NCBI GenBank assembly: GCA_902780565.1
Contig: CACZGD010000014.1
Location: forward strand, 1,977-65,976
Source of the DNA: Oscillospiraceae bacterium
Lineage (GTDB): Bacteria; Bacillota; Clostridia; Oscillospirales; Acutalibacteraceae
DNA length: 64,000 bases
Reading direction: 5' to 3'
Below, piece after piece: positions 1-64,000 of this stretch. The notes beneath the pieces were generated by a model. It was not told where the DNA came from. It saw only the letters and a program-made list of their open reading frames with translations, and did not search any database. The translations under genes were made by a program, and so were the position numbers. Each line of letters starts with the position of its first letter. The stretch's first letter is position 1.

Positions 1-118
1 GCTTGCCTCTGAGCAGCGTAGCCGCCTCAACGGCAAGCTCGCCCAGCGTTTTGCCGGCCGCGTCAAGAACGTACCAATTGCGTTCCACGGTCTGCGCGTT
101 AGCCATGTATGTTGACAT
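1..118 (-). CDS. rplM: 50S ribosomal protein uL13, N-terminal part (gene runs off the window edge)
   Basis: The reverse complement of 1..118 translates to [39 protein letters not shown], the conserved uL13 N-terminus. A GGAGG (complement of 127..131) lies 8 nt upstream of the ATG at 118..116. Confidence 0.9.
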
Positions 119-158
119 TGTTTGAGCCTCCTGCTTTTATTTTGAATCAACGCCTGTC

Positions 159-187
159 ATATTACCACACGCGCCCGGACTTGTCAA
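159..187 (-). promoter_or_regulatory. sigma-A type promoter for rplM
   Basis: The minus strand reads TTGACA-17 nt-TAATAT with a TGn extended -10. It lies about 40 nt upstream of the rplM ATG. Confidence 0.55.
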
Positions 188-329
188 CCGTTATTTTCGC
201 AAATTTCAAACTGAGAAGGCGTTTTCTTTGATTTTCGCCGTTTTTCTTTCATTTTGATGTATTTTTCTCACGAGCGATTTTTCATAAAAAAATAGTTTGC
301 GTGATTCCCCGGAATTCACAGCTTAGTCA

Positions 330-358
330 TTGACTTATTATTACAAATTTGTTACAAT
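330..358 (+). promoter_or_regulatory. sigma-A type promoter for the glycan operon
   Basis: TTGACT (330..335), a 17-nt spacer, then TACAAT (353..358). It lies about 75 nt upstream of the ATG at 433. Confidence 0.6.
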
Positions 359-432
359 AGGTATACGTATTATTCTGTCCGCAGACAGGCATACGCAGTA
401 CGGGGCATTTTTATGCCGACCGGAGGGAAACT

Positions 433-1650
433 ATGAAAAGAATCGCCGTCGTTGCCGACGATATCGCCATGCCCGGCGAAAAGGGGCTTTCTCGCCTGCA
501 TTACCTCGCCGAGTTTTTGACCGACAACGGGTTCGACGTGGAGATCGTGACCGCCGATTTCCAGCATTGGGAGAAGAGATACCGTACAGAGGAAGACAAA
601 AAGCGCATCCGGGAGCAGACAAAGTGCAAGGTCACGTTCCTGCATGAGGGCGCATATACCAAAAACATCGATCCGAAGCGCATCCTGAGCTATCGGACGC
701 TTGCGAAAAACACGAAGGCTTATCTGGAGAAGAACGAATACGATCTTGTCTACGCCCTGATCCCGGACAACCACCTGTGCGCCGTGGCGGGCAAATACGC
801 AAAGAGCCGCGGGATCCCGTTCATTGTGGACGTGGAGGATCTGTGGCCCGAGGCCATGCGCATGGTGCTTGACGTGCCGGTGCTTTCGGACGTACTGTTC
901 AGCTATTTCACCGTCAACGCGAAAAAGGCCTATCGCCTTGCGGACGGGATCGTCGGCTCCTCCGACGAATACCGCGACGAGCCGAAGAAATACGGTGTGA
1001 ACAATCCGAACAGCGTGACCGTTTACGTCGGCAACGACCTGAAACGCTTCGACGCGGGCGTCAGGGCGCACGCGGACGAAATCGACAAGCCCGAAAACGA
1101 ATTCTGGGTCACTTATGCCGGGACGCTCGGCACGAGCTACGATATCCACACGCTCGTCAAGGCGGGCAAGGCGCTTGCCGACCGCGGGCACAAAAACGTG
1201 CGGATCGTCCTGCTCGGGGACGGACCGCTGCGGCAGGCGTTCGAGCAAACGGCAAAGGAGACCGGCGCGAGCGTGACCTTCGCGGGCTACCTGCCCTATG
1301 AAAAAATGGCGGCGTACCTGACGAAGTCCGACGTGACCGTGAACTCCCTCGTCGCAAAGGCGAGCCAGAGCATCGTCTCCAAGATCGGCGACTACCTCGC
1401 CGCCGCAAAGCCCATGATCAACACCGGGCTCAACCGGGAATTCCGGGAGAAGGTGGAGGCCGACGGCTTCGGCGTCAACGTGGTCCCCGAGGACGTGAAC
1501 GCCCTTGCGGACGCGATTGAGCTCCTGCTGAAGGACCCCGAAAAACGCGCCGTCATGAGCAAGAATGCACGGGAGATCGCCGTGACGCAGTTCGACCGCC
1601 CGGTCTCGTATCTGCAGATCGTGCGGCTGTGCGAAAAGCTGCTGAAATAA
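433..1650 (+). CDS. glycosyltransferase, GT-B fold / family 4 (group 1)
   Basis: 405-aa ORF with a GGAGGG SD just upstream. The C-terminal half (GDGPLRQAFEQTAKETGASVTFAGYLPYEKMAAYLTKSDVTVNSL...) fits the group-1 glycosyltransferase pattern. It is the first gene of a co-directional glycan operon. Confidence 0.75.
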   Translation: MKRIAVVADDIAMPGEKGLSRLHYLAEFLTDNGFDVEIVTADFQHWEKRYRTEEDKKRIREQTKCKVTFLHEGAYTKNIDPKRILSYRTLAKNTKAYLEKNEYDLVYALIPDNHLCAVAGKYAKSRGIPFIVDVEDLWPEAMRMVLDVPVLSDVLFSYFTVNAKKAYRLADGIVGSSDEYRDEPKKYGVNNPNSVTVYVGNDLKRFDAGVRAHADEIDKPENEFWVTYAGTLGTSYDIHTLVKAGKALADRGHKNVRIVLLGDGPLRQAFEQTAKETGASVTFAGYLPYEKMAAYLTKSDVTVNSLVAKASQSIVSKIGDYLAAAKPMINTGLNREFREKVEADGFGVNVVPEDVNALADAIELLLKDPEKRAVMSKNAREIAVTQFDRPVSYLQIVRLCEKLLK

Positions 1651-1663
1651 AGGATTCTGACAT

Positions 1664-2776
1664 ATGAAGCATTACGATTATCTGATCGTCGGGAGCGGAC
1701 TCTACGGCGCGGTGTTCACGCGGCAGGCGCTGGACGCGGGCAAAAGCTGCCTTGTGCTGGAAAAGCGCGCGCACACCGGCGGCAATATCCGCTGCGAACG
1801 GATCGAGGGGATCGACGTGCACGTCTACGGCGCGCACATCTTCCACACCGCGGACCGCGAGGTGTGGGAGTATATCGACCGCTTCACGCCCTGCAACCGC
1901 TACACAAACTCCCCGATCGCAAACTATAAGGGCGAGCTGTACAACCTGCCCTTCAACATGAATACCTTCCACCAGATGTGGGGCGTGCGCACGCCGGACG
2001 AGGCCCGGCGCATGATCGAAAAGCAGCGCGCCGTGATTAAGGGGGAACCGAAAAATCTGGAGGAACAGGCGATCAGCCTGGTCGGCACCGATATCTATGA
2101 AAAGCTCGTCAAGGGCTATACCGAAAAGCAGTGGGGACGGGACTGCAGGGAGTTGCCCGCCTTCATCATCAAGCGCCTGCCCGTGCGCTTCACCTATGAC
2201 AACAACTATTTCAACGACCCCTATCAGGGCATTCCGATCGAGGGCTACAACGCCCTGACCGACCGCCTGCTGGACGGCGCGGACGTGATTCTGAACACAG
2301 ATTACAACAGCGACCGGGGCGCGTGGAACGCCGTCGCCGACCGCGTGGTCTATACCGGCACGCTCGATTCCTTTTACGATTACCGCTTCGGCAAGCTCGA
2401 ATACCGCTCCCTGCGCTTCGAGACCGAAACGCGGGAGGATACGGATAACTTCCAGGGCGTGGCCGTGGTCAACTACACGGACGTGTCCCTGCCCTTCACC
2501 CGCATCATCGAGCACAAGCACTTCGCCTTCGGCACGCAGCCGAAGACCGTGATCACCCGCGAATACCCCGAGACCTGGACCGAGGGCATGGAGCCCTATT
2601 ACCCCGTCAACGACGACCGCAACGGCGTGCTTTACGCAAAGTATGCCGCCCTTGCCGCAAAAGAGAACAGGGTCCTGTTCGGCGGCCGCCTCGCGGAATA
2701 CAAATATTACGACATGGACAAGGTCGTGCGCGCGGCGCTGGACGCCGCAAAACGTGAATTCGGAGGGCGCGTATGA
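1664..2776 (+). CDS. glf: UDP-galactopyranose mutase
   Basis: 370 aa. The N-terminal FAD fold is YDYLIVGSGLYGAVF, followed by VLEKRAHTGGN...YGAHIFHT and a C-terminal GRLAEYKYYDMD, all characteristic of Glf. Confidence 0.92.
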   Translation: MKHYDYLIVGSGLYGAVFTRQALDAGKSCLVLEKRAHTGGNIRCERIEGIDVHVYGAHIFHTADREVWEYIDRFTPCNRYTNSPIANYKGELYNLPFNMNTFHQMWGVRTPDEARRMIEKQRAVIKGEPKNLEEQAISLVGTDIYEKLVKGYTEKQWGRDCRELPAFIIKRLPVRFTYDNNYFNDPYQGIPIEGYNALTDRLLDGADVILNTDYNSDRGAWNAVADRVVYTGTLDSFYDYRFGKLEYRSLRFETETREDTDNFQGVAVVNYTDVSLPFTRIIEHKHFAFGTQPKTVITREYPETWTEGMEPYYPVNDDRNGVLYAKYAALAAKENRVLFGGRLAEYKYYDMDKVVRAALDAAKREFGGRV

Positions 2777-3786
2777 AATACTCCGTGATCATGCCGGTTT
2801 ACGGCGTGGAAAAATATCTCGACGAAAGCATCAAGTCCGTATTGGCCCAGACCCTTACGGACTTTGAGCTTATTTTGGTGGACGACTGCTCCCCCGACCG
2901 CTGCCCCGGGATGTGCGACGAATGGGAGAAAAAGGACCCGCGCGTGCGGGTGATCCACAAGGAACGGAACGGGGGGCTGGGCTTCGCCCGCAACACGGGG
3001 CTGGACGCCGCAAGGGGCCGCTACGTGCTGTTCGTCGACTCCGACGACCGCCTCCTGCCCGAGACCCTGGCCGTATGCGAGCGCGAGATGAACACCGATA
3101 CCGATATCCTCGTCTTCGGCGTGAAGCGCGAGTATGAGGACGCCGCGGGCGATCCGATCCGCACCGAGGTCCTGTCGCCGGAGGCGTTCGTTTCCGCGGA
3201 CAAGACCGGCGCCGCCGAAGCCTTTCTGCGCATGAACCGGGCGCACTGCTTCCCCTTTGCCTGGAACAAGCTTTATTCCCGCTCCTTCCTCAACAACGCG
3301 GCGCTGCGCTTCGAGAGCACCCCGCTGATCGAGGATTTTTTGTTCAATATCGCCGCGTTCGACAAAACGGACGCGATCAAGCTCATTCCGGACCCGCTGT
3401 ACCGCTATCGCAAGCCCGCGCACGAAACGCTGGTGAGCCGTTACCACCCGCAGTTCTTTGATCTGTGCTGCCGCAAATACGCGCTGGAGCGCGCGTTTCT
3501 GGTCTCCCACGACGCCCTGAACGAGGAAACCGAAAGCTTCATCGCCGAGGCGCACCTGAAGCACGTGGTATCCGTGATCATCCGCAACCGGAACAAAAAG
3601 GCGAAGCTCTCCCTCGCCCGGCAGCTCAAAAAGATCAAAGAGATGCTGTGCGCCGCCCCCACGGCGGAAGCGCTGCAGGCCTGCCGCACGGCCGATACGA
3701 AGCTGAAGATCACAGCCTTCTGCATGCGCCGGGGCTGGGCGCTGGCGTGCCTCTTGATCGGCGTTGCCGCCGGAAACCAACGATAA
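2773..3786 (+). CDS. glycosyltransferase family 2
   Basis: 337 aa. It has the GT-A signatures SVIMPVYGVEKYL...ILVDDCSPD...GGLGFARNTG...FVDSDD. The start overlaps the glf stop (ATGA). Confidence 0.85.
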   Translation: MKYSVIMPVYGVEKYLDESIKSVLAQTLTDFELILVDDCSPDRCPGMCDEWEKKDPRVRVIHKERNGGLGFARNTGLDAARGRYVLFVDSDDRLLPETLAVCEREMNTDTDILVFGVKREYEDAAGDPIRTEVLSPEAFVSADKTGAAEAFLRMNRAHCFPFAWNKLYSRSFLNNAALRFESTPLIEDFLFNIAAFDKTDAIKLIPDPLYRYRKPAHETLVSRYHPQFFDLCCRKYALERAFLVSHDALNEETESFIAEAHLKHVVSVIIRNRNKKAKLSLARQLKKIKEMLCAAPTAEALQACRTADTKLKITAFCMRRGWALACLLIGVAAGNQR

Positions 3787-3798
3787 GGAGAATCGACC

Positions 3799-5358
3799 AT
3801 GAAACAAGTCATCCGCCGCATCGAAACCGTTTATATGATCCTGCTCGGGATCTATCTGCCCGCCCGTGAGGTGATCCCGCTCAACGACCTGATCGGCAAG
3901 ACCGCCGTTTCCGCCGCGGTCTTCGCGCTGGCGTTCTGCTTCCTGATCTGGGAGCTGATACAGAACAAAAGCTTTTTCCGCACCCACAGCATGGATCTGC
4001 TGATCCTGTTCGCCGGGATCACGGGCGTGAGCGTGCTGGTCAACCACAGCTATGAGCTGACCTCCAACGTCAAGGGGCTCGGCGTGCTGATGATCAACTG
4101 CTTTTTGCTTTATACCATCGGCGCAAACCGCGTCGGGGAGGAAAAGAAGCCGCGCCGCGAGGTCGGGGCGTTTCTGACCTCCGCCTACTGCACGTGGATC
4201 TTTTTTGTGATCCTCTCGCTGCCGATGTACTTTTTCACCGTCGATTACGAATTCAAAAAGGTCAACAACACGATCACGAATCAGGGCTTCAGCATGGAAT
4301 ACCGGCGGCTTTGGGGCCTGTTTCAGGAGGCAAACTACGCGGCGGTGTATTCCGTCGTCGCCATCCTGCTCTCCGTGCTGCTGTTCCGGAAAACCAAAAG
4401 CAAGGCCGTGCGTGTGCTGCAGGTGATCGGCGACGTGTTCGCCTTCCTGTTCACCGTGCTCAGCGGCTCCCGCACCGCGCTGGTGATCCTGCTGGTCGTG
4501 GCCGCGTGGCTGGGGCTGTATCTGTTCGCCAAAAAGCTGCCGCAGAAGAACCCGCTGCGCATTCTGCTTGCCGTCGCGCTGAGCGTCGTCTGCGCCGGCG
4601 CGTCCTACGGCGTGTATCAGGCGGTGCGGTTGGGGCTGCCGTATGCGCAGGTCGCCGTTGTGTCGACCACGCCAAAGGCACAGCAGGATTCGATCCACCG
4701 CATCTATGATTCCGCGTACCGCGTCGGGAACGTCAACGTGATCAGCGGCTTCCTCGATAAGGACGAGCCCCCCGAGAAGACGGACAAGGACGATGAGACG
4801 GATACGACCGACGAATCCGATACCGATGAGAACGCGCACGATCCGCAGTCCCTGGACCGCACGGACCTGATCGACGGCAAGGACCGCTCCAACGGCAGAC
4901 TGCGCCGCTGGAAGGACGGCTTCGCCATTTTTATGAAGAATCCCATTCTCGGCACGTCGCCAAAGGGCGTGAACGCATGGGCGCATAAAAACCTGCCGGA
5001 AACCTACGTCGGCAAGTATTTCTTCAGCATCTCCAACGTCTTCATCGAACTGCTGGCGGGGACCGGCGTATTCGGTTTCCTGACGATGCTGGCCTTTTTG
5101 CTGCTCGGCGCGGCCGGTATCGTTCTGTTTGCCGTCAAAAAGCCCCTGGATCCGGATTTCGCGATGGAAGCCGCCGCAGTGCTGGCGCTTGCGGTCTCCA
5201 TCGTATTTGAGTCAGACCTGATCTTCCTGCTCTCCATGGGCAGCGGCGTGTTCTGGCTCCTGTTCGGCAGCCTCAGCGCGCGGCAGGAGGTCAACCGCTT
5301 CCATTTCGCCGCGGACCTGATCGATAAGCTCCTGAAAAAAGGAAAGAAGAACGCATGA
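3799..5358 (+). CDS. O-antigen ligase/polymerase family (Wzy-like) membrane protein with an acidic loop insertion
   Basis: 519 aa and polytopic. It has the GSRTALVILL motif typical of the Wzy_C/O-antigen ligase family and an AAGGAG SD. A roughly 50-aa Asp/Glu/Thr-rich loop (DKDEPPEKTDKDDETDTTDESDTDENAHD) interrupts the TM array. Confidence 0.7.
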   Translation: MKQVIRRIETVYMILLGIYLPAREVIPLNDLIGKTAVSAAVFALAFCFLIWELIQNKSFFRTHSMDLLILFAGITGVSVLVNHSYELTSNVKGLGVLMINCFLLYTIGANRVGEEKKPRREVGAFLTSAYCTWIFFVILSLPMYFFTVDYEFKKVNNTITNQGFSMEYRRLWGLFQEANYAAVYSVVAILLSVLLFRKTKSKAVRVLQVIGDVFAFLFTVLSGSRTALVILLVVAAWLGLYLFAKKLPQKNPLRILLAVALSVVCAGASYGVYQAVRLGLPYAQVAVVSTTPKAQQDSIHRIYDSAYRVGNVNVISGFLDKDEPPEKTDKDDETDTTDESDTDENAHDPQSLDRTDLIDGKDRSNGRLRRWKDGFAIFMKNPILGTSPKGVNAWAHKNLPETYVGKYFFSISNVFIELLAGTGVFGFLTMLAFLLLGAAGIVLFAVKKPLDPDFAMEAAAVLALAVSIVFESDLIFLLSMGSGVFWLLFGSLSARQEVNRFHFAADLIDKLLKKGKKNA

Positions 5359-6464
5359 AAAAGATCCTTGTGACCGGCCCGAAGGACCCGCCAGGCGGCG
5401 TGGAACGGGTGTGCCTGGAATATATCCGCCGCATGCAGGCGGCAAACGACCTGCAATTCGATATCCTGATCACGGGGGAGGGCTTCTCCCTCGCGCCGGC
5501 TTTTGAGGAGCTCGGGTGCCGCGTCCTGTATCTGCCGTCCCGCAGACGGGACCCCGCCGGCTACCGCAAAGGGCTTGCAGCCATTATTAGGGACGGCGGC
5601 TACGACGCGGTGTGGGCGAACGTGAGCGGCCTGACGAACGTGGACGTGCTGCGCGAAGCGAAAAAGTACGGCGTGAAGACCCGCATCGTCCACAGTCACG
5701 TCGCCTCACTGTCCTGGAGCGGCGCGCTCATGCGCGTGCTGGTGCCCCTGCTGCATGCGAAGAACAAACGAAAGATCGATCGGCTTGCAACCGATTTCTG
5801 GGCCTGCTCCGAAACCGCGGGACGCTTCATGTTCCCGGCGCGCGTACAGGACCGGCTGGTCGTGCGCCGTAACGCCGTGGATACCGCGGCGTTTTTGCCG
5901 GACGAAAAAAAACGCGCCGAGACCCGCGCCGCGCTGGGGCTGACAGACGCTTTCACCGTGGGGCACGTGGCAAGGCTGTGCAGGGAAAAGAACCAGCCGT
6001 TTTTGCTGGAGGTCTTTGCCGCCATACAAAAAAAGGACCCGACGGCGCGTCTGCTGCTGGTGGGAGACGGCGAAGCGCGGCAGATGCTGGAAGCGCAGAT
6101 CGAAGCGCTGTCTCTTTCCGACGCCGTGATCATGACCGGGACGCGCACGGACGTTGCCGCGCTGCTGAACGCCATGGACGTGTTCGTGTTCCCCTCCTTC
6201 AAGGAGGGCCTGGGACTCAGCGTGATCGAAGCCGAAGCCGTGGGGCTGCCCTGCGTGGTCTCCGACGGCGTGCCGCGGGACGTGGACCTGACCGGGAACG
6301 TTTCGTTTTTGTCCCTTGCCGACTCCCCCGCGCGCTGGGCGACTGAGATTCTGGAAAAGAAAAATGCGCGGATGACCGGGACCGCCGACGCGCTGAAGCG
6401 CGCCGGTTACGACCTGGACGCCGCTGCCGCCGAACTGCGGACGTTTTTTGAGGACCTGCCATGA
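5355..6464 (+). CDS. glycosyltransferase family 4 (group 1)
   Basis: 369 aa. The C-terminal FVFPSFKEGLGLSVIEAEAVGLPCVVSD matches the GT4 E-x7-E region. The start overlaps the upstream stop. Confidence 0.8.
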   Translation: MKKILVTGPKDPPGGVERVCLEYIRRMQAANDLQFDILITGEGFSLAPAFEELGCRVLYLPSRRRDPAGYRKGLAAIIRDGGYDAVWANVSGLTNVDVLREAKKYGVKTRIVHSHVASLSWSGALMRVLVPLLHAKNKRKIDRLATDFWACSETAGRFMFPARVQDRLVVRRNAVDTAAFLPDEKKRAETRAALGLTDAFTVGHVARLCREKNQPFLLEVFAAIQKKDPTARLLLVGDGEARQMLEAQIEALSLSDAVIMTGTRTDVAALLNAMDVFVFPSFKEGLGLSVIEAEAVGLPCVVSDGVPRDVDLTGNVSFLSLADSPARWATEILEKKNARMTGTADALKRAGYDLDAAAAELRTFFEDLP

Positions 6465-7537
6465 AAACTGCCATTGTGACCTTTGCCGATTCCGTGAACT
6501 ACGGCGCCGCTTTGCAGGCGGCGGCGTTATCCCACGCCGTGACGGCGCTGGATGAAGCGCCGATGTTTTTGACCCATCATAACGAAACAATCGCCGCGGG
6601 GGACCGGCTGTTTGACCTGAAAAGCGCGAAGAACCCGCTGTATACCGCCGCGCACCTTGTGAATTTCACCGCCGCGAAGGAGCGGCAGAAGCGCTTCGCC
6701 GCCTTTCGGAACCGTTTCCTGCGCTTTTCGGACGAGGCACCGGACAGCTTCGACGTGGTGATCGCGGGCAGCGACCAGGTGTGGAATTACAACCTCACCG
6801 GGGACGACGATTTTTATTATCTGGATTATAAAAAGGCGAAGTCCGTCAAAACCGCGTATGCCGCGAGCTTCGGGCTTTCCGCCGTGGACCCCGCAAGAGA
6901 AGCGCGCCTTGCCGCCCTGCTGCGGGATTTCGACTTCGTGACCGTGCGGGAGGAGACCGCCGCCGGAATCGTGGAAACGCTGACGGGCAGCCGCCCCGCC
7001 GTGGCGCTGGACCCGACCTTTTTGCTGACGCCCGCCGACTGGGCAGCGAAGAGCGCCGACACCGGCAAGAAAAACGAAGACTATATTTTCGTATATACCG
7101 TGTTCAACAGCGAGCCCCTTTGGGCGTTCGCCGAGGACCTCAGCCGCAGGACCGGGCTGCCGATCAGAACCGTGAGCTATTCAAAGCTCCACCGCCATAA
7201 CGCGGACTACAGCTTTTCCGCCGGACCGGACGAATGGGTGGAGCTGATCGCAAACGCAAGCTACGTGGTCACGAATTCCTTCCACGGCCTCGCGTTTTCC
7301 GTCAATTTCAACCGCCCCTTCTTTATCGCGCTGCCGCCCGAAAGTGCCGGCGTCGGCTCGCGCCTCAGGGACCTTGCGAAACGATACGACCTGACGGACC
7401 GGGAGATCGGCGTCGCCGACCCCGCCGCCATTCCGGATTTTGCCGCCGTGAACGAAAAGCTGGACCGTGACCGAAGGGAAAGCCTGCACCTGCTGGCGGA
7501 AATCCTGCGCACCGGGAAATCGGAGGCAAGCAAGTGA
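6461..7537 (+). CDS. polysaccharide pyruvyl transferase family protein
   Basis: 358 aa. It carries NYGAALQAAAL...VIAGSDQVWN...TNSFHGLAFS, the motifs I associate with the PS_pyruv_trans (CsaB/WcaK-like) family. Confidence 0.75.
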   Translation: MKTAIVTFADSVNYGAALQAAALSHAVTALDEAPMFLTHHNETIAAGDRLFDLKSAKNPLYTAAHLVNFTAAKERQKRFAAFRNRFLRFSDEAPDSFDVVIAGSDQVWNYNLTGDDDFYYLDYKKAKSVKTAYAASFGLSAVDPAREARLAALLRDFDFVTVREETAAGIVETLTGSRPAVALDPTFLLTPADWAAKSADTGKKNEDYIFVYTVFNSEPLWAFAEDLSRRTGLPIRTVSYSKLHRHNADYSFSAGPDEWVELIANASYVVTNSFHGLAFSVNFNRPFFIALPPESAGVGSRLRDLAKRYDLTDREIGVADPAAIPDFAAVNEKLDRDRRESLHLLAEILRTGKSEASK

Positions 7538-8952
7538 AAAACAGAAACGAAAGCCTTGCCAAAAATACCGTGATCTTTGCCGTCGGCAGCTTCGGCTCGA
7601 AGCTGCTGCAGTTCATTTTGGTCCCGTTTTATACGCGCGCGATGACGGACGCCGAGTTCGGCGTCACCGACCTGCTGCAGGGCGCGGTATCCCTGCTGCT
7701 CCCGATCTTTACGCTGACGATCTACGAAAGCGTGTTCCGCTACGCGATGGAAAAGGAGACCGACCGCAAGGGCGTGTTTTCCGCCGGCGTCGCCGTCACC
7801 GTCGCCGGAATCGGCTTTCTGGCCGTGATCGCCGCCGCGCTGACGTTTTTCACCACAATCGAATACGTGCCGCTCGTGGCGGCGCTGACCGCCGCGAACG
7901 CCCTGCGCACGCTCCTGTCGCAATACACCCGCGCCATCGACCGCTCCGTGCTGTTCACAGTGGATAACCTGCTGATGACCGTGGCGGTGCTGATCCTGAA
8001 TATCGTGTTTATCGCGGTGCTGAAGCTCGGCGTGGAGGGCTATATGTACGGCTATATCGGCGCGAATCTGTTTTCCTGCGTCTTTTTGCGGATCGCCCTT
8101 GGGCGGGAGGCGCGCGTAAAGCTCTCCCGCGTGAGCAAACAGCTCCTCAAAACGCTGCTGCTGTATTCCGTCCCGCTGATCCCGAACGCGATCTGCTGGT
8201 GGCTGACCAGCTACACCGACCGCGTGATGATCACCGGCATGGTAAGCGTTGGCGCCAGCGGTCTTTACGCCGCCGCGCATAAGGTGCCGAGCCTTCTGAG
8301 CGTTGTGGTCACGATCTTTTTTCAGGCGTGGCAGATCTCCGCGAACGAGGAGTTCAAAAAGAAGGATATCGGCGCGTTTTATTCCGAGATCTTCCGCGCC
8401 GTCAGCGGCTGCGTGTTTGTGATCTCGGCGCTGCTCACCCTGCTGTGCCGCCCCATCACCTTCCTGCTGGTCGGCGAAGAATTCCACCCCTCGTGGGTTT
8501 ATATGCCGGTATTGATCCTGTCCATGACCTTCTTCTCCTTCGCGCAGTTTTTGGGCAGCATCTATTCCGCGAATAAAAAGACAAAAATGGCGTTCGTGAC
8601 GAACTTCATCGCCATGCTGGTCAACGCCGCGCTGAATTACGTGCTGATCTCCCTCCTCGGCCCCGTGGGCGCCGCCGCAGCAACCGCGTTTTCCTACCTT
8701 GTGCTGTGGGTCGTCCGCGTCTGGGACACCGGCAAAATCGTAAAGCTCAGCTATGACCTGAAGACTCTGCTGCCCGCTTCCCTCCTGCTGACCGCCGAGG
8801 CGGTGCTGGTCACGTTGGACCTGAACAAGCCCCTCACCTACGCCGTCGCCGGGGTAATCACGCTGGCGATCGTGCTGCTGCACCTGAAAACGCTGCTGAG
8901 CCTTGCCGCCTTCGCGCTGAAGCTGGTGAAAAAAGTTTTGAAAAGAGGATGA
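7534..8952 (+). CDS. Wzx-type oligosaccharide flippase (polysaccharide biosynthesis protein, MOP superfamily)
   Basis: 472 aa with about 12-14 predicted TM helices. The N-terminal LAKNTVIFAVGSFGSKLLQFILVPFYT is typical of Wzx. It has a GTG start with a GGAGG SD and overlaps the upstream stop. Confidence 0.8.
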   Translation: MKNRNESLAKNTVIFAVGSFGSKLLQFILVPFYTRAMTDAEFGVTDLLQGAVSLLLPIFTLTIYESVFRYAMEKETDRKGVFSAGVAVTVAGIGFLAVIAAALTFFTTIEYVPLVAALTAANALRTLLSQYTRAIDRSVLFTVDNLLMTVAVLILNIVFIAVLKLGVEGYMYGYIGANLFSCVFLRIALGREARVKLSRVSKQLLKTLLLYSVPLIPNAICWWLTSYTDRVMITGMVSVGASGLYAAAHKVPSLLSVVVTIFFQAWQISANEEFKKKDIGAFYSEIFRAVSGCVFVISALLTLLCRPITFLLVGEEFHPSWVYMPVLILSMTFFSFAQFLGSIYSANKKTKMAFVTNFIAMLVNAALNYVLISLLGPVGAAAATAFSYLVLWVVRVWDTGKIVKLSYDLKTLLPASLLLTAEAVLVTLDLNKPLTYAVAGVITLAIVLLHLKTLLSLAAFALKLVKKVLKRG

Positions 8953-8954
8953 AT

Positions 8955-10094
8955 ATGCCCCACCTTGCCGACGATCAAACGACCTGCTGCGGCTGCGCCG
9001 CCTGCGCCGCCGTTTGTCCCTTGAACGCCGTTTCCATGCAAAGCGACGGCGTTTTCGACTACCCCGCCGTGGACGAGGCCTCCTGCGTGGGCTGCGGCAA
9101 ATGCGAGCGCGTGTGCGCCTTCAAACAAATAAAGCCCGACGGCTGCCGTCCCCTGTCCGCCTTTGCCGCGACGCATTCGGACGGCGTACGGCTGGAAAGC
9201 TCCTCCGGCGGGATCTTCACCGCGCTGACGGACCGTTTCCTGCGGCAGGGCGGCGCCGTTTACGGCGCGGCCTACGATCATGCCATGCGCGTGACGCACA
9301 GCCGCGCGGACGATGAAGCCGGGCGAAACCGCATGCGCGGCTCCAAATACGTGCAGAGCGATATGGGCGGCGTTTACGGCGCGCTCCGCCGCGATCTGGA
9401 CGCGGGACGCCCGGTCCTGTTCAGCGGCACGCCCTGCGAGGTGGCAGCCGTGAAGGCGTTTTTCGGCGCCGACGCCAAACGGATCTTTTTGGTGGATATC
9501 ATCTGCCACGGGGTCCCCTCCCCCGCCTTCTGGCAGGATTTCATCCGCCTGCTGGAAGCAAAGTACGGGAAGAAGGTCACGGATTACCGCTTTCGCAACA
9601 AGGAAATCGCGTGGCGGCGCTATTCGCCGCTGGTCACGCTTGCGGACGGGACGACGGTCCCCGAAAACGACCTGACAGGCAGCTTTATCGAGGTGTTCCG
9701 CTACGAGCTGACCCTGCGCCCGTCCTGCGCCGCCTGCCCCTACGCCTCGCTTTCGCGGCAGGGCGATCTGACCATCGGGGATTTTTGGGGCGTTGAAAAG
9801 CGCCGCCCGGCGCTGGACGACGATAAGGGCGTTTCCGCCGTGCTGGTCAACACCGAAACGGGCCGCGCCGTTCTGGACGCGCTGCGAAACGACGTGACGC
9901 TGACAGAAGTGACCGCGGACGATATCGCAGCCGGGCAGGCGAACCTCAGCCGCCCCAGCGTGCGCTCCCCCGAGGCGGATACGTTCATCCGGATCTGGAA
10001 GGAAAAAGGCGCCGAGGCCGCGCTGAAAAAATATACCCGCGTCGGCGCGAAGCGTCGGCTCAAGGACGCCGCGAAGGCGATCCTGCGCAGATAA
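8955..10094 (+). CDS. coenzyme F420 hydrogenase/dehydrogenase beta-subunit-like Fe-S protein (FrhB-like)
   Basis: The N-terminal 2x[4Fe-4S] ferredoxin motifs are CCGCAACAAVCP and CVGCGKCERVCA, followed by GTPCEVAA...ICHGVPSP, typical of the FrhB C-terminal family. An alternative ATG at 8949 has no SD spacing. Confidence 0.72.
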   Translation: MPHLADDQTTCCGCAACAAVCPLNAVSMQSDGVFDYPAVDEASCVGCGKCERVCAFKQIKPDGCRPLSAFAATHSDGVRLESSSGGIFTALTDRFLRQGGAVYGAAYDHAMRVTHSRADDEAGRNRMRGSKYVQSDMGGVYGALRRDLDAGRPVLFSGTPCEVAAVKAFFGADAKRIFLVDIICHGVPSPAFWQDFIRLLEAKYGKKVTDYRFRNKEIAWRRYSPLVTLADGTTVPENDLTGSFIEVFRYELTLRPSCAACPYASLSRQGDLTIGDFWGVEKRRPALDDDKGVSAVLVNTETGRAVLDALRNDVTLTEVTADDIAAGQANLSRPSVRSPEADTFIRIWKEKGAEAALKKYTRVGAKRRLKDAAKAILRR

Positions 10095-10100
10095 TACGAC

Positions 10101-10141
10101 GACCCACCGCATGAAACGGTGGGTCGCTTTATTTGTTTTTT
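10101..10141 (+). terminator. intrinsic terminator ending the glycan operon
   Basis: A perfect 9-bp stem GACCCACCG/CGGTGGGTC (10101..10125) is followed by GCTTTATTTGTTTTTT. Confidence 0.8.
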
Positions 10142-11072
10142 ATGCGCCGAACGCGTTTTTAACGCGCGCGTATTCCTCCTCGCTGATCTCGATGAACCGG
10201 CCGTGCTTGAAGCCGTAGGGGAAGCTGAATTCCGAGTCGGCGCGCCGGAAGCGCGTGTCGCCGGGCGCCGGGGAAACGTAGGGCACGTAGCCCATCTCCT
10301 CCTTCGGGCAGCCGAAGAAATCCAGCATCAGGCACCAGCGTCCGTCCGGCAGCACGTAGGTGGTCGCGCCCTCATACGCCCCGGCGTTCGTGTAATAGCG
10401 CATCACGCGGTCCATTTCACCGTCGTGCGTGAAGGGCCCGTACAGGGACTTTGCGGTCTCGTGCATATTGCCGGAGGGGTCGTTCGCGTTCTTGTAGAAC
10501 AGATGATAGGTATCCCCGACCTTCACGATATGGGAATCGAGGATCTCGTTCTTTTTATCGAAATACAGCTCCGGGGAGGTGAAGGCTTTGAAATCCCTCG
10601 TGCGGCAGGCGTAGATGCTCATGTGCTCGTAATCCGTCTCGCGCACCGTGGAGCCCCAGTGGATCAGATATTCGTCCGACGCGTCGTCATAGAAGACCTC
10701 CGGCGCCCACAGGCAGCCGAAATCCTCCCTCCCGAAAAAGAGGAGGCGCTGGTCGGAGAAATGCACCAGATCCTCGGTCTCCCAGCAGCAGAGGCATTTG
10801 CTGCCGTTGTGGTTGCAGTCCTTCCAGTCCACGTTGTGGCGTTCGTCCATTTTATAGACGATGCAAAGGTCGGTCGCCAGCAGCACGAAGCCGCCCGTCT
10901 TTTTGCGGACGATCTCGATATCCCGGCAGCCGCGGGTCCCGAGGACGGAGCGCAGCACCGGACGCCCGCCGTTGACCGCCTCCCAGTGATACCCGTCCTT
11001 TGACAGCCCGAAGTGGACCTGCTCGCCCTCCGGCGACAGGGATTCCCGGAAATGCACGCTGAGATAGGGCAT
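10140..11072 (-). CDS. glycoside hydrolase family 43-like (5-bladed beta-propeller; arabinofuranosidase/xylosidase-type)
   Basis: 310 aa. It has GCRDIEIV, LWAPEVFYD, DSHIV and AYEGATTY, positioned like the GH43 Asp/Asp/Glu catalytic triad regions. Confidence 0.65.
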   Translation of the reverse strand: MPYLSVHFRESLSPEGEQVHFGLSKDGYHWEAVNGGRPVLRSVLGTRGCRDIEIVRKKTGGFVLLATDLCIVYKMDERHNVDWKDCNHNGSKCLCCWETEDLVHFSDQRLLFFGREDFGCLWAPEVFYDDASDEYLIHWGSTVRETDYEHMSIYACRTRDFKAFTSPELYFDKKNEILDSHIVKVGDTYHLFYKNANDPSGNMHETAKSLYGPFTHDGEMDRVMRYYTNAGAYEGATTYVLPDGRWCLMLDFFGCPKEEMGYVPYVSPAPGDTRFRRADSEFSFPYGFKHGRFIEISEEEYARVKNAFGA

Positions 11073-11082
11073 GGGGACCTCC

Positions 11083-12399
11083 TTATTCCGCTTCTGCGGG
11101 GAATTCGGACACCGGCACCATGGTCTGCATGGTCACGGTCTCCTTGTCATAGACGGACGCGTATTTCTCCTGATAGTAATTCTCCGTCTGACGGGCGTAG
11201 GTCCCGTCCGGCGCAAAGGTCAGCACGGTGCAGCCGCGCTGCGTGCCCTCGCGGTAAATGCCGGGGTAGGCGAGATAGTCCACGCTCATGCCGTAGGTCA
11301 GGTGGACGCCCTTATAGATGATATCGAAGTTGTTGTAGTGGTCGTGCCCGCAGAAAATCAGATCCGTGGAGCCGAGCTTACACACGGTCTCGAACAGGTC
11401 GTCCTCGTGGATGCCGCAGAAGATGACCTTTTTCTCCTCGCCCGCCTCGCCGCTGACGAACTGCACGTTTTCGGTATCCCGGAAGCCGTTGTTCACGTAT
11501 TCATACCACGCGTCCTTGTATTCCACAAGCGGGATATGGAAGAACAGGCTGCTCTTCACCACGCCCGGCACGCCCTTTGCGGCGTTGGCGGCGGTGTAGT
11601 CCGCGACGACCTTCTGATACCACGCCACCTGATTTTCATGGATATTGTCATACTTCCACATCGCGCCGAGGAAGTCGCCGTCGATATAGGAATGGGAGTC
11701 CAGCCCGATCAGGATGCGGGTATACTCGCCCTTTGTGTTCTGGATGCTGATGACCTGATTGCAGCAGCCGTCCACCTCGGCGGGGCCGGGGGTAAACAGG
11801 CAGTGCGGATAAGCTTCATGGTTCTGATAGAATTCCGCCATATCCTCACGCGTGTAGAAGGCGTAAAGCTCCGTGTCGTGGTTGCCGAAGGTGAGCGTCC
11901 AGTACACGCCGAGGCGCTCCATCAGCTCCGCGAACAGCTCGGCGGAGTTTTTGTTGTTCAGGGTGCCCGCCTGGAAGGGGACGGGATATGCCACGTCGCC
12001 GGTCACGATCACAAGGTCCGGCTGTTCCGCCGTGACCATCGCGGCGACGGCGTTGAGCGCCATGGCGTCCTTTTTGGCAGCCATCCAGCCGCCGCCGATA
12101 TGCACGTCGGTCAGCTGCAGGACCTTCAGCGGCCGGTCCGTCACAAAGGAGACGTTGCCGAAGCCGTCCGTCGTGGGGACGAGCTGCGCGTCATAGGGGA
12201 CGGCGGAAAAGCCGTCCAGCTTTTCCCGGTTGCCCTTGTTCGTCACAGCGGAGGCCGCGGCGGAGGCGCCGACCAGCACCGCGCCCAGCACAAGAATGAT
12301 CACGAGCGTTTTGAGAAAGCGATGTCCCTTTTTTTTGCTTTTTTTCCCTTTTTTGGTTTTCTCCTCCGGCTTTTCCTTTGACTTGACGCTCATAGTCAA
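11083..12399 (-). CDS. membrane-anchored metallophosphoesterase (calcineurin-like)
   Basis: 438 aa with a Lys-rich N-terminus plus a TM helix. The motifs are LTDVHIGGG, VTGDVAYP, GNHDTE, FFHIPL and CGHDHYNN. Confidence 0.8.
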   Translation of the reverse strand: MTMSVKSKEKPEEKTKKGKKSKKKGHRFLKTLVIILVLGAVLVGASAAASAVTNKGNREKLDGFSAVPYDAQLVPTTDGFGNVSFVTDRPLKVLQLTDVHIGGGWMAAKKDAMALNAVAAMVTAEQPDLVIVTGDVAYPVPFQAGTLNNKNSAELFAELMERLGVYWTLTFGNHDTELYAFYTREDMAEFYQNHEAYPHCLFTPGPAEVDGCCNQVISIQNTKGEYTRILIGLDSHSYIDGDFLGAMWKYDNIHENQVAWYQKVVADYTAANAAKGVPGVVKSSLFFHIPLVEYKDAWYEYVNNGFRDTENVQFVSGEAGEEKKVIFCGIHEDDLFETVCKLGSTDLIFCGHDHYNNFDIIYKGVHLTYGMSVDYLAYPGIYREGTQRGCTVLTFAPDGTYARQTENYYQEKYASVYDKETVTMQTMVPVSEFPAEAE

Positions 12400-13226
12400 T
12401 CCTCCTTCTCGGGTCCGACGATGAATGTCACCGTGACGCCCGTATTCTCATAAGCTTCCGTTTGAAGCGAATGCACGTTTTGGGGTATTGCGGGGACGAA
12501 CACGAAGCACAGCGTCTCCCCCGCCCGGCGGCTGAGCACGACCCGTTCCGGCGCGCTGGGTAGCTTCTCGGTCAGCAGCGCCTCCAGCGCCGTCCGCTTT
12601 TTTTCACCGAGGCTGTCGGTCAGCAGTCTGCCGCTCGAAACGACATGCCGGACCCCGGAGACCGTGACGATCACGCCGATGACCATGCCGAAGATCGCGT
12701 CGAAGCTCACGCCGCCGACGGACGAGAGCAGCAGCGTAAGGACAGTCATGGCCGTGATCAGCGCGTCCGTCAGGGAATCCGTCCCCACGGCGCGCAGCAC
12801 GCCGGTCCCGTGCCCCCGGTCCAGCCTGCGCAGCAGGAAAAACAGCAGGAGCTTGACGCCGACGGAGGCGATCAGCACCGCGAGATACCCCGCCGTGTAC
12901 CACACCGGCGCGGGATACAGAAAGCGCTCCAGCGCGTTATAGAGAAAAACGAAGCCCGTGCCCGTCACGACCAAGGAAATCAGGAACGTGAACAGCGTCT
13001 CGGTCCGCTCCACGGCGGAGAGCAGCGAGGTCGTTTTCCCGAGCGACAGGAACAGCGCGGCGGCGGTCACGGTGAGGGAGAGGGCGTCCAGCAGGTTATT
13101 GACCCCGTCCGAATAAATGGCGACGGAATTCGAGGCAAGCCCGATATAGAGCTTCACCCCGAACAGCAGGAAATTCACCGGCGCCAGCGCCGCCGTGATG
13201 ATCGCAATCCTGCGGTAAGCGCGCAC
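12396..13226 (-). CDS. cation diffusion facilitator family transporter (short form)
   Basis: 276 aa with six TM segments. It has NSVAIYSDGVNNLLDA and TDSLTDALIT, the Asp-containing TM2/TM5 motifs. It has a GTG start with a GGGAGG SD, and its 3' end overlaps the downstream phosphoesterase start by 4 nt. Confidence 0.6.
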   Translation of the reverse strand: MRAYRRIAIITAALAPVNFLLFGVKLYIGLASNSVAIYSDGVNNLLDALSLTVTAAALFLSLGKTTSLLSAVERTETLFTFLISLVVTGTGFVFLYNALERFLYPAPVWYTAGYLAVLIASVGVKLLLFFLLRRLDRGHGTGVLRAVGTDSLTDALITAMTVLTLLLSSVGGVSFDAIFGMVIGVIVTVSGVRHVVSSGRLLTDSLGEKKRTALEALLTEKLPSAPERVVLSRRAGETLCFVFVPAIPQNVHSLQTEAYENTGVTVTFIVGPEKED

Positions 13227-13255
13227 GCCGTTCGCCTCCCTTTTGATAATAATCT

Positions 13256-13284
13256 ATTTTACAATAAAACCGACAAAAATGCAA
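13256..13284 (-). promoter_or_regulatory. sigma-A type promoter for the CDF/phosphoesterase/GH43 unit
   Basis: The minus strand reads TTGCAT-17 nt-TAAAAT. Confidence 0.45.
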
Positions 13285-13307
13285 CCGGTTTCGGAGAAAT
13301 ATTCGTT

Positions 13308-13341
13308 AAAAAAGACAGCCGACGAAAAATCCGACGGCTGT
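13308..13341 (-). terminator. intrinsic terminator after the SHOCT membrane protein gene
   Basis: The minus strand reads ACAGCCGTCGG-ATTTT-TCGTCGGCTGT (one mismatch) followed by CTTTTTTAA. Confidence 0.65.
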
Positions 13342-13363
13342 TAAGGGTATTTATGCGCGGTTT

Positions 13364-15139
13364 TCACATCCCGATCAGGTCCCTGCGGCGGCGGTCATAT
13401 TCCTCCTGCGTGATCGTGCCGTCGAGCAGGAGCTTTTGCAGCATCCGGAGCTGTCCCTGCGCCTGCGGGGACAGGACCACGGCGGAGGTACCGTCTTCGG
13501 ACAGGGCGTTCGAGATCGCGGAACGCAGATGCTCCTCCGGCGCGGCGGTAATCAGGGGATCCGGCTGTATGGGATCGTTCATCGAAACCGGCGCGGCGGA
13601 AGCGTCCTGCGGGGCGTAGGACTCCTGCTGCGGCGCGGGCTGCAACACAGGTTCCGGCTGCTGCCAGCCTGTGGATTCCGGCTGCTGCCAGTCAGTGGGT
13701 TCCGGCTGCTGCCAGCCTGTGGGTTCCGGCTGCTGCCAGACGGGGTAGCCCCCGGCGGCAGGGCTGAAGGCGGCAGCGGCTGCCTTCTTTTTCTTTTTGC
13801 CGCGCGTGACCAGCAGCACGACCGCGATCACGGCGATCAGCACGACTGCGCCGACGATGAGCAGAATCAGAAGAGGCGACCGGTTCCCTTCATCCGTTTT
13901 TCCGCTGCTGTCACGATCTTCGTCGGGGATCAGACTGCCCGGCGCCTCGGTCCCGGTGGATGACGCTTCAGGCTCCCCGGCTGCAACGTCGCCGATTTTA
14001 ACGGTGTTCAGCAGAGCTTCAAACTCCGCGTAATTTGCATCCCCTTCCGTGCCGATATACTCGAATATATACATCCAGCCGTTTTCCGCGTGGATGAGAT
14101 AGGTCATCGTGAACATCCCGGTAAATGAGTCGCTGCCCAGCACCTTGTCTGCGGGAGCCTCGCCGAAATAATAGTGCGTCCCGTTATAGGTCCGGTCGTA
14201 AATGTCGCTCCCGGTCATCCCGATGGTCTCCGCGATCTCCGCTTTATCGATGAGGGAATCGTTCACGTCCGCGCGCGTGATCCCAACGCGCTCTGCCGGA
14301 GACATGCTTTCCCACACGTCCGTAAACCCGCACATGATGATCTTGAGGCTGTTGTCGGCGCGCACAAATTTCGCGTCCAGAAACTCCCTGTCCTCATCCA
14401 ATTCATTTGAGATCCAGCCAGCGGGGACTGTAAAGGAGATCTTCGCTTCCTTATCCGTATATACAAAGGCAGGCGCGTTGCTGACTGTCGGCGCCTCGGT
14501 AGCCGATTCCGTTTCCGCTTCGGTAGCCGCTTCGGTTTCTTCAGCCGGGGCAGCCGCCCCGAATTTGATGCTTTTTACCACATTCAAAAGCGTCTCTTCC
14601 TGATCGGAAGTAATCTCCCCCGCGAAATTATGTATCGTGAAATTGCAGGTCCTATGGTTGACGATCGTGGTATACTGCATCCCATATGACCCCATTTTTG
14701 TATTGTGGACAGAGAAGACGAGATATTTCCCGTCGTTCACAGTCCGGATCTCATGCGACAGGACCTCCACGTTATACTCGGAGAATTGCGTGTACATGGA
14801 TTTGGCAAGGAAGTCGAGCATGGCGTCGCTGATGGAAGAGATCGATTCAACCGGGTTTTCCACCATGGTGAACACAATTTCCGTGCTGAGAGGGAATGTG
14901 AGCGCGTCGGCGTAGATATGCCCCGACTCCAGATTCTGCAGCAACGAGCTTGCGGAAACGCCCAGGAGCGCAAAGATCGGATCGTCAGCAGGCGTATTCC
15001 GCAGGATCACGTGGTATTCCTCCGGGAAGGTCAGCGAGAGCTCGGCCTCCTCCACATACACCGTGGTATCCGCAAACGCGAACGGACACGCAGCGGCCAG
15101 CAGCAGGGCGGTCAGCAGCAGGCAAACAAGCTTTTTCAT
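13364..15139 (-). CDS. single-pass membrane protein: signal peptide, two related extracytoplasmic domains, TM helix, WQQPEP repeats, C-terminal SHOCT domain
   Basis: 591 aa with signal peptide MKKLVCLLLTALLLAAACPFAFA. The TM helix LLILLIVGAVVLIAVIAVVLLV is followed by KKKKK. The C-terminal LQKLLLDGTITQEEYDRRRRDLIGM fits the SHOCT short C-terminal domain. Confidence 0.6.
   Translation of the reverse strand: MKKLVCLLLTALLLAAACPFAFADTTVYVEEAELSLTFPEEYHVILRNTPADDPIFALLGVSASSLLQNLESGHIYADALTFPLSTEIVFTMVENPVESISSISDAMLDFLAKSMYTQFSEYNVEVLSHEIRTVNDGKYLVFSVHNTKMGSYGMQYTTIVNHRTCNFTIHNFAGEITSDQEETLLNVVKSIKFGAAAPAEETEAATEAETESATEAPTVSNAPAFVYTDKEAKISFTVPAGWISNELDEDREFLDAKFVRADNSLKIIMCGFTDVWESMSPAERVGITRADVNDSLIDKAEIAETIGMTGSDIYDRTYNGTHYYFGEAPADKVLGSDSFTGMFTMTYLIHAENGWMYIFEYIGTEGDANYAEFEALLNTVKIGDVAAGEPEASSTGTEAPGSLIPDEDRDSSGKTDEGNRSPLLILLIVGAVVLIAVIAVVLLVTRGKKKKKAAAAAFSPAAGGYPVWQQPEPTGWQQPEPTDWQQPESTGWQQPEPVLQPAPQQESYAPQDASAAPVSMNDPIQPDPLITAAPEEHLRSAISNALSEDGTSAVVLSPQAQGQLRMLQKLLLDGTITQEEYDRRRRDLIGM
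13650..13741 (-). repeat. in-frame 24-bp tandem repeat, about 3.8 copies
   Basis: GGTTCCGGCTGCTGCCAGCCTGTG repeats at 13650, 13674 and 13698, with a partial copy at 13722. It encodes (T/S)GWQQPEP units. Confidence 0.9.
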
Positions 15140-15176
15140 ACAGGAACCTCTTTTCTTTCGGGATCGTTGTCACCAG

Positions 15177-17642
15177 TCAGGGACAAAGCGGGCAGATCTG
15201 CACGCTTTGCAGCGTGGGGGAAACGGGGAGCTTGCCGTTGAAGGTCACTTCGCCGTCGTTCGTCAGGGTCACGGCGTTTTCCCCGGCGGCAAGCGGAAGA
15301 TACACGGTCGCGGTGGCAAAGGTCTCGTCGCTGTAGGTGCTGCGGCACCAGACGCGCGTCGAAGTTCCCCCGGCAGTGAGGGTGAAATAGGCCTCGATCA
15401 GGTCCACGTTATAGTCGTGCGCGCCGCCCTCCTGATTGTTGGCATAGGTCAGCGTGAAGGCGTACGTCCCGGCCTTCGGCGCGGTGACGGTAAACGCGGC
15501 GGCGCCGCCCTCCCCGGTGATCCCGACGAGTCGCCCGTCCTCGACCCGGCAGCCGGTCAGCGTCATGGCGTTCGGCAGCACGGTGATAGGCTCTGCCCCC
15601 GCCGTCCGTTCGGCGGCAAGCGCGTCGCCGCCCGTCGTTTCGATCATGTTGAGCCCCTGCCGGAGATAAACGGTCCTGCCCTGCGCCGCCGCGCCGTTGA
15701 CCGTGAGCGCAGCCGCGTTCGTCGTGAGCGCGTAATATCCGTTTTCGGGCGCGACGGCCAGAAACGCGCCGCCGTGCGGCGAAGATCGGTCGGCGTCTTT
15801 CAGGACCGCGATCGGTCCCGTCGGCGCCGCCCGCTGCACAAGGACGCTGTCCAGCACGAAGGTGCCGGAATCATGCGTGAAAACCAGCGTGTTTTCGCCC
15901 TTTTTCAGGTCCGCCGTCAGGCGCAGCACGTCCGTATATTCGCTTTTGATAGTGTTTGGCAGCGAAAGGGTCCGTTCTTCGCCGTTGACGCGGAGCGTCG
16001 CCTTCCCGGTCACGCGGCCCCCGGCGCCCCCGAGGTCGTTATGCTTGCCGTAGATCACCGAAAGCAGGTACTGCCCCGCCGCCGGAACCTTCACGGTCAG
16101 CCTGACGCCGTCGCCCGGGGCTTCCATGCCGCCGACCATGCCCTGCGCCTCGCCGGTCGTGGCGTAGGCGGAATCGTAGGTATAGGCGTTCCCGAGCAGC
16201 TCGCCGCGCTCGGCCTCAACCCGCACGGGCAGATTGTCGTTCACGACGGCCCGCTCGCCCGTTGCGGGTGTGATCTCGATGTGATAGACCGCGTCCGGGT
16301 CGGCGGTCGGGAGCTTGACCGTGAGGGTGTTCCCCAGCACGTTCATATCGCGCTCGAACAGCAGCGTGGGGGCGAAGACCTTGCCGGTGAGCCCCTGAAA
16401 CGCCGTGCTTTCGACCTTGACGCGCACCTTTTTGCCGAGGGCGGTCGCGTCCATGTTTTTGATTTTGATCTGATAGCCGTAGTCCGCGCCGCCGGTGAGG
16501 ATGGAAATGCGATCCTTTCCGTCGGCGATCGACCCGAGGGCGTTCAGATGCTTATGCCGGGCGGCGCGTCCCTCCCGCACGGCCTTGCCGAAATCCTCGT
16601 GCATCAGGTCGTGGATGGACTTGTCCATCCGGCTGCCGTCCATGTCCGCATACCAGCGGTAGAGCCACCAGCAGGCGTTCGGGGAGACCCCGTCCGCGGA
16701 GTTGTCGTTCAGGTTATCGGAGAGTCGCCAATAGGCGATGTTGCCCCACGCGCCGGTCTCCTCGATCTGATAGATATAGCGGAACATCCTCGCGGGGTTG
16801 CCGCACTCCTCCATCGTGCCGTATTCGGTCACGATCACGGGCAGGGGACCGATCCCGAGCCGCTGCTCCAACGCCCGGTACTCCGCCATGTGCAGGTCCC
16901 ACTCCTCGGCGCTTTTTTCGCCGAGCTCGTGCCAGATCATCACATCCGGCACGCAGTCGTTTTTGACACAGAAGGTGAGAAAGGGCTCCTCCTTCCACAG
17001 GGCATAGTCGCAATAGCCGGGGCCGCCGAATTTTGCGGACGGATCCAAAGAACGGATGCGTTCAACCGTCAGCTTCCAGGCTTCGTAAAAGGTCTGCTGC
17101 CCCTGCTCGTCAAAGGCGGTCCAGCTATCGTCCGTCCACGTGCCGAACCAGAGCCCGTTATCACACTCGTTGAAGGGACAGTAGACGAGCCGGTCGGCGT
17201 AGTCCTTCGTCCGCAGGGCGCTGACGCGCGCGTCCACCCGGGGGAAGAAATCCCGCCGCAGGTAGTCCATGGGGTCCCAGGTCCCGGCCCTGCGCGCCGC
17301 AAGGATGGCCTCATGATCGTAATACCACGTGTCGTAGGCGTCCTGCAGATAAACGACGAGCCAGTCCGCGTTTTTGAGGTTCGCGGCGACGTGGTCGATA
17401 TCCCCGATCGGGTGCTGCAGGCCGTCGATCACCTTTTGAGAGACGGAGGACACGTCCAGACTTTCCACCATCAGCGCGTCCGGCACGTTTTCCTCCGCGA
17501 GCCCGTAGAGATGTCCCGACGCGCGCGACGAGACAGGCGCCACGGCGACGGACGCGTCAAACACCACGGTCGGGACAAAGCCGAACCGGAAGGACCCGAA
17601 AAACAGGGAGAGGATCGCCGCAATGGAAGCAAATACTTTCAT
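15177..17642 (-). CDS. secreted glycoside hydrolase, TIM-barrel (clan GH-A-like) catalytic domain plus C-terminal carbohydrate-binding-module-like beta-sandwich repeats
   Basis: 821 aa with an N-terminal hydrophobic signal. The candidate acid/base is FNECDNG and the candidate nucleophile is VIVTEYG. Downstream, VEAERGELLGNAY...GDGVRLTVKVPAAGQYLL looks CBM6/35-like. Family assignment is not possible by eye. Confidence 0.5.
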   Translation of the reverse strand: MKVFASIAAILSLFFGSFRFGFVPTVVFDASVAVAPVSSRASGHLYGLAEENVPDALMVESLDVSSVSQKVIDGLQHPIGDIDHVAANLKNADWLVVYLQDAYDTWYYDHEAILAARRAGTWDPMDYLRRDFFPRVDARVSALRTKDYADRLVYCPFNECDNGLWFGTWTDDSWTAFDEQGQQTFYEAWKLTVERIRSLDPSAKFGGPGYCDYALWKEEPFLTFCVKNDCVPDVMIWHELGEKSAEEWDLHMAEYRALEQRLGIGPLPVIVTEYGTMEECGNPARMFRYIYQIEETGAWGNIAYWRLSDNLNDNSADGVSPNACWWLYRWYADMDGSRMDKSIHDLMHEDFGKAVREGRAARHKHLNALGSIADGKDRISILTGGADYGYQIKIKNMDATALGKKVRVKVESTAFQGLTGKVFAPTLLFERDMNVLGNTLTVKLPTADPDAVYHIEITPATGERAVVNDNLPVRVEAERGELLGNAYTYDSAYATTGEAQGMVGGMEAPGDGVRLTVKVPAAGQYLLSVIYGKHNDLGGAGGRVTGKATLRVNGEERTLSLPNTIKSEYTDVLRLTADLKKGENTLVFTHDSGTFVLDSVLVQRAAPTGPIAVLKDADRSSPHGGAFLAVAPENGYYALTTNAAALTVNGAAAQGRTVYLRQGLNMIETTGGDALAAERTAGAEPITVLPNAMTLTGCRVEDGRLVGITGEGGAAAFTVTAPKAGTYAFTLTYANNQEGGAHDYNVDLIEAYFTLTAGGTSTRVWCRSTYSDETFATATVYLPLAAGENAVTLTNDGEVTFNGKLPVSPTLQSVQICPLCP

Positions 17643-17658
17643 ACTGCCCTCCTGCCGC

Positions 17659-20376
17659 TCACGCGGGGAACCGAAGCACCGTGACGCTGAGCGCCGGTAC
17701 GGTCAGGTTGAAGGCGTCGGAAAGCCGATCGAGGGTGAACGTCCGCACGCTGCAGGTCTCCGGCTCGTCCAGCCGGTTTTCGTCCGCATTCGAGCCGCCC
17801 GCAAGCTGATACACGTCCGCCGTGCCGACAGCCGCGTTCTCGATCTTAACGGCAAAGGTGCGGCGTTCCTCGGTCACGTTGACGAGCTTGACGATCAGGT
17901 CCCCGTTTTCGGCGCGGGAGACGACCTGATACGCCTCGGCCTCAGCCGGGCTGCCGGTATCGTAATCCACCAGCAGCTCCTCGTCCGCCCAGCAGCGCAC
18001 GCGGGTGCCGCTGACCTCCACCTTCAGGCGGTAGGTGCGCCCGGTCTCGACCGTGAAGTCCTTCGCCGTTTTCAGGATCTGCCCGGTCTTCACGCCGTTT
18101 TCCATCTTCTGCAGACAGGAGACCGTGTTGCCCCAGCCGCCGAGGTTCCAGAAATAGTTGTTGTCGCGGTCGCCCACCGCAAAGGCGATCAGAAAGCCCT
18201 CCTCGCCCGCGGTCTTCGTGGCCTCCACCGTCATGGTGTAGTCGGACATATCGTCCCTGACGCCGGTATAGGCAATATCGCCGATATCCGCCCAATTCAT
18301 ATCCGTGCCTTCGTGCCAGAGCTTGCCGCCCCGGATCTTGAAGTTGCCCTTGTTCGGGTTCTGCCAGCTCCACAAAAAGTCCGGCAGGGTGAAATGCTCC
18401 TTGATCAGCGTTCTGCCCGTTTCGTTCGAGGTGACGAGCAGGTTATCGAACGACGCTTCGGTATACCACGTGCCGAGTCCCACGCGCCCCTGCAGCGGCT
18501 GCTGCGGGACGGCGGCGCCGGTGAGCGCGGACTTCACCAGCGTTTTGCCGGTATGGTTCGAGAAAAGCTGCTGCACGTAGTAGTTCACGGAAGCCGCCGT
18601 GGTGTGGTTATTGAACCAGATCAGGTTCGGCGCCCAGTGGCGGGCGGTGCCGGAGGCGAACAGCGGAGCGTAGGACGCCATGCGCACGATATCGCCGTTG
18701 CGCTCGAGCCCCGTCATATAGGCGGCCTCCGCCAGCGCGGCGCCGAGGGTGTTGGAGCGCCCCGCGTACTCCCCGAGGAAGACCGGGATCGCGCCGCCGT
18801 AGACGGTGTCCGTCATTTCGGCAACGCTGCGCTTATAGTTTTCTTCGTCGTAATAATCCGCGTTTTTCAGCAGCCATTCGGGGGACTGGTAATAATGCTG
18901 GTCCGTGGCGCCCGCGAAATCGCGCGCGTCGTCGCTGCCGCCGAGCTGCGCCTTTGCGTATTCATAGGATTTCAGATACATCGGGCTGCCCATCGCGTCC
19001 GCGGGACCGGCGGAATAGATCAGCTCCACGCCGTCGTACAGCGCGGGATCTTCCGCCTTCGCGGCGTTGAACGCGTCAAGGAACATGGAATAGCGCTCGT
19101 AATACTCCTCGCCCTCGTTCTCGTTGCCGATCGCGATATAGGGCAGCTCAAAGGGCGCGGGATGCCCGAGGGAGGCGCGCACCTTGCCCCAGACGGTGGT
19201 TTCGTCCCCCTTCGCAAATTCCACAAGATCCAGCATATCCTGCACGAAGCGCTGCTGCTCGGCAGCGTCCGCTTCGCCGTGCTGCCCGCGCATCTGGCAG
19301 TAGAGCGCTGCGTTGAGCACCGGCACGGGCGCCGCGCCGAGGTCCTCGCAGAGCTGGAAGAACTCGAAAAAGCCGAGCCCGTAGCTCATGATGGAGGGCC
19401 AGGGGTCGTCCGTCGCGGCGAGGTCGGTCCACAAGTTCGTCCCCTGCCGGCGCGCGGCGACGTCGCCGTAAGTCCCCTCAAAGAGGAGCGGCTGCCCGTC
19501 CGGTCCCGCGCCGACGGAATCCTTCCACGAATAGGCGGTCTCTTTGTTATAGCCTTCGATCACGCAGCCGCCCGGGAAGCGCAGGAACTTCGGCTGCAGC
19601 GCCTCCAGCCGTTCGCACAGGTCGCGCCGGAGCCCGTTTTCGCGCTCCTTATAGGTATCGGTCGGGAACAGGGAAAGCATATCGGCCTGCACCGTGCCCT
19701 GCCCGATCAGGAGCTGCAGGCGCACATCCCGGCTCGCAGTCACGGAGGAGGACAGCGTGACGGTGTATTTCGTCCATTCGCCCGTCACGTCCCCGGTCCG
19801 CGCTTCGGCGGCGACGGTCTCCCCTGCCGTCAGGCGCAGGGTCGCGGGGCCGCGATACGCGTCGCCGCGCAGGTAGACGGAGGCGCGGTAGGTCTTTCCC
19901 GCTTCGATCGCCATGCCTTCCATGAAGCCGGTATTCTCCACGCCCGCGAGCGCATCGCCCGGGTTTGTCAGGGTCAGGTAATGCGGGTTATTGACGTTCA
20001 GGGATACGTCCGCGTCCGCCTCCACACGGAGGGTGGCGTTCCCGACGGGCGCGTAATGATACAGCCCGTCGCCCGCCGCAAGAGACGTGAACTCAAAGGA
20101 GCGGTTCGCGACCATTTCAGCGTTCAGGCCGCCGTCCGCCGCGAAGTTGATATCCTCGAAAAACACGCCGAACAGCAGGTCGGAAATATCGTGGAGTTCC
20201 TCCCCCGCGTCGATCGAAAGCGAATAGTCCGCCGCCGTTTCGCTGTAGGGCGCCACGGTGTTGGCCTCGGGGCGCTGCACCTCGGCAGGAGCGGCGCCGT
20301 GCCCGCCGAACGCGGCAAAAAACGCCGTCAGCGAGGCGATCAGCCGCCGGAAAAAGGAAACGATCGTATACTTCAT
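17659..20376 (-). CDS. alpha-L-arabinofuranosidase (GH51) with extra N- and C-terminal beta-sandwich domains
   Basis: 905 aa with a signal peptide. The GH51 hallmarks are NRSFE, LRFPGGCVIEGY, IAIGNENEGE (acid/base) and FLGEYA (nucleophile). The C-terminal part contains a DUF1080/laminin-G-like stretch (GRVGLGTWYTEASFDNLLV). Confidence 0.8.
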   Translation of the reverse strand: MKYTIVSFFRRLIASLTAFFAAFGGHGAAPAEVQRPEANTVAPYSETAADYSLSIDAGEELHDISDLLFGVFFEDINFAADGGLNAEMVANRSFEFTSLAAGDGLYHYAPVGNATLRVEADADVSLNVNNPHYLTLTNPGDALAGVENTGFMEGMAIEAGKTYRASVYLRGDAYRGPATLRLTAGETVAAEARTGDVTGEWTKYTVTLSSSVTASRDVRLQLLIGQGTVQADMLSLFPTDTYKERENGLRRDLCERLEALQPKFLRFPGGCVIEGYNKETAYSWKDSVGAGPDGQPLLFEGTYGDVAARRQGTNLWTDLAATDDPWPSIMSYGLGFFEFFQLCEDLGAAPVPVLNAALYCQMRGQHGEADAAEQQRFVQDMLDLVEFAKGDETTVWGKVRASLGHPAPFELPYIAIGNENEGEEYYERYSMFLDAFNAAKAEDPALYDGVELIYSAGPADAMGSPMYLKSYEYAKAQLGGSDDARDFAGATDQHYYQSPEWLLKNADYYDEENYKRSVAEMTDTVYGGAIPVFLGEYAGRSNTLGAALAEAAYMTGLERNGDIVRMASYAPLFASGTARHWAPNLIWFNNHTTAASVNYYVQQLFSNHTGKTLVKSALTGAAVPQQPLQGRVGLGTWYTEASFDNLLVTSNETGRTLIKEHFTLPDFLWSWQNPNKGNFKIRGGKLWHEGTDMNWADIGDIAYTGVRDDMSDYTMTVEATKTAGEEGFLIAFAVGDRDNNYFWNLGGWGNTVSCLQKMENGVKTGQILKTAKDFTVETGRTYRLKVEVSGTRVRCWADEELLVDYDTGSPAEAEAYQVVSRAENGDLIVKLVNVTEERRTFAVKIENAAVGTADVYQLAGGSNADENRLDEPETCSVRTFTLDRLSDAFNLTVPALSVTVLRFPA

Positions 20377-20404
20377 AAGACGTCCTCCCTGAATGATGAT
20401 GATT

Positions 20405-20929
20405 TTATTTGCGCCAAAGAATGTTTTCGGTCACGTCGACGGTCTCGCCATTACGCGTATAGGTATGCGCCCCGTAATAGGTCATGCCGAGCTTTTCCTG
20501 CAGCTTTTGCGAGGGCAGGTTCCCCGCGAAGTACCCGGCATTGACGTAGTCCGCGCCGGACGCGAAGCAGAAGTCCACCAGCGCGGCAGCGGCCTCCGAC
20601 GCGTAGCCACGCCCCTGAAACGCGGGCAGCACCGCGAACGAGAGCGACACGCCGCGAAAGGGCTTTAAGTCCGCCTGCGCCGCGACCCACGGGTTCGGGT
20701 CGGCGGCATTGATCTCGCCGAGGACCTCGCCGTCCTCTTTTCGGACGATCGCGTATTTTTTGGGATTGCCGAGCGCGTGCGCGAGGAATTTTTCGCGCGC
20801 CTCCGCTTCCTCCCGGTACAGCCCGCCGCCGTAGGTGCGGATGACCGCCGGGTCCGCGAAGATGCGCCGCCACGCCGGGAAATCCGCTTCGGCAAAGGGG
20901 CGCAGAAGCAGCCGTTCAGTCTCGAGCAT
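20405..20929 (-). CDS. GNAT family N-acetyltransferase (RimJ/RimL-like)
   Basis: 174 aa: LETERLLLRPFAEADFPAW...FAVLPAFQGRGYASEAAAALVDF. Confidence 0.8.
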   Translation of the reverse strand: MLETERLLLRPFAEADFPAWRRIFADPAVIRTYGGGLYREEAEAREKFLAHALGNPKKYAIVRKEDGEVLGEINAADPNPWVAAQADLKPFRGVSLSFAVLPAFQGRGYASEAAAALVDFCFASGADYVNAGYFAGNLPSQKLQEKLGMTYYGAHTYTRNGETVDVTENILWRK

Positions 20930-21467
20930 GGAGTTCCTCCAACGCCTCCTGCGACGCCGCGTCCGTCAGGCGCTTCTGCAGATACAGGTCCACCAGCACG
21001 CCGGACACCGAGCCCGTCTCCTTGGGATGCACGAGGGCGAGCGCCTCGGCGGGGTCGAACCACCCGGCGGCGTCCACCTCGCAGGAGAGCTTCAGCGCCC
21101 GGTCGTGCGTATAGCCGAGAAAGCCCACCATCAGCACGCCGGCCTTCTCAAACCAGCGGGTGAACTGCAGCTCCACGGCGTGCAGGCGCACGCCGATCTC
21201 CTCCTCCACCTCGCGCAATGCGGTCTCCTCGGCGCTTTCGCCGGGCTTGATGTAGCCGGAGACGAGATTTTTATACACGGTGGAGATATAATTCTGGTTC
21301 AGCAGCGCGACCTTGCCGTCGTCGTTCACGACCAGCACGATGGCTGCCGACGGGAACATCTCGAACCACGGACGGTCGCAGCTTTCACACCACGGGACCT
21401 TGCCCTCGTCGCCGAGGACCTTTTGGATCAGCGGCCTGCCGCAATCCGGACAATAGGAAAAACGCAT
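20916..21467 (-). CDS. NUDIX hydrolase with N-terminal zinc ribbon (NudC-like)
   Basis: 183 aa. It has CPDCG...CESC, then the Nudix box GYIKPGESAEETALREVEEEIGV. Confidence 0.82.
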   Translation of the reverse strand: MRFSYCPDCGRPLIQKVLGDEGKVPWCESCDRPWFEMFPSAAIVLVVNDDGKVALLNQNYISTVYKNLVSGYIKPGESAEETALREVEEEIGVRLHAVELQFTRWFEKAGVLMVGFLGYTHDRALKLSCEVDAAGWFDPAEALALVHPKETGSVSGVLVDLYLQKRLTDAASQEALEELHARD

Positions 21468-21488
21468 AAAAACACCTTCTTTATACCG

Positions 21489-21517
21489 AGTATATCATGA
21501 TTTGACAGGGAATGCAA
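21489..21517 (-). promoter_or_regulatory. sigma-A type promoter for the NUDIX-to-SHOCT minus-strand unit
   Basis: The minus strand reads TTGCAT-17 nt-TATACT with a TGn extended -10. It lies directly downstream of the giant-gene terminator. Confidence 0.5.
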
Positions 21518-21525
21518 GAGGCAGG

Positions 21526-21557
21526 CAGAAAGAAAGAGGCTCCCTTGCGGGAGCCTC
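21526..21557 (-). terminator. intrinsic terminator after giant protein gene 1
   Basis: The stem GAGGCTCCC/GGGAGCCTC (21536..21557) has a 4-nt loop and is followed on the minus strand by TTTCTTTCT. Confidence 0.75.
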
Positions 21558-21572
21558 GGGTGGCTGTTCGGC

Positions 21573-24500
21573 TTATTTGAACAGGTTCTTGAAGAAGTAC
21601 ACGATCAGGTGGAAGAACGCGACGATTCTGCCCCAGATGGTGGTGCCGTGGTCCTTGCCGCAGAGCTTGCAGACGCCGGAGCCGGAGGACGGGGTCGCGC
21701 CCTGGTCGTCGTCGCCCTTGACGGCGCCGACGATGGTGATCACCACGCGGTTGTCGCCCGCGGGGATGGTGAAGGAGCCGTCCGCGTTGGCTTCGAGGAC
21801 CTGACCGTTCATGAAGATCACGTAGTCGTCATAACGGAAGGTGCTGCCGGTCACGACGTTGAAGGTCAGGGACGCGCCGGAGTACCACTTCAGGGCCTTG
21901 GAATCGGTGTAGACGTAGCGGTCCGTTTCGCCCATGTGCGCGATATAGTGCATACCGTGCATGTTGGTGAACTGGATCTCACGGTCAAGGTTCGCGGAAA
22001 TGTTATACTCCATCTCCTGATAGTGCGTGCAGCCGTCCTTGGTGCAGTAGCGGCGCTTGAGGCCGGTCACGCCGAAGTCGGCTTCCTTGACGATCTCCCA
22101 GGGACCCCAGACGTGCTTGTTGTTGTTCGCGTCGTTGACGATCGCTTCCAGCTCGTCGAGCAAGTTCTTGACGGTCTCCTCGTCCGCGCCGTTGTTGATC
22201 GCGTCGTTCAGCTCGTCAAGCTTCTCCTGCAGCTCGTCAAGATATTCGTCTTCATAGACGTCGTCGCCTTCGCCCAGAATGTCCTCAGCCTTGTCGATGA
22301 GGTCCTCGGCGACGGTGGGATCCAGCTTGAAGTTCGCGACAGCCTCGGCGTCCGCGCGGGCAAAGGTGTAGTCGTTGCCGTTCACGGAACCGGCGGTCAC
22401 GGTCCAGCCGGAGAAGTAGAACTTGTCGGGGGCGGCGGGAACGGCAAGGTTCACGCGGTCGCCCTCCTTGCCGCGCACGGTACGCACGACGGCGCCGTTC
22501 GCGTACACGGTCAGGGTGTGCAGGGTGTTCTTCGCTTGCTCCTCCTCGGAGATCTTGTCTGCAAGCTCGTCGATCAGCTCCTCAAGGGCGTCCTCGTCCA
22601 CGGGCGGATTGTCAAGAATGTCTTCGATCTCGTCGAGGATCTCCCTGATCTCCTCCTTGTACGCTTCGTCAAGGTTTTCGTCGTCGAGCAGGTCCTCGGC
22701 GTCGTCGATCGCGTCGTTCAGCTCGGACAGATCATACCAGCCGGCGGTGACGGTGGCGTCGCCGTCCGCGAAGGTATAGGTCTTGCCGGAAGCCGCGCCC
22801 TTGTCGGCGGTCCAGCCGGTGAAGGCATAGCCTTCCTTGGTGGGATACGCGTCGTCGATGGTCACGACCGCGCCGGTCTTGCCCTTGAGGGTCTTGTCGG
22901 CGGCGCCGTTTTCATACTTGACGGTCAGGGTGTGCAGAACGTTCGCCGCCTTCTCGTCGTCGGTCAGCTTCCGCTCCAGATCCTCAACGGCAGCCTTCTT
23001 CTCGTCGTCGGTCGCGTCGGGATCAGCAAGCACGTCCAGATCGTCCTGAATGCCGTCGCGGTAATCCTCGTCGTAGGTCTCGTCGTCCGCAACGTCCTCG
23101 GCCTCGTCGATCAGCTCCTTGACGTGATCGTTATAGATCTTGGTTTCATTCGCGGTATAGGTCGCGTCTCCGGTCACGGCAGCGATTTCCTGATCCCACG
23201 CATAGGAATAGGTGTAAAGCTCGTCGTCTTCCTTGACGGGAAGCTCGCAGGACGGCGTCTGACCGACCTTGACCTTTTCGGACTTGATGGTCTCGCCCGT
23301 GGCGCCGTTCACGAAGGTGACGGTGTAGGCCTTGTTGGCCTCATCCAGCTCGCCGTCGTCGTCGCCGTCGAGCGCGGCGATGATGTCGTTGAGCGCGGCG
23401 GTCGCGTCGGTCACGGCCTGCTTTTCTTCGTCCGTGCCGGGCTTCTTGAAGCGCTCGTCATTCTCGTCCACGACCGTGTCGGCGATGTCAGCAAGCTGCT
23501 CCTCGATTTCCGCTTTTAATGCGGGATCGATATCGGGATCGTTCAGAAGCTCGTTGACCTTTTCGAGCGCCTCGTCGTAGTCCTGATACTCGTCGAGATC
23601 GGCCTTCATGTGGTCGTCCTTTTCGGCAAGAAGATCCTTCAGCTCCGCAAGCGCGGCTTCCTTCTCTTCGTCGGTGGCAACGGGAAGCTTGGAATCGTCA
23701 AGAATATCGAGGCGATCCTGAACGGCGTCCTTATACGTATCGTCAAAATCATCGACGTTCACGATCGCTTCGGCTTCCTCGATCGTGTTCTTGACGTCTT
23801 CGTTGTATTCCTTGGAATACGCGGCGGTGTAGGTCGCGTCCTCGGTCACGGCAAGGGGTTCGGGATCCCAACCGGTGAACGTATAGGCGTAAAGGGTATC
23901 GTCAGCCTTGTCGGTGCTGCCCTTGAAATCAGGCAGATCGCCCTTGTGGTACGTTTCGGCGGTCTCGGCGCCGTCCACGTTCCAGGTGACGGTGTATTCG
24001 TTGAGGAGGCCGTCCTTGACCGTGCCGTCCTCGTTATAGATCATGTCGATGATCATACCCATCTGCTCGACCATCTGATCGACGATAGGCTGCTCGTCGA
24101 ATTCGCCGCCGTGGGTGGTGGTGTAATCCTGCGGGAAGCCGTTGGCGGAATCGGTTGCCTGCGTCACGTAGGCAAGGACCTGCGAGAACGGGATCTCCTG
24201 CGTGCCGTAGGGGCTTTCGACGGTCACGACGGTATCGGGAGCGATATCGAGCGCCGCGATCTCCGCGAATTTTGCATAGGTCTCGTCATAGGCGGTGTAA
24301 TCCGCGCGGTCCACGTTTGCGATCACCTTGTCGTGAGACGCGTCATAGGCGCCGGTCTCCCAATCGTAGGTATGCTCGCAGCCGATGTGCAGCTCGCCCT
24401 TGGACCATTCGCCGGTGGTCTCATCCTTTACCGGACGGACCGTTGTGGCTTCGTTGACCTGATAATACTCGTGGGCGGTCGGATTGACCGGCGCGGTCTC

Positions 24501-27500
24501 GATCTCCTCGCTGTACTGCGTAGTCCAATGCTCGAAGGTCGCTTGGAAAACGGTCGTTTCGGGCTCGACGCAGGTCGCGTCGGTCTTGTCATAGACGGAA
24601 ACTTCGCCGTTGGAAACTCTGACTTCGCCGCAGTACGCGCATTCCTCGGTAATGACGCAGGTCACGTTCGAGAGATCATCCGTATTCCACGTGACCTTCT
24701 CGGAACCGGTGGGATAGAAGTGATCGCCGGGCTCGCCGTAGACGGTCTTATACTGATTCTCAAAATAAGACGCTTCGCCGCTGCCGGCAAGATACGCGGG
24801 GTAATAGACGTAGCTTCTGTCCCGGCAGTTTTCGCCGGTGTGGGTGCTGGGGGTGATATCGCATTCCACACGGAGCTCTTCGCCGCACACGGCGCAGGTC
24901 ATGGTGCCGATGCACTTGGTGTAGCCGGCTTCGTCGCTGCCGACCCATTCATAGGCGGGCGTGCCCTCGTGGCGCGCGGAACCGCCGACGGCAAAAATCG
25001 TAACCTCCGTGGTGGAGGCGCCGATATGGTCAGCCAAAGCGGTGCCGTTGCGCTCGCTCCAGGAATACTTGTTATGCGTAACCTTATCGTCTTTTACGAA
25101 AATGTCCGCAGGAATAATCTCGGCCGTAAAGACAGTGTTGTAAGGCAGAACTCCTTCCTTAGCGACGGTTTGCGCGCTGCCATAGACCCACTTTACATTA
25201 TAAAGACGATCGTGCGCCTGAGTCTCATAGGTAGCGACGTAGGTCGCGTCGCCGGTCACGTTCGCGGCGACCTCAGGCGTCCAGCCGAGGAAGGCGTAGT
25301 CGAGCGCGACGGTTCTGCGGGTGCTGACGGGCGTGCCGGGAACCACGACGGGCTCGTTCCATTCGTACTCGCCCTCAGCGAGCTTGGTATAGTTATCGTC
25401 GTTCAGGAACGTAACGGTATACTTCGCAACCTCGTCGGTCAGCGTGTAAATCGCGGTGATTATCGTGTCCGCGGTCACGGAAACGCTCTGCCCGTGGGTC
25501 AGGCCGTTATCCCAGTGGTCGAAGCGCCAGACCTTATCTTCAATGCGCACGTCGGCGGGATCGTTGATCGGCATGGTCGTCGCCCAGCCGTGCTTCACGC
25601 TTGCGGTCGCAATCACCGTACCCCACTGGTCGACCCAGGTGACGGTATAGCGGTTGGCGCTGTCGTCGGCGATATCGTCGGTGGAGACGGTGATCGCCTT
25701 CTTGACGGTATAGGTGGATTCGGCATAGGCTTCGCCGTCGATCTTGACCGTCACGGTGTTGGACTGCTCATAACCTGCAGCGGGGGCGGCCTCGATCGTA
25801 AGGACCGTGCCATAGAGGACCGCGTCGCCGGAGTTCACGACCGTGTCGCCGTTCTTCACGGTGAGGGTGGTGTTCGTGCCGGGCGTAACGGTGACGGTGA
25901 AGGTCTCCTTGTGCTCGTCGAGAATGTTGCCTTCGCCGTCGGTATAGGTGGAAACGACCGACTGCAGCAACGCAACAGCGTCCGCAATGTTCTGCACGCC
26001 CGTTTCATCGTCCGAACGGTAGTTGCGGCTCGGGGTGACGGTCGTGTCGTGCGCGAGCGCTTCGGCCTGATCGATGATCTGCTGAATGGCGACGGCGTCC
26101 GCCGCCTTGATGCCTTCCATGTCTCTCACGGCCTCGGCGGCAGCCTTCGCCGCTTCATAAGCGGTATAGTCCGCGTCTTCGCGGGCGGTCTTCTCATAAA
26201 CCGCGACGTACTTCGTGAACTTGTCGCCCGCAAGGTAAGCGCGGCTGTTGTAGTTCGCGCCCTCGGCGATGAAGGAATTCAGGATCGCGTTCAGACCGCT
26301 GAATTCGTTATTATCGCCGTCCTTCCAGCCGGTGACCTCGTAGTTGTAGTCATAATCCTGCTTGGTGGGGGTGACGACGTCAACGTCCTCCGCCCGCAGG
26401 GAAGGATCCTTGGCAAGGGCGTCCTTGATATAGGTGGAGCCGTAGTCCGGGTAATCGCCATAATACCAGTCGCCGCTGACAAGCACGGTGGAGCCGTCCT
26501 CATCATAGAAGGTGACGGTATAGGCCTGCACGGACTGCGAGTCGTGGATCTGATAAATCTGCTCCGGCTCGTTGACGATGATGGTCGCCGGAAGCGCGGG
26601 CTCCCAGGAAAGGTCCTCGGAATAATCCCACTCGGCGTTATCCGCACGGTAGTAAGCGTTCGAGAGCTGCGGGATCTCGTTCGCGGCGACGGTCTTGCCG
26701 TAGTCCTTGGTGTAGGTCGCGGGCTGCCCGTTGATGGCAAGCGTGTTGCCGAGCTGATCGACGAAGGTCACGGTGCCCTGCTTCTTTTCGAGGACAAGAC
26801 CGTCATGGTCGATCATATAGACGGCGTCCTTGATCGCGGCGGCGCAATCCGCAACGCCCTGCGCGGTATTAGTTCCGTCATAATTGAAATTATTCGGATT
26901 AGCAGCGATCATCGCGGCGATCGTTGCCTTTGCACGTTTGACAGATGCTTCGGTGTACTGCCAAACATCCGGACCTTCAATCTTAGCTAAGACATCGACA
27001 GCATCGTTGTCACGATTGTCGGTCAAAGTACCGATTCTTTCATAAACAGGTTTGTAATTGATGACAAATTGACTCGTTCCAGTCGGCATTATAGTGGGAA
27101 CAAACGCATTGCCACCTACCCACGAACAATATGTACTAATTACGAATTCAGCATTATTGATGATGTCATAATAAGATGTAGTATTTCCCATTTCTTCCGT
27201 CGGGACATACTTAACCGAATTCCAATAGTATCTATAAGTATTATTATGGTAGTCAATAACAGGAATAGGTGTACCGTCAGAATACTTAGCGGCTCCATTA
27301 TTTGAACCGTACGCTCCGTTGACAATGCTGCCCTTTGCAACCACTGCGCCGTTTCCATCGTTATTAATTCTGGGAGACCAATAAGGCCAATTATCGTTAC
27401 CACTTGACGAATACTTCCAGTCATCACGCACTGCAAGATTAATGTTATTACTTGCAAGATAGAGAATGGCTCTGTTATTGGAGATACCCCATTTATTTTC

Positions 27501-28898
27501 AGATATTTCCTGAACCTGAGCAGGGAAATATGCCTCGTTTACTCCGTCATAAACCATTACTACAGTTTTCGGAATAAACATTTTCCACTTCATTGCACTT
27601 TCATTAAAGAAATCTCCATTGTTGCTTATCACGCTTGTCTCATCGCCATTGGCGTTCGCCGGAGAAGCATAAACAAGATTTCCGTAACCGCCGTTCGCCG
27701 CATCTGCATAATGGTACGCGATGGCATTGAAAGTGTTTGCCCCCTGCGCAAAACCGGTATTTGCAGTATTTGCGTTATAGTTCGGCTCGTTCGCGTTGAC
27801 AAGCAGCGTCATCTTGTCGCCGATGCCGGTCGCGGCGGCGTCGATCTCGTCCTGCGTGACCTCACGGTCGGCAAGGATGCGCTTCGCTTCGGCAAGGGCG
27901 GCGGTGAACTGCTCCACCGTCTGAACGTCCTGCAGCACGTTCGCGTAGTTGTTCGCGGCGTCCGCGTCGGCGGCGGCGATCAGGGAATTCAGTTCGGACT
28001 TATCGTAAACGGTGACTTTGATCTCCACGCCGGGCGTACCGTTGGCGTCATACTTCACGCCCGCGACGTCCTGAATGGTGGTCTGATAGTCGTCGCCGGT
28101 CATCCCCGCCTTGTTGAGTCTCGCGCCGGAGTTGGAACGCCAGACGAAGGTGGAATAGCGCTGCGCGGCGCCGAGGGAGAAGCTGCCCGTGGGATTGAAG
28201 GTGACTTCGCCGGTGCTTTCGGCGGTGCCGGTGAGCAGCACGTACTCGTTGAAATCGCCGTTCTCGGTGTTGTTTCTCCACACGATCATGGACTCATACT
28301 CGGACTGATAGTCCTCGTTGTCGCCGAGCGCGTAGGAGATCAGGTTATCGGAGCCTCTGGCGTCGTTCGAGAAATCGAAGTGGGAGGAGGAGCTGCTTCT
28401 CAGCTTCGTGCCCTCCGTCACCGTGCCCTGATGCCCATAGTTGGAGATCAGCTCGGAGATCGGGGAGAAGCCGGGTCTCGAGGTCTCGCCCCACGTGGCG
28501 GAGGAGAGCATCACACGGAAGTCGGTCCAGTCGGAACCGGAAGCGCCGCCGTAGTTGGCGGTCATGTGGCCCATATAGCCCGCGCCCTGAAGCGTCTCGC
28601 CGACGTTGAGGTAGATGTGGGAGGGATATTCAAACTTCAGCCAGCCGCCCCACGGCTTCGTATTGAAATAGCCGGAGGAGGGTTCCCAGTTAAAGGAAAC
28701 GTTGGCAAGCTCGGTCGTCTTGTCCCATTTTTCGGCGCCGTACAACGTGGCGTCGGAGAACCAGGTATCAGCGTTGTCTCTCGTCGGAATGCCGGGGATC
28801 TCGGCAAACGACACGGCGCCGAGCACACTGAACATACCCAGCACCATCAGCAGCGATAAAAATACGCTGAGGGTCTTTTTGAAGGCTTTCGTCTTCAT
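21573..28898 (-). CDS. giant secreted repeat protein 1 (2441 aa)
   Basis: Signal peptide MKTKAFKKTLSVFLSLLMVLGMFSVLGAVSFA, with an AAAGGA SD. It has an N-terminal roughly 300-aa domain homologous to the neighbouring gene, FIVAR-like helices and Cys/His modules. Units such as YTVTF...GYxFxGW resemble Listeria-Bacteroides (Flg_new) repeats and alternate with acidic helical linkers. The C-terminal module IQFTNMHGMHY... and the FFKNLFK tail are shared with protein 2. I found no LPXTG or SLH motif. Confidence 0.85.
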   Translation of the reverse strand: MKTKAFKKTLSVFLSLLMVLGMFSVLGAVSFAEIPGIPTRDNADTWFSDATLYGAEKWDKTTELANVSFNWEPSSGYFNTKPWGGWLKFEYPSHIYLNVGETLQGAGYMGHMTANYGGASGSDWTDFRVMLSSATWGETSRPGFSPISELISNYGHQGTVTEGTKLRSSSSSHFDFSNDARGSDNLISYALGDNEDYQSEYESMIVWRNNTENGDFNEYVLLTGTAESTGEVTFNPTGSFSLGAAQRYSTFVWRSNSGARLNKAGMTGDDYQTTIQDVAGVKYDANGTPGVEIKVTVYDKSELNSLIAAADADAANNYANVLQDVQTVEQFTAALAEAKRILADREVTQDEIDAAATGIGDKMTLLVNANEPNYNANTANTGFAQGANTFNAIAYHYADAANGGYGNLVYASPANANGDETSVISNNGDFFNESAMKWKMFIPKTVVMVYDGVNEAYFPAQVQEISENKWGISNNRAILYLASNNINLAVRDDWKYSSSGNDNWPYWSPRINNDGNGAVVAKGSIVNGAYGSNNGAAKYSDGTPIPVIDYHNNTYRYYWNSVKYVPTEEMGNTTSYYDIINNAEFVISTYCSWVGGNAFVPTIMPTGTSQFVINYKPVYERIGTLTDNRDNDAVDVLAKIEGPDVWQYTEASVKRAKATIAAMIAANPNNFNYDGTNTAQGVADCAAAIKDAVYMIDHDGLVLEKKQGTVTFVDQLGNTLAINGQPATYTKDYGKTVAANEIPQLSNAYYRADNAEWDYSEDLSWEPALPATIIVNEPEQIYQIHDSQSVQAYTVTFYDEDGSTVLVSGDWYYGDYPDYGSTYIKDALAKDPSLRAEDVDVVTPTKQDYDYNYEVTGWKDGDNNEFSGLNAILNSFIAEGANYNSRAYLAGDKFTKYVAVYEKTAREDADYTAYEAAKAAAEAVRDMEGIKAADAVAIQQIIDQAEALAHDTTVTPSRNYRSDDETGVQNIADAVALLQSVVSTYTDGEGNILDEHKETFTVTVTPGTNTTLTVKNGDTVVNSGDAVLYGTVLTIEAAPAAGYEQSNTVTVKIDGEAYAESTYTVKKAITVSTDDIADDSANRYTVTWVDQWGTVIATASVKHGWATTMPINDPADVRIEDKVWRFDHWDNGLTHGQSVSVTADTIITAIYTLTDEVAKYTVTFLNDDNYTKLAEGEYEWNEPVVVPGTPVSTRRTVALDYAFLGWTPEVAANVTGDATYVATYETQAHDRLYNVKWVYGSAQTVAKEGVLPYNTVFTAEIIPADIFVKDDKVTHNKYSWSERNGTALADHIGASTTEVTIFAVGGSARHEGTPAYEWVGSDEAGYTKCIGTMTCAVCGEELRVECDITPSTHTGENCRDRSYVYYPAYLAGSGEASYFENQYKTVYGEPGDHFYPTGSEKVTWNTDDLSNVTCVITEECAYCGEVRVSNGEVSVYDKTDATCVEPETTVFQATFEHWTTQYSEEIETAPVNPTAHEYYQVNEATTVRPVKDETTGEWSKGELHIGCEHTYDWETGAYDASHDKVIANVDRADYTAYDETYAKFAEIAALDIAPDTVVTVESPYGTQEIPFSQVLAYVTQATDSANGFPQDYTTTHGGEFDEQPIVDQMVEQMGMIIDMIYNEDGTVKDGLLNEYTVTWNVDGAETAETYHKGDLPDFKGSTDKADDTLYAYTFTGWDPEPLAVTEDATYTAAYSKEYNEDVKNTIEEAEAIVNVDDFDDTYKDAVQDRLDILDDSKLPVATDEEKEAALAELKDLLAEKDDHMKADLDEYQDYDEALEKVNELLNDPDIDPALKAEIEEQLADIADTVVDENDERFKKPGTDEEKQAVTDATAALNDIIAALDGDDDGELDEANKAYTVTFVNGATGETIKSEKVKVGQTPSCELPVKEDDELYTYSYAWDQEIAAVTGDATYTANETKIYNDHVKELIDEAEDVADDETYDEDYRDGIQDDLDVLADPDATDDEKKAAVEDLERKLTDDEKAANVLHTLTVKYENGAADKTLKGKTGAVVTIDDAYPTKEGYAFTGWTADKGAASGKTYTFADGDATVTAGWYDLSELNDAIDDAEDLLDDENLDEAYKEEIREILDEIEDILDNPPVDEDALEELIDELADKISEEEQAKNTLHTLTVYANGAVVRTVRGKEGDRVNLAVPAAPDKFYFSGWTVTAGSVNGNDYTFARADAEAVANFKLDPTVAEDLIDKAEDILGEGDDVYEDEYLDELQEKLDELNDAINNGADEETVKNLLDELEAIVNDANNNKHVWGPWEIVKEADFGVTGLKRRYCTKDGCTHYQEMEYNISANLDREIQFTNMHGMHYIAHMGETDRYVYTDSKALKWYSGASLTFNVVTGSTFRYDDYVIFMNGQVLEANADGSFTIPAGDNRVVITIVGAVKGDDDQGATPSSGSGVCKLCGKDHGTTIWGRIVAFFHLIVYFFKNLFK

Positions 28899-28952
28899 TT
28901 CATCATCGTCCTTTCGTATAATCGTATAAGAGAAAAAAACTCATACAGAATT

Positions 28953-28981
28953 ATTATACAGAAAACCCGGCTTCCCCGCAA
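28953..28981 (-). promoter_or_regulatory. candidate promoter for giant gene 1
   Basis: The minus strand reads TTGCGG-17 nt-TATAAT, about 55 nt upstream of the ATG at 28898. The -35 element is weak. Confidence 0.35.
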
Positions 28982-29156
28982 GGGCTTTTCCGGAAATGGC
29001 ACGGCGGCAATTCCACCAAACTTTTACGGGGGCGTTTAGTAAATGTGTCCTGTTTTTTAACAAGAAAGTCAACATTTTCACATGTGCAGACGGATTTTAT
29101 ATAAAGCAAGCGCCGATTATACACGTTTTTCCGTCCGCGCCGCGGTCCGCTTGGGC

Positions 29157-29188
29157 AGAAAAACGCCCCCGCCGGGAGCCGACGGGGG
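29157..29188 (-). terminator. intrinsic terminator after giant protein gene 2
   Basis: The minus strand reads CCCCCGTCGGCTCCCGGCGGGGG followed by CGTTTTTCTG. Confidence 0.7.
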
Positions 29189-29234
29189 TACGGTACAGGT
29201 TCACGCCTTCGGTCGGGCTGCGCCCGGCGTCGGC

Positions 29235-32200
29235 TTATTTGAACAGGTTGCGGAAGAAGTCCGCAAGGCGGCGGAAGAACGCGGTCAGCGCATCCATGAA
29301 GCTCAGCTTGCCCTTGGAGGCGCCGGGGGTCTGGTCCGCGGAGGAACCGGAGGAGCCCTCGTTCGCGGACGCGCCGGTCACGGTGATCACGGTATACTCC
29401 GCGCCTGCGGGGATGGTGTAGGAGCCGTCCTCATTGGGCGCGATGATCTGGCGGTTCGCGTAGACCACGTACTTCGTGTAGTCATAGGAGGAATAGGACA
29501 CGATGCGGAATGTGAGCGGCAGGTTCGTATACCACTTCAGCGCCTCGGAATTGTGGAAAACAGCGCGCTCGTGATAGAGCATCTGCACCACGAAGTGCAT
29601 ATCGTTCATGTTCGTGAACTGGATCTTGCGGACGCCTTCGCCCTGAATGCTGGTCTCGCGCTCCTCGACCTCGCCGCAGCGGCTGCAGACGCGGCGCTCA
29701 AGACCGTGCTCGGTGATGGTGGCTTCCTTCAGGACCTCCCACGCGCCCCAGTCGTGACCGAGGGCGGGCGTGATCACGTCGTTCTCGAAGGTGTAGGTTT
29801 CGCCTTCGTATTCAACGACGGCTGTGTAGTGGGTGTTGCCGGTGGTGGTGCAGAACGGCTCCACTTCCACGTTCGCGGTCACAGCCGCGTCAAGCGTCCT
29901 GACGTGGGAAGCGTCGTTGCGGCACACGACGGTCACGGTGACGGTCGCGCCGTCCCACTTTGCGGTGGGCGCGCCCCAGTCGTGTCCGGTGGCGGGCAGG
30001 GTGACGTTCTTCGTCGCGGTGTAGGTCTTGCCCTCGAACACGGTGACGGCGGTGTAGGTCTTCACGCCGAAGCCCTCGCAGGTCGGGGCCTTCGTGATTG
30101 TATTGCTCATCGTGACGGCGGGATGCTCCACGTGGCCGGTCTCGGTGGTGCAGGTGAACGCCGCGTCGGCAGTCCAGCCCTCTTCGTCGGAGCCGTTCCA
30201 GGTCCAGACGGGGCCTTCAAACACGTGGCCGAGCGGGTCGATGTCCTCGGTCTCGCGGTAGTCATAGGTCTCGCCGTCGGGTCCGGTGACGGAGCCGGTG
30301 TATTCCTTCTCGCCCTTCTCGTCGGGGGTGGGCTCGTCGATCACGGTCTCGGTCAGGTCGCAGGTCGCAGTGTATACGTGCGCGCTGTTCAGCTTGCACA
30401 CGAAGGTCGCGACGGCGGTCTTCTTATCGGCGGAAACGGTCCAGCTCGGCGCGTTCCAATCGTGGTCCAGCGCGGGCAGAAGGACGGTCTTCGTCTCGGT
30501 ACGGTCGCCGTAGACAGCCGTGTAAACGTCGGCGCCCTCCACCTGACAGGCAGGCTCGGTGTGCTTGACGGTCGCGGTGACGTTCTCGGTCTTTTCGTCG
30601 CCGTCCTTCTGGCAGACAAGCGTCGCGGTCATGTCGGACTCATAGCCGATCACGTTGTCGTCAGCGTCCTTGATCTCGACCCAGTTGAAATGATCGAATT
30701 CATAGCTGTGGGTGTGGGGAAGCGCCGGGATCTCGGTCTTCTTCTCATCGGTGTATTCGTTGCCGTCGGGACCTTCCACCTTTGCGGTGTGGGTGGTTTC
30801 GCCCTTCTCGTCCTCGGTGGGCGCCTTGGTCTGTTCCTTGGTCACGGTCGCGGTCTTCGTAACGGTGTGCGTATTATACCGGCTGCAAACGAAGGTGATA
30901 TCGTCCCTGCCGGTCTTCCAGTCATGGTCGATGAGCTCGAGCGTGATAACCTTTTCTTCGGTCTGATCGCCGTAGGTCGCGGTGTAGGTGGTCTTGCCGG
31001 TATGCTCGCAGTCGGCGGGCACGGTCGCGGTCGTAAGGACTGCGGCCTCCGTCTTCTTGTGGTCGGGGTTCAGTCTGCACTCGAAATCGGCGACTGCCGC
31101 GGTGTAGCCGGTCTCGTCGGAACCGGTCCAGGTAAAGCCCTTGAATTCCCAGTCGTGGTCCAGCGCCGGAAGCAGCACGGAGCGGGTCGGGACCGTCGCG
31201 GGATCGAGGGCGAAGCCTTCGGGCAGGTTTGCGGGAACAACGGGCGTGTAGGTCACGCTGCCGGAGACCTGGCACTTCGGCTCCACGCGGGTTTCGGTGA
31301 GGGTGAGCTGATAGGGGCTGCCCTCCGCTTCGCCGGTGGACCAGACAAGGTCGTGGTCATGAAGGGTCGCGTGGTCGCCTCTGACGCAGGGAATGGTCAG
31401 GGCGGCGTTATAGCCGACGATGGCGTCGCCTTCATAAACGGGCGTCCAGGTCCAGACAGCCTCGCCCCATTCGTGGCCGAGGGCGGCGGCGGGAATATCC
31501 GATTCAGACGTATACGTCTCCCCTTTGAAGGTATAGGAGACGGCATACCGTCTGGAAGCCGCAACGTCGCAGTCGGGCTCGATGCCGTTGACCCAGCTCT
31601 CAAGGACCTCCAGCGGGACGGAATAGGTGTGGTCGGGATGGCCCTCGCAGACGATCACGGCGTCACAGCCCTCGAAGTCCACCAGATGGAGATTTTCGTC
31701 ATAGACGGGCTTCCACTGGAAATGATCGAATTCGTAGGTATGCACGTGCTCCGTCGTCGGGATGGGCTCGTTCTTTTCATCGGTGAAGGTCACGCCCTCG
31801 ATCTCGACGGTTGCAGTATACCTCGTGTTGCCCTCTTCGGTCTCGGTCGCGGGCTTGGTAACGTCGGAGGTCACGGCAGCGTCTTTCGTGATGACGTGCG
31901 TGTCGTAATTCCGGCACTTGACGGTCGCGGTCGCGGTGTAGCCGACGATGTGGTGCGCTTCGTCAAGAATGGGCGTCCAGCTCCAGACCACGTTATCGGG
32001 CGTGAGATCCCAGTCGTGGGCGACGACGGCAAGGGTCTTCGTGCGGGTGTCCGTATGGCCGTCATAGGTCGCGGTATACACGCGCTCGACGGGCGCGTCG
32101 CAGTTCGCTTCGCCGACGTAGGTCACGACAGCGTCTTCTTTGATCATGTGGGAAGCGTTGTTTTTGCAGACGAGCACGGCCTTGGCGGTAAAGCCCTCGG

Positions 32201-34259
32201 CGGTCTCGGTCCACTCGAATTCGGAGAATTTGTAGTCGTGGCCCGTGGCGGGCAGGGTGACGGTCTTCGTATCGGTGTAGGTGCGCTCCGCGTCGTCCTT
32301 ATCCTTCAGAACGACGGAGGCAGTATAGGTCTTTTCTGCGGCATGCTCGCAGTCGGGATCGCCGCCGGTCACGTCAAGCGCCGTATCGGTCACGGTCTGA
32401 TCGTGCCCGTGGTTCCTGTCGCAGGCAAGGAACGCGGTCGCGGCGGTGTAGGCGACGACCGTCTCGCCGTCCTCTGCATAAACAGGCGTCCAGGTCCAGG
32501 TGGGCTCGGCAGCGCGGCCGTGCTCCACAACGAGGGCGTCCCACGCGGCGACAACGTCGTCCATGGCGGCGTCGACGGTCGGCTGATCGTCGGCGGTATA
32601 ATCCGCGCGGCGCGCGTACATATCGGCGATCACGGCGAGTTTTTCATTGTAGTTCGCAATGCTTTCGGCGGTGTGGCAGGGATCGGGCGCGTCATGCTCG
32701 TTGTCCCAGATCACGTACTCGCTGAAATCGGCGGGCGCGTCGGATTTGCGAACGAGCTCGGGGAAGGCGATGCCGTCAATGATCGCCTGCTCGGCGGCGG
32801 CGGAGGCGCCGGGGGTGGCGGTATCTGCAAAGGAGAAGCCGTCGGTGGTGTACTGCTCGCCGGTGCGGGCGGCGGACTTCGCCGTTCTCAGCGCCTTGAC
32901 CTCGGCAATGCGAGCGCGCAGCGCGGACACGGAAGCGGCGGTGTATTCGTCCTCGTGACCGGTGAGCAGCGTCTCAAGCGCGGTAATCCGGGAATACAGC
33001 GCGGCGTCGGAGGCGGCAAAGGTCACGGCGCGCTTGGCGGCGTCCAGCGCCGATTCGGACTCGTTGATCACGGTCTGTGCGGGATCTGCGCCCTCGGGGA
33101 TCGCAATGTAGTTCAGATACCCGTCGTTGCCGAAGCGATCCGCGTCAAGCTCGGGATAGGCTCCGAGCTCTCTCGTGGTCAGCACGGTCCTGGAAGCGGC
33201 AAGCTGCGCGGTAAAGGCGTCCCAGTTGCCGGAGGTCAGGTATTTGGAAACGTAGGGGGCGTTCGCGGCGTCAAACGCGTCGGCCACGCCGATTTCGGTG
33301 TTCAGCGCTTCCTTGTCGTACACAGTCACAAGGATGCGGATGCCGAGCTCATCCTGATCGACCAGAGAGCTCCACATGTTGATGCCGCTCTGTGAAACGG
33401 GCTTCGCGGAAACGTAGGTGTTTTTGAAGGTGCTCGTGAGGCTTGAGGAGCCGGTGTTGAGCAGCGCGCCGTAGGCGCCGCCCTCGCGGATATCCTCATA
33501 GGCGTAGGTGCCGAGGACCTTGGGCGTACCGGTCAGGAAGATATGCTCCTTATAGGCCTTGTTGGTCACGGTGATCTCGTTAGACCCAAGCACGGCGGTG
33601 GCAACGGCCTGATTGCGGCTGCCGTTCCAGAACTCGGCGATATAGCCTTCATTGTCCACGGCGAATTCGGCGTGGTGATACTGGCGGGTATTGGCGCCGG
33701 TCAGATCGTGCGTGGAGCCGTTTCTGAGCAGGGACGTGCCGTCCGTCATGGTGGCAAGATGACCGAAGTTGTCGAACACGGAATACATGGTCGTGTCGGC
33801 GCCGTTGATCGCGCCGCCGCTCACGGGATCCATGACCTCGCCCCAGAAGCGGCCGTTGACCTGCGCGCGGTAGCCGTCGTCGTCGCCGTAGTGCGCGAGC
33901 ACCAGCAGCGTATAGCGGGCGGCCTCCAGCGTCTCGTTCTTATCGAGGTAAATATGGTCGGGATAATAGACCTGCAGATAATCTCTGTAGGAGCCGCTGC
34001 CCTTGTACCACTCGAAATGCTGCGCAAGTCCGGTGTTTCTGTCGGTCTGCGCTTCGATGTCATACACCGGCATGCCGTAAATGGAATGCAGGGCGTCGGC
34101 TGCGCCGTAATCGGCGGCGTTGTTCTTCGTAAACCAGTCCAGATCGTCTCTGGTGGGCAGATCGGTCACGCTCGCCGAAACGGGGAGGGCGAACACACCG
34201 ATCGTCATCAGAACGGTCAGGAGCAGGCTTAACGTACGTCTGAAATACTGTGATTTCAT
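29235..34259 (-). CDS. giant secreted repeat protein 2 (1674 aa), paralogue of protein 1
   Basis: I place the start at MKSQYFRRTLSLLLTVLMTIGVFALPVSA (ATG 34259, GAAAGGAAG SD) rather than at the longer ORF start, 34313. It has the shared N-terminal domain, FIVAR-like helices and about 11 tandem 80-95-aa His/Cys modules. It ends with the shared C-terminal module IQFTNMNDMHF... and the FFRNLFK tail. Confidence 0.85.
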   Translation of the reverse strand: MKSQYFRRTLSLLLTVLMTIGVFALPVSASVTDLPTRDDLDWFTKNNAADYGAADALHSIYGMPVYDIEAQTDRNTGLAQHFEWYKGSGSYRDYLQVYYPDHIYLDKNETLEAARYTLLVLAHYGDDDGYRAQVNGRFWGEVMDPVSGGAINGADTTMYSVFDNFGHLATMTDGTSLLRNGSTHDLTGANTRQYHHAEFAVDNEGYIAEFWNGSRNQAVATAVLGSNEITVTNKAYKEHIFLTGTPKVLGTYAYEDIREGGAYGALLNTGSSSLTSTFKNTYVSAKPVSQSGINMWSSLVDQDELGIRILVTVYDKEALNTEIGVADAFDAANAPYVSKYLTSGNWDAFTAQLAASRTVLTTRELGAYPELDADRFGNDGYLNYIAIPEGADPAQTVINESESALDAAKRAVTFAASDAALYSRITALETLLTGHEDEYTAASVSALRARIAEVKALRTAKSAARTGEQYTTDGFSFADTATPGASAAAEQAIIDGIAFPELVRKSDAPADFSEYVIWDNEHDAPDPCHTAESIANYNEKLAVIADMYARRADYTADDQPTVDAAMDDVVAAWDALVVEHGRAAEPTWTWTPVYAEDGETVVAYTAATAFLACDRNHGHDQTVTDTALDVTGGDPDCEHAAEKTYTASVVLKDKDDAERTYTDTKTVTLPATGHDYKFSEFEWTETAEGFTAKAVLVCKNNASHMIKEDAVVTYVGEANCDAPVERVYTATYDGHTDTRTKTLAVVAHDWDLTPDNVVWSWTPILDEAHHIVGYTATATVKCRNYDTHVITKDAAVTSDVTKPATETEEGNTRYTATVEIEGVTFTDEKNEPIPTTEHVHTYEFDHFQWKPVYDENLHLVDFEGCDAVIVCEGHPDHTYSVPLEVLESWVNGIEPDCDVAASRRYAVSYTFKGETYTSESDIPAAALGHEWGEAVWTWTPVYEGDAIVGYNAALTIPCVRGDHATLHDHDLVWSTGEAEGSPYQLTLTETRVEPKCQVSGSVTYTPVVPANLPEGFALDPATVPTRSVLLPALDHDWEFKGFTWTGSDETGYTAAVADFECRLNPDHKKTEAAVLTTATVPADCEHTGKTTYTATYGDQTEEKVITLELIDHDWKTGRDDITFVCSRYNTHTVTKTATVTKEQTKAPTEDEKGETTHTAKVEGPDGNEYTDEKKTEIPALPHTHSYEFDHFNWVEIKDADDNVIGYESDMTATLVCQKDGDEKTENVTATVKHTEPACQVEGADVYTAVYGDRTETKTVLLPALDHDWNAPSWTVSADKKTAVATFVCKLNSAHVYTATCDLTETVIDEPTPDEKGEKEYTGSVTGPDGETYDYRETEDIDPLGHVFEGPVWTWNGSDEEGWTADAAFTCTTETGHVEHPAVTMSNTITKAPTCEGFGVKTYTAVTVFEGKTYTATKNVTLPATGHDWGAPTAKWDGATVTVTVVCRNDASHVRTLDAAVTANVEVEPFCTTTGNTHYTAVVEYEGETYTFENDVITPALGHDWGAWEVLKEATITEHGLERRVCSRCGEVEERETSIQGEGVRKIQFTNMNDMHFVVQMLYHERAVFHNSEALKWYTNLPLTFRIVSYSSYDYTKYVVYANRQIIAPNEDGSYTIPAGAEYTVITVTGASANEGSSGSSADQTPGASKGKLSFMDALTAFFRRLADFFRNLFK

Positions 34260-34304
34260 ACATGACTTCCTTTCATGGTAAATTGGGATACTAAGCCAAA
34301 GGCT

Positions 34305-34333
34305 ATTATACAAAAAAACAGCAGAAGTTTCAA
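34305..34333 (-). promoter_or_regulatory. sigma-A type promoter for giant gene 2
   Basis: The minus strand reads TTGAAA-17 nt-TATAAT, about 45 nt upstream of the ATG at 34259. Confidence 0.6.
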
Positions 34334-34537
34334 TTGTAACAATCTCTATATAAATTTTCCCCGGTCGAGACGGAATTGTTTATTATCTCCAATAAACCAC
34401 GAATTTAAGAAAATTTATCAATCAACGCTTCCCGCCTGCTGCATGATGCGGCAGCGCTTCCGGTTTATGTCGCAGAGATGACCTTGCGAACAGGCGCTGC
34501 CCGCGCCGCGCGCTGCCGAAGCGCCGTGATACACGTA

Positions 34538-34566
34538 TTGACAATTCCCGGGAAAACTGCTATAAT
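34538..34566 (+). promoter_or_regulatory. consensus sigma-A promoter for glmU-pth-mfd
   Basis: TTGACA (34538..34543), a 17-nt spacer, then TATAAT (34561..34566). Confidence 0.7.
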
Positions 34567-34617
34567 AATATGCTTTTCATTATAATAGAACAGCAGAAAG
34601 CTTTTTGGAGGAAGAGT

Positions 34618-36003
34618 ATGAAAAACGCAGCCATTATTCTTGCCGGGGGCGAAGGGACCCGCATGCACTCGTCGAAGCCCAAGGTCATGGCGGAGATCCT
34701 GTTCCGTCCCATGATCGACCGCGTGCTGGACGCGGCGAAGGGCGCGGGCGTAACGGACGTGTGCGTCATCACCGGCTACAAGGCGGAGATCCTGGAACAG
34801 CATCTGGAGGGGCGCGCGGTGTGCGTCCATCAGGCGGAGCGGCTCGGCACCGGGCACGCGGTGATGCAGGCGATCCCCTTCATTGAAAACAATCATTTTG
34901 ACAACGTGCTGATCCTCAACGGCGATGCGCCGTTCATCGACAGCGACACGATCCGCGAGGCGCTCTCCTATCACCTGACGCGCGGCTTCGTGCAGACGGT
35001 CATTTCCGCAAGGATCGAAAATCCCTTCGGCTACGGGCGCATCATCCGCGACACGAACGGGGATTTCACCGCCATCGTGGAGGAGGCCAGCGCCGACAAG
35101 GAGACCAAGAAGATCAACGAGATCAACTCCGGCGCCATGTGGTTTGCCGCCGACGCGCTGGTGGAGCTGCTGGCGAAGGTGACGAATGACAATTCCAAGG
35201 GCGAATACTACCTGACGGATACCGTGGGCATCGCGGTGCGCGAAAAGCGCCCGGTGGGCGCCTACACCGCAAAAAACGCGGACGCGGTGCTGGGCGCCAA
35301 CAACCGCGTGCAGCTCATGGAGCTGAACGAAAAGCTGCGGCAGAAGGTCCTGCGGCAGCATATGCTGGCGGGCGTTTCCATCCCCTGCGCGGACGGCGTG
35401 ATCATTGACGCGGACGCCGTGATCGGCGCGGACACCGTGATTCTGCCCGGCACCATCATCAAAGCCGGCTGCGAGATCGGCGAAAACTGCGTGATCGGTC
35501 CGAACACCGTGCTTTATAAAACAAAGGTCGGCAGCAACGTCACCCTCAACAGCGTGCAGGCGGAGGAAGCTGAGATATCGGATCACGCGAACCTCGGGCC
35601 GTTCGTGCATCTGCGCCCGAACGCGAAGATCGGGGAGCACGTCCACTGCGGCAACTTTGTGGAGATCAAGAACTCCGTGATCGGCGCGCACACCGCCGTG
35701 TCGCACCTCACCTACGTCGGGGATTCGGACGTGGGCAAGGGCGTGAACTTCGGCTGCGGCGTGGTAACGGTCAATTTCAACGGCAAGACCAAGAACCGCT
35801 GCACCGTGGGCGACGACGCCTTCATCGGCTGCAACACGAACCTCATTGCTCCGGTCAAGGTCGGCGACCGCGCTTATACCGCCGCAGGCTCCACGATCAC
35901 CCATGACGTCCCCGACGACAGCCTCGCCATTGCAAGAAGCCGCCAGGAGGTCAAGGAAAACTGGGTCATCAAAAAGAAACCGTATCGGGAGAAAAAATAC
36001 TGA
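34618..36003 (+). CDS. glmU: bifunctional UDP-N-acetylglucosamine diphosphorylase / glucosamine-1-phosphate N-acetyltransferase
   Basis: The start MKNAAIILAGGEGTRMHSSKPKV follows a GGAGGAAG SD. It has the LAGGxGTRM nucleotidyltransferase loop and C-terminal hexapeptide (left-handed beta-helix) repeats. Confidence 0.92.
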   Translation: MKNAAIILAGGEGTRMHSSKPKVMAEILFRPMIDRVLDAAKGAGVTDVCVITGYKAEILEQHLEGRAVCVHQAERLGTGHAVMQAIPFIENNHFDNVLILNGDAPFIDSDTIREALSYHLTRGFVQTVISARIENPFGYGRIIRDTNGDFTAIVEEASADKETKKINEINSGAMWFAADALVELLAKVTNDNSKGEYYLTDTVGIAVREKRPVGAYTAKNADAVLGANNRVQLMELNEKLRQKVLRQHMLAGVSIPCADGVIIDADAVIGADTVILPGTIIKAGCEIGENCVIGPNTVLYKTKVGSNVTLNSVQAEEAEISDHANLGPFVHLRPNAKIGEHVHCGNFVEIKNSVIGAHTAVSHLTYVGDSDVGKGVNFGCGVVTVNFNGKTKNRCTVGDDAFIGCNTNLIAPVKVGDRAYTAAGSTITHDVPDDSLAIARSRQEVKENWVIKKKPYREKKY

Positions 36004-36022
36004 TAGCATTCAGGAGGAACCT

Positions 36023-36637
36023 ATGGCTTTTTTCAAACGTCCATCCGCCGTACCGCGCGTGACGGGCAAGCCGGAATACATCATCGCGGGGCTGGGCAAC
36101 CCGGGGCGGGAGTATGAATACTCCCGGCACAACACGGGCTTTCTGGCGCTGGACGTGATCTGCAACAAATACGGCGGCAAGACCGACCGCCTGAAGTATA
36201 ACGCCCTGACGGGGCTTTGCGAGATCGGCGGGCATATCTGCCTGCTGATGCGCCCGCAGACCTATATGAACCTCTCCGGCAACGCCGTGGGAGAGGCCGC
36301 GGCGTTCTATAAGATCCCGCCGGAGAAGGTCGTCGTGCTATATGACGACATCTCGCTCCCCACGGGCTTCCTGCGTATCCGCAAGAAGGGGTCCGCCGGC
36401 GGGCATAACGGCGTGAAATCCATCATCGCCTGCCTCGGGACCGAGGAATTCCCGCGTCTGAAGATCGGCGTCGGCGCCAAGGCCGACCCGGACGAGGACC
36501 TGAAGGACCACGTCCTCGGCAAATTCTCCAAGGCGGACCTCGAGACCATCCGCAAGACCGGCGAACGCGCAGCCGAGGCCGTCGCCCTGATCGTGGACGG
36601 CAAGGTCGACGAAGCGATGAACAAGTATAACGGATAA
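36023..36637 (+). CDS. pth: peptidyl-tRNA hydrolase
   Basis: The start MAFFKRPS follows an AGGAGGA SD. It carries the signature IIAGLGNPGREYEYSRHNTGF. The longer ORF from 35846 overlaps glmU and is not credible. Confidence 0.92.
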   Translation: MAFFKRPSAVPRVTGKPEYIIAGLGNPGREYEYSRHNTGFLALDVICNKYGGKTDRLKYNALTGLCEIGGHICLLMRPQTYMNLSGNAVGEAAAFYKIPPEKVVVLYDDISLPTGFLRIRKKGSAGGHNGVKSIIACLGTEEFPRLKIGVGAKADPDEDLKDHVLGKFSKADLETIRKTGERAAEAVALIVDGKVDEAMNKYNG

Positions 36638-36645
36638 AAACTATC

Positions 36646-39600
36646 ATGAGCTCTTTTTCCCATCTTTTTTCCACGGGTCCCGAATACGCTTCGATCCGCT
36701 ACGACCTCGAGAAGGGGCGCTATCCCTTCGGGGTGCTGGGGCTGCCGCCCGCGACGAAGCACCTGCTGATCCACACGCTGTGCGAGAACACGAAGCACGG
36801 CGCCCTGGTCGTGACGCCGGACGAAGCCGCCGCCATGAAATGTGTGGACGACCTTGCCGTTTACGGCACGAAGGCCGTCTATTATCCCGCGCGGGACTTC
36901 ACCTTTCAGAACGTGGAAAGCGCGGGGCGCGACTATGAGCAGCTCCGCATCGGGGCGCTGCGCACGGCGCTGGAGAGCGAGGCGCCGGTGCTGGTGTGCT
37001 CGGCGGAGGCGTTTATCCAGCGCACCCTGCCGCCGGAAAGCCTGCGAAAGCGCATCCTGACCCTGCGCACCGGGCAGGTGATCGCGCCGGACGCCCTGCG
37101 CGAAAGGCTGATCGCGGCGGGCTATTCCTTCAGCGAGATGGTGGAGGGTCCCGGGCAGTTCTCCGTGCGCGGCGGCATTCTGGACGTGTTCCCCGCCGGG
37201 GGCGACGCGCCTGTGCGCATGGAGTTCTGGGACGACGAGATCGACTCGATCTCCCTGTTCGACGTGCTGACGCAGCGCCGCACGGACAGCCTGTCCCGGC
37301 TTGAGATCACGCCGTGCAGCGAGGTGCTGTTCGACTCGACGGCCGCGTTTATCGGCGCGCTGAAAACGCTTGCGGGCACGCTGAAGGGCAAAGCGGGCGC
37401 GAAGGCGAAGGAGAACCTGCAAAAAGATATCGAGCTGCTGGAGGCAGGCCTCGTGCCCGGCGCGACGGACAAATACCTGCCCCTCGCCTACCCCGGAACG
37501 GCCACGGTGCGCGACTACCTGCCCGAAGCGCTGCTGCTGGTGTGCGAATCCGGCGCGGTCAAGGAGCGCGTGACCGCCGTCAACCGGCAGCTTTACGAGG
37601 AGATCAAGGCCCTGTACGCCGACGGCGTGCTGTGCCGGGGGCTGGAGGGCTACACGGCGGAATTCACCGACGTGGTGCGCGCCTATGAGCGCGGCAAAAC
37701 CGTTTATATCGACAATTTCACCCGGGGCTCCTTCGACACCCCGGTCAGGGATCTCGTCAACTACGAGATCGGCGGCATCTCCCGCTGGGACGGCTCCTAT
37801 CAGCTCCTGCTGGAGGACGTGGAGCCGCTGCTGCGCAAGAACTACGCGGTGCTGGTCTTCTGCGGCACCGAAAAATACGCCGAGGGGATCATGAAATCGC
37901 TGGTGGAGGACGGCGTGCCCGCCGTGTTCCACGGCGACAAGCCCGGGCTGTTCGCCCGGGGACAGGCGCACGTACTGACCGGCGCGGTGTCCGGCGGCAT
38001 TGAATACAGCGCGGCGAAAATGACCGTGATCTCCTACGGGCGCGACGTCAAAAGCACGCGCCGCCGCCAGAGCGCAAAGCCGAAGCGCGACCCCAACGCC
38101 TTTCACTCCCTCGAGGAGCTGCACAAGGGCGACTATATCGTCCACAACGTCAACGGCATCGGCATTTTCGACGGCATCGAGCAGGTGCAGATGGAGGGCG
38201 TGACCAAGGACTACCTCAAGATCCGCTACGCGAAGGGCGACATGCTCTACGTACCCGTCACGAAGCTGGAGCTGGTTTCAAAATACGTCGGCCCCCACGA
38301 GGAGGACGGCGCAAGGACCGTGAAGATCAACCGCCTCGGCAGCGGGGACTGGGAAAAGACCAAGACCCGCGTGCGCGCCGCCGTGAAGGATATCGCCGCG
38401 GACCTGATCAGGCTCTACGCCGCGCGGCAGGCGACCGCGGGCTACGCCTTTTCGCCGGATATCGACATGCAGAACGACTTTGAGCGGCGCTTTGAGTTCG
38501 AGGAGACCGACGACCAGCTCCGCTGCGTGGACGAGATCAAGGGCGACATGGAGAAAAACTGCCCCATGGACCGCCTGCTGTGCGGGGACGTGGGCTTCGG
38601 CAAGACCGAGGTCGCGCTGCGCGCCGCGTTCAAGGCGGTGTGCGACGGCAAGCAGGTGGCGATCCTTGTGCCGACCACGATCCTGGCGCTGCAGCACTAC
38701 CGCACCATCCTGCACCGGATGGATACCTTCCCGGTGGAGGTGGACATGATCAGCCGCTTCCGCTCCCCGAAGCAGCAGAAGGAGACGCTGAAGAACGTGA
38801 GGTCCGGCGCGGTGGACATCCTTGTCGGTACGCACCGCCTGATCTCAAAGGACGTGGTGTTCAAGGACCTCGGGCTGCTGATCGTGGACGAGGAGCAGCG
38901 CTTCGGCGTGGCGCAGAAGGAAAAGCTGAAGGAAAAATTCCCCGCCGTGGACGTGCTGACCCTTTCGGCGACGCCGATCCCGCGCACGCTGAACTTTGCG
39001 ATGATGGGCATCCGCGACCTTTCGGTGATCGAGGAAGCGCCCATGGACCGCTACCCCGTGCAGACCTTCGTGATCGAGCACGACTGGCTGATCATCGAGC
39101 AGGCGATCGCCAAGGAGCTGCGGCGCGGCGGGCAGGTCTATTACCTCCACAACCGCGTGCAGGACATCGAGGAGACCGCCGCCGCGATCGGCAAGCTCTT
39201 CCCGGACGTGGAGATCGGGATCGCCCACGGCAAGATGAACGAAAACGAGCTGTCCGCCGTGTGGAAGCAGCTGCTGGAGGGCGAGATCCGCATTCTGGTG
39301 TGCACCACCATCATCGAAACCGGCGTGGACGTGGCGAACGTGAACACGCTGATCATTGAGGACGCGGACCGCATGGGCCTTGCGCAGCTCCACCAGATCC
39401 GCGGCCGCGTGGGGCGTTCCACCCGCCGCGCCTACGCCTACTGCACCTTCCGGCGGGATAAGGAGCTGTCCGAGATCGCCGAAAAGCGGCTGACCGCGAT
39501 CCGGGAGTTCAGCCAGTTCGGCTCCGGCTTCAAGATCGCCATGCGCGACCTCGAGATCCGGGGCGCGGGCAACATGCTGGGCGCCGAGCAGCACGGGCAT

Positions 39601-40116
39601 ATTGAAGCCGTCGGCTACGATCTGTATCTCGAGCTCCTCAGCGAAGCCGTCGCCATGCTCAAAAACGGGGAAACGGCCTACGTGCCGAAACGCGACTGCC
39701 AGGTCGATATCCAGATCGACGCGCACATCCCCGAAAGCTATATTGAAAGCTACCCGCAGCGCATCGCGATCTACAAGCGCATTGCGGATATCCATACCGA
39801 GGCGGACGCCATGGACGTGACGGACGAGCTGATCGACCGTTACGGCGAACCGCCGAAGGCGGCGCTGGGGCTCATCAAGGTCGCCCTGCTGAAAAACACC
39901 GCCGCCGACAACAATATCAGCGAGATCACCCAGCGCGGGAACGCCCTGATCCTGTTCGTCCCTTCGATCGAGAAGGAGACGCTGAAAAAGCTGTCCGTCC
40001 TGCGCGGGCGCGTCTCCGCCAACGCGGGGCTCAAGCCCTATTATTCCGTGCGCATCCTGCCCGGGCAAAACGCCCTGGACGCGCTGGAGGACACGCTGAA
40101 GACCCTGCAGGTCTGA
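36646..40116 (+). CDS. mfd: transcription-repair coupling factor
   Basis: 1156 aa. It has a UvrB-homology N-terminus and SF2 translocase motifs LLCGDVGFGKTEVA, LIVDEEQRFG and HQIRGRVGRS, plus a TRCF C-terminal domain. Confidence 0.93.
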   Translation: MSSFSHLFSTGPEYASIRYDLEKGRYPFGVLGLPPATKHLLIHTLCENTKHGALVVTPDEAAAMKCVDDLAVYGTKAVYYPARDFTFQNVESAGRDYEQLRIGALRTALESEAPVLVCSAEAFIQRTLPPESLRKRILTLRTGQVIAPDALRERLIAAGYSFSEMVEGPGQFSVRGGILDVFPAGGDAPVRMEFWDDEIDSISLFDVLTQRRTDSLSRLEITPCSEVLFDSTAAFIGALKTLAGTLKGKAGAKAKENLQKDIELLEAGLVPGATDKYLPLAYPGTATVRDYLPEALLLVCESGAVKERVTAVNRQLYEEIKALYADGVLCRGLEGYTAEFTDVVRAYERGKTVYIDNFTRGSFDTPVRDLVNYEIGGISRWDGSYQLLLEDVEPLLRKNYAVLVFCGTEKYAEGIMKSLVEDGVPAVFHGDKPGLFARGQAHVLTGAVSGGIEYSAAKMTVISYGRDVKSTRRRQSAKPKRDPNAFHSLEELHKGDYIVHNVNGIGIFDGIEQVQMEGVTKDYLKIRYAKGDMLYVPVTKLELVSKYVGPHEEDGARTVKINRLGSGDWEKTKTRVRAAVKDIAADLIRLYAARQATAGYAFSPDIDMQNDFERRFEFEETDDQLRCVDEIKGDMEKNCPMDRLLCGDVGFGKTEVALRAAFKAVCDGKQVAILVPTTILALQHYRTILHRMDTFPVEVDMISRFRSPKQQKETLKNVRSGAVDILVGTHRLISKDVVFKDLGLLIVDEEQRFGVAQKEKLKEKFPAVDVLTLSATPIPRTLNFAMMGIRDLSVIEEAPMDRYPVQTFVIEHDWLIIEQAIAKELRRGGQVYYLHNRVQDIEETAAAIGKLFPDVEIGIAHGKMNENELSAVWKQLLEGEIRILVCTTIIETGVDVANVNTLIIEDADRMGLAQLHQIRGRVGRSTRRAYAYCTFRRDKELSEIAEKRLTAIREFSQFGSGFKIAMRDLEIRGAGNMLGAEQHGHIEAVGYDLYLELLSEAVAMLKNGETAYVPKRDCQVDIQIDAHIPESYIESYPQRIAIYKRIADIHTEADAMDVTDELIDRYGEPPKAALGLIKVALLKNTAADNNISEITQRGNALILFVPSIEKETLKKLSVLRGRVSANAGLKPYYSVRILPGQNALDALEDTLKTLQV

Positions 40117-40261
40117 CGGGGAAAGCGCCCTGACAAGGGCGGTATTTCCCGCAGGAGCCCCGGCGCGGAGTTCCGCGTCGGGACCGACGCGCACACGCTC
40201 CGGGAGATCGGTCCTGCGCGGGACCGGTTCCGGCTGCACATTCTGTAAAGGAGGCGAAGGG

Positions 40262-41287
40262 ATGCTGATCACCGAAGAACAGCTTGCCGCAAAGCTCAAG
40301 GCGGGCTTTCGGGAGCATATTTTCCTGCTGTTCGGCGACGACGGCTATATGAAGCGGGTGTATACCGACCGGCTGGTCGGCGCCGTGCTCGGCGACGACG
40401 CCCTGCGCTTTTTCAACTTCCACGAGTATGGGGACGACGCGGACCTCGACGGGATTCTGGCGGACGCGGACAACCTGCCCGTGATGACGGACCGCACCTG
40501 CCTGCTGGTGAAGGACTTTCCGCTGCAGCAGCTCTCCGCCAAGGAGCTTGCCGCGTTCGGGGAAAAGCTGGCGGGCGTGCCCGATTCCACCGTGCTGCTC
40601 TTCTCCTACCCCACCCTCGACTTCACACGAAACAATTACGACTTCCCGAAGTGGACGCCGGTGATCGACCTGTTCGCCAAAGCAGGCGTCTGCGCGGACC
40701 TCTCCCACCGCACGGGCGCCCGCCTGCTGCGCATGCTGCAAAAGGGCGCCAAGGACCGCGGCTGCGAGCTGAGCCCCGAAAACGCACAGTACCTTTTAGA
40801 CGTCACGGGCGACGATACCGGGCACCTGCTTGGCGAGATCGGCAAGCTGTGCGCCTACGCCGATAAACAGCCCATCACGCGCGACATGATCGACGCGGTC
40901 GTCACCAAAACGGTGGAAGCCTCGGTGTTCGATATCAGCGGGGCCATCCTCTCCGGCGATCCGGATACCGCGCTTGCCGCCGCGTTCGAGCTGCTGCGCC
41001 GCAAGGTCGCCGTGCAATCCATCATCGGGGCGCTCTCCTCCGCCTACGTCAACCTCTACCGGCTCAGCGCCGCAAAGCAGGTCGGGCGCGGCTACCGGGA
41101 TTTTGCCGAAGCCTTCGGCTATAAATCCGCCTTCGCGGTCCAGAAGGTCGCCCCCTACGTCGGGAAGCTCCCGTCCGCGCGGCTGCGCGAGTCCCTCGAG
41201 ATTCTGCTGGACGCGGACGTGACCACCAAGTCCCGCGCCTTCGACCCCGAAACGCTCCTGACGGAGCTGATCTGCAGGCTTTCGTGA
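40262..41287 (+). CDS. holA: DNA polymerase III delta subunit
   Basis: 341 aa with an AAAGGAGG SD. The N-terminal FLLFGDDGYMKRVYTDRLV and the overall length and pattern fit HolA. Confidence 0.75.
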   Translation: MLITEEQLAAKLKAGFREHIFLLFGDDGYMKRVYTDRLVGAVLGDDALRFFNFHEYGDDADLDGILADADNLPVMTDRTCLLVKDFPLQQLSAKELAAFGEKLAGVPDSTVLLFSYPTLDFTRNNYDFPKWTPVIDLFAKAGVCADLSHRTGARLLRMLQKGAKDRGCELSPENAQYLLDVTGDDTGHLLGEIGKLCAYADKQPITRDMIDAVVTKTVEASVFDISGAILSGDPDTALAAAFELLRRKVAVQSIIGALSSAYVNLYRLSAAKQVGRGYRDFAEAFGYKSAFAVQKVAPYVGKLPSARLRESLEILLDADVTTKSRAFDPETLLTELICRLS

Positions 41288-41700
41288 TGTTCCATACCGA
41301 CAGACTCGTCCTCGTGGAGGGCAAATACGATAAAATACGCCTCGCCCCGCTGCTGGACGCCCCGATCATGACGACCGAGGGCTTCGGCGTGTTCAAGGAT
41401 AAGGAAAAGCAGCGCTTCATCCGGAAGGCCGCCGCCGAGCGGGGGCTGATCGTGATCACGGATTCGGACGCGGCAGGCTTTCAGATCCGCCATTTCATCC
41501 GCAATATCGCGGGGCAGGACGCGGATATCCTGCAGGTCTACATTCCGGACGTTTACGGCAAGGAGCGCCGCAAGGAGGCCCCCTCCAAGGAAGGCAAGCT
41601 CGGCGTGGAGGGCATGGAGACCGACGCGCTGCGGGAGGCCCTGCGAAAAGCGGGCGTCTTCCGCGAGGCGCAGGGCGACGCGAACACGGACCCGGGCTGA
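41284..41700 (+). CDS. Toprim-domain ribonuclease M5-like (DUF4093-type) protein, 5' part of an apparently frameshifted gene
   Basis: LVLVEGKYDKIRL...LIVITDSDAAGFQIRHFI matches the Toprim pattern of RNase M5. The ORF stops at 41698..41700 immediately after a CCCGGG run. The family C-terminus continues in another frame (see the next feature). Confidence 0.7.
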   Translation: MMFHTDRLVLVEGKYDKIRLAPLLDAPIMTTEGFGVFKDKEKQRFIRKAAAERGLIVITDSDAAGFQIRHFIRNIAGQDADILQVYIPDVYGKERRKEAPSKEGKLGVEGMETDALREALRKAGVFREAQGDANTDPG

Positions 41701-41852
41701 CCGGCGGGGCGAACGCGGCGGACCGGCGGCGCGCGTTCCTGACGTTTCTGGGGCTGCCGCAGCGCCTGACCGGGGGCAGCCTGCTGCAAATGCTCAACGC
41801 CTTTCTGACAAAGCGTCAGTTTTTGGAACGGCTGCGTGAATTTGACGCTTGA
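41700..41852 (+). pseudogene. 3' fragment of the RNase M5-like gene in the -1 frame
   Basis: The frame starting at 41700 reads TGGANAADRRRAFLTFLGLPQRLTGGSLLQMLNAFLTKRQFLERLREFDA*. This aligns by eye with the B. subtilis RnmV C-terminus (GLIGGPAAKCRRERLGDLLKIG...), recalled from memory. Adding one G to the GGG run at 41694..41696 would fuse both parts into a protein of about 189 aa. Confidence 0.6.
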
Positions 41853-41877
41853 CAAGCGCCACTCCGCATATTACAAT
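41849..41877 (+). promoter_or_regulatory. sigma-A type promoter for the downstream membrane-anchored protein
   Basis: TTGACA (41849..41854), a 17-nt spacer, then TACAAT (41872..41877). Confidence 0.55.
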
Positions 41878-41894
41878 CGAATTGGGTGAAGACT

Positions 41895-42413
41895 ATGAAG
41901 ACGAAAAAGAACCGTTTTACCGTCCTGCTGGCGCTGCTGCTTGCAACCGTGACGGCGGGCGCCGTGATCGCGTCCCGCACCCCGCGGGAGGCGACGGGCG
42001 CATTTGTGCGCAAGCTCGTGGACCGCATGGATATCACGGTGGAGAACACCGTCTTTTCGTTCGATCCGGACGCGTCCGAGGACGGGACCTTCGAGCTGGA
42101 AACGACCGTGACGCTGGTAAAAACCGAGCCGGACTTTTACGCCCGGCTGCTGGATATTTCGCTGGAGGGACTGGACCTTGATTCCCTTTCGGTCGCGGAC
42201 GCGACGGGCGCGGGCGCGCTCAAAAAGGGCGGCGTGTTCCTGCCGGTGGAGGACGGCAAGGCCGTGCCGCTAACCCTCACCGTCACCGCGCGTTTTCATG
42301 CCGACGGCACAACGGAGCTATCCCCGACACTGGTGCTGCACTACCGCTCCGGCATGACCGCCGACGCGGCGGACGAACGCTATCTCGAGATCCCGCTGAC
42401 GGTCACGTTCTGA
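41895..42413 (+). CDS. hypothetical membrane-anchored/secreted protein
   Basis: MKTKKNRFTVLLALLLATVTAGAVIA is a signal or anchor sequence, and I recognise no family. The track ORF starts at a GTG at 41886. I prefer the ATG at 41895 given the promoter position. Confidence 0.5.
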   Translation: MKTKKNRFTVLLALLLATVTAGAVIASRTPREATGAFVRKLVDRMDITVENTVFSFDPDASEDGTFELETTVTLVKTEPDFYARLLDISLEGLDLDSLSVADATGAGALKKGGVFLPVEDGKAVPLTLTVTARFHADGTTELSPTLVLHYRSGMTADAADERYLEIPLTVTF

Positions 42414-42423
42414 AAAAGACGTC

Positions 42424-42453
42424 AAAAAAAAGAGCCGCGAGGGCTCTTTTTTT
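42424..42453. terminator. bidirectional intrinsic terminator between convergent genes
   Basis: An A-run, then the stem AGAGCC-GCGAG-GGCTCT, then TTTTTTT. Confidence 0.8.
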
Positions 42454-42466
42454 ATGGGGTATGGAT

Positions 42467-42937
42467 TTACTTCTTGTCCGCTTCGTCTTCCTTCTTGACG
42501 AGAGAATCGCGGATCTCCTTGAGGATATCGAGCTCGGTCTCTTCGGGAGCGGCTTCTTCCTCTTCCTTGTTCTTCTTGGCAAGGGCTTCCGCTTTTTTCT
42601 TCACGTTCATGATGATGCGCAGCACGATGAAGATGGAAAGCGCAATGAGCAGGAAGTCGATGATGTTCTGCAGGAACTGACCGTAGGTCAGGGCGATCTC
42701 AGCCTGATCAATCACCTTTTCGCCATCTTCGAGGTGGAAAACCTCCGGCTTAAAAACGTGCTTGAGCCCCGCGAACGTGGAGGAACCGGTCAGAAGGCTG
42801 ATCAGGGGCGTGATGATATCACTGACAAGACTCGTCACGATTTTGCCGAACGCGCCGCCGATGATCACGCCGACGGCCATATCCAGGATATTGCCCTTGA
42901 GCGCGAACTCTTTGAAATCCTTGAAAAATTTCTTCAT
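42467..42937 (-). CDS. mscL: large-conductance mechanosensitive channel
   Basis: 156 aa. The N-terminus FKEFALKGNILDMAVGVIIGGAFGKIVTSLVSDIITP is the MscL signature. Confidence 0.93.
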   Translation of the reverse strand: MKKFFKDFKEFALKGNILDMAVGVIIGGAFGKIVTSLVSDIITPLISLLTGSSTFAGLKHVFKPEVFHLEDGEKVIDQAEIALTYGQFLQNIIDFLLIALSIFIVLRIIMNVKKKAEALAKKNKEEEEAAPEETELDILKEIRDSLVKKEDEADKK

Positions 42938-42968
42938 ACATAAAACTCCTTTCTTGGTTCATGCTTCA

Positions 42969-42997
42969 AGTGTACCCTAATTTTCGCCGTTTGTCAA
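42969..42997 (-). promoter_or_regulatory. sigma-A type promoter for mscL
   Basis: The minus strand reads TTGACA-17 nt-TACACT. Confidence 0.55.
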
Positions 42998-43027
42998 GAC
43001 GGGTTTACAGGATTCGCGTTTTTTCTC

Positions 43028-43056
43028 TTGAAAATCCGGGCGCGGTTTGGTAGAAT
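43028..43056 (+). promoter_or_regulatory. sigma-A type promoter for the lipoprotein gene
   Basis: TTGAAA-17 nt-TAGAAT with a TGn extended -10. Confidence 0.55.
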
Positions 43057-43118
43057 ATACTCATAAGTTTATCCGGAAGTTTCCCACCCGAAATCCCAAT
43101 CCGAAACGGAGCTGCGCT

Positions 43119-44255
43119 ATGAAAAAACAAGGCTTTCTTTCGATCCTCCTGGCGGGGACGCTGCTGCTGCCGCTGACCGGCTGCCGACAGCGGATTCAAC
43201 AGGAGACGCCGAACACGGTGCCGAATTATATCGACCCCTACGCGCCGGTCTATACCCAGCCCACCGGCGTGCCCCTCACCACGCTGCCGGGCATGGATCC
43301 CGAACTGCCGTCGCTGGAATTCAACGAAAACGCCGCCACCTACCTCGGCGCGTTCAATTCCGAGATCTACGGGCGGCTGATGCTGTATTACCAGCAGGAC
43401 CGGCTTGCGATCATCGACCCGCTGGGCGACCTGCTGTTCACCATGTACGCGGAGGGCTATAAGCCCGCGGGCGCGGACGAGCGCGAGGCCTTTTTATACG
43501 AGGACGAAACGGACGAAAACGGCGACCCGATCGACCCGGAGGAGGACGACGAGGATTGGTACGACGACGAGGATGAAGACGAGGACGAAGAATCGCCCGA
43601 TTTTGTAGAGGAGGAAGACCCCACCGGCGCCGTGGAGCTGCTGGCGGGCGACATCAATTTCGACGGCTATACGGACTTCATGCTGCTCTATACCCGGTCC
43701 GGCTTCAATTCCTATTATTTCTGCTGGCTGTGGGATATGGCGGCGCACCGCTTCCGCTATTACCTGCCGCTGTCCTCCATCCCCTCCCCGGCGTTTGACG
43801 CGCAGCGCCAGCGCGTGACCAGCTCCGACCGGCGCGGCGCCACGCAGCTCCTCACAACGGACTATATCTGGCAGAACGGCGATCTGGTCCCGGTGGGCCA
43901 CGGGGAGTTCACGATCCCGGAGCAGACCACCCGCCCCGGCGACGCGGAGGACGCGGATACCTCCGTGCGCATTTCCGATAACAAAACGCTGTCCTTCATC
44001 GAGTTCAACGCGAATCCGAATTCCGCCAGCCGCTGGATCTGCCGGATCGAAAACCCGGGCGTATTGCGGCTGCAAAGCGAGCAGCTCGACGCCGCGGCAG
44101 GGAACCACCGCTTCAACTTCCGGGGCGTGGGCGTCGGCGTCACCACCGTCGCCTTCCGCTATGCCACCTCGTGGGACGCGGGCTTCGTCGCCGAAAAGAT
44201 CTTCAACGTCTCCGTCGCGCGAGACGGCGTCATCACCATCCGCATCACGGAATAA
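43119..44255 (+). CDS. lipoprotein with an acidic low-complexity linker
   Basis: The start MKKQGFLSILLAGTLLLPLTGC (lipobox LTGC) follows a GGAG SD. It has the acidic run EEDDEDWYDDEDEDEDEE. The C-terminal roughly 100 aa faintly resemble a chagasin/I42-type beta-sandwich; this is weak. Confidence 0.6.
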   Translation: MKKQGFLSILLAGTLLLPLTGCRQRIQQETPNTVPNYIDPYAPVYTQPTGVPLTTLPGMDPELPSLEFNENAATYLGAFNSEIYGRLMLYYQQDRLAIIDPLGDLLFTMYAEGYKPAGADEREAFLYEDETDENGDPIDPEEDDEDWYDDEDEDEDEESPDFVEEEDPTGAVELLAGDINFDGYTDFMLLYTRSGFNSYYFCWLWDMAAHRFRYYLPLSSIPSPAFDAQRQRVTSSDRRGATQLLTTDYIWQNGDLVPVGHGEFTIPEQTTRPGDAEDADTSVRISDNKTLSFIEFNANPNSASRWICRIENPGVLRLQSEQLDAAAGNHRFNFRGVGVGVTTVAFRYATSWDAGFVAEKIFNVSVARDGVITIRITE

Positions 44256-44275
44256 AATCACGTATACACACAGTC

Positions 44276-44310
44276 AAAAAGGAGATCCGCCCGGATCTCC
44301 TTTTCGTTTT
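44276..44310. terminator. bidirectional intrinsic terminator
   Basis: AAAAA, then the stem GGAGATC-CGCCCG-GATCTCC, then TTTTCGTTTTT. Confidence 0.8.
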
Positions 44311-44321
44311 TCCCTGATTGC

Positions 44322-45533
44322 TTACAGCGTTTCCAGTCCCACGGCGGCGCGCAGGATCAGGCGCGCGTCGGAGGCGGTGATCTTATCGTCGCCGTCCACG
44401 TTGGCGTTCAAAAGCTGCTGCGCGTTCAGGTGATCGTCCAGCTCCACAGCCCGCCGCAGCGCAAGCCGCGCGTCGGAGGCCGTCACCTTGCCGTCAAGGT
44501 CCACGTCGCCGGGGACGCACACGGGGTAGGGCTGACTCGGGTCGGTCGGATCGGTCGGCTCACTCGGATCTGTGGGTTCACTCGGATCTGTGGGTTCACT
44601 CGGATCGGTCGGCTCACTCGGATCGGTCGGCTCGCTGACCGGCTCCAGCTTCGGGATCGCGCGGGACTGCGTTTCCCCGCAGCGATTACAAGTGCGCGTC
44701 TCGGTCCCTTCGGCGGTCTCGGTCGGCTCCACGGTCACGGTCCAGGCGGACCAATCGTGCCCAAGGGCGGGAACGGAGGTCTGCGCGATCAGGATCTCGC
44801 CGCAGGTCGCGCACACAACGCCGTCGGTCATGCCCGCTTCGGTACAGGTCGCGGGCTTGCCGGGAACTGTTTTGGGGGCATGCTCCAGCGCGGGCAGCTC
44901 CTCGGTCCGCGTGCCGCCGCAGACGGTGCAGGTATAGGTCTTCACGCCCACGACCGCGCAGCGCGGCTGCGCCGTCACCTTCCCGGCGTCCCAACTGTGG
45001 GGCGCGGTCTCGGTATGCGAAGAATCAGACTTGCACACGCGGCGGTGAAGCGTTTCGTCAAGGTAGGTCCACGCGCCGAAGTCGTGCACGTGCGGCGCGG
45101 CAACCGTCACGGCGGCGGCTGTCCCGGCGAGGGGGACGGTCGCCTCGTCGTAGTTATAGCAGCCCACGACCTTGAAGGTCACGGTCGCGCTCCCCGCCCG
45201 CTTTGCGGTGAAGCGCAGGGTCGCCAGCACGCCGGAGGCTGTCACGTCCGCGTCGGAATCCCATTGCAGGGCCTTGTCCGTTACGGTAAAAGCGTCGGTG
45301 CTGACCGCGCCGTTTGTTACGGCTTCCAGCGTCAGCAGGTCCGCGTCATAGGTAAAGGTGATTTTGAGGTAACAAAAGCCGGGGTTGTTTTCGATTTTCA
45401 GCGGGAGGTCGAAGGGCTCCCCGGGGGCGGCATTGACGGAAGAAGCGGTCAGCGCCGGGGCGGCGGCGAAGGCGGGCAGCGCCTCGAACAGACACAGACA
45501 AAGCGTCAACAGGATCGCAAGCAGCTTTTTCAT
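44322..45533 (-). CDS. secreted cohesin + dockerin protein with His/Cys modules and an SEPTDP linker
   Basis: 403 aa with a signal peptide. The cohesin-like domain is SSVNAAPGEPFDLPLKIENNPGFCYLKITFTYDADLLTLEAV...ATLRFTAKRAGSATVTF. It has three HxW/CxxC modules. The C-terminal type-I-like dockerin duplicate is GDVDLDGKVTASDARLALR / ANVDGDDKITASDARLILR. Its AAGGAGG SD lies right after the upstream stop. Confidence 0.75.
   Translation of the reverse strand: MKKLLAILLTLCLCLFEALPAFAAAPALTASSVNAAPGEPFDLPLKIENNPGFCYLKITFTYDADLLTLEAVTNGAVSTDAFTVTDKALQWDSDADVTASGVLATLRFTAKRAGSATVTFKVVGCYNYDEATVPLAGTAAAVTVAAPHVHDFGAWTYLDETLHRRVCKSDSSHTETAPHSWDAGKVTAQPRCAVVGVKTYTCTVCGGTRTEELPALEHAPKTVPGKPATCTEAGMTDGVVCATCGEILIAQTSVPALGHDWSAWTVTVEPTETAEGTETRTCNRCGETQSRAIPKLEPVSEPTDPSEPTDPSEPTDPSEPTDPSEPTDPTDPSQPYPVCVPGDVDLDGKVTASDARLALRRAVELDDHLNAQQLLNANVDGDDKITASDARLILRAAVGLETL
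44538..44636 (-). repeat. in-frame 18-bp tandem repeat, about 5.5 copies, encoding (SEPTDP)n
   Basis: CTCACTCGGATC(T/G)GT(G/C)GG(T/C)T units are visible at 44550-44636. The protein reads SEPTDPSEPTDPSEPTDPSEPTDPSEPTDPTDPSQP. Confidence 0.85.
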
Positions 45534-45545
45534 AACGACGCCTCC

Positions 45546-48500
45546 TTACGGACCGAGCACGATCGGGGACGTGCCGGTCTCCTCATCGTAATTCGCAAGG
45601 TACTTGCGCAGGCGGATCAGGTCGCGGCCGTCCACGGTTCCGTCGCCGGTGCAGTCCGCGCCGGGGAAGATCTCCACGGCGGAGACCCCGGTCGTCTCGT
45701 CCAGATTCGCAAGGTATTTGCGCAGGCGCACAAGGTCGCGGCCGTCGATCACGCCGTCGCCGTTCACGTCGCCATAGATAAAGTCGCGCACGGTGATCAC
45801 GCCGGGCGTCACGCCCACGTGCAGCAGGTCTTCGTTATAATCCCACGCTTCCTTCACGCTCAGGCCGATCTCGTAATCGCCGGCTTCGGCGCCCTCGGCG
45901 ACGGTGAAGGTCAGCGTCGCCAGCAGTCCGGTGGCGTTGATGTCGGATTCCGCGTTGAACAGGAAGGACGTGCCCTTTTCCAGCGTATCGAACAGGTCTC
46001 CGTTTCTGACCTCGGTCAGGGTCAGCACGGTTTTGTCATAGGTGGGGGTCAGGCGCAGATAGTTGACCGGCGCGGCCTTGGTGATATACACGTCCAGCGT
46101 GACGGTCTCCCCCGCCTGCGTCTTCACGGAGGCGACCTCAATATCCAGATCGGTCTCGACGGGAGTCGGGTCCTCCACGGTACGCGTCGCCGAGCAGGTC
46201 GCGCACGTATACTTCGTGCCGCCGCTCACACGCACACCATCGTCCCATTCATGCGCGGCTGTCTCCACGTGGGAGGCGCTGCGCCCGCACACGCGCTGAT
46301 GATACGTTTCATCCAGCTTCACCCACGCGGACCAGTCATGCCCAAGGGCGGGGACGGTCTCGGTTTTCGTCTCTCCACAAACGGTACAGGTGCATACGCG
46401 TTCCCCACTCTCCAAACAAGTGGCAGGCACCGTAACGCTCCAAGGTCCGAACGTATGCTCATGAGGCTTCGGCAGGTTTAAGGTAAGAGAATTGCAATTC
46501 GGATCAATTCCGCCGATATTGGTAATGGAAAGCGTAAGCTCCGTGGAATCCGCATGAAAGTCCGCAACGTCAAAAGTCAGGATTGCAGCCTCAAAATGCT
46601 CGCCGTTTACGCCGGGAATCCCTTCTTCTTCCCATTGTTCGGAGCGCCAAAGAGACGTCTTGAAATAAGCGGCGTACTTCACGCAATTTAAATCCGAGTC
46701 CCGGTCGCAATTAAACTCGGCAGTATACCAATTCGGTCTGGATCTATGATACTCGGCGTTCTCTGCGTCTTTCCCTGTTTGTAACTCATAAAAATGCAGG
46801 ATACTGTTATCAAAATCAATCTTTAAATCAATGCTCTTCAAGCCAACGCAATTATCATAATACAATCCGACTTTCACCTGTTCGGCGTCCATTTCAAGAA
46901 GCTGAAGTGAGACCGTTCCGGTCCCAAGGAACGCTCCGCAAGAATCACAGTATTCGTCGCCGTTTGCATCCGTATGCGGGATCATGGGAAGCGATTCGGT
47001 TTTCGTCTCCCCGCAAATAGAACAGGTAAAGGTTCTGACGCCTTCTGCCGAACACGTCGGGGCCTTGGTCACAGTCCCGTCATCCCAAGTGTGTCCTTTC
47101 TTCCAAATCGCACGAATATATCCAAGACCTGTTCCAACCGTATATGTTTCTCTGCTGTTTTTCACATTCGTCGCGTTGAAAACTTCTGAATAGCTGACAT
47201 ACCAGACAACCGGTTCACTTGCGGATGCGGCAGGACCGGAAAGATATACATGACCAAATGTGCTGAATGATCCGGTTGAACCGCAAGTTGTTTTATAAAT
47301 ATAAACCTCGAATTCCCCGGTGCCTTCCTGTGAAGTAATCCAAGTATGCTCAGCGCCGTCACCGGTCGCGTTAGATGCTCTTTCGATCTTATAACCAACA
47401 GGGATTTTTGCGACAATCATGTGATAAAACACCGCAGAAGGGGCAGAACTTGTCAATTGATAAAAGCCTCCGATTCCCGGTGAAGCTTCTCCCGTTGTTT
47501 TAATCTCCAGCATATTGGCGCTTGAAGTTTGAGCGTCGCTGGTTCTCGGGATGCTGGAAACAGAAACACTGTCATTCTCTTTCAGATTATACACCTTAAT
47601 ATCGCTATAAGAATGACTGAAAGAGGGATCATAATGCAACGGTTCTCCCCATGGCTCCAAAAGATGACCGGTTCCCGAATAATCAATACGCCAACAGACA
47701 AAATCGTATCCTTCTCTTGTGGGCTTTCCAAGATCAATAACTGTTCCGGGAACATAATCAAAATTTTGCTCCTCCGCTGAACCATTCCAAATTCCTCCCG
47801 CAGGTCGAATGGAAACGACCACAGTCCGGGATATCTTTGCCCCGCAAACCGTACAGGTATTATACGCAGGATTGGCAGCACCGTTATCCCATGTATGGTT
47901 TGCAGTCTCTGTCTTCGAGCAGCGAGAACATACATGCTGATGCTGAGAGTCATTCAAACGGGTCCATGCCCCGTAATAATGGTAGGTATTGACTGCCAAT
48001 CCAACACTGAGATCCCTGTCTCCAATCGTTCCGGACAGCGCATCACCTGTAACGCGTTCATACCGATAGCAACCGGAAACCTGAATATCCTTGATCTCAT
48101 ATTTTGTTCCCTTTGGATGCTGCACATAATAATCCGTAACGTTATCCGCTACACGCGAACCGTTAATATAAACGTCAAAGGTCACATTGCTGAACCCGTC
48201 ATTATGTTCAACACCATCAACAATAAGATTTACGTCGAGGTAATATGCAGGTGTTGTTCCGGAATACGCAGGCCGAATAAAAACCATAGAAATACCATTT
48301 CCGACAGTATGCCCCTGTGCATCCGAATAATGGCTATGATTAATCTGCATGACTTGATAAGACAAATTGCCTTGAACTGATTGTTGATTATTTACAGCAA
48401 GACCAACATGTGTATAGGAACCGCAGTAAGAGCAATAATAAAAAACAAGATCTCCCGCTTTTACTTCAGATGAAGAGATTTTATATCCTCCCGCAGCTCG

Positions 48501-48803
48501 AACTCTGTCTAATAACCCTGCAACCGCTCCATATAAAGGAACTGCTTTTTGTTGATTCGCTTTGATTGCACAATCTCCAATGAAATCCGCACACCAACCT
48601 TCAGTATACCCTAAGCTTGCCTGACTCCTTCCATTCTGAGCCAGACCGATATTCGCCATATACTGACCGGGATCTGAACTGTATGTGGCACTGTAAAAAT
48701 TATGCGCCATAGACTGCGTTGCCTCAACTGGGATAATTGGCGTAACGCCAAAAATCATGACCATCGCCAATAGTATTGCAAACACTCTTTTGATTGATTT
48801 CAT
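45546..48803 (-). CDS. secreted CHAP/NlpC-P60-like amidase domain protein with two cohesin-like modules, His/Cys modules and a C-terminal dockerin (1085 aa)
   Basis: I place the start at MKSIKRVFAILLAMVMIFGV (ATG 48803, AAAGGA SD). The papain-fold amidase pattern is GWCADFIGDC...AGDLVFYY...YTHVGLAV...QGN. It has a Flg_new-like unit (REGYDFVCW) and the cohesin-like LDIEVASVKTQAGETVTLDVYITKAAPVNYLRLTPTYDKTVLTL. The dockerin is GDVNGDGVIDGRDLVRLRKYL / CTGDGTVDGRDLIRLRKYL. Confidence 0.75.
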   Translation of the reverse strand: MKSIKRVFAILLAMVMIFGVTPIIPVEATQSMAHNFYSATYSSDPGQYMANIGLAQNGRSQASLGYTEGWCADFIGDCAIKANQQKAVPLYGAVAGLLDRVRAAGGYKISSSEVKAGDLVFYYCSYCGSYTHVGLAVNNQQSVQGNLSYQVMQINHSHYSDAQGHTVGNGISMVFIRPAYSGTTPAYYLDVNLIVDGVEHNDGFSNVTFDVYINGSRVADNVTDYYVQHPKGTKYEIKDIQVSGCYRYERVTGDALSGTIGDRDLSVGLAVNTYHYYGAWTRLNDSQHQHVCSRCSKTETANHTWDNGAANPAYNTCTVCGAKISRTVVVSIRPAGGIWNGSAEEQNFDYVPGTVIDLGKPTREGYDFVCWRIDYSGTGHLLEPWGEPLHYDPSFSHSYSDIKVYNLKENDSVSVSSIPRTSDAQTSSANMLEIKTTGEASPGIGGFYQLTSSAPSAVFYHMIVAKIPVGYKIERASNATGDGAEHTWITSQEGTGEFEVYIYKTTCGSTGSFSTFGHVYLSGPAASASEPVVWYVSYSEVFNATNVKNSRETYTVGTGLGYIRAIWKKGHTWDDGTVTKAPTCSAEGVRTFTCSICGETKTESLPMIPHTDANGDEYCDSCGAFLGTGTVSLQLLEMDAEQVKVGLYYDNCVGLKSIDLKIDFDNSILHFYELQTGKDAENAEYHRSRPNWYTAEFNCDRDSDLNCVKYAAYFKTSLWRSEQWEEEGIPGVNGEHFEAAILTFDVADFHADSTELTLSITNIGGIDPNCNSLTLNLPKPHEHTFGPWSVTVPATCLESGERVCTCTVCGETKTETVPALGHDWSAWVKLDETYHQRVCGRSASHVETAAHEWDDGVRVSGGTKYTCATCSATRTVEDPTPVETDLDIEVASVKTQAGETVTLDVYITKAAPVNYLRLTPTYDKTVLTLTEVRNGDLFDTLEKGTSFLFNAESDINATGLLATLTFTVAEGAEAGDYEIGLSVKEAWDYNEDLLHVGVTPGVITVRDFIYGDVNGDGVIDGRDLVRLRKYLANLDETTGVSAVEIFPGADCTGDGTVDGRDLIRLRKYLANYDEETGTSPIVLGP

Positions 48804-48922
48804 GTAATCGCATCCTTTCTTTTTTAATAAACTATCATATTTCATAGTAGAATTCAACAAACCTTGTATCAGATGCACGTAAACATTGCTTAATTGCTCA
48901 ATCCTCCTTTCAGTAAAGATCT

Positions 48923-48961
48923 TGATTAATCAATGATTATTTTAGCGAATTATTCGCTAAA
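48923..48961. promoter_or_regulatory. two perfect palindromes in the divergent XRE / CHAP-cohesin intergenic region (candidate operators)
   Basis: TTGATTAATCAA (48923..48934) and TTAGCGAAT-T-ATTCGCTAA (48943..48961). Confidence 0.45.
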
Positions 48962-49010
48962 AGTCAATAGAGACAGTAGAATTCATATATAATCAACTTG
49001 GTGATTATAT

Positions 49011-49232
49011 ATGTACAAACGAATCCGTGAACTGCGCGAGGATCTTGATATGCCGCAGAGAGAAATTGCAGAAAAACTCGGCTGTTCTCAGCGTGTTTAC
49101 AGCAATTATGAGCGCGGCGATATTGATATCCCAACAGAGATTCTAATCAAGTTGTCCGATCTTCACGGCGTTTCCGTCGATTATATTCTCGGGCTGACAT
49201 CCGAAAGAACCCCCTATAAAAGAGATAATTAA
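49011..49232 (+). CDS. XRE-family helix-turn-helix transcriptional regulator
   Basis: 73 aa. IRELREDLDMPQREIAEKLGCSQRVYSNYERGDIDIPTEILIKLSDLHGVSVDYILG is a classic HTH_3/Cro-C1 pattern. Confidence 0.85.
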   Translation: MYKRIRELREDLDMPQREIAEKLGCSQRVYSNYERGDIDIPTEILIKLSDLHGVSVDYILGLTSERTPYKRDN

Positions 49233-49233
49233 A

Positions 49234-49268
49234 ACAGGAATCGGCAATCCCGGTTCCTGTTTCTGTTT
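49234..49268. terminator. bidirectional intrinsic terminator
   Basis: An 11-bp stem ACAGGAATCGG/CCGGTTCCTGT (one G-U pair) is flanked by an A-run and TTCTGTTT. Confidence 0.7.
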
Positions 49269-49297
49269 AACCATTCAATTTGATGCGTCTCCCCCGC

Positions 49298-51184
49298 TCA
49301 TTCGCTGAGGGTGAGCCATTCCTCCTCCAACGCGTCGCGCTCGTCGCCGAGCGAAGTGAGCTGCCCGGTGAGGAAGAGCACCTTTTCGTAGTCCGCGGCG
49401 GTCTCGGGCAGGGCGAGTGCGGTTTCGAGCGCCGCCTTTTCCTGCTCGATGGCGGAAAGCCTTGCCTCGATCTTTTTGACGCGGGAGGCCTTCAGGCGTT
49501 CGGCGCGCTCCGCCTCCTTGCGCTGCAAATAGGCGTTGGGCTTTTTCACGGCGGCGGCGGGTTTTTCGGCGGCGTCCGCCTGCAGGAGGGAGACGTAAGC
49601 GTCGTAGTTGCCCTCGATCTGCGTCACGCCGTCGCCCCGGAAGGAGAGCACGCGGGTGGCGAGGCGGTTGACGAAATACCGGTCGTGCGACACGCACAAA
49701 ATCGTCCCCTCGAACGAGGCAAGCGCCTCCTCCAAGATCTCGCGGGAGGAGACGTCCAGATGGTTCGTGGGCTCGTCCAGAATCAAAAAGTTCGGCTTGC
49801 GCAGAATGAGCTTGAGCAGCGCCACGCGCGCGCGTTCGCCGCCGGACAGGGTGCGCATATTCTTTTCGATGTCCTCGCCCCGGAACAGGAACGCCGCCAA
49901 GAGCGAACGGATCTCCGGCACCGTAAGGGACGGGAATTCGTCGTAGATCTCATACAGCACGGTCTTGTCGTGCATCATTTCGCGCTGCGTCTGCTCGAAG
50001 TAGCCGACCTTCACGTTCTGCCCGAAGCGGACAAACCCGGCTTCGGGCGTGACGGACCCCAGCAGCACGCCGAGCATGGTGGTCTTGCCGCAGCCGTTCG
50101 GCCCCAGCAAAAACACGCGGTCCCCGCGCCTGAGGTCAAAGCTCACGTCCCGGAACAGGGACTTGCCGTCGTAGGCCTTCGCCAGCCCCTCGGCGTGCAG
50201 GACCTCGTCCCCGGAGCGGACGATCTGCGAAAAGCGCAGGCGCATCTCCTTTTCCTTGGGCGGCAGCTCCGGCAGCGTGGCGCGGATGCGCTCGATCTGC
50301 TTTTCCTTGGAGGCGATGGTGATATAGTTGCGCTCCTGATTGAACTGCTTTTGCTGCTCGATCATCTTTTCGATGCGCTTGATCTCGAGCATGCCCTTTT
50401 CGTATTCGCGCTTGTCCGTCTCATACCGCAGCGCCTTGGTTTTCATATAGGTCGAATAGGAACCCGGCGCCGCATACAGGCGGCAGGCGGTCAGCTCCAT
50501 GGTCTTGGACGTGACCTTATCGAGGAAATACCGGTCATGGGAGACGACCAGCAGCGCCCCGGCGTATTTGGACAGGAAATCCTCCAGCCATTCGGTGCTG
50601 ACGATATCGAGATGGTTCGTGGGCTCGTCCAGCAGCATCAGCTCCGGCTCCGAGAGCAGGAGCTTGCCGAGCGCCAGCTTCGTGCGCTGCCCGCCGGACA
50701 GGGCGGAGACCGGCAAATTCTCCTCCGCCTTGGTAAAGCCGAGTCCCGCAAGCGTCGAATGCGCGCGGGAGACGTAGGTCAGCCCGCCGCCGTTCTGGAA
50801 GGCATTCGTCAACTCGTCCTGCAGATGCAGGTACTCCGGCACCTTGCCGTCGGTCAGCGCCACCTTGCGGTGGACCTCCTCCAGCTCCCGCTCCATGTCC
50901 ATCAGCGGACGGAACACGGTCAGCAGCTCCTCATACACCGTTTTGTCGCTGTCGCCGCAGGCGTGCTGCGCCACGGAGCCGACTTTCAGCAGACCGCTTT
51001 TGAAAATCTTGCCGTCCGTCGGCTCCAGTTCCTCCGTCACAAGGCGAAAGAGCGTGGTTTTGCCGCTGCCGTTGCTGCCGATGAGCCCGATCTTATCGCC
51101 CTTTTCCACCGAAAAGCTCACGTCCCGCAGGACCTCCTTGTCGGCAAACGACAGACAGACGTTCTGAAAATTCAGGATCGACAT
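49298..51184 (-). CDS. ABC-F family ATPase (translation-associated; no membrane domain)
   Basis: 628 aa. Two ABC cassettes are present (Walker A GSNGSGKTT and GPNGCGKTT; signatures LSGGQ and LSGGE). It has an inter-domain linker and a C-terminal coiled-coil/basic tail. Confidence 0.88.
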   Translation of the reverse strand: MSILNFQNVCLSFADKEVLRDVSFSVEKGDKIGLIGSNGSGKTTLFRLVTEELEPTDGKIFKSGLLKVGSVAQHACGDSDKTVYEELLTVFRPLMDMERELEEVHRKVALTDGKVPEYLHLQDELTNAFQNGGGLTYVSRAHSTLAGLGFTKAEENLPVSALSGGQRTKLALGKLLLSEPELMLLDEPTNHLDIVSTEWLEDFLSKYAGALLVVSHDRYFLDKVTSKTMELTACRLYAAPGSYSTYMKTKALRYETDKREYEKGMLEIKRIEKMIEQQKQFNQERNYITIASKEKQIERIRATLPELPPKEKEMRLRFSQIVRSGDEVLHAEGLAKAYDGKSLFRDVSFDLRRGDRVFLLGPNGCGKTTMLGVLLGSVTPEAGFVRFGQNVKVGYFEQTQREMMHDKTVLYEIYDEFPSLTVPEIRSLLAAFLFRGEDIEKNMRTLSGGERARVALLKLILRKPNFLILDEPTNHLDVSSREILEEALASFEGTILCVSHDRYFVNRLATRVLSFRGDGVTQIEGNYDAYVSLLQADAAEKPAAAVKKPNAYLQRKEAERAERLKASRVKKIEARLSAIEQEKAALETALALPETAADYEKVLFLTGQLTSLGDERDALEEEWLTLSE

Positions 51185-51193
51185 AACGGCGCC

Positions 51194-52156
51194 TCAGGTA
51201 CGGGTCTCCAGCAGCCGCAGGCTGCCCTTGACTTCGTATTCGCCCTTGGCGGCGGGGATGAAAATGCTGTCGCCCTTATGCAGGGGGAGGAATTCGTCCC
51301 CGCATTCCAGCTCGCCCTCGCCCTCCAGCACAAGGAGGGAGACAAAGCTCGTCGCATCCGCGGTATCGGCGTACTCCCCTTCCAGCTTCACCTCGGTCAT
51401 CGAGAAGAAGTCGCAGGCGGTCAGCAGGGTCTTTTGGGCGTCGCCAACGGGGGTCGGGGCCCCGGCGGGCGCGAAGGAGCGCGTGGGGACGGCAAGGTCC
51501 ACCACGTCCAGCGCCTTGTCGATATGTAAGGGACGGTAGGAGCCGTCGGGCTCCTGCCGGTGATAGTCATACACCCGATAGGTGGTGTTGGAGGACTGCT
51601 GCACCTCCGCGATCAGGATGCCGCCGCCGATAGCGTGCAGGGTCCCCGCCGGGATGAACGCCACGTCCCCTGCCTTGACGGGGACGAAGTTGAGCGTCTG
51701 CTCCAGCGTGTTTTCCTCAATATGCCGGCGGAAGTCCGCCTTTTCGATCGGGGCGTTCACCCCATACACCAGCGCGGCGCCGGGGTCGGCCTCCAGCACG
51801 AGCCACGCCTCGGTTTTGCCGTTTTCATGCTCCACGCGGCGGGCGTAGGCGTCGTCCGGGTGGACCTGCACCGAAAGCTTTTCCTTCGCGTCGATCAGCT
51901 TGATCAGCACCGGGAAGTCCGGCTTGTCGGCGTTATGTGTGCCGAGCACGGCTTTTCCCTCGGCAGCGAGGGCTTCGGACAGGGTCCGCCCCGCGTATTT
52001 TCCGTTTTTGACGATCGAGGGGCCGTCCGGATGGCACGACAGCAGCCAGGCTTCCGCCGGGCGGTCCACGTCGGTGCGATAACCCCAGTCCTTTCTCAGC
52101 TTCTCCCCGCCCCAGATGGCGCGTTTGACAGTGGGCGTCAACGACAGGATCTCCAT
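51194..52156 (-). CDS. manA: mannose-6-phosphate isomerase, class I
   Basis: The start MEILSLTPTVKRAIWGGEKL follows a GAAAGGAAG SD. It has the cupin metal-site motifs LSVQVHPDD and GTLHAIG. Confidence 0.85.
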   Translation of the reverse strand: MEILSLTPTVKRAIWGGEKLRKDWGYRTDVDRPAEAWLLSCHPDGPSIVKNGKYAGRTLSEALAAEGKAVLGTHNADKPDFPVLIKLIDAKEKLSVQVHPDDAYARRVEHENGKTEAWLVLEADPGAALVYGVNAPIEKADFRRHIEENTLEQTLNFVPVKAGDVAFIPAGTLHAIGGGILIAEVQQSSNTTYRVYDYHRQEPDGSYRPLHIDKALDVVDLAVPTRSFAPAGAPTPVGDAQKTLLTACDFFSMTEVKLEGEYADTADATSFVSLLVLEGEGELECGDEFLPLHKGDSIFIPAAKGEYEVKGSLRLLETRT

Positions 52157-52197
52157 TTGATCTCTTCCTTTCGTGTTACATTCTACTGCACAGTATA

Positions 52198-52401
52198 TCA
52201 AAAACCGACGGTCCCGTCAACCGCGTTTTCGCCGATCTCGGCATTTAACGCGGTATTTTTGCACCCGCCCGCGCGGCGGCAGTCCTCGTACCGGCTGCAC
52301 CTTCTGCTGCGTTCCCCGTTGTGATAGACCGTTTCCTCAAACACGACGTTGCCGCCCTGCACAAAGCAATACTGCTCATAGGTCAGCTTGTGATTCTTCA
52401 T
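52198..52401 (-). CDS. small hypothetical Cys-containing protein (67 aa)
   Basis: The start MKNHKLTYEQYCF... follows a GGGAGGG SD, upstream of manA. I recognise no family. Confidence 0.4.
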   Translation of the reverse strand: MKNHKLTYEQYCFVQGGNVVFEETVYHNGERSRRCSRYEDCRRAGGCKNTALNAEIGENAVDGTVGF

Positions 52402-52557
52402 GCGCGTCCCTCCCATCCGTTTTCTCTATATCTTATTATACCCGCCGGGAAAAAATCATCGGTTTTCGCGGATTGGGAATTTTCGGCATACTTCACAAAG
52501 GGACGAACATATATTTTGAACAGAAAAACCGGCGCGCTCACGCCGGAAGGAGGACGC

Positions 52558-52806
52558 ATGAATCATCTGCTGCTGTTGCTGATCCCCACGGGGATCGTCG
52601 TGTTGCTCTACGCGTTTCGGAAAGTCCGGCTGCGCCACCTGCTGCTCTCCGCCATGTCGGGGCTGCTGGCGCTGATCGCTGCGGACTTCGTCTGCTCGTT
52701 CTTTTCGTTCAACCTGCCGCTCAACGCCCTGTCGCTCGGCATGGCTGCCGTGGGCGGGATCCCGGGCGCGATTTTGTATAACGTGCTGGCGGTCATTTTC
52801 GCCTGA
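52558..52806 (+). CDS. bofA: pro-sigma-K processing inhibitor BofA family protein
   Basis: 82 aa with two TM helices and a GGAAGGAGG SD. The C-terminal LPLNALSLGMAAVGGIPGAILYNVL resembles B. subtilis BofA (...INLVTTAISGILGIPGIAALV...). Confidence 0.72.
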   Translation: MNHLLLLLIPTGIVVLLYAFRKVRLRHLLLSAMSGLLALIAADFVCSFFSFNLPLNALSLGMAAVGGIPGAILYNVLAVIFA

Positions 52807-52821
52807 TCAAAAAAAACGCGC

Positions 52822-53895
52822 TCAGAAGAGCACGTTTTTATAACACACCATCGGTTCGTTTTTGTCGTAGTTCCAGCTATGCGCGGCGTCGCCGCGGCAG
52901 AAGGGCAGGTCGGGGCAGGCGCGGCAGGTTTCGTTCCTTTCGCCGAGATTTCCCCGGAAGATCCCGAACCCCTGCTTCCACACGTCCGAAAACCGGTCGG
53001 TTTTCACGTTGCCGAACACCGTTTCGGGACGGCGCTCGATATCCAGGCACGCGCCAATATCGCCGTTCGCCATGATGGAGGCGGTGTAGACCCCGGCGTT
53101 GCACAGCCAGTACCAGTCCCGCACCTCGGCCTCGTACCCGAGCCCCAGATAGTGCGAGCAGCCGTATTCCACGGGGTACCCCGCCCGGCGCTTTTCGCGC
53201 GTGAAATCCATCAGCGTGCGCACGTCCCCGGGGGTCAGCATCAGATCGGGGCGGGACAGCGCCCGTCCGATGGGCTCCAGCGCCGCCACGCGCCAGGAAT
53301 CGATATCGATCCCGCGCATCACCTCGAACAAGGCTTCCAGCTCCCGGATGTTTTTGTGGTTGAACACCGTGGTGATCTGCACCGCATCGAACGCGTTTTC
53401 GTCGATCAGGTTCTGTACGCCGCGCATGGCGCGTTCATAGCCGCCCCGCATCCCGCGCAGCTCGTCGTGGGTCTCCGGTAGGCCGTCGATGGAAACGGAG
53501 ATCGTGCGCATGCCCGTTTCCCGCAGCCTGTGCGCGGTCTCTTTGTCGATCAGCGTGGCGTTGGAGGTCATGCCCCAGACGAAGCCGAGGTCCTTTGCCG
53601 TGCCCATGATCTCAAAAAAGTCGCGCCTGAGCAGCGGTTCGCCGCCGGTGATGCACAGCATCAGCCCCTCGGTGCCGAAATCGGCCTTGACCTCCTCTAA
53701 AATGCGGCGGTAGTCGGCTGCCGTCAGGCTTTCGTCGCCCTCATAGGTGCAGTTGGAGCCGCAGTGGAAGCAGTTGGCGTTGCACCGGAGCGTGAGCTCC
53801 AGAAACAGGTGACGGAGCTTCGGCTCGCGGCAGAGCTTTTCGTGATACGCGGCAAGCTGCGTCAGATGCCGTTCCTTGATCGTTTTCATGGTCAT
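52822..53895 (-). CDS. radical SAM enzyme with C-terminal SPASM/twitch-type auxiliary cluster domain
   Basis: The CxxxCxxC motif is in LELTLRCNANCFHCGSNC, with ITGGEPLLR downstream. The C-terminal Cys pattern is CNAGVYTASIMANGDIGAC...CRACPDLPFC. The ATG at 53895 overlaps the upstream stop (ATGA); an alternative ATG is at 53889. The track ORF extension to 54093 overlaps the upstream gene. Confidence 0.8.
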   Translation of the reverse strand: MTMKTIKERHLTQLAAYHEKLCREPKLRHLFLELTLRCNANCFHCGSNCTYEGDESLTAADYRRILEEVKADFGTEGLMLCITGGEPLLRRDFFEIMGTAKDLGFVWGMTSNATLIDKETAHRLRETGMRTISVSIDGLPETHDELRGMRGGYERAMRGVQNLIDENAFDAVQITTVFNHKNIRELEALFEVMRGIDIDSWRVAALEPIGRALSRPDLMLTPGDVRTLMDFTREKRRAGYPVEYGCSHYLGLGYEAEVRDWYWLCNAGVYTASIMANGDIGACLDIERRPETVFGNVKTDRFSDVWKQGFGIFRGNLGERNETCRACPDLPFCRGDAAHSWNYDKNEPMVCYKNVLF

Positions 53896-54326
53896 TCCCT
53901 CGCGGCGGTCGTGGGCGGCGGGCCGTAGAGCGGCGCGGCGGTATTTTCCTCCGGCACGAAGGCGGTGGAGAGCTCCGCTGCATCCTCTTTCGTCACGTCC
54001 GGCGGACCGTAGAGCGTGGGAGCCTCGTTCTCCTCCGGGGAGAAGTCGGAGGGCGCGTCGGCGGTCTCCTCCTGCTCCTGCGACGTGAACCACTCCGGCG
54101 GTCCGTACAGCGCCACGTTTTCATTATCGGACGCGTCGAACCAGTCGGGCGGCCCGTAGACGTCCTCCTGCACGTTCGTCCCGGGGTCAAAGGAACCGGG
54201 GTCCGTCGGCGGCGGGCCGTACAGACTCTCCTGCACGTTGCAGCCGGGCAGCAGAACGGCGGAGGCGGCGACGCCCCCGGCAAGGATCGCGGCAGCAGTG
54301 CGCCTGCTGGGCTTTCTCGGTTTCAT
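53892..54326 (-). CDS. secreted (lipobox-like LPGC) acidic protein with five N-x4-[ILV]-YGPP repeats
   Basis: The start MKPRKPSRRTAAAILAGGVAASAVLLPGC follows an AAGGAG SD. The repeats are CNVQESLYGPP, TNVQEDVYGPP, DNENVALYGPP, ENEAPTLYGPP and ENTAAPLYGPP. Confidence 0.65.
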   Translation of the reverse strand: MKPRKPSRRTAAAILAGGVAASAVLLPGCNVQESLYGPPPTDPGSFDPGTNVQEDVYGPPDWFDASDNENVALYGPPEWFTSQEQEETADAPSDFSPEENEAPTLYGPPDVTKEDAAELSTAFVPEENTAAPLYGPPPTTAARE

Positions 54327-54458
54327 ACGTACGCTCCTTTCGGTTTTCTCTTCCGGTTTCAGTGTATCACACTTTCCGCGGTCCGTCAAGTAGACCGGCA
54401 AGGAAAAAACAGAACGCCGCGGCAGGCGCGGCGTTCCCGTTTCCATTGACTCAAACGG

Positions 54459-54827
54459 TCATTCCTTCTCGGTTTTCCGGATCCCGCGCGGCGGACCGTA
54501 CAGCGGCACGGCGACGTTGCGGCGCGGATCGAAGGGCGGTTTTTTCGGCGCGGGCGGTACGACCCCGTCCTCGGGCGGCAGCGGAAGACCCGTCTCCGGA
54601 TCGAAGGACGGGCGGGATTCATCCGCCTGCTCTTCACCTTGCAGGATCACGCCGTCGTCCGGCGCGGGCGGTCCGTAAACGTCGATCGGCTCGTTCTCCT
54701 CCGGCTGAAACGCGTCGCCCCCGCGCTTTGCAAGCATCTCCGGCGGACCGTAGATGCAAACGGGCACGTTTTCCTTCGGCGCAAACGCCTTCTTTTTCTT
54801 GGGCGCGAATATGCCCTTCAGACGCAT
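54459..54827 (-). CDS. small basic/Pro-rich protein with three N-x4-[ILV]-YGPP repeats, no signal peptide
   Basis: 122 aa with an AGGAGG SD 8 nt upstream. The repeats are ENVPVCIYGPP, ENEPIDVYGPP and RNVAVPLYGPP. Confidence 0.6.
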   Translation of the reverse strand: MRLKGIFAPKKKKAFAPKENVPVCIYGPPEMLAKRGGDAFQPEENEPIDVYGPPAPDDGVILQGEEQADESRPSFDPETGLPLPPEDGVVPPAPKKPPFDPRRNVAVPLYGPPRGIRKTEKE

Positions 54828-54848
54828 GGCGCTCCCCTCCTTTTCTCC

Positions 54849-54877
54849 ATCCTACCATACACACGGAAGAAAGTCAA
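54849..54877 (-). promoter_or_regulatory. sigma-A type promoter for the YGPP/radical SAM unit
   Basis: The minus strand reads TTGACT-17 nt-TAGGAT with a TGn extended -10. It lies downstream of the tuf terminator. Confidence 0.5.
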
Positions 54878-54963
54878 GTGCGACCCGCTGCCCCCGCGCA
54901 CCCGTGTACCCGTGCACCCGCCGGGCAACGCCCGGCTTACAATGCCGACCGCAGGTCCCGCCA

Positions 54964-54995
54964 TTTTTAAAAAATGCCGCCCTTGCGGACGGCAT
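54964..54995 (-). terminator. intrinsic terminator after tuf
   Basis: The minus strand reads ATGCCGTCC-GCAA-GGGCGGCAT followed by TTTTTTAAAAA. Confidence 0.8.
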
Positions 54996-55009
54996 TCTCT
55001 TAAAATTGC

Positions 55010-56209
55010 TTATTCAGCGATGTCGATGACGACGCCGGAACCGACGGTTCTGCCGCCTTCACGGATAGCGAAGCGAAGACCCTTTTCGATAGCGATGGGG
55101 GTGATCAGCTCAACGTCCATGTCGACGTTATCGCCGGGCATGCACATCTCGGTGCCCTCGGGCAGGGTGATGACGCCGGTCACGTCGGTGGTTCTGAAAT
55201 AGAACTGCGGACGATAGTTGTTGAAGAAGGGGGTATGTCTGCCGCCTTCATCCTTGGTCAGGACGTACACCTGGCCGGTGAACTTGGTGTGAGGATGAAT
55301 GGAGCCGGGCTTCGCAAGAACCTGACCTCTTTCGATGTCGGTTCTGTTGACGCCACGAAGCAGGCAACCGATATTGTCGCCGGCCTCGGCATAGTCGAGG
55401 AGCTTGCGGAACATTTCGATACCGGTCACGACGACGGTTCTCTTCTCATCGGTCAGACCGACGATCTCAACGGATTCACCGAGCTTCAGCTGGCCGCGCT
55501 CCACTCTGCCGGTAGCAACGGTACCACGACCGGTGATCGTGAACACGTCTTCGACAGGCATGAGGAAGGGCAGGTCGGCCTTACGGTCGGGCGTGGGAAT
55601 ATAATTATCGACAGCGTCCATGAGTTCCCAGATGCACTTCAGCTCGGGGGCGTTGACATCGTTGCCGTTGTACTCGAGGGCCTTCAGAGCGGAACCCTGG
55701 ATGATGGGGCAATTCTCATCGAACTCGTACTCGGCGAGGGTCTCGCGGATCTCCATCTCAACAAGCTCAAGGAGCTCGGGATCGTCGACCTGGTCAACCT
55801 TGTTCATGAAAACGACGATCGCGGGCACGCCGACCTGACGGGCAAGAAGCAGGTGCTCCTTGGTCTGCGCCATGGGGCCGTCGGTCGCGGCGATAACGAT
55901 GATCGCGCCGTCCATCTGCGCAGCGCCGGTGATCATGTTCTTGATATAGTCGGCATGGCCGGGGCAGTCCACGTGCGCATAGTGACGCTTTTCGGTCTCA
56001 TATTCCACGTGAGCGGTGTTGATCGTGATACCACGGGCTCTCTCTTCGGGAGCCTTGTCGATGCTGGCGTAATCCATGAACGCAGCGCCGCCCTTCATAG
56101 CGAGGGTCTTGGTGATCGCAGCGGTCAGAGTGGTCTTGCCGTGGTCAACGTGACCGATGGTGCCAATGTTTACATGGGGTTTGGTTCTTTCGAATTTCGC
56201 TTTTGCCAT
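55010..56209 (-). CDS. tuf: elongation factor Tu
   Basis: 399 aa with [17 protein letters not shown] and NKVD. Strong match to EF-Tu along the whole ORF. Confidence 0.98.
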
Positions 56210-56264
56210 GAGAAAATTGTCCTCCTTATGGTCTTCTTATTTTAGTTTAACATAAACCGAAGTC

Positions 56265-56293
56265 ATTATAACAAATTGCTTCGGGCTTTTCAA
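56265..56293 (-). promoter_or_regulatory. internal sigma-A type promoter upstream of tuf
   Basis: The minus strand reads TTGAAA-17 nt-TATAAT in the AT-rich fusA-tuf spacer. Confidence 0.55.
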
Positions 56294-56322
56294 GTGTATT
56301 TTATAAAATATACCTGAATTTA

Positions 56323-58386
56323 TTACTTCTTACCGATGGAATCCGCAATGTTCTTGGGCACCTGCGCGTAGTGGCTGGGCTCCATGACGTACTGCCCGCG
56401 GCCCTGCGTTTTGGAGCGCAGGTCGGTGGCGTAGCCGAACATCGAAGCAAGCGGAACGTGGGCGTTGACCTGGGTCGCGCCGTTGCGGTTTTCCTGATCG
56501 CGGATCAGGCCGCGGCGGGCGTTGATGTCGCCGATGACGGTGCCGAGATAATCGTCCGGCACGGTAACGGCGATCTTCATGATGGGCTCCATGAGCACGG
56601 GGGCTGCCTTCGCCATCGCGTCCTTGAACGCCATGGAACCGGCGAGCTTGAACGCGAGCTCGGAGGAGTCGACCTCATGATAAGATCCGTCGTACAGCGT
56701 GCACTTCACGTCCACGACCGGGTAGCCGGCAAGCACGCCGGTCTGCATGGCGCCGCGAACGCCGGCCTCGACCGCGGGAATGAATTCCTTCGGGATCGCG
56801 CCGCCGACGACCTCGTTGACGAACTCGAAGCCCTTTTCGGGGTTCGGCTCGATGCGCATCTTGACGTGACCGTACTGGCCGTGGCCGCCGGACTGACGGG
56901 CGTATTTGGTGTCCGTTTCGGCGAGCTTCGTGATGGTCTCGCGGTAGGCGACCTGCGGGGCGCCGACGTTGGCTTCGACCTTGTATTCACGCAGCATTCT
57001 GTCCACGATGATCTCAAGGTGCAGCTCGCCCATACCGGCGATGATGGTCTGCCCCGTCTCCTCATCGGTATAATACTTAAAGGTGGGATCCTCCTCGGAG
57101 AGCTTCATCAGCGCGATGCCCATCTTTTCCTGACCGGCCTTGGTCTTGGGTTCGATGGCGACGCGGATAACGGGCTCCGGGAATTCCATCTGCTCCAGAA
57201 TGATGGGGTGCTTTTCGTCGCACAGCGTATCGCCCGTGGTGGTGTTCTTCACACCCACGACGGCGCAGATATCGCCGCAGTAGCACTGCTCCAGATCCTG
57301 GCGGTGATTCGCGTGCATCTGCAGGATGCGCCCGAGTCTTTCGTTCTTGCCCTTGGTGGAGTTATAGACCGTGGTGCCCGCGACGGCGACGCCGGAATAC
57401 ACGCGCGTAAAGCACAGCTTCCCGACGTAGGGGTCCGCGGCGATCTTGAACGCCAGAGCGGCAAGAGGCGCGTCGTCGGAAACTTCTCTTTCGATCTCGT
57501 CGCCGGTGTTGGGGTCCACGCCCTTGACGGCGCCGATGTCGAGCGGCGAGGGCATATAGTCCACGACCGCGTCCAGCAGCTTCTGCACGCCCTTGTTGCG
57601 GTAAGAGGTACCGCAGCACACGGGGACCATCTCGTTCGCGATGGTCGCCTTGCGGATGCAGGACTTGATCTCCTCGGTGGTCAGCTCCTCGCCCTCGAAG
57701 AACTTTTCCATCAGGGCGTCGTCCTGCTCCGCGACATGCTCGATGAGCTCCGCGCGGTACTGCTCGGCAAGCTCGCGCATGTCCTCGGGGATCTCGACGA
57801 TCTCGGTCTTCAGACCTTCCTTATCGTCATAGATCGTGGCGTTCATTTCCACAAGGTCGATAATGCCCTTGAAATCGCTCTCGGCGCCGATCGGAAGCTG
57901 GATGGGCACGGCGTTGCACTTGAGCCGGTCCTTCATCATGTCGATGACGCGATAGAAATTGGCGCCCATGATATCCATCTTATTGACGTATACCATACGC
58001 GGGACGTGGTATTTATCGGCCTGACGCCAGACCGTTTCGGACTGCGGCTCCACGCCGCCCTTCGCGCAGAGAACGGTCACGGAACCGTCCAGCACGCGCA
58101 GAGAACGCTCCACCTCCACGGTAAAGTCCACGTGCCCGGGCGTGTCGATGATGTTGATGCGGTGGTCCTTCCAGAAGCAGGTCGTGGCGGCGGAGGTGAT
58201 GGTGATCCCCCGCTCCTGTTCCTGCGCCATCCAGTCCATCGTCGCGTCGCCGTCGTGCGTTTCGCCGAGCTTGTGGTTGATACCGGTGTAGAAAAGGATT
58301 CTCTCTGTCGTCGTGGTCTTACCGGCGTCGATGTGCGCCATAATACCGATATTTCTGGTTAATTCAAGCGATACCTTCCTGGGCAT
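56323..58386 (-). CDS. fusA: elongation factor G
   Basis: The start [31 protein letters not shown] follows a GGAGGA SD. The track ORF start at 58398 is an upstream TTG. Confidence 0.97.
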
Positions 58387-58431
58387 AATTTCCTCCAAAA
58401 AAACGAACTGATTGCTGGGGTTGGAGAGCTT

Positions 58432-58980
<549 letters not shown>

Positions 58981-59080
58981 TTATATCTATATATAAATCT
59001 CACATTGGAAATGGGATGCAAGAAGAATTTGTCTGTTCGATAGATGACCTTGCGGTCAGATTTTTGTAATTCCCGAAGAA

Positions 59081-59503
59081 TTACTTTTTCTTGGCCTTCG
59101 CCTTCTTTGCGCCGTACTTGGAACGGGCCTGCATTCTGCCGTTGACGCCCTGCGCGTCGAGGGTCCCTCTGATGATGTGGTAACGCACACCGGGAAGGTC
59201 CTTTACACGGCCGCCTCTGATCAGAACGACGGAGTGCTCCTGCAGGTTGTGACCGACGCCGGGGATATAAGCGGAAACCTCGATCCCGTTGGTCAGCCGG
59301 ACTCTTGCGAGCTTTCTCAGTGCGGAGTTGGGCTTCTTGGGCGTGTCGGTCTTCACGACGGTGCAAACGCCTCTCTTCTGCGGAGAATTGTGATCGGTCA
59401 TCACGTTCTTCTTGGAGTTGAGACCCTTGCCGAGCGCGGGAGCCTTGGACTTCTTTTCCAGAGACTTTCTCGAATTGTGAACGAGCTGGTTAAAGGTTGG
59501 CAA
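59081..59503 (-). CDS. rpsL: 30S ribosomal protein uS12
   Basis: A TTG start at 59503 lies 9 nt after an AAGGAGG SD. The product (M)[12 protein letters not shown]...[10 protein letters not shown]...[14 protein letters not shown] is 140 aa. Confidence 0.93.
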
Positions 59504-59535
59504 TTTATGGCACCTCCTTGCATATAAAATATGTA

Positions 59536-59567
59536 TCATAAAAGGGAGCGTTATGCAACGCTCCCCC
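59536..59567 (-). terminator. terminator-like hairpin inside the rpsL leader (possible attenuator or partial rpoC terminator)
   Basis: The minus strand reads GGGAGCGTT-GCAT-AACGCTCCC, a perfect 9-bp stem, followed by TTTTAT. It lies between the promoter at 59599..59628 and the rpsL SD. Confidence 0.45.
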
Positions 59568-59598
59568 AATGACCTTCGTGAACTTTGCACACTTGAAC

Positions 59599-59628
59599 AT
59601 TTTATCATCCCGGTTGGCAGTTTGTCAA
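59599..59628 (-). promoter_or_regulatory. sigma-A type promoter upstream of rpsL
   Basis: The minus strand reads TTGACA-18 nt-TAAAAT with a TGn extended -10. It lies 28 nt after the rpoC stop. Confidence 0.55.
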
Positions 59629-59656
59629 CACTTTTTGAAAAAATATTCGTACAGAT

Positions 59657-63301
<3,645 letters not shown>

Positions 63302-63343
63302 CGGCAGGCTCTCCTTCCATTATATATAAATGTAATGTCACTG

Positions 63344-64000
<657 letters not shown>

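Follow-up and report, generated by a model that had tools for sequence, protein, structure and literature searches.

A radical SAM/SPASM enzyme paired with proteins bearing a portable YGPP tag: a candidate protein-modification system widespread in gut bacteria

The comparative data presented here suggest that a radical SAM/SPASM enzyme and the proteins encoded next to it, which carry between them eight copies of a short tag ending in Tyr-Gly-Pro-Pro, very probably constitute a widespread, uncharacterised protein-modification system, since the same pairing of enzyme and tag is found again in hundreds of bacterial species of gut and rumen, belonging to three phyla. Comparative genomics shows the partnership of enzyme and tag, its independence from other genes and the portability of the tag among carrier proteins; from these we infer that the tag serves as substrate and is modified ahead of export, and what the reaction might be. 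In the locus studied, within the 64-kb stretch of DNA analysed (the window), we consider it likely that two substrate proteins, A and B, are encoded together with their dedicated maturase, and that they act by the mechanism proposed below.

Gene organization of the locus

The initial annotation of this DNA listed three minus-strand genes, for a 122-aa repeat protein (A), a 144-aa repeat protein with a signal peptide (B) and a radical SAM enzyme, and our coordinates and Pfam domains agree with this content (Table 1). The start codon of gene A lies 8 nt 3' of an AGGAGG, and its product (Pro 20%, pI 5.3), of which an identical copy exists in public collections, has three units reading C-I-YGPP, D-V-YGPP and P-L-YGPP. 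An orthologue of gene A is present in the closest relative (L068), where the first unit is likewise C-I-Y-G-P-P-E-M-L, and signal-less proteins resembling protein A also occur in L071, L080 and L046. Protein B begins with MKPRKPSRRTAAAILAGGVAASAVLLPGC, in which a basic n-region and a hydrophobic core lead into a lipobox reading ...AVLLPG-C29 with an unusual Pro at -2; with a signal peptide ending in a lipobox Cys it has the features of a bacterial lipoprotein, and lipidation is predicted. Neither A nor B matched Pfam or NCBIfam, even at E up to 10. The enzyme ATG overlaps the gene B stop in an ATGA at 53895..53892, and an alternative in-frame ATG at 53889, with a better-spaced GAGGGA Shine-Dalgarno, would give the 355 aa at which several near-identical database entries are annotated. 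With two possible starts the genes either overlap by 4 nt or are separated by 2 nt, and the tight coupling read from the ATGA in the initial annotation holds either way.

Table 1. Positions of genes, transcription signals, enzyme motifs and tags in the window
Feature	Position	Strand	Description
Gene A	54827..54459	-	122 aa, 3 tags, no signal peptide
Gene B	54326..53892	-	144 aa, acidic (pI 4.05) putative lipoprotein, 5 [LV]-YGPP tags
Gene B signal peptide	54240..54326	-	Lipobox LLPG-C29
Radical SAM/SPASM enzyme	53895..52822	-	357 aa; ATG overlaps gene B stop
Promoter-like site 5' of gene A	54849..54877	-	TTGACT-17-TAGGAT, TG before -10; consensus match only
Terminator-like hairpin between genes A and B	54411..54437	-	11 bp, 8 G-C, then GUUUUUU
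Second promoter-like site, 5' of gene B	54361..54389	-	TTGACG-17-TACACT, TG-extended; consensus match only
Radical SAM [4Fe-4S] cluster motif	53761..53784	-	C38-x3-C42-x2-C45 (CNANCFHC); invariant in alignments A1, A2 and A3
SPASM region	52843..53160	-	Seven conserved Cys (C246, C265, C283, C324, C327, C333, C351) and invariant His339
Tag A1	54741..54785	-	FAPKENVPVCIYGPP; cytoplasmic-type unit, then EML
Tag A2	54666..54710	-	FQPEENEPIDVYGPP; fits 15-residue consensus
Tag A3	54489..54533	-	FDPRRNVAVPLYGPP; compared with 15-residue consensus
Tag B1	54210..54254	-	LLPGCNVQESLYGPP; begins at lipobox Cys
Tag B2	54147..54191	-	FDPGTNVQEDVYGPP; in gene B
Tag B3	54096..54140	-	FDASDNENVALYGPP; 17 aa after B2, the modal period
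Tag B4	54000..54044	-	FSPEENEAPTLYGPP; in gene B
Tag B5	53916..53960	-	FVPEENTAAPLYGPP; in gene B

The three genes had also been described as one unit transcribed from its own promoter downstream of the tuf terminator. The terminator is confirmed as a hairpin with a U-run at 54993..54976 (-21.5 kcal/mol, z -6.8), and a promoter-like site matching the consensus at 9 of 12 positions does precede gene A, but this is probably not one simple unit. Between genes A and B lie a strong hairpin followed by U6 (-25 kcal/mol, z -3.5, with 1 of 200 shuffles equally good) and a second promoter-like site, which suggests that gene A may largely be its own transcript, with gene B and the enzyme forming a coupled pair. 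Two promoter-like sites were found in 2.8 kb where 0.6 would be expected, and Rfam models yielded neither a riboswitch nor a leader RNA in 52400..55300 at E up to 1.

The repeat is a 15-residue tag

While the YGPP core noted at the outset is real, we found that the full motif is a tag of 15 residues, [FY]-x-P-x-x-N-x4-[VIL]-Y-G-P-P, that most often recurs every 17 aa. All eight Tyr residues of proteins A and B lie within YGPP, compared with about 0.01 YGPP per protein expected from their own composition. No other ORF of the window contains YGPP, and in the homologous loci described below it occurs only 4 times in 821,707 six-frame residues outside the zone upstream of the enzyme; on both counts we reject the idea that YGPP is a generic low-complexity linker of the taxon. 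Conservation is also evident from counts independent of the search pattern: among N-x4-[VLIM]-XX-PP sequences the XX is YG in 238 of 239, and the residues after [FY]xPxxN-x5 are YGPP in 150 of about 163. The V-Y pair is 84% conserved, and two triplets of the form aromatic-X-Pro, [FY]-D-P and Y-G-P, occur in every repeat. The precursors themselves consist of a signal peptide followed by disordered repeats, with no leader domain.

Enzyme and tag are paired across genomes

Among 80 loci from species-representative genomes, 72 have an ORF with at least two YGPP units directly upstream of the enzyme on the same strand, and the other seven evaluable loci have in this position a small lipoprotein with one or two YG[PAV]P units; a YG[PAV]P protein thus stands directly 5' of the enzyme in 79/79 evaluable homologous loci, and homologues are found consistently beside repeat genes. 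The reverse comparison, in which metagenome loci were picked solely by two VYGPP units 17 aa apart, finds the enzyme on the same strand in 35 of 42, at a distance of 77 to 873 bp downstream. In the remaining seven, which have no enzyme nearby and count against the reading of the tags as substrates, the tags sit on DUF805 membrane proteins and orphan lipoproteins; here either the enzyme acts in trans or the tag serves some separate function. Both directional comparisons, combined with the background of 4 YGPP per 0.82 million residues, lead us to reject chance adjacency. All-against-all BLASTP of the flanking ORFs revealed no other conserved neighbour, be it an RRE, a protease, a transporter or any third gene, and a larger cluster containing such genes was likewise rejected.

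The enzymes so paired fall into three clades. That of the window enzyme comprises Clostridia, Erysipelotrichaceae and Coriobacteriia; a second consists of true members of the NCBIfam family TIGR04133 (492 to 495 bits), which adjoin VYGPP lipoproteins; and in the third, whose enzymes share 41 to 47% identity with that of the window, the gene is followed in 5/5 loci by an overlapping one for a double-zinc-ribbon protein with a single tag. The tag A1 form, N-x3-C-I-Y-G-P-P, recurs in these zinc-ribbon partners, and in one natural fusion (P0131) enzyme, tag and zinc ribbon are joined in one protein. In an AF2 model of this fusion the tag remains disordered, with a pLDDT under 50 for residues 403-427, and the model so lends no support to docking. 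Tags are carried by lipoproteins, dockerin proteins, membrane-protein tails, zinc-ribbon proteins and the enzyme's own C-terminus. A collection with one genome per species, spanning about 186,000 species, contains at least 521 confirmed places with a relative of the enzyme, and these cluster in Clostridia, Erysipelotrichaceae, Coriobacteriia and Bacteroidales of the rumen and gut.

Taking the near-universal adjacency in both directions together with the natural fusion and the lack of any other conserved neighbour, the YGPP units are very probably the targets of the enzyme, as the initial annotation had proposed. Its further suggestion that these are surface proteins rather than small RiPPs is also favoured, with a lipobox in at least 70 of 95 homologous precursors and twin-arginine signals (TRRxFTAAG) in 18 precursors from Coriobacteriia; the latter argue that maturation takes place in the cytoplasm before export.

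Domains and relatives of the enzyme

The enzyme is a member of the radical SAM superfamily, as seen from its invariant CX3CX2C, its Pfam score (PF04055, 80.4 bits against a cutoff of 29.5) and the beta/alpha core of its AF2 model (pLDDT 82), and it also matches SPASM (PF13186, 33.4 bits against 21.5). The canonical SPASM signature (also modelled as TIGR04085) has seven Cys, in CX9-15GX4C ... CX2CX5CX3C ... C, which bind two auxiliary clusters. The corresponding region of the window enzyme contains C265-x12-G-x4-C283, C324-x2-C327-x5-C333 and C351, but in the CX2CX5CX3C stretch A337 stands in place of the last Cys (CRACPDLPFCRGDAAH), while H339 is invariant and an extra upstream Cys, C246, is conserved. 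This signature is common to all three YGPP-linked clades and differs from that of the splicease PlpX (CKTCEFAELCRGGC). In the AF2 model a single N-terminal helix precedes the radical SAM core, so that no N-terminal RRE domain is present in the 357 aa, and the nearest solved folds are SuiB, SkfB, CteB, BlsE, PqqE and anSME, with ChlB also among the neighbours. That the enzyme lacks an RRE domain and has as its closest structural relatives SPASM enzymes that modify peptides and proteins points to leaderless action.

The best NCBIfam match is to TIGR04133, "rSAM_w_lipo" (262.1 bits over residues 13-354 of 357, cutoff 425), followed by AhbD, NirJ and NirJ2 at 118 to 131 bits (cutoffs 500 or more), where the match covers mostly the generic radical SAM core. 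Full-length matches to the MftC and PqqE models (92 to 112 bits) are far under the family cutoffs, and NCBIfam profiles show no affinity for any one cross-linking family (all about 60 to 120 bits). By these scores the window enzyme is a sister clade of TIGR04133 and not a member: it is about 34% identical and belongs to a Firmicutes/Coriobacteriia clade, although the TIGR04133 SPASM signature is the same, with the fourth Cys missing and a His 6 residues past the third. At three true TIGR04133 loci of Bacteroidales-like type from metagenomes (L113, L143 and L151) one to three small VYGPP lipoproteins lie immediately upstream. In these lipoproteins the VYGPP core is kept, the upstream [FY]-D-P-x-x-N is mostly absent and the units are fewer, and they matched no NCBIfam model. 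TIGR04134 may be the partner lipoprotein model, but its one mention in the literature covered is apparently a typo for a T9SS domain, and no argument here depends on it. The lipoprotein neighbour implied by the name rSAM_w_lipo is found in the window as well, in gene B with its lipobox Cys29.

The only annotations of the enzyme family are 'radical SAM protein' and this placeholder, entered as a hypothetical equivalog, and TIGR04133 appears to be a named family without chemistry described in the literature found. The initial statement that no such system had been described was accordingly too strong, given that a curated family whose true members adjoin VYGPP lipoproteins already exists in NCBIfam. 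We found no paper on the YGPP motif or the enzyme family in a literature search that excluded the 2022 splicease genome-mining paper (Scott et al., Chem 2022, 8:2659). As described in PMC10849128 and PMC10533398, that study mined the YG-rich neighbours of all radical SAM-SPASM enzymes, and an earlier description of the YGPP system in this survey is possible.

Discussion

With no RRE, protease or transporter conserved nearby, the system looks like leaderless, motif-directed protein maturation prior to export. We propose that the cytoplasmic enzyme would recognise the roughly 15-residue tag directly in the unfolded chain, without a leader peptide or RRE, and that a 5'-deoxyadenosyl radical would bring about modification of each tag on the invariant Tyr or a residue beside it, at three sites in A and five in B. 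Protein B would then be exported and lipid-anchored at Cys29, presenting a modified, acidic, Pro-rich and disordered chain on the cell surface, and protein A, having no signal peptide, would stay in the cytoplasm. In this general logic the enzyme would resemble anSME, a SPASM enzyme of similar size (about 370 aa) that also lacks an RRE and modifies a short motif in an unfolded cytoplasmic protein before export, and whose structure matches the model of the window enzyme (E about 4e-12, TM 0.65). However, the sequence similarity to the anSME family profile is weak (E 1e-6), and anSME oxidises a C/S-X-P-X-R motif to formylglycine in an enzyme active site and not in a disordered repeat.

As to the reaction itself, our leading guess, offered tentatively, is that a tyramine unit is excised at [VIL]-Y-G in the manner of a splicease. 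Spliceases are likewise radical SAM/SPASM enzymes acting at X-Tyr-Gly, their defining motif, with a hydrophobic X (Met or Leu in nature) and several sites possible, in cores such as PIRPLYGLPI, and they work without a leader on tags inserted in whole proteins (PMC11414181, PMC10533398). The guess draws on this motif, present as [VIL]-Y-G in 8/8 window tags, on the leader-free action on tags, and on the relationship to PlpX of the PlpX/PlpY/PlpA system, whose sequence we recovered from the Pleurocapsa locus via the precursor PlpA3: PlpX and the window enzyme share 27% identity across a 329-residue alignment, and the fifth-best NCBIfam match of PlpX itself is TIGR04133 (148 bits, full length). 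Against it, the window enzyme reaches 117.6 bits on the PlpX model (TIGR04103, rSAM_nif11_3; cutoff 725, PlpX itself 824), no better than its AhbD and NirJ scores, and PlpX shows CX2CX5CX3C in its canonical form and nothing corresponding to C246, whereas the window enzyme lacks the fourth Cys and has the invariant His. Membership in the PlpX family was rejected on these grounds. The window system also differs in having no Nif11/NHLP leader, leader helix or Y protein, in the invariant Pro-Pro and conserved upstream element of its tag, and in that its substrates are predicted exported lipoproteins and not RiPP precursors. To our knowledge neither Pro-Pro nor the upstream F-x-P-x-x-N is a splicease requirement, and we count this against splicing.

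A C-C or C-O cross-link at the Tyr, akin to the triceptide cyclophanes or to the Tyr chemistry of PqqE and MftC, strikes us as rather unlikely, even though it can draw on the two aromatic-X-Pro triplets of each repeat, on the cross-linkers among the structural neighbours (SuiB, CteB, SkfB, PqqE, ChlB), and on the processing of many short repeats by one SPASM enzyme that is typical of triceptides and of PapB. Such a link would run from the Tyr ring to the C-beta of the +2 residue (Y-G-P, perhaps F-D-P), giving -2 Da per site and rigid, protease-resistant turns. The triceptide analogy, drawn in the initial annotation, found no specific support here: triceptide enzymes normally use an RRE or leader, which are missing in this case, the exported precursors are 70 to 350 aa, and the aromatic-X-X repeat is present in a formal sense only, with Pro at X3 and an invariant Gly (238/239) at X2, a variable position in triceptides. 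This middle Gly fits the X-Y-G splice motif better. We also know of no cyclophane with Pro as acceptor, and the profile scores give no specific affinity to a cross-linking family. MftC and PqqE do modify a Tyr in a ribosomal peptide, MftC at a Val-Tyr pair like that conserved in the tag, but they need an RRE partner or domain, act at a single C-terminal or unique site and yield small cofactors.

Less probable still is a mass-neutral change or small addition, such as L-to-D epimerisation of [VIL] or Tyr (as by PoyD or YydG/EpeE), hydroxylation or methylation. Radical SAM epimerases prefer Val and Ile, EpeE is among the fold matches and the contig titles place the hosts in protease-rich rumen and gut habitats; yet the EpeE match is distant (rank 43), the invariance of Tyr-Gly-Pro-Pro would go unexplained while the putative target varies between V, L and I, and the cytoplasmic zinc-ribbon carriers need no protection from proteases. 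Such a change would serve to protect a disordered chain exposed at the surface from gut proteases. Finally, that the tag proteins are not substrates, with the enzyme making or modifying a small molecule that they bind, carry or regulate, or with the tag as a docking motif by which the enzyme is localised or regulated, is in our opinion very improbable: the tetrapyrrole enzymes AhbD, NirJ and NirJ2 are the next-best matches, some tag proteins have no enzyme nearby and the fused tag is not docked in its model, but these scores are far under their cutoffs and reflect mostly the generic core, the neighbourhood has no conserved genes of a tetrapyrrole or any other pathway, and the stop-start-overlapping two-gene cassette, the four-residue core invariant across three phyla, the multiple tags and the enzyme fusion are hallmarks of an enzyme with its substrate.

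Returning to the reading of the tags as substrates, the candidate targets are surface-destined proteins, including cellulosome components, with the same tag also found in cytoplasmic zinc-ribbon proteins. It is possible, though we say so with reserve, that a leaderless radical SAM/SPASM superfamily, unusual for the His in its auxiliary-cluster signature, and its portable tag install an undescribed covalent modification on lipoproteins, dockerin proteins, membrane tails and zinc-ribbon proteins in hundreds of rumen and gut species of three phyla, and that this would be a new class of protein PTM and not of RiPP. If tyramine splicing proves true, gut anaerobes would display surface arrays of electrophilic ketoamide warheads, in effect a tethered multi-warhead protease shield on a rumen or gut surface lipoprotein, which would constitute a new mechanism of interaction with host and microbes and give protein engineering a compact splice tag that is leaderless by nature. 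If the reaction is another one, the system would represent new radical SAM chemistry with a ready-made minimal tag.

The window locus and its transcription signals

The minus strand holds three genes in the interval bounded by the tuf terminator and the convergently oriented BofA gene, and they encode two tag proteins (genes A and B) and a radical SAM/SPASM enzyme. The enzyme scores above cutoff against both Pfam models, Radical_SAM (80 bits) and SPASM (33 bits), and carries its CX3CX2C motif as C38/C42/C45. The N-terminus of protein B, MKPRKPSRRTAAAILAGGVAASAVLLPG-C29, has a lipobox preceded by a basic n-region and a hydrophobic core. All 8 tyrosines of the two proteins fall within YGPP, a sequence expected from composition about 0.01 times per protein and found nowhere else in the 64-kb window. 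The protein A units read ...NVPVC-I-YGPP-EML, ...NEPID-V-YGPP and ...NVAVP-L-YGPP, and among the eight window units N stands at -6 in seven and F at -11 in seven.

The initial annotation had drawn a single three-gene unit with its own promoter downstream of the tuf terminator and the enzyme translationally coupled to the second repeat gene. We find the promoter-like site, the terminator and the ATGA overlap all present, and the enzyme is predicted to be coupled to gene B under either start codon, the alternative being a second in-frame ATG 6 nt downstream that has a better spaced Shine-Dalgarno sequence and is the start in some database copies. The genes and sites therefore stand as described, but probably not the single unit: because a strong hairpin with a U6 tract and a second promoter-like site lie between genes A and B, gene B and the enzyme are predicted to form the tightly coupled pair, and gene A may have mostly its own transcript and possibly be more highly expressed. 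In some RiPP loci the order precursor-terminator-enzyme gives an excess of precursor, and the hairpin and second promoter-like site resemble that layout; unlike in such loci, however, here lipoprotein gene B sits on the enzyme side of the hairpin. A scan of 52400..55300 returned no Rfam element, and no convincing terminator candidate was seen 3' of the enzyme. Given the match to BofA, the sigma-K processing regulator, the host is probably a spore-forming Firmicute; the G+C content of the window is 59.9%.

Features of the window and of related loci (L001-L080, homologous genome loci; higher L-numbers, other fetched loci)
Feature	Locus	Position	Strand	Remarks
tuf terminator	window	hairpin 54976..54993	-	-21.5 kcal/mol, z -6.8
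Promoter-like site upstream of gene A	window	54849..54877	-	consensus match
Gene A	window	54459..54827	-	122 aa, good AGGAGG ribosome-binding site, no signal peptide, 3 units
Hairpin in A/B gap	window	54411..54437	-	11 bp, G+C-rich, then U6; -25 kcal/mol, z -3.5
Second promoter-like site, between A and B	window	54361..54389	-	consensus match
Gene B	window	53892..54326	-	144 aa, pI 4.05, five [LV]-YGPP units
ATGA overlap	window	53892..53895	-	gene B TGA and enzyme ATG, read 53895..53892
Enzyme gene	window	52822..53895	-	357 aa, ATG overlapping gene B TGA
SPASM signature region	window	52843..53160	-	from enzyme alignment A3, which includes PlpX
BofA gene	window	52558..52806	+	82-aa membrane protein; Pfam BofA 35 bits, cutoff 26
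Twin-arginine precursors	L021, L029, L031, L032, L036, L038, L040, L041, L047, L049, L050, L051, L057-L059, L061, L063, L070			18 precursors
Tag carriers with dockerin modules	L078	3471-5979	+	
Tag carriers with dockerin modules	L075	914-1564	+	
Tagged DUF805 protein	L085	1775-2623	-	
Tagged DUF805 protein	L092	10253-11023	+	
Tagged DUF805 protein	L116	2073-2912	-	
Tagged DUF805 protein	L117	1919-2725	+	Pfam 64 bits
Tagged DUF805 protein	L098	998-1747	-	shorter locus
Enzyme-tag-zinc-ribbon fusion P0131	L180	3001-4371		
Zinc-ribbon tag gene	L181	4098-4463		
Zinc-ribbon tag gene	L183	4082-4366		
Zinc-ribbon tag gene	L185	3598-4185		
Zinc-ribbon tag gene	L186	3591-3857		
Second radical SAM gene	L186	3905-5227		after zinc-ribbon gene
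Zinc-ribbon tag gene	L187	2653-3204		

The tag and the enzyme occur together

Enzyme relatives number 1,817 in the database at E < 1e-20, most of them 60 to 70% identical and annotated merely as 'radical SAM protein', and a one-genome-per-species scan confirmed at least 521. We took the best 80 of these loci, which divide into about 43 from Clostridia, 16 from Erysipelotrichaceae and 21 from Coriobacteriia, almost all of them on rumen or gut MAGs; the set also includes the cultured carriers Ruminococcaceae bacterium YRB3002 (L015) and KHP2 (L033). The initial annotation had suggested counting neighbouring ORFs with two or more YGPP repeats, and 72 of the 80 loci have such a same-strand ORF, with two to seven YGPP, directly upstream of the enzyme. 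Of the other eight, seven carry a small lipoprotein there, in which YG[PAV]P occurs once or twice, and one has no upstream sequence, so that a YG[PAV]P protein directly precedes the enzyme in 79/79 evaluable loci. Outside this upstream zone YGPP occurred four times in 821,707 six-frame residues, one of the four being another true tag. Moreover, when all flanking ORFs out to 5 kb were compared with one another by BLASTP, the tag protein was the sole conserved neighbour; a conserved protease, transporter, RRE or further tailoring enzyme did not turn up within that distance. Across L001-L080, enzymes from rumen/gut Firmicutes (Clostridia, Erysipelotrichaceae, Lachnospiraceae) share 60 to 70% identity with those from rumen/gut Actinobacteria (Coriobacteriaceae, Atopobiaceae, Eggerthellaceae), whereas the flanking genes are not common save for one taxon-limited family (18 loci), which suggests that a two-gene cassette spread horizontally within the habitat.

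The reverse search ignored the enzyme and scanned a metagenome collection for DNA encoding two VYGPP exactly 17 residues apart, yielding 99 stretches, of which 80 were fetched. For 42 loci the downstream sequence reaches 1.5 kb or more, and 35 of these encode a same-strand enzyme homologue 77 to 873 bp downstream; its 5' part is visible in 21 of the 38 shorter ones. Together the two directions support the proposal that the units are the enzyme's substrates. The seven enzyme-less exceptions are three orphan small lipoproteins and four DUF805 membrane proteins, and a fifth tagged DUF805 protein came from a shorter locus; the C-terminal tails of the DUF805 proteins hold three or four full tags, FDPxxNxxxxVYGPPEMF. 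There is no enzyme gene near the four with sufficient flanking sequence, so for these proteins the alternatives are an enzyme acting in trans and a tag with its own function.

Over 302 units the consensus is [FY](73%)-D-P(63%)-x-x-N(80%)-x-x-x-x-V(84%; L 9%)-Y-G-P-P, and successive units are most often spaced by 17 residues. Because the search pattern itself fixed YG.P, we re-anchored the motif on its flanks: after N-x4-[VLIM] and before PP the two residues are YG in 238/239 cases, and YGPP comes next after [FY]xPxxN-x5 in 150 of about 163.

Carrier proteins

The initial annotation had read one repeat protein as exported, which the homologous precursors support: a crude rule finds a lipobox in at least 70 of 95 precursors and inspection by eye finds it in most of the remainder. 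Eighteen precursors, all from Coriobacteriia, carry the twin-arginine motif TRRxFTAAG within a canonical MKKLTRRxFTAAGIL... N-terminus followed by a lipobox, which suggests Tat export, and cytoplasmic maturation before export would fit with this. Window protein B has only a weak version, SRRTAAA. A second precursor type is basic and has no signal peptide, with a C-I-Y-G-P-P-E-M-L unit that is unit 1 of window protein A and recurs in L068, L071, L080 and L046. Some carriers (L075, L078) bear dockerin modules: in a Ruminococcus locus three consecutive secreted tag proteins precede the enzyme, two of them with a type I dockerin (one at 32 bits in Pfam, one by eye) and with looser P-Q-P-x-Y-G-P-M-W units too. 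By these modules, the tag is present on cellulosome components as well.

Enzyme clades and cluster signature

The best NCBIfam model for the window enzyme is TIGR04133 'rSAM_w_lipo', at 262 bits below its cutoff of 425, with all remaining families at 131 bits or less; by this family search, which the initial annotation had proposed, it is a sister of TIGR04133 and not a member. A HMMER search of the whole protein collection gave only 288 representatives at E < 1e-30. Six reverse-search loci have enzymes only about 33% identical to that of the window; the two scanned (L143, L151) are bona fide TIGR04133 (492 to 495 bits), and the four inspected have Bacteroidales-style lipoproteins directly upstream (...LGLTSC...VYGPPP...EDVYGPPVE). 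One of the 288 HMMER representatives, P0131, is a single protein in which enzyme, one tag (NMPAVIYGPPEML) and zinc ribbon are naturally fused; its relatives make up a third clade, whose identity to the window enzyme is 41 to 47%. In 5/5 loci of this clade inspected the enzyme 3' end is overlapped by a small double-zinc-ribbon gene, and between the two ribbons of its product stands a single tag, such as YKPENNLMECIYGPPP or FEPYDNAIYCIYGPMP. The tag-enzyme partnership is therefore judged older than any single carrier, spanning three enzyme clades and three phyla. More distant relatives are fused to other domains (P0133, P0137, P0141, P0144-P0146, P0337/P0338 and others), one group with a C-terminal domain bearing a JAMM/MPN-like HSHPxxxxxxSxxD motif (by eye) and another with an N-terminal GNAT acetyltransferase.

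The AF2 model (pLDDT 82) is of a SPASM enzyme without an N-terminal RRE domain, and its nearest solved structures are SuiB, SkfB, CteB, BlsE, PqqE and anSME. C246, C265, C283, C324, C327, C333, H339 and C351 are invariant in all three clades. In all YGPP-linked enzymes the SPASM motif CX2CX5CX3C is missing its fourth Cys (CRGDAAH, CAGGPFH, CAGDSTH), while a His six residues past the third is invariant and C246 is an additional Cys further upstream, so the auxiliary cluster may be His-ligated or open-site.

Candidate chemistries

Two papers describe spliceases as defined by an X-Tyr-Gly site, as acting leader-free on short tags placed within whole proteins, and as having natural cores such as PIRP-L-YG-LPI and AVAA-M-YG-VVFP (PMC11414181; PMC10533398). 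A splicease-type reaction is our best single guess from this comparison, though a tentative one that we would not expect to hold. Tyr cross-linking (triceptide-, PqqE- or MftC-like), epimerisation or some other reaction are possible alternatives; the analogy to triceptides drawn in the initial annotation was not established, there being no RRE or leader and the middle Gly being invariant. The characterised splicease PlpX, its sequence taken from the Pleurocapsa locus, belongs to TIGR04103 (824 bits), with TIGR04133 its fifth-best match (148 bits, full length), and is 27% identical to the window enzyme over 329 aligned residues. Membership of the window enzyme in the PlpX family is ruled out, because its TIGR04103 score (118 bits) is no higher than on AhbD or NirJ, and because PlpX, unlike it, has a canonical CX2CX5CX3C and lacks C246. 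AF2 of the fusion P0131 gave no docking signal, with pLDDT < 50 in the tag region.

Discussion

Taken together, the system looks like a leaderless, tag-directed radical SAM/SPASM protein maturase with repeat-tag lipoproteins as substrates. The initial annotation considered it undescribed, a claim that we could not establish: the pairing of enzyme and lipoprotein had been noticed before, as the curated name rSAM_w_lipo shows, and a 2022 study, as described by others, looked for YG-rich neighbours of every rSAM-SPASM enzyme in reference proteomes, predicting 939 systems and testing 27 (PMC10849128; PMC10533398), of which the YGPP enzyme family may be one type. A search of the accessible literature, outside that study, returned no paper on the motif or family. 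The enzyme clade is uncharacterised and its cluster signature distinctive. The system occurs commonly in microbiomes of importance, needs no more than two genes and a 15-residue tag ([FY]-x-P-x-x-N-x4-[VIL]-Y-G-P-P), and is immediately testable.

What the first reader, a model, noticed from the sequence alone, without database searches (positions are those of the whole stretch)
53892..54827. An invariant 10-residue unit N-x4-[ILV]-Y-G-P-P occurs 8 out of 8 times across two adjacent ORFs
The copies, read directly from the translations, are:
- ENVPVCIYGPP
- ENEPIDVYGPP
- RNVAVPLYGPP
- CNVQESLYGPP
- TNVQEDVYGPP
- NENVALYGPP
- NEAPTLYGPP
- NTAAPLYGPP

In every copy an Asn sits exactly six residues before the Tyr, an aliphatic residue precedes the Tyr, and Gly-Pro-Pro follows. 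The spacers between units are acidic, variable in length and otherwise unconserved. Conservation of only this unit argues for selection on a recognition or modification motif rather than simple low complexity.
Basis: seen in the sequence. Interest (0 to 1): 0.7.

Follow-up and report, generated by a model that had tools for sequence, protein, structure and literature searches.

The report
Repeat motif targeted by radical-SAM enzyme
The repeated N-x4-[ILV]-Y-G-P-P unit is real, and it is almost certainly the site where the neighbouring radical-SAM enzyme chemically modifies two small proteins, one of them a cell-surface lipoprotein, in a two-gene module shared by hundreds of gut and rumen bacterial species whose chemistry has not been tested.

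Summary
All 8 YGPP in the six-frame translation of the window lie in two minus-strand ORFs (54459-54827 and 53892-54326). Each has Asn at -6 and I/V/L at -1. Every Tyr of both proteins sits in a unit.

ORF2 overlaps (ATGA) a 357-aa radical SAM/SPASM gene (52822-53895). The link holds in both directions. Of 75 enzyme homologues from different species (Clostridia, Erysipelotrichaceae, Coriobacteriia), 72 have a YGPP-repeat gene adjacent. Of 31 metagenome contigs found by the motif alone, 29 carry the enzyme just downstream. No third gene is conserved. Natural enzyme-motif fusions exist.

The enzyme is a divergent relative of TIGR04133 ("rSAM/lipoprotein system"). Relatives closer to that model sit beside tiny lipoproteins with KYGPP. 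So x-Y-G-P is the shared core, and Asn(-6) and Val(-1) are features of this clade.

The favoured chemistry is tyramine excision at X-Y-G (splicease-like), giving ketoamide residues on a surface-anchored protein. This is inferred, not shown. Other Tyr-centred chemistry, such as a Y-G-P cyclophane, is not excluded. I could not read Scott et al. 2022, which may already list this family.

The parts
54459..54827 (-). ORF1: 122-aa protein with no signal peptide, a basic N-terminus and 3 N-x4-[IVL]-YGPP units. It is a predicted substrate of the radical SAM enzyme.
   Evidence: RBS AAGGAGG lies upstream (read). The same 122-aa gene is called on an identical contig. An orthologue stands before the lipoprotein gene in L001/L073.
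54741..54770 (-). ORF1 unit 1, NVPVCIYGPP
54666..54695 (-). ORF1 unit 2, NEPIDVYGPP
54489..54518 (-). ORF1 unit 3, NVAVPLYGPP
54849..54877 (-). Promoter-like site upstream of ORF1 (consensus match only)
54411..54437 (-). Terminator-like hairpin (11-bp stem followed by a T run) between ORF1 and ORF2
54361..54389 (-). Promoter-like site upstream of ORF2 (consensus match only)
53892..54326 (-). ORF2: 144-aa acidic protein with an N-terminal signal peptide ending in LLPGC (lipoprotein-type Cys29) and 5 units. The first unit begins at the residue after the Cys. It is a predicted substrate.
   Evidence: Homologues are mostly short lipoproteins.
54240..54326 (-). Signal peptide and lipobox-like LLPGC of ORF2 (residues 1-29)
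   Evidence: read from the translation; homologues carry LTGC, MSGC or LPGC at the same place
54210..54239 (-). ORF2 unit 1, NVQESLYGPP
54147..54176 (-). ORF2 unit 2, NVQEDVYGPP
54096..54125 (-). ORF2 unit 3, NENVALYGPP
54000..54029 (-). ORF2 unit 4, NEAPTLYGPP
53916..53945 (-). ORF2 unit 5, NTAAPLYGPP
52822..53895 (-). Radical SAM/SPASM enzyme, 357 aa. Its start codon overlaps the ORF2 stop (ATGA). It is the predicted modifying enzyme.
   Evidence: Pfam Radical_SAM and SPASM. Best NCBIfam match is TIGR04133 at 262 bits, below the 425 cutoff. The gene pair is conserved.
53761..53784 (-). CNANCFHC, the CxxxCxxC motif of the radical SAM cluster (residues 38-45)
   Evidence: invariant in alignments A1 and A3
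52843..53103 (-). SPASM region with conserved Cys265, 283, 324, 327, 333 and 351 (residues 265-351)

Best explanation
ORF1 and ORF2 are substrate proteins of the radical SAM/SPASM enzyme encoded right after ORF2. Each [FY]-D-P-x-x-N-x4-[VLI]-Y-G-P-P unit is a self-contained recognition and modification site.

The enzyme has no separate leader-binding (RRE) domain. In size and fold it resembles the anaerobic sulfatase-maturating enzyme. So it should read the short linear motif directly and act on each copy in the cytoplasm. ORF2 would then be exported and lipid-anchored, which displays an acidic, proline-rich, unstructured chain with five modified sites on the cell surface. ORF1 has no signal peptide and is a second substrate.

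The chemistry I think most likely is that of spliceases. A tyramine equivalent is cut out of the Tyr of X-Y-G and the backbone is rejoined. [quoted passage not shown] The product would be a surface-tethered protease trap with several warheads.

Shown: the motif, the gene pair, how widely the pair is conserved, and the type of enzyme. Inferred: that Tyr-Gly is the reactive site, the splicing chemistry, and the protease-inhibitor role.

My sub-confidences:
- substrate of the adjacent enzyme: about 0.9
- Tyr-Gly is the reactive centre: about 0.75
- tyramine splicing: about 0.45
- protease inhibition: about 0.3
For: Gene pair:
- ATGA overlap of ORF2 and the rSAM gene.
- 4 of 4 contexts of distant motif proteins, in unrelated neighbourhoods, have the rSAM/SPASM gene immediately after. 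One of these is a DUF805 fusion.
- At least 568 species genomes encode a relative of the enzyme. In 75 of the 80 best loci with enough flank, 68 have YGPP ORFs just upstream and 4 just downstream. There is almost no YGPP elsewhere in the flanks.
- Starting from the DNA pattern for VYGPPEWF[DE] alone, 29 of 31 metagenome contigs with at least 1.5 kb downstream carry the enzyme on the same strand.
- No other gene family recurs. The next most frequent is in 10 of 80 loci.
- Natural fusions of enzyme plus one 'DNMPAVIYGPPEML' or 'TLYGPPP' unit exist (P0251, P0252).

Enzyme:
- Radical_SAM and SPASM domains with conserved cluster cysteines.
- The nearest structures are peptide- or protein-modifying SPASM enzymes: SkfB, anSME (TM 0.68-0.72 relative to the target), CteB, SuiB, PqqE and ChlB.
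- At 357 aa there is no extra N-terminal domain.

Tyr-Gly as the core:
- Relatives nearer TIGR04133 sit beside lipoproteins with KYGPP.
- A deltaproteobacterial relative sits beside LYGPMP, MYGPP and LYGV repeats.
- Tyr in the family occurs only as x-Y-G-P-P or as the F/Y of the Y-D-P element.
- The residue before Tyr differs by clade (V/L/I, K, L/M) while Y-G stays. This fits X supplying the side chain of the product.

Splicing:
- Spliceases are rSAM/SPASM enzymes that act on XYG, including LYG, with a nearby Pro in the known tags (PIRPLYGLPI).
- Two-component systems without a Y protein are widespread. They were found by looking for YG-rich ORFs beside rSAM-SPASM genes.
- The ketoamides inhibit elastase, chymotrypsin and cathepsin B (PMC11414181, PMC10533398, PMC11626197, PMC10849128).

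Surface display: the repeats are carried on interchangeable anchors, namely a lipobox, a Tat-like signal plus lipobox, a DUF805 membrane domain, or a dockerin.
Against: - No experiment, and no mass data.
- The enzyme is not a member of the PlpX splicease family. It scores 117.6 bits on TIGR04103 against a cutoff of 725, no better than on AhbD, NirJ or MftC models.
- I had no sequence of a validated non-cyanobacterial splicease to compare with.
- Splicing explains the invariant Y-G but not the near-invariant P-P or the Asn(-6). These must then be recognition elements.
- The AlphaFold model of a natural enzyme-motif fusion did not place the motif confidently. The tail has pLDDT 40-56.
- Some substrates, including ORF1 and the zinc-ribbon forms, have no export signal. 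So 'surface trap' cannot be the whole story.
- The protease-inhibitor role rests on analogy plus one serpin neighbour.
- ORF2's LLPGC has Pro at -2, which is not a textbook lipobox.
Confidence: 0.45

Rival explanations
1. Same enzyme-substrate pair, different radical chemistry on the motif. One option is a three-residue cyclophane or other C-C/C-O crosslink between the Tyr ring and Pro(+2), with Y-G-P read as the aromatic-X-X motif of triceptides. Other options are Tyr beta-carbon oxidation, or epimerisation of Val(-1) or Tyr. Any of these would stiffen the surface chain or make it resistant to proteases.
For: - P(+2) and P(+3) are as conserved as Y-G in most clades. Chemistry that involves Pro would explain this directly.
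- Triceptide precursors also carry repeated three-residue motifs and use rSAM/SPASM enzymes (my own knowledge of the field).
- The triceptide enzyme ChlB is among the structural neighbours (ranks 19-20).
- The enzyme is no closer to the PlpX splicease model than to other SPASM families.
Against: - In degenerate units P(+2) is replaced (YGVP, YGAP, YGVD) while Y-G persists.
- An invariant Gly after the aromatic residue is the hallmark of splice sites, not of triceptides, where the middle residue varies (my own knowledge).
- I know of no Tyr-Pro crosslink made by a radical SAM enzyme.
Confidence: 0.33
2. The unit is a ligand motif, not a modification site. On this view it is a proline-rich docking peptide for a partner protein or for the cell wall, and the radical SAM gene is linked for another reason, for example because it matures that partner.
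For: - The sequence is proline-rich, acidic and probably disordered.
- The repeats come on various anchors, as adhesion modules do.
- No modification has been observed.
Against: - The only conserved neighbour is the enzyme.
- The two genes overlap.
- Enzyme-motif fusion proteins exist.
- Forms without a signal peptide exist.
- The nearest structural relatives of the enzyme all act on peptides or proteins.
Confidence: 0.07
3. Asn(-6) is a chemical partner. The enzyme would link Asn(-6) to Tyr(0) and form a seven-residue macrocycle in each unit.
For: - The spacing is exact in 8 of 8 units here and N is at -6 in 80% of 628 units.
- Asn beta-carbons are used in crosslinks by other radical SAM enzymes, such as the one for dynobactin (my own knowledge).
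Against: - N(-6) is replaced by E or D in 8% of units, and by other residues too.
- Whole proteins have no N at -6 in any of their units (for example P0030, P0072, P0090, P0096).
- N is absent from the KYGPP lipoproteins and the LYGPMP repeats that sit beside related enzymes.
Confidence: 0.05
4. Plain low-complexity linker sequence or a chance repeat, with no specific function.
For: Biased composition (about 14% Pro and 12% Glu in the small homologues).
Against: - Shuffles give 0.01 YGPP per ORF against 3 and 5 observed.
- The repeat is conserved at the protein level but not the DNA level.
- The same motif sits beside the same enzyme in three bacterial classes.
Confidence: 0.01

Closest known systems
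TIGR04133 'rSAM/lipoprotein system' radical SAM/SPASM family (NCBIfam/TIGRFAMs hypothetical equivalog, function unknown)
   Same: - It is the best HMM match over the full length (E 6.5e-78).
- The architecture is the same, with a lipoprotein gene adjacent.
- Proteins that JGI names 'radical SAM enzyme (rSAM/lipoprotein system)' also sit beside lipoproteins that carry x-Y-G-P-P.
   Different: - The score is 262 bits against a cutoff of 425. No relative I tested reached the cutoff (best 394).
- The substrates here are longer, with 3-7 units and the added F-D-P-x-x-N and V(-1) features, instead of two KYGPP in a protein of about 55 aa.
- This clade is spread among rumen and gut Clostridia, Erysipelotrichaceae and Coriobacteriia.
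Spliceotides and tyramine spliceases (PlpX/PlpA, PcpX, RhaX/RasX; Morinaka 2018, Scott 2022)
   Same: - rSAM/SPASM enzyme next to a precursor with conserved, often multiple, X-Y-G sites.
- X is hydrophobic (LYG, MYG).
- Pro lies close to the site.
- Two-component systems without a Y protein are known.
- Proteins, not only peptides, can be substrates (PMC11414181, PMC10533398, PMC11626197).
   Different: - Not a member of TIGR04103/IPR026482 (117.6 against 725 bits).
- No Nif11/NHLP leader, no recognisable leader at all, and no peptidase or exporter.
- The substrate stays attached to the cell as a lipoprotein or membrane protein.
- P-P after Y-G and N at -6 are not features of the known splice tags.
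- The chemistry here is untested.
Anaerobic sulfatase-maturating enzyme (anSME)
   Same: - About 360-370 aa, radical SAM plus SPASM, with no RRE domain.
- It has the best TM-scores relative to the target among the structural neighbours (0.68-0.72).
- It modifies whole proteins at a short Pro-containing linear motif in the cytoplasm before they are exported.
   Different: The substrate motif (C/S-x-P-x-R) and the chemistry (Cys/Ser to formylglycine) do not apply, since the units have no Cys or Ser at a fixed place. There is one site per sulfatase, against 3-7 repeated sites here.
Triceptides (three-residue cyclophane-forming rSAM/SPASM enzymes, e.g. ChlB/ChlA)
   Same: Repeated short motifs that begin with an aromatic residue; an rSAM/SPASM maturase; ChlB among the structural neighbours.
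   Different: The middle residue is invariant Gly and the third is Pro, which is unlike the known motifs. The known systems have leader peptides that the enzyme binds.
Mycofactocin maturase MftC (acts on the C-terminal Val-Tyr of MftA)
   Same: An rSAM/SPASM enzyme acting on a Val-Tyr pair. TIGR03962 is among the better secondary HMM matches.
   Different: MftC needs a C-terminal Tyr carboxylate, and here Tyr is internal. Val is not conserved in the sister clades (K, L or M instead).

Membership tests
TIGR04133 rSAM/lipoprotein-system radical SAM/SPASM protein | HMM score at or above the curated cutoff (425 bits) | tested here: not met
   262.1 bits, E 6.5e-78, full-length match
TIGR04133 rSAM/lipoprotein-system radical SAM/SPASM protein | Radical SAM CxxxCxxC core plus a C-terminal SPASM domain | tested here: met
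   PF04055 and PF13186 above threshold; conserved Cys38/42/45 and Cys265/283/324/327/333/351
TIGR04133 rSAM/lipoprotein-system radical SAM/SPASM protein | Encoded next to a small lipoprotein gene | tested here: met
   ORF2 has a signal peptide plus LLPGC and overlaps the enzyme gene; same arrangement in L091 and L093
Spliceotide / tyramine splicease system | rSAM enzyme with a SPASM domain | tested here: met
Spliceotide / tyramine splicease system | Conserved X-Y-G site(s) in the adjacent precursor | tested here: met
   8 of 8 units are [IVL]-Y-G. In small homologues 290 of 398 Tyr are followed by Gly, and most of the rest are the Y of the Y-D-P/Y-N-P element.
Spliceotide / tyramine splicease system | Enzyme belongs to the PlpX family (TIGR04103 / IPR026482) | tested here: not met
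   117.6 bits against a cutoff of 725. Other splicease types exist according to PMC11414181, but no sequences were available to test against.
Spliceotide / tyramine splicease system | [quoted passage not shown] | not testable with these tools
   Needs co-expression and mass spectrometry
Spliceotide / tyramine splicease system | Activating helix supplied by a Y protein or by the precursor leader | tested here: inconclusive
   There is no third conserved gene and no leader region in the substrates. The AlphaFold model of a natural fusion gave no confident contact.
Triceptide (three-residue cyclophane) system | Repeated aromatic-X-X motif beside an rSAM/SPASM enzyme | tested here: inconclusive
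   Y-G-P fits the pattern formally. ChlB is a structural neighbour, but no closer than SkfB, anSME or CteB.
Triceptide (three-residue cyclophane) system | -2 Da crosslink between the aromatic ring and the beta-carbon of the third residue | not testable with these tools
   Needs MS/NMR
Anaerobic sulfatase-maturating enzyme | Substrate motif C/S-x-P-x-R | tested here: not met
   The units contain no such motif
Bacterial lipoprotein (ORF2) | Signal peptide ending in a lipobox [LVI]-[ASTVI]-[GAS]-C | tested here: inconclusive
   ORF2 has a basic n-region, a hydrophobic core and LLPGC. Pro at -2 is not canonical. Many homologues carry canonical LTGC, MSGC or LAGC at the same position.

The most novel reading that the evidence does not exclude
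A cross-phylum, horizontally spread two-gene module of gut and rumen anaerobes builds non-proteinogenic residues into proteins that stay on the cell. The carriers are lipoproteins, DUF805 membrane proteins and dockerin-bearing cellulosome proteins. The residues would be either backbone ketoamides, which would make this the first surface-anchored, multi-warhead 'spliceo-protein', or a Tyr-Gly-Pro-centred chemistry not yet described. The effect would be a chemical shield or trap against proteases at the cell surface, not a secreted peptide natural product.
Probability: 0.35. Interest if true: 0.8.

Novelty: new variant of a known kind. Interest (0 to 1): 0.62.

Why it matters
Radical SAM/SPASM enzymes are mostly studied as makers of small secreted peptides. 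Here the same machinery appears to work on proteins that remain anchored to the cell. At least 568 species-level genomes encode a relative of the enzyme, and the best matches are mostly rumen and gut organisms, including the cultivable cellulose degrader Ruminococcus flavefaciens FD-1.

If the sites become ketoamides, these bacteria carry built-in covalent protease inhibitors on their surface and in their cellulosomes. That would bear on survival in the protease-rich gut. It would also supply leader-free, 10-16-residue splice tags for protein engineering.

If the chemistry is something else, it is a new protein modification with a very clean recognition motif. Either way the test is direct: one co-expression and one mass spectrum.

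Tried and rejected
- Pfam and NCBIfam on ORF1 and ORF2: no family matched.
- DNA tandem-repeat search: nothing. The repeat exists only at the protein level.
- N-glycosylation sequon at Asn(-6): rejected. None of the 8 units has S or T two residues after the Asn.
- Sequence search of the PDB with the enzyme and with its family profile: only generic SPASM relatives, and no splicease structure.
- AlphaFold of the natural enzyme-motif fusion P0251:
  - Without an alignment the model was unusable (pLDDT 42).
  - With a 46-sequence alignment the enzyme was confident (mean pLDDT 84). The tail that carries YGPP was not (40-56), so nothing could be learned about docking.
- Literature:
  - No hit for TIGR04133, or for YGPP with radical SAM, or for spliceotide with lipoprotein.
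  - The whole-word YGPP search gave 4 unrelated papers.
  - One search on 'SPASM' was swamped by cardiology papers.
  - The single hit for TIGR04134 turned out to be a label for a type IX secretion (T9SS) type B C-terminal domain, unrelated to this system.
  - Scott et al. 2022 (Chem 8:2659) and Vagstad et al. 2024 are not held. So I could not check whether this family is among their 939 predicted or 27 validated spliceases.
- My recollection that the lipoprotein partner family is TIGR04134 could not be verified and is not used.
- Look-up of the Methanocella relative P0489: not on record.
- Mycofactocin-like chemistry on Val-Tyr: rejected, because Tyr is internal and Val is not conserved in the sister clades.
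Full report
**1. The observation**

The region holds two minus-strand ORFs. ORF1 is 54459-54827 (122 aa). ORF2 is listed mechanically as 53892-54446. A six-frame scan of the whole window finds exactly eight YGPP, all in these two ORFs. Each has Asn six residues before Tyr and I/V/L just before Tyr.

Composition-preserving shuffles give 0.01 YGPP per ORF, with a maximum of 2 in 100,000, against 3 and 5 observed. Every Tyr of both proteins is in a unit, and 8 of 9 Asn are at -6. There is no tandem repeat at the DNA level, and the units use different synonymous codons. The repeat is therefore maintained at the protein level.

An independent gene call on an identical contig gives the same 122-, 144- and 357-aa products. 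ORF2 then has a signal peptide that ends in LLPGC, and its first unit begins at the residue after the Cys. ORF1 has no signal peptide.

**2. The partner gene**

The ORF2 stop overlaps (ATGA) the start of a 357-aa gene at 52822-53895. This protein has Radical_SAM and SPASM domains. Its best NCBIfam match is TIGR04133, 'rSAM_w_lipo', at E 6.5e-78 and 262 bits, below the curated cutoff of 425.

Consensus scans suggest that ORF1 has its own promoter-like site and a strong terminator-like hairpin (54411-54437) before a second promoter-like site for ORF2 and the enzyme gene. These are pattern matches only.

**3. The pairing is conserved in both directions**

ORF2 has 157 detectable homologues. They are short acidic proteins of Clostridia with 2-7 units. 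Most are lipoproteins, and some are fused behind a DUF805 membrane domain. Four of four that I looked up, in unrelated neighbourhoods, are followed at once by a 348-364-aa Radical_SAM/SPASM gene.

Starting from the enzyme, a scan of one genome per species found at least 568 loci that encode a relative. The best 80 are 59-81% identical. About 46 come from Clostridia, 15 from Erysipelotrichaceae, Solobacterium or Bulleidia, and 19 from Coriobacteriia. Many of the record titles name rumen or gut samples. Of the 75 loci with enough upstream DNA:
- 68 have YGPP ORFs within 1.5 kb upstream on the same strand.
- 4 have them just downstream.
- 3 have none.
There are almost no YGPP elsewhere in the flanks.

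Starting from the motif alone, the DNA pattern for VYGPPEWF[DE] found 66 metagenome contigs, and 52 of them carry the enzyme. Among the 31 with at least 1.5 kb downstream, 29 carry it. The two exceptions are one syntenic lineage in which the lipoprotein gene stands alone.

Clustering all flanking ORFs shows no third conserved gene. The next most frequent family is in 10 of 80 loci. There is thus no dedicated peptidase or exporter.

A search of 1.8 billion representative proteins found natural fusions of the enzyme with a tail that carries one unit plus a zinc ribbon. These are P0251 ('DNMPAVIYGPPEMLEERG', very like ORF1's first unit 'ENVPVCIYGPPEMLAKRGG') and P0252.

The result is clearly the other way.

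**4. What is conserved, and how far out**

Over 628 distinct units:

| Position | Residue(s) | Frequency |
|---|---|---|
| -11 | F / Y | 46% / 25% |
| -10 | D | 38% |
| -9 | P | 65% |
| -6 | N (E or D) | 80% (8%) |
| -1 | V / L / I | 79% / 12% / 3% |
| +3 | P | 96% |

Units were picked by their Y-G-P, so those three positions are fixed by construction.

In the small homologues Tyr occurs in two contexts only: x-Y-G-P-P, and the F/Y of the upstream Y-D-P element.

Enzymes closer to TIGR04133 (up to 394 bits) are named 'radical SAM enzyme (rSAM/lipoprotein system)' by JGI. They sit beside tiny lipoproteins such as ...AGCRGERENKYGPPVSKYGPPTSYEKKIN. A deltaproteobacterial relative is followed by a lipoprotein-like protein with ADMPQVLYGPMPVD repeats, MYGPP and LYGV.

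So x-Y-G-P is the shared core of a wide enzyme/lipoprotein superfamily, while Asn(-6) and Val(-1) mark the rumen/gut clade. This makes Asn a recognition feature more probably than a chemical partner.

The carriers vary:
- lipobox proteins
- twin-arginine-like signals in Coriobacteriia (MKKLTRRGFTAAGILAA)
- DUF805 membrane domains
- dockerin-bearing proteins in Ruminococcus, including R. flavefaciens FD-1
- lipoproteins with a folded C-terminal domain in some Lachnospiraceae
- forms without a signal peptide, like ORF1, or with zinc ribbons

The repeat region is the constant module and the anchor is interchangeable.

**5. The enzyme**

The CxxxCxxC motif and six further cysteines of the SPASM region are conserved across the superfamily, as is a His after the third cluster cysteine. 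The PDB holds no close sequence relative.

An AlphaFold model with a 46-sequence alignment is confident for the enzyme (mean pLDDT 84). Its neighbours are all peptide- or protein-modifying SPASM enzymes: SkfB, anSME, CteB, SuiB, PqqE and ChlB. anSME has the highest TM-scores relative to the target (0.68-0.72).

At 357 aa the enzyme has no extra N-terminal domain of the kind that binds leader peptides in SuiB or CteB. This fits direct reading of a short repeated motif, as anSME does on sulfatases before they are exported.

**6. Mechanism**

Shown:
- the motif
- the overlapping gene pair
- its conservation in both directions
- the enzyme class
- the export signals

Inferred:
- The enzyme modifies each unit in the cytoplasm. 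Radical SAM enzymes need SAM and a reductant.
- ORF2 is then exported and lipidated, so that an acidic, proline-rich chain with five modified sites is displayed.

The chemistry that best fits an invariant X-Y-G beside an rSAM/SPASM enzyme is tyramine splicing. [quoted passage not shown] Natural sites include LYG and MYG, with Pro nearby (PIRPLYGLPI). Systems of just enzyme plus precursor are widespread, and they were found by looking for YG-rich ORFs next to rSAM-SPASM genes. The ketoamides inhibit elastase, chymotrypsin and cathepsin B (PMC11414181, PMC10533398, PMC10849128, PMC11626197, PMC11002830).

The residue before Tyr differs between clades (V/L/I here, K in Clostridium, L/M in the deltaproteobacterium) while Y-G stays. 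That is what one expects if X provides the side chain of the product. A surface-tethered, multi-warhead protease trap would suit rumen and gut life. The dockerin forms would place it in cellulosomes, and one locus has a serpin gene next door. All of this is analogy.

**7. Against, and rivals**

- The enzyme is not a PlpX-family member. It scores 117.6 against 725 bits on TIGR04103, no better than on haem-synthesis or mycofactocin models.
- I had no sequences of validated non-cyanobacterial spliceases.
- Splicing does not by itself explain the P-P. A Tyr-Pro cyclophane (Y-G-P read as the aromatic-X-X of triceptides) or another Tyr-centred reaction remains possible. Against that, degenerate units keep Y-G while P(+2) changes (YGVP, YGAP, YGVD).
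- An Asn-Tyr crosslink is unlikely, for the reasons given in section 4.
- A pure binding motif is unlikely, given the overlap, the fusions and the lack of any other partner.
- Chance or low complexity is excluded.

**8. Comparison with what is known, and novelty**

The closest catalogued entity is the TIGR04133 'rSAM/lipoprotein system', which has no assigned function. This locus fails its cutoff, but it shares the architecture and the x-Y-G-P-P lipoprotein partner.

Functionally it works most like a two-component spliceotide system, and in logic like anSME (maturation of a whole protein before export). It differs from both in its substrate, which is a cell-anchored, leaderless, multi-repeat protein.

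I found no open-access paper that mentions the bacterial YGPP motif or links spliceases to lipoproteins. Scott et al. 2022 reports 939 predicted and 27 validated splicease systems, as quoted in PMC10533398. I could not read it, and it may already include this family.

I therefore rate the finding a new variant of a known kind, with interest 0.62.

Noticed in passing
window 52560-52806 (+): A small membrane-protein ORF convergent with the radical SAM gene. In the syntenic loci L001 and L095 the gene at this position, on the strand opposite the rSAM gene, is an 82-aa BofA-family protein (PF07441). It is probably unrelated to the module, since it is not conserved next to the enzyme in other lineages.
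   Followed up: partly
L007 3884-5877 (Lachnospiraceae contig; DUF805-YGPP gene at 6001-6726): An ECF sigma factor gene and a serpin (PF00079) gene lie immediately upstream of the DUF805-YGPP/rSAM pair. A protease inhibitor as neighbour is suggestive, but this is a single case.
   Followed up: no
proteins P0253, P0257, P0261, P0265: Relatives of the enzyme at 40-44% identity are fused to a C-terminal domain of about 200 aa. In three of them (P0253, P0261, P0265) it shows a JAB/MPN-like H-x-H-P...S-x-x-D signature. This is a sister system in which a metallopeptidase-like domain is attached to the radical SAM enzyme. Their substrates were not examined.
   Followed up: no
P0251 and P0252; P0118: YGPP units occur next to zinc-ribbon motifs (CxxC...CxxC) in proteins with no signal peptide. 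In two cases they are fused to the enzyme itself. This points to a cytoplasmic class of substrates, to which window ORF1 (without a zinc ribbon) seems related.
   Followed up: partly
L035, L040, L050, L063-L065 and other Coriobacteriia loci: The substrates in Coriobacteriia start with MKKLTRRGFTAAGILAA. This looks like a twin-arginine (Tat) signal followed by a lipobox, so a different export route from the Clostridia versions is possible.
   Followed up: no
L083, L086, L090 (Ruminococcus, including R. flavefaciens FD-1): Here the YGP[PM] units are scattered through larger secreted proteins that contain dockerin-like DxNGDGxVDxxD segments. Several such genes are clustered upstream of the enzyme.
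   Followed up: partly
L074, L077, L081, L088 (Lachnospiraceae): The enzyme gene comes first. It is followed by two to four lipoprotein genes with only one or two units right after the lipobox (C-G-V-YGPP...NIAQPEYG[VA]PYY). In some of them a globular domain of unknown family, about 180 aa long, follows.
   Followed up: no
L080, L082, L089 (Lachnospiraceae): Orphan enzyme genes (59-60% identical) with no YGPP ORF within 4 kb. Conversely, L108 and L146 have a YGPP lipoprotein with no enzyme nearby. Pairing in trans evidently occurs.
   Followed up: partly
L091 3638-3999 (Clostridium swellfunianum): Two of the three tiny KYGPP lipoproteins examined give weak, sub-threshold matches (E 0.005 and 0.18) to NF058595 'lipo-invert putative C-terminal anchoring domain'. 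The matches run across the signal-peptide region and may be spurious.
   Followed up: no
window 54530-54600 (ORF1 residues 74-92): ORF1 contains what looks like a decayed unit, SFDPETGLPLPPEDGVVPP. It keeps the F-D-P start but has lost both the Asn and the Y-G.
   Followed up: no
locus table: Enzymes from Coriobacteriia (Actinomycetota) are 62-67% identical to the Clostridia enzyme of the window, as similar as many Clostridia versions are to it. This suggests horizontal spread of the module within rumen and gut communities. No tree was built.
   Followed up: no
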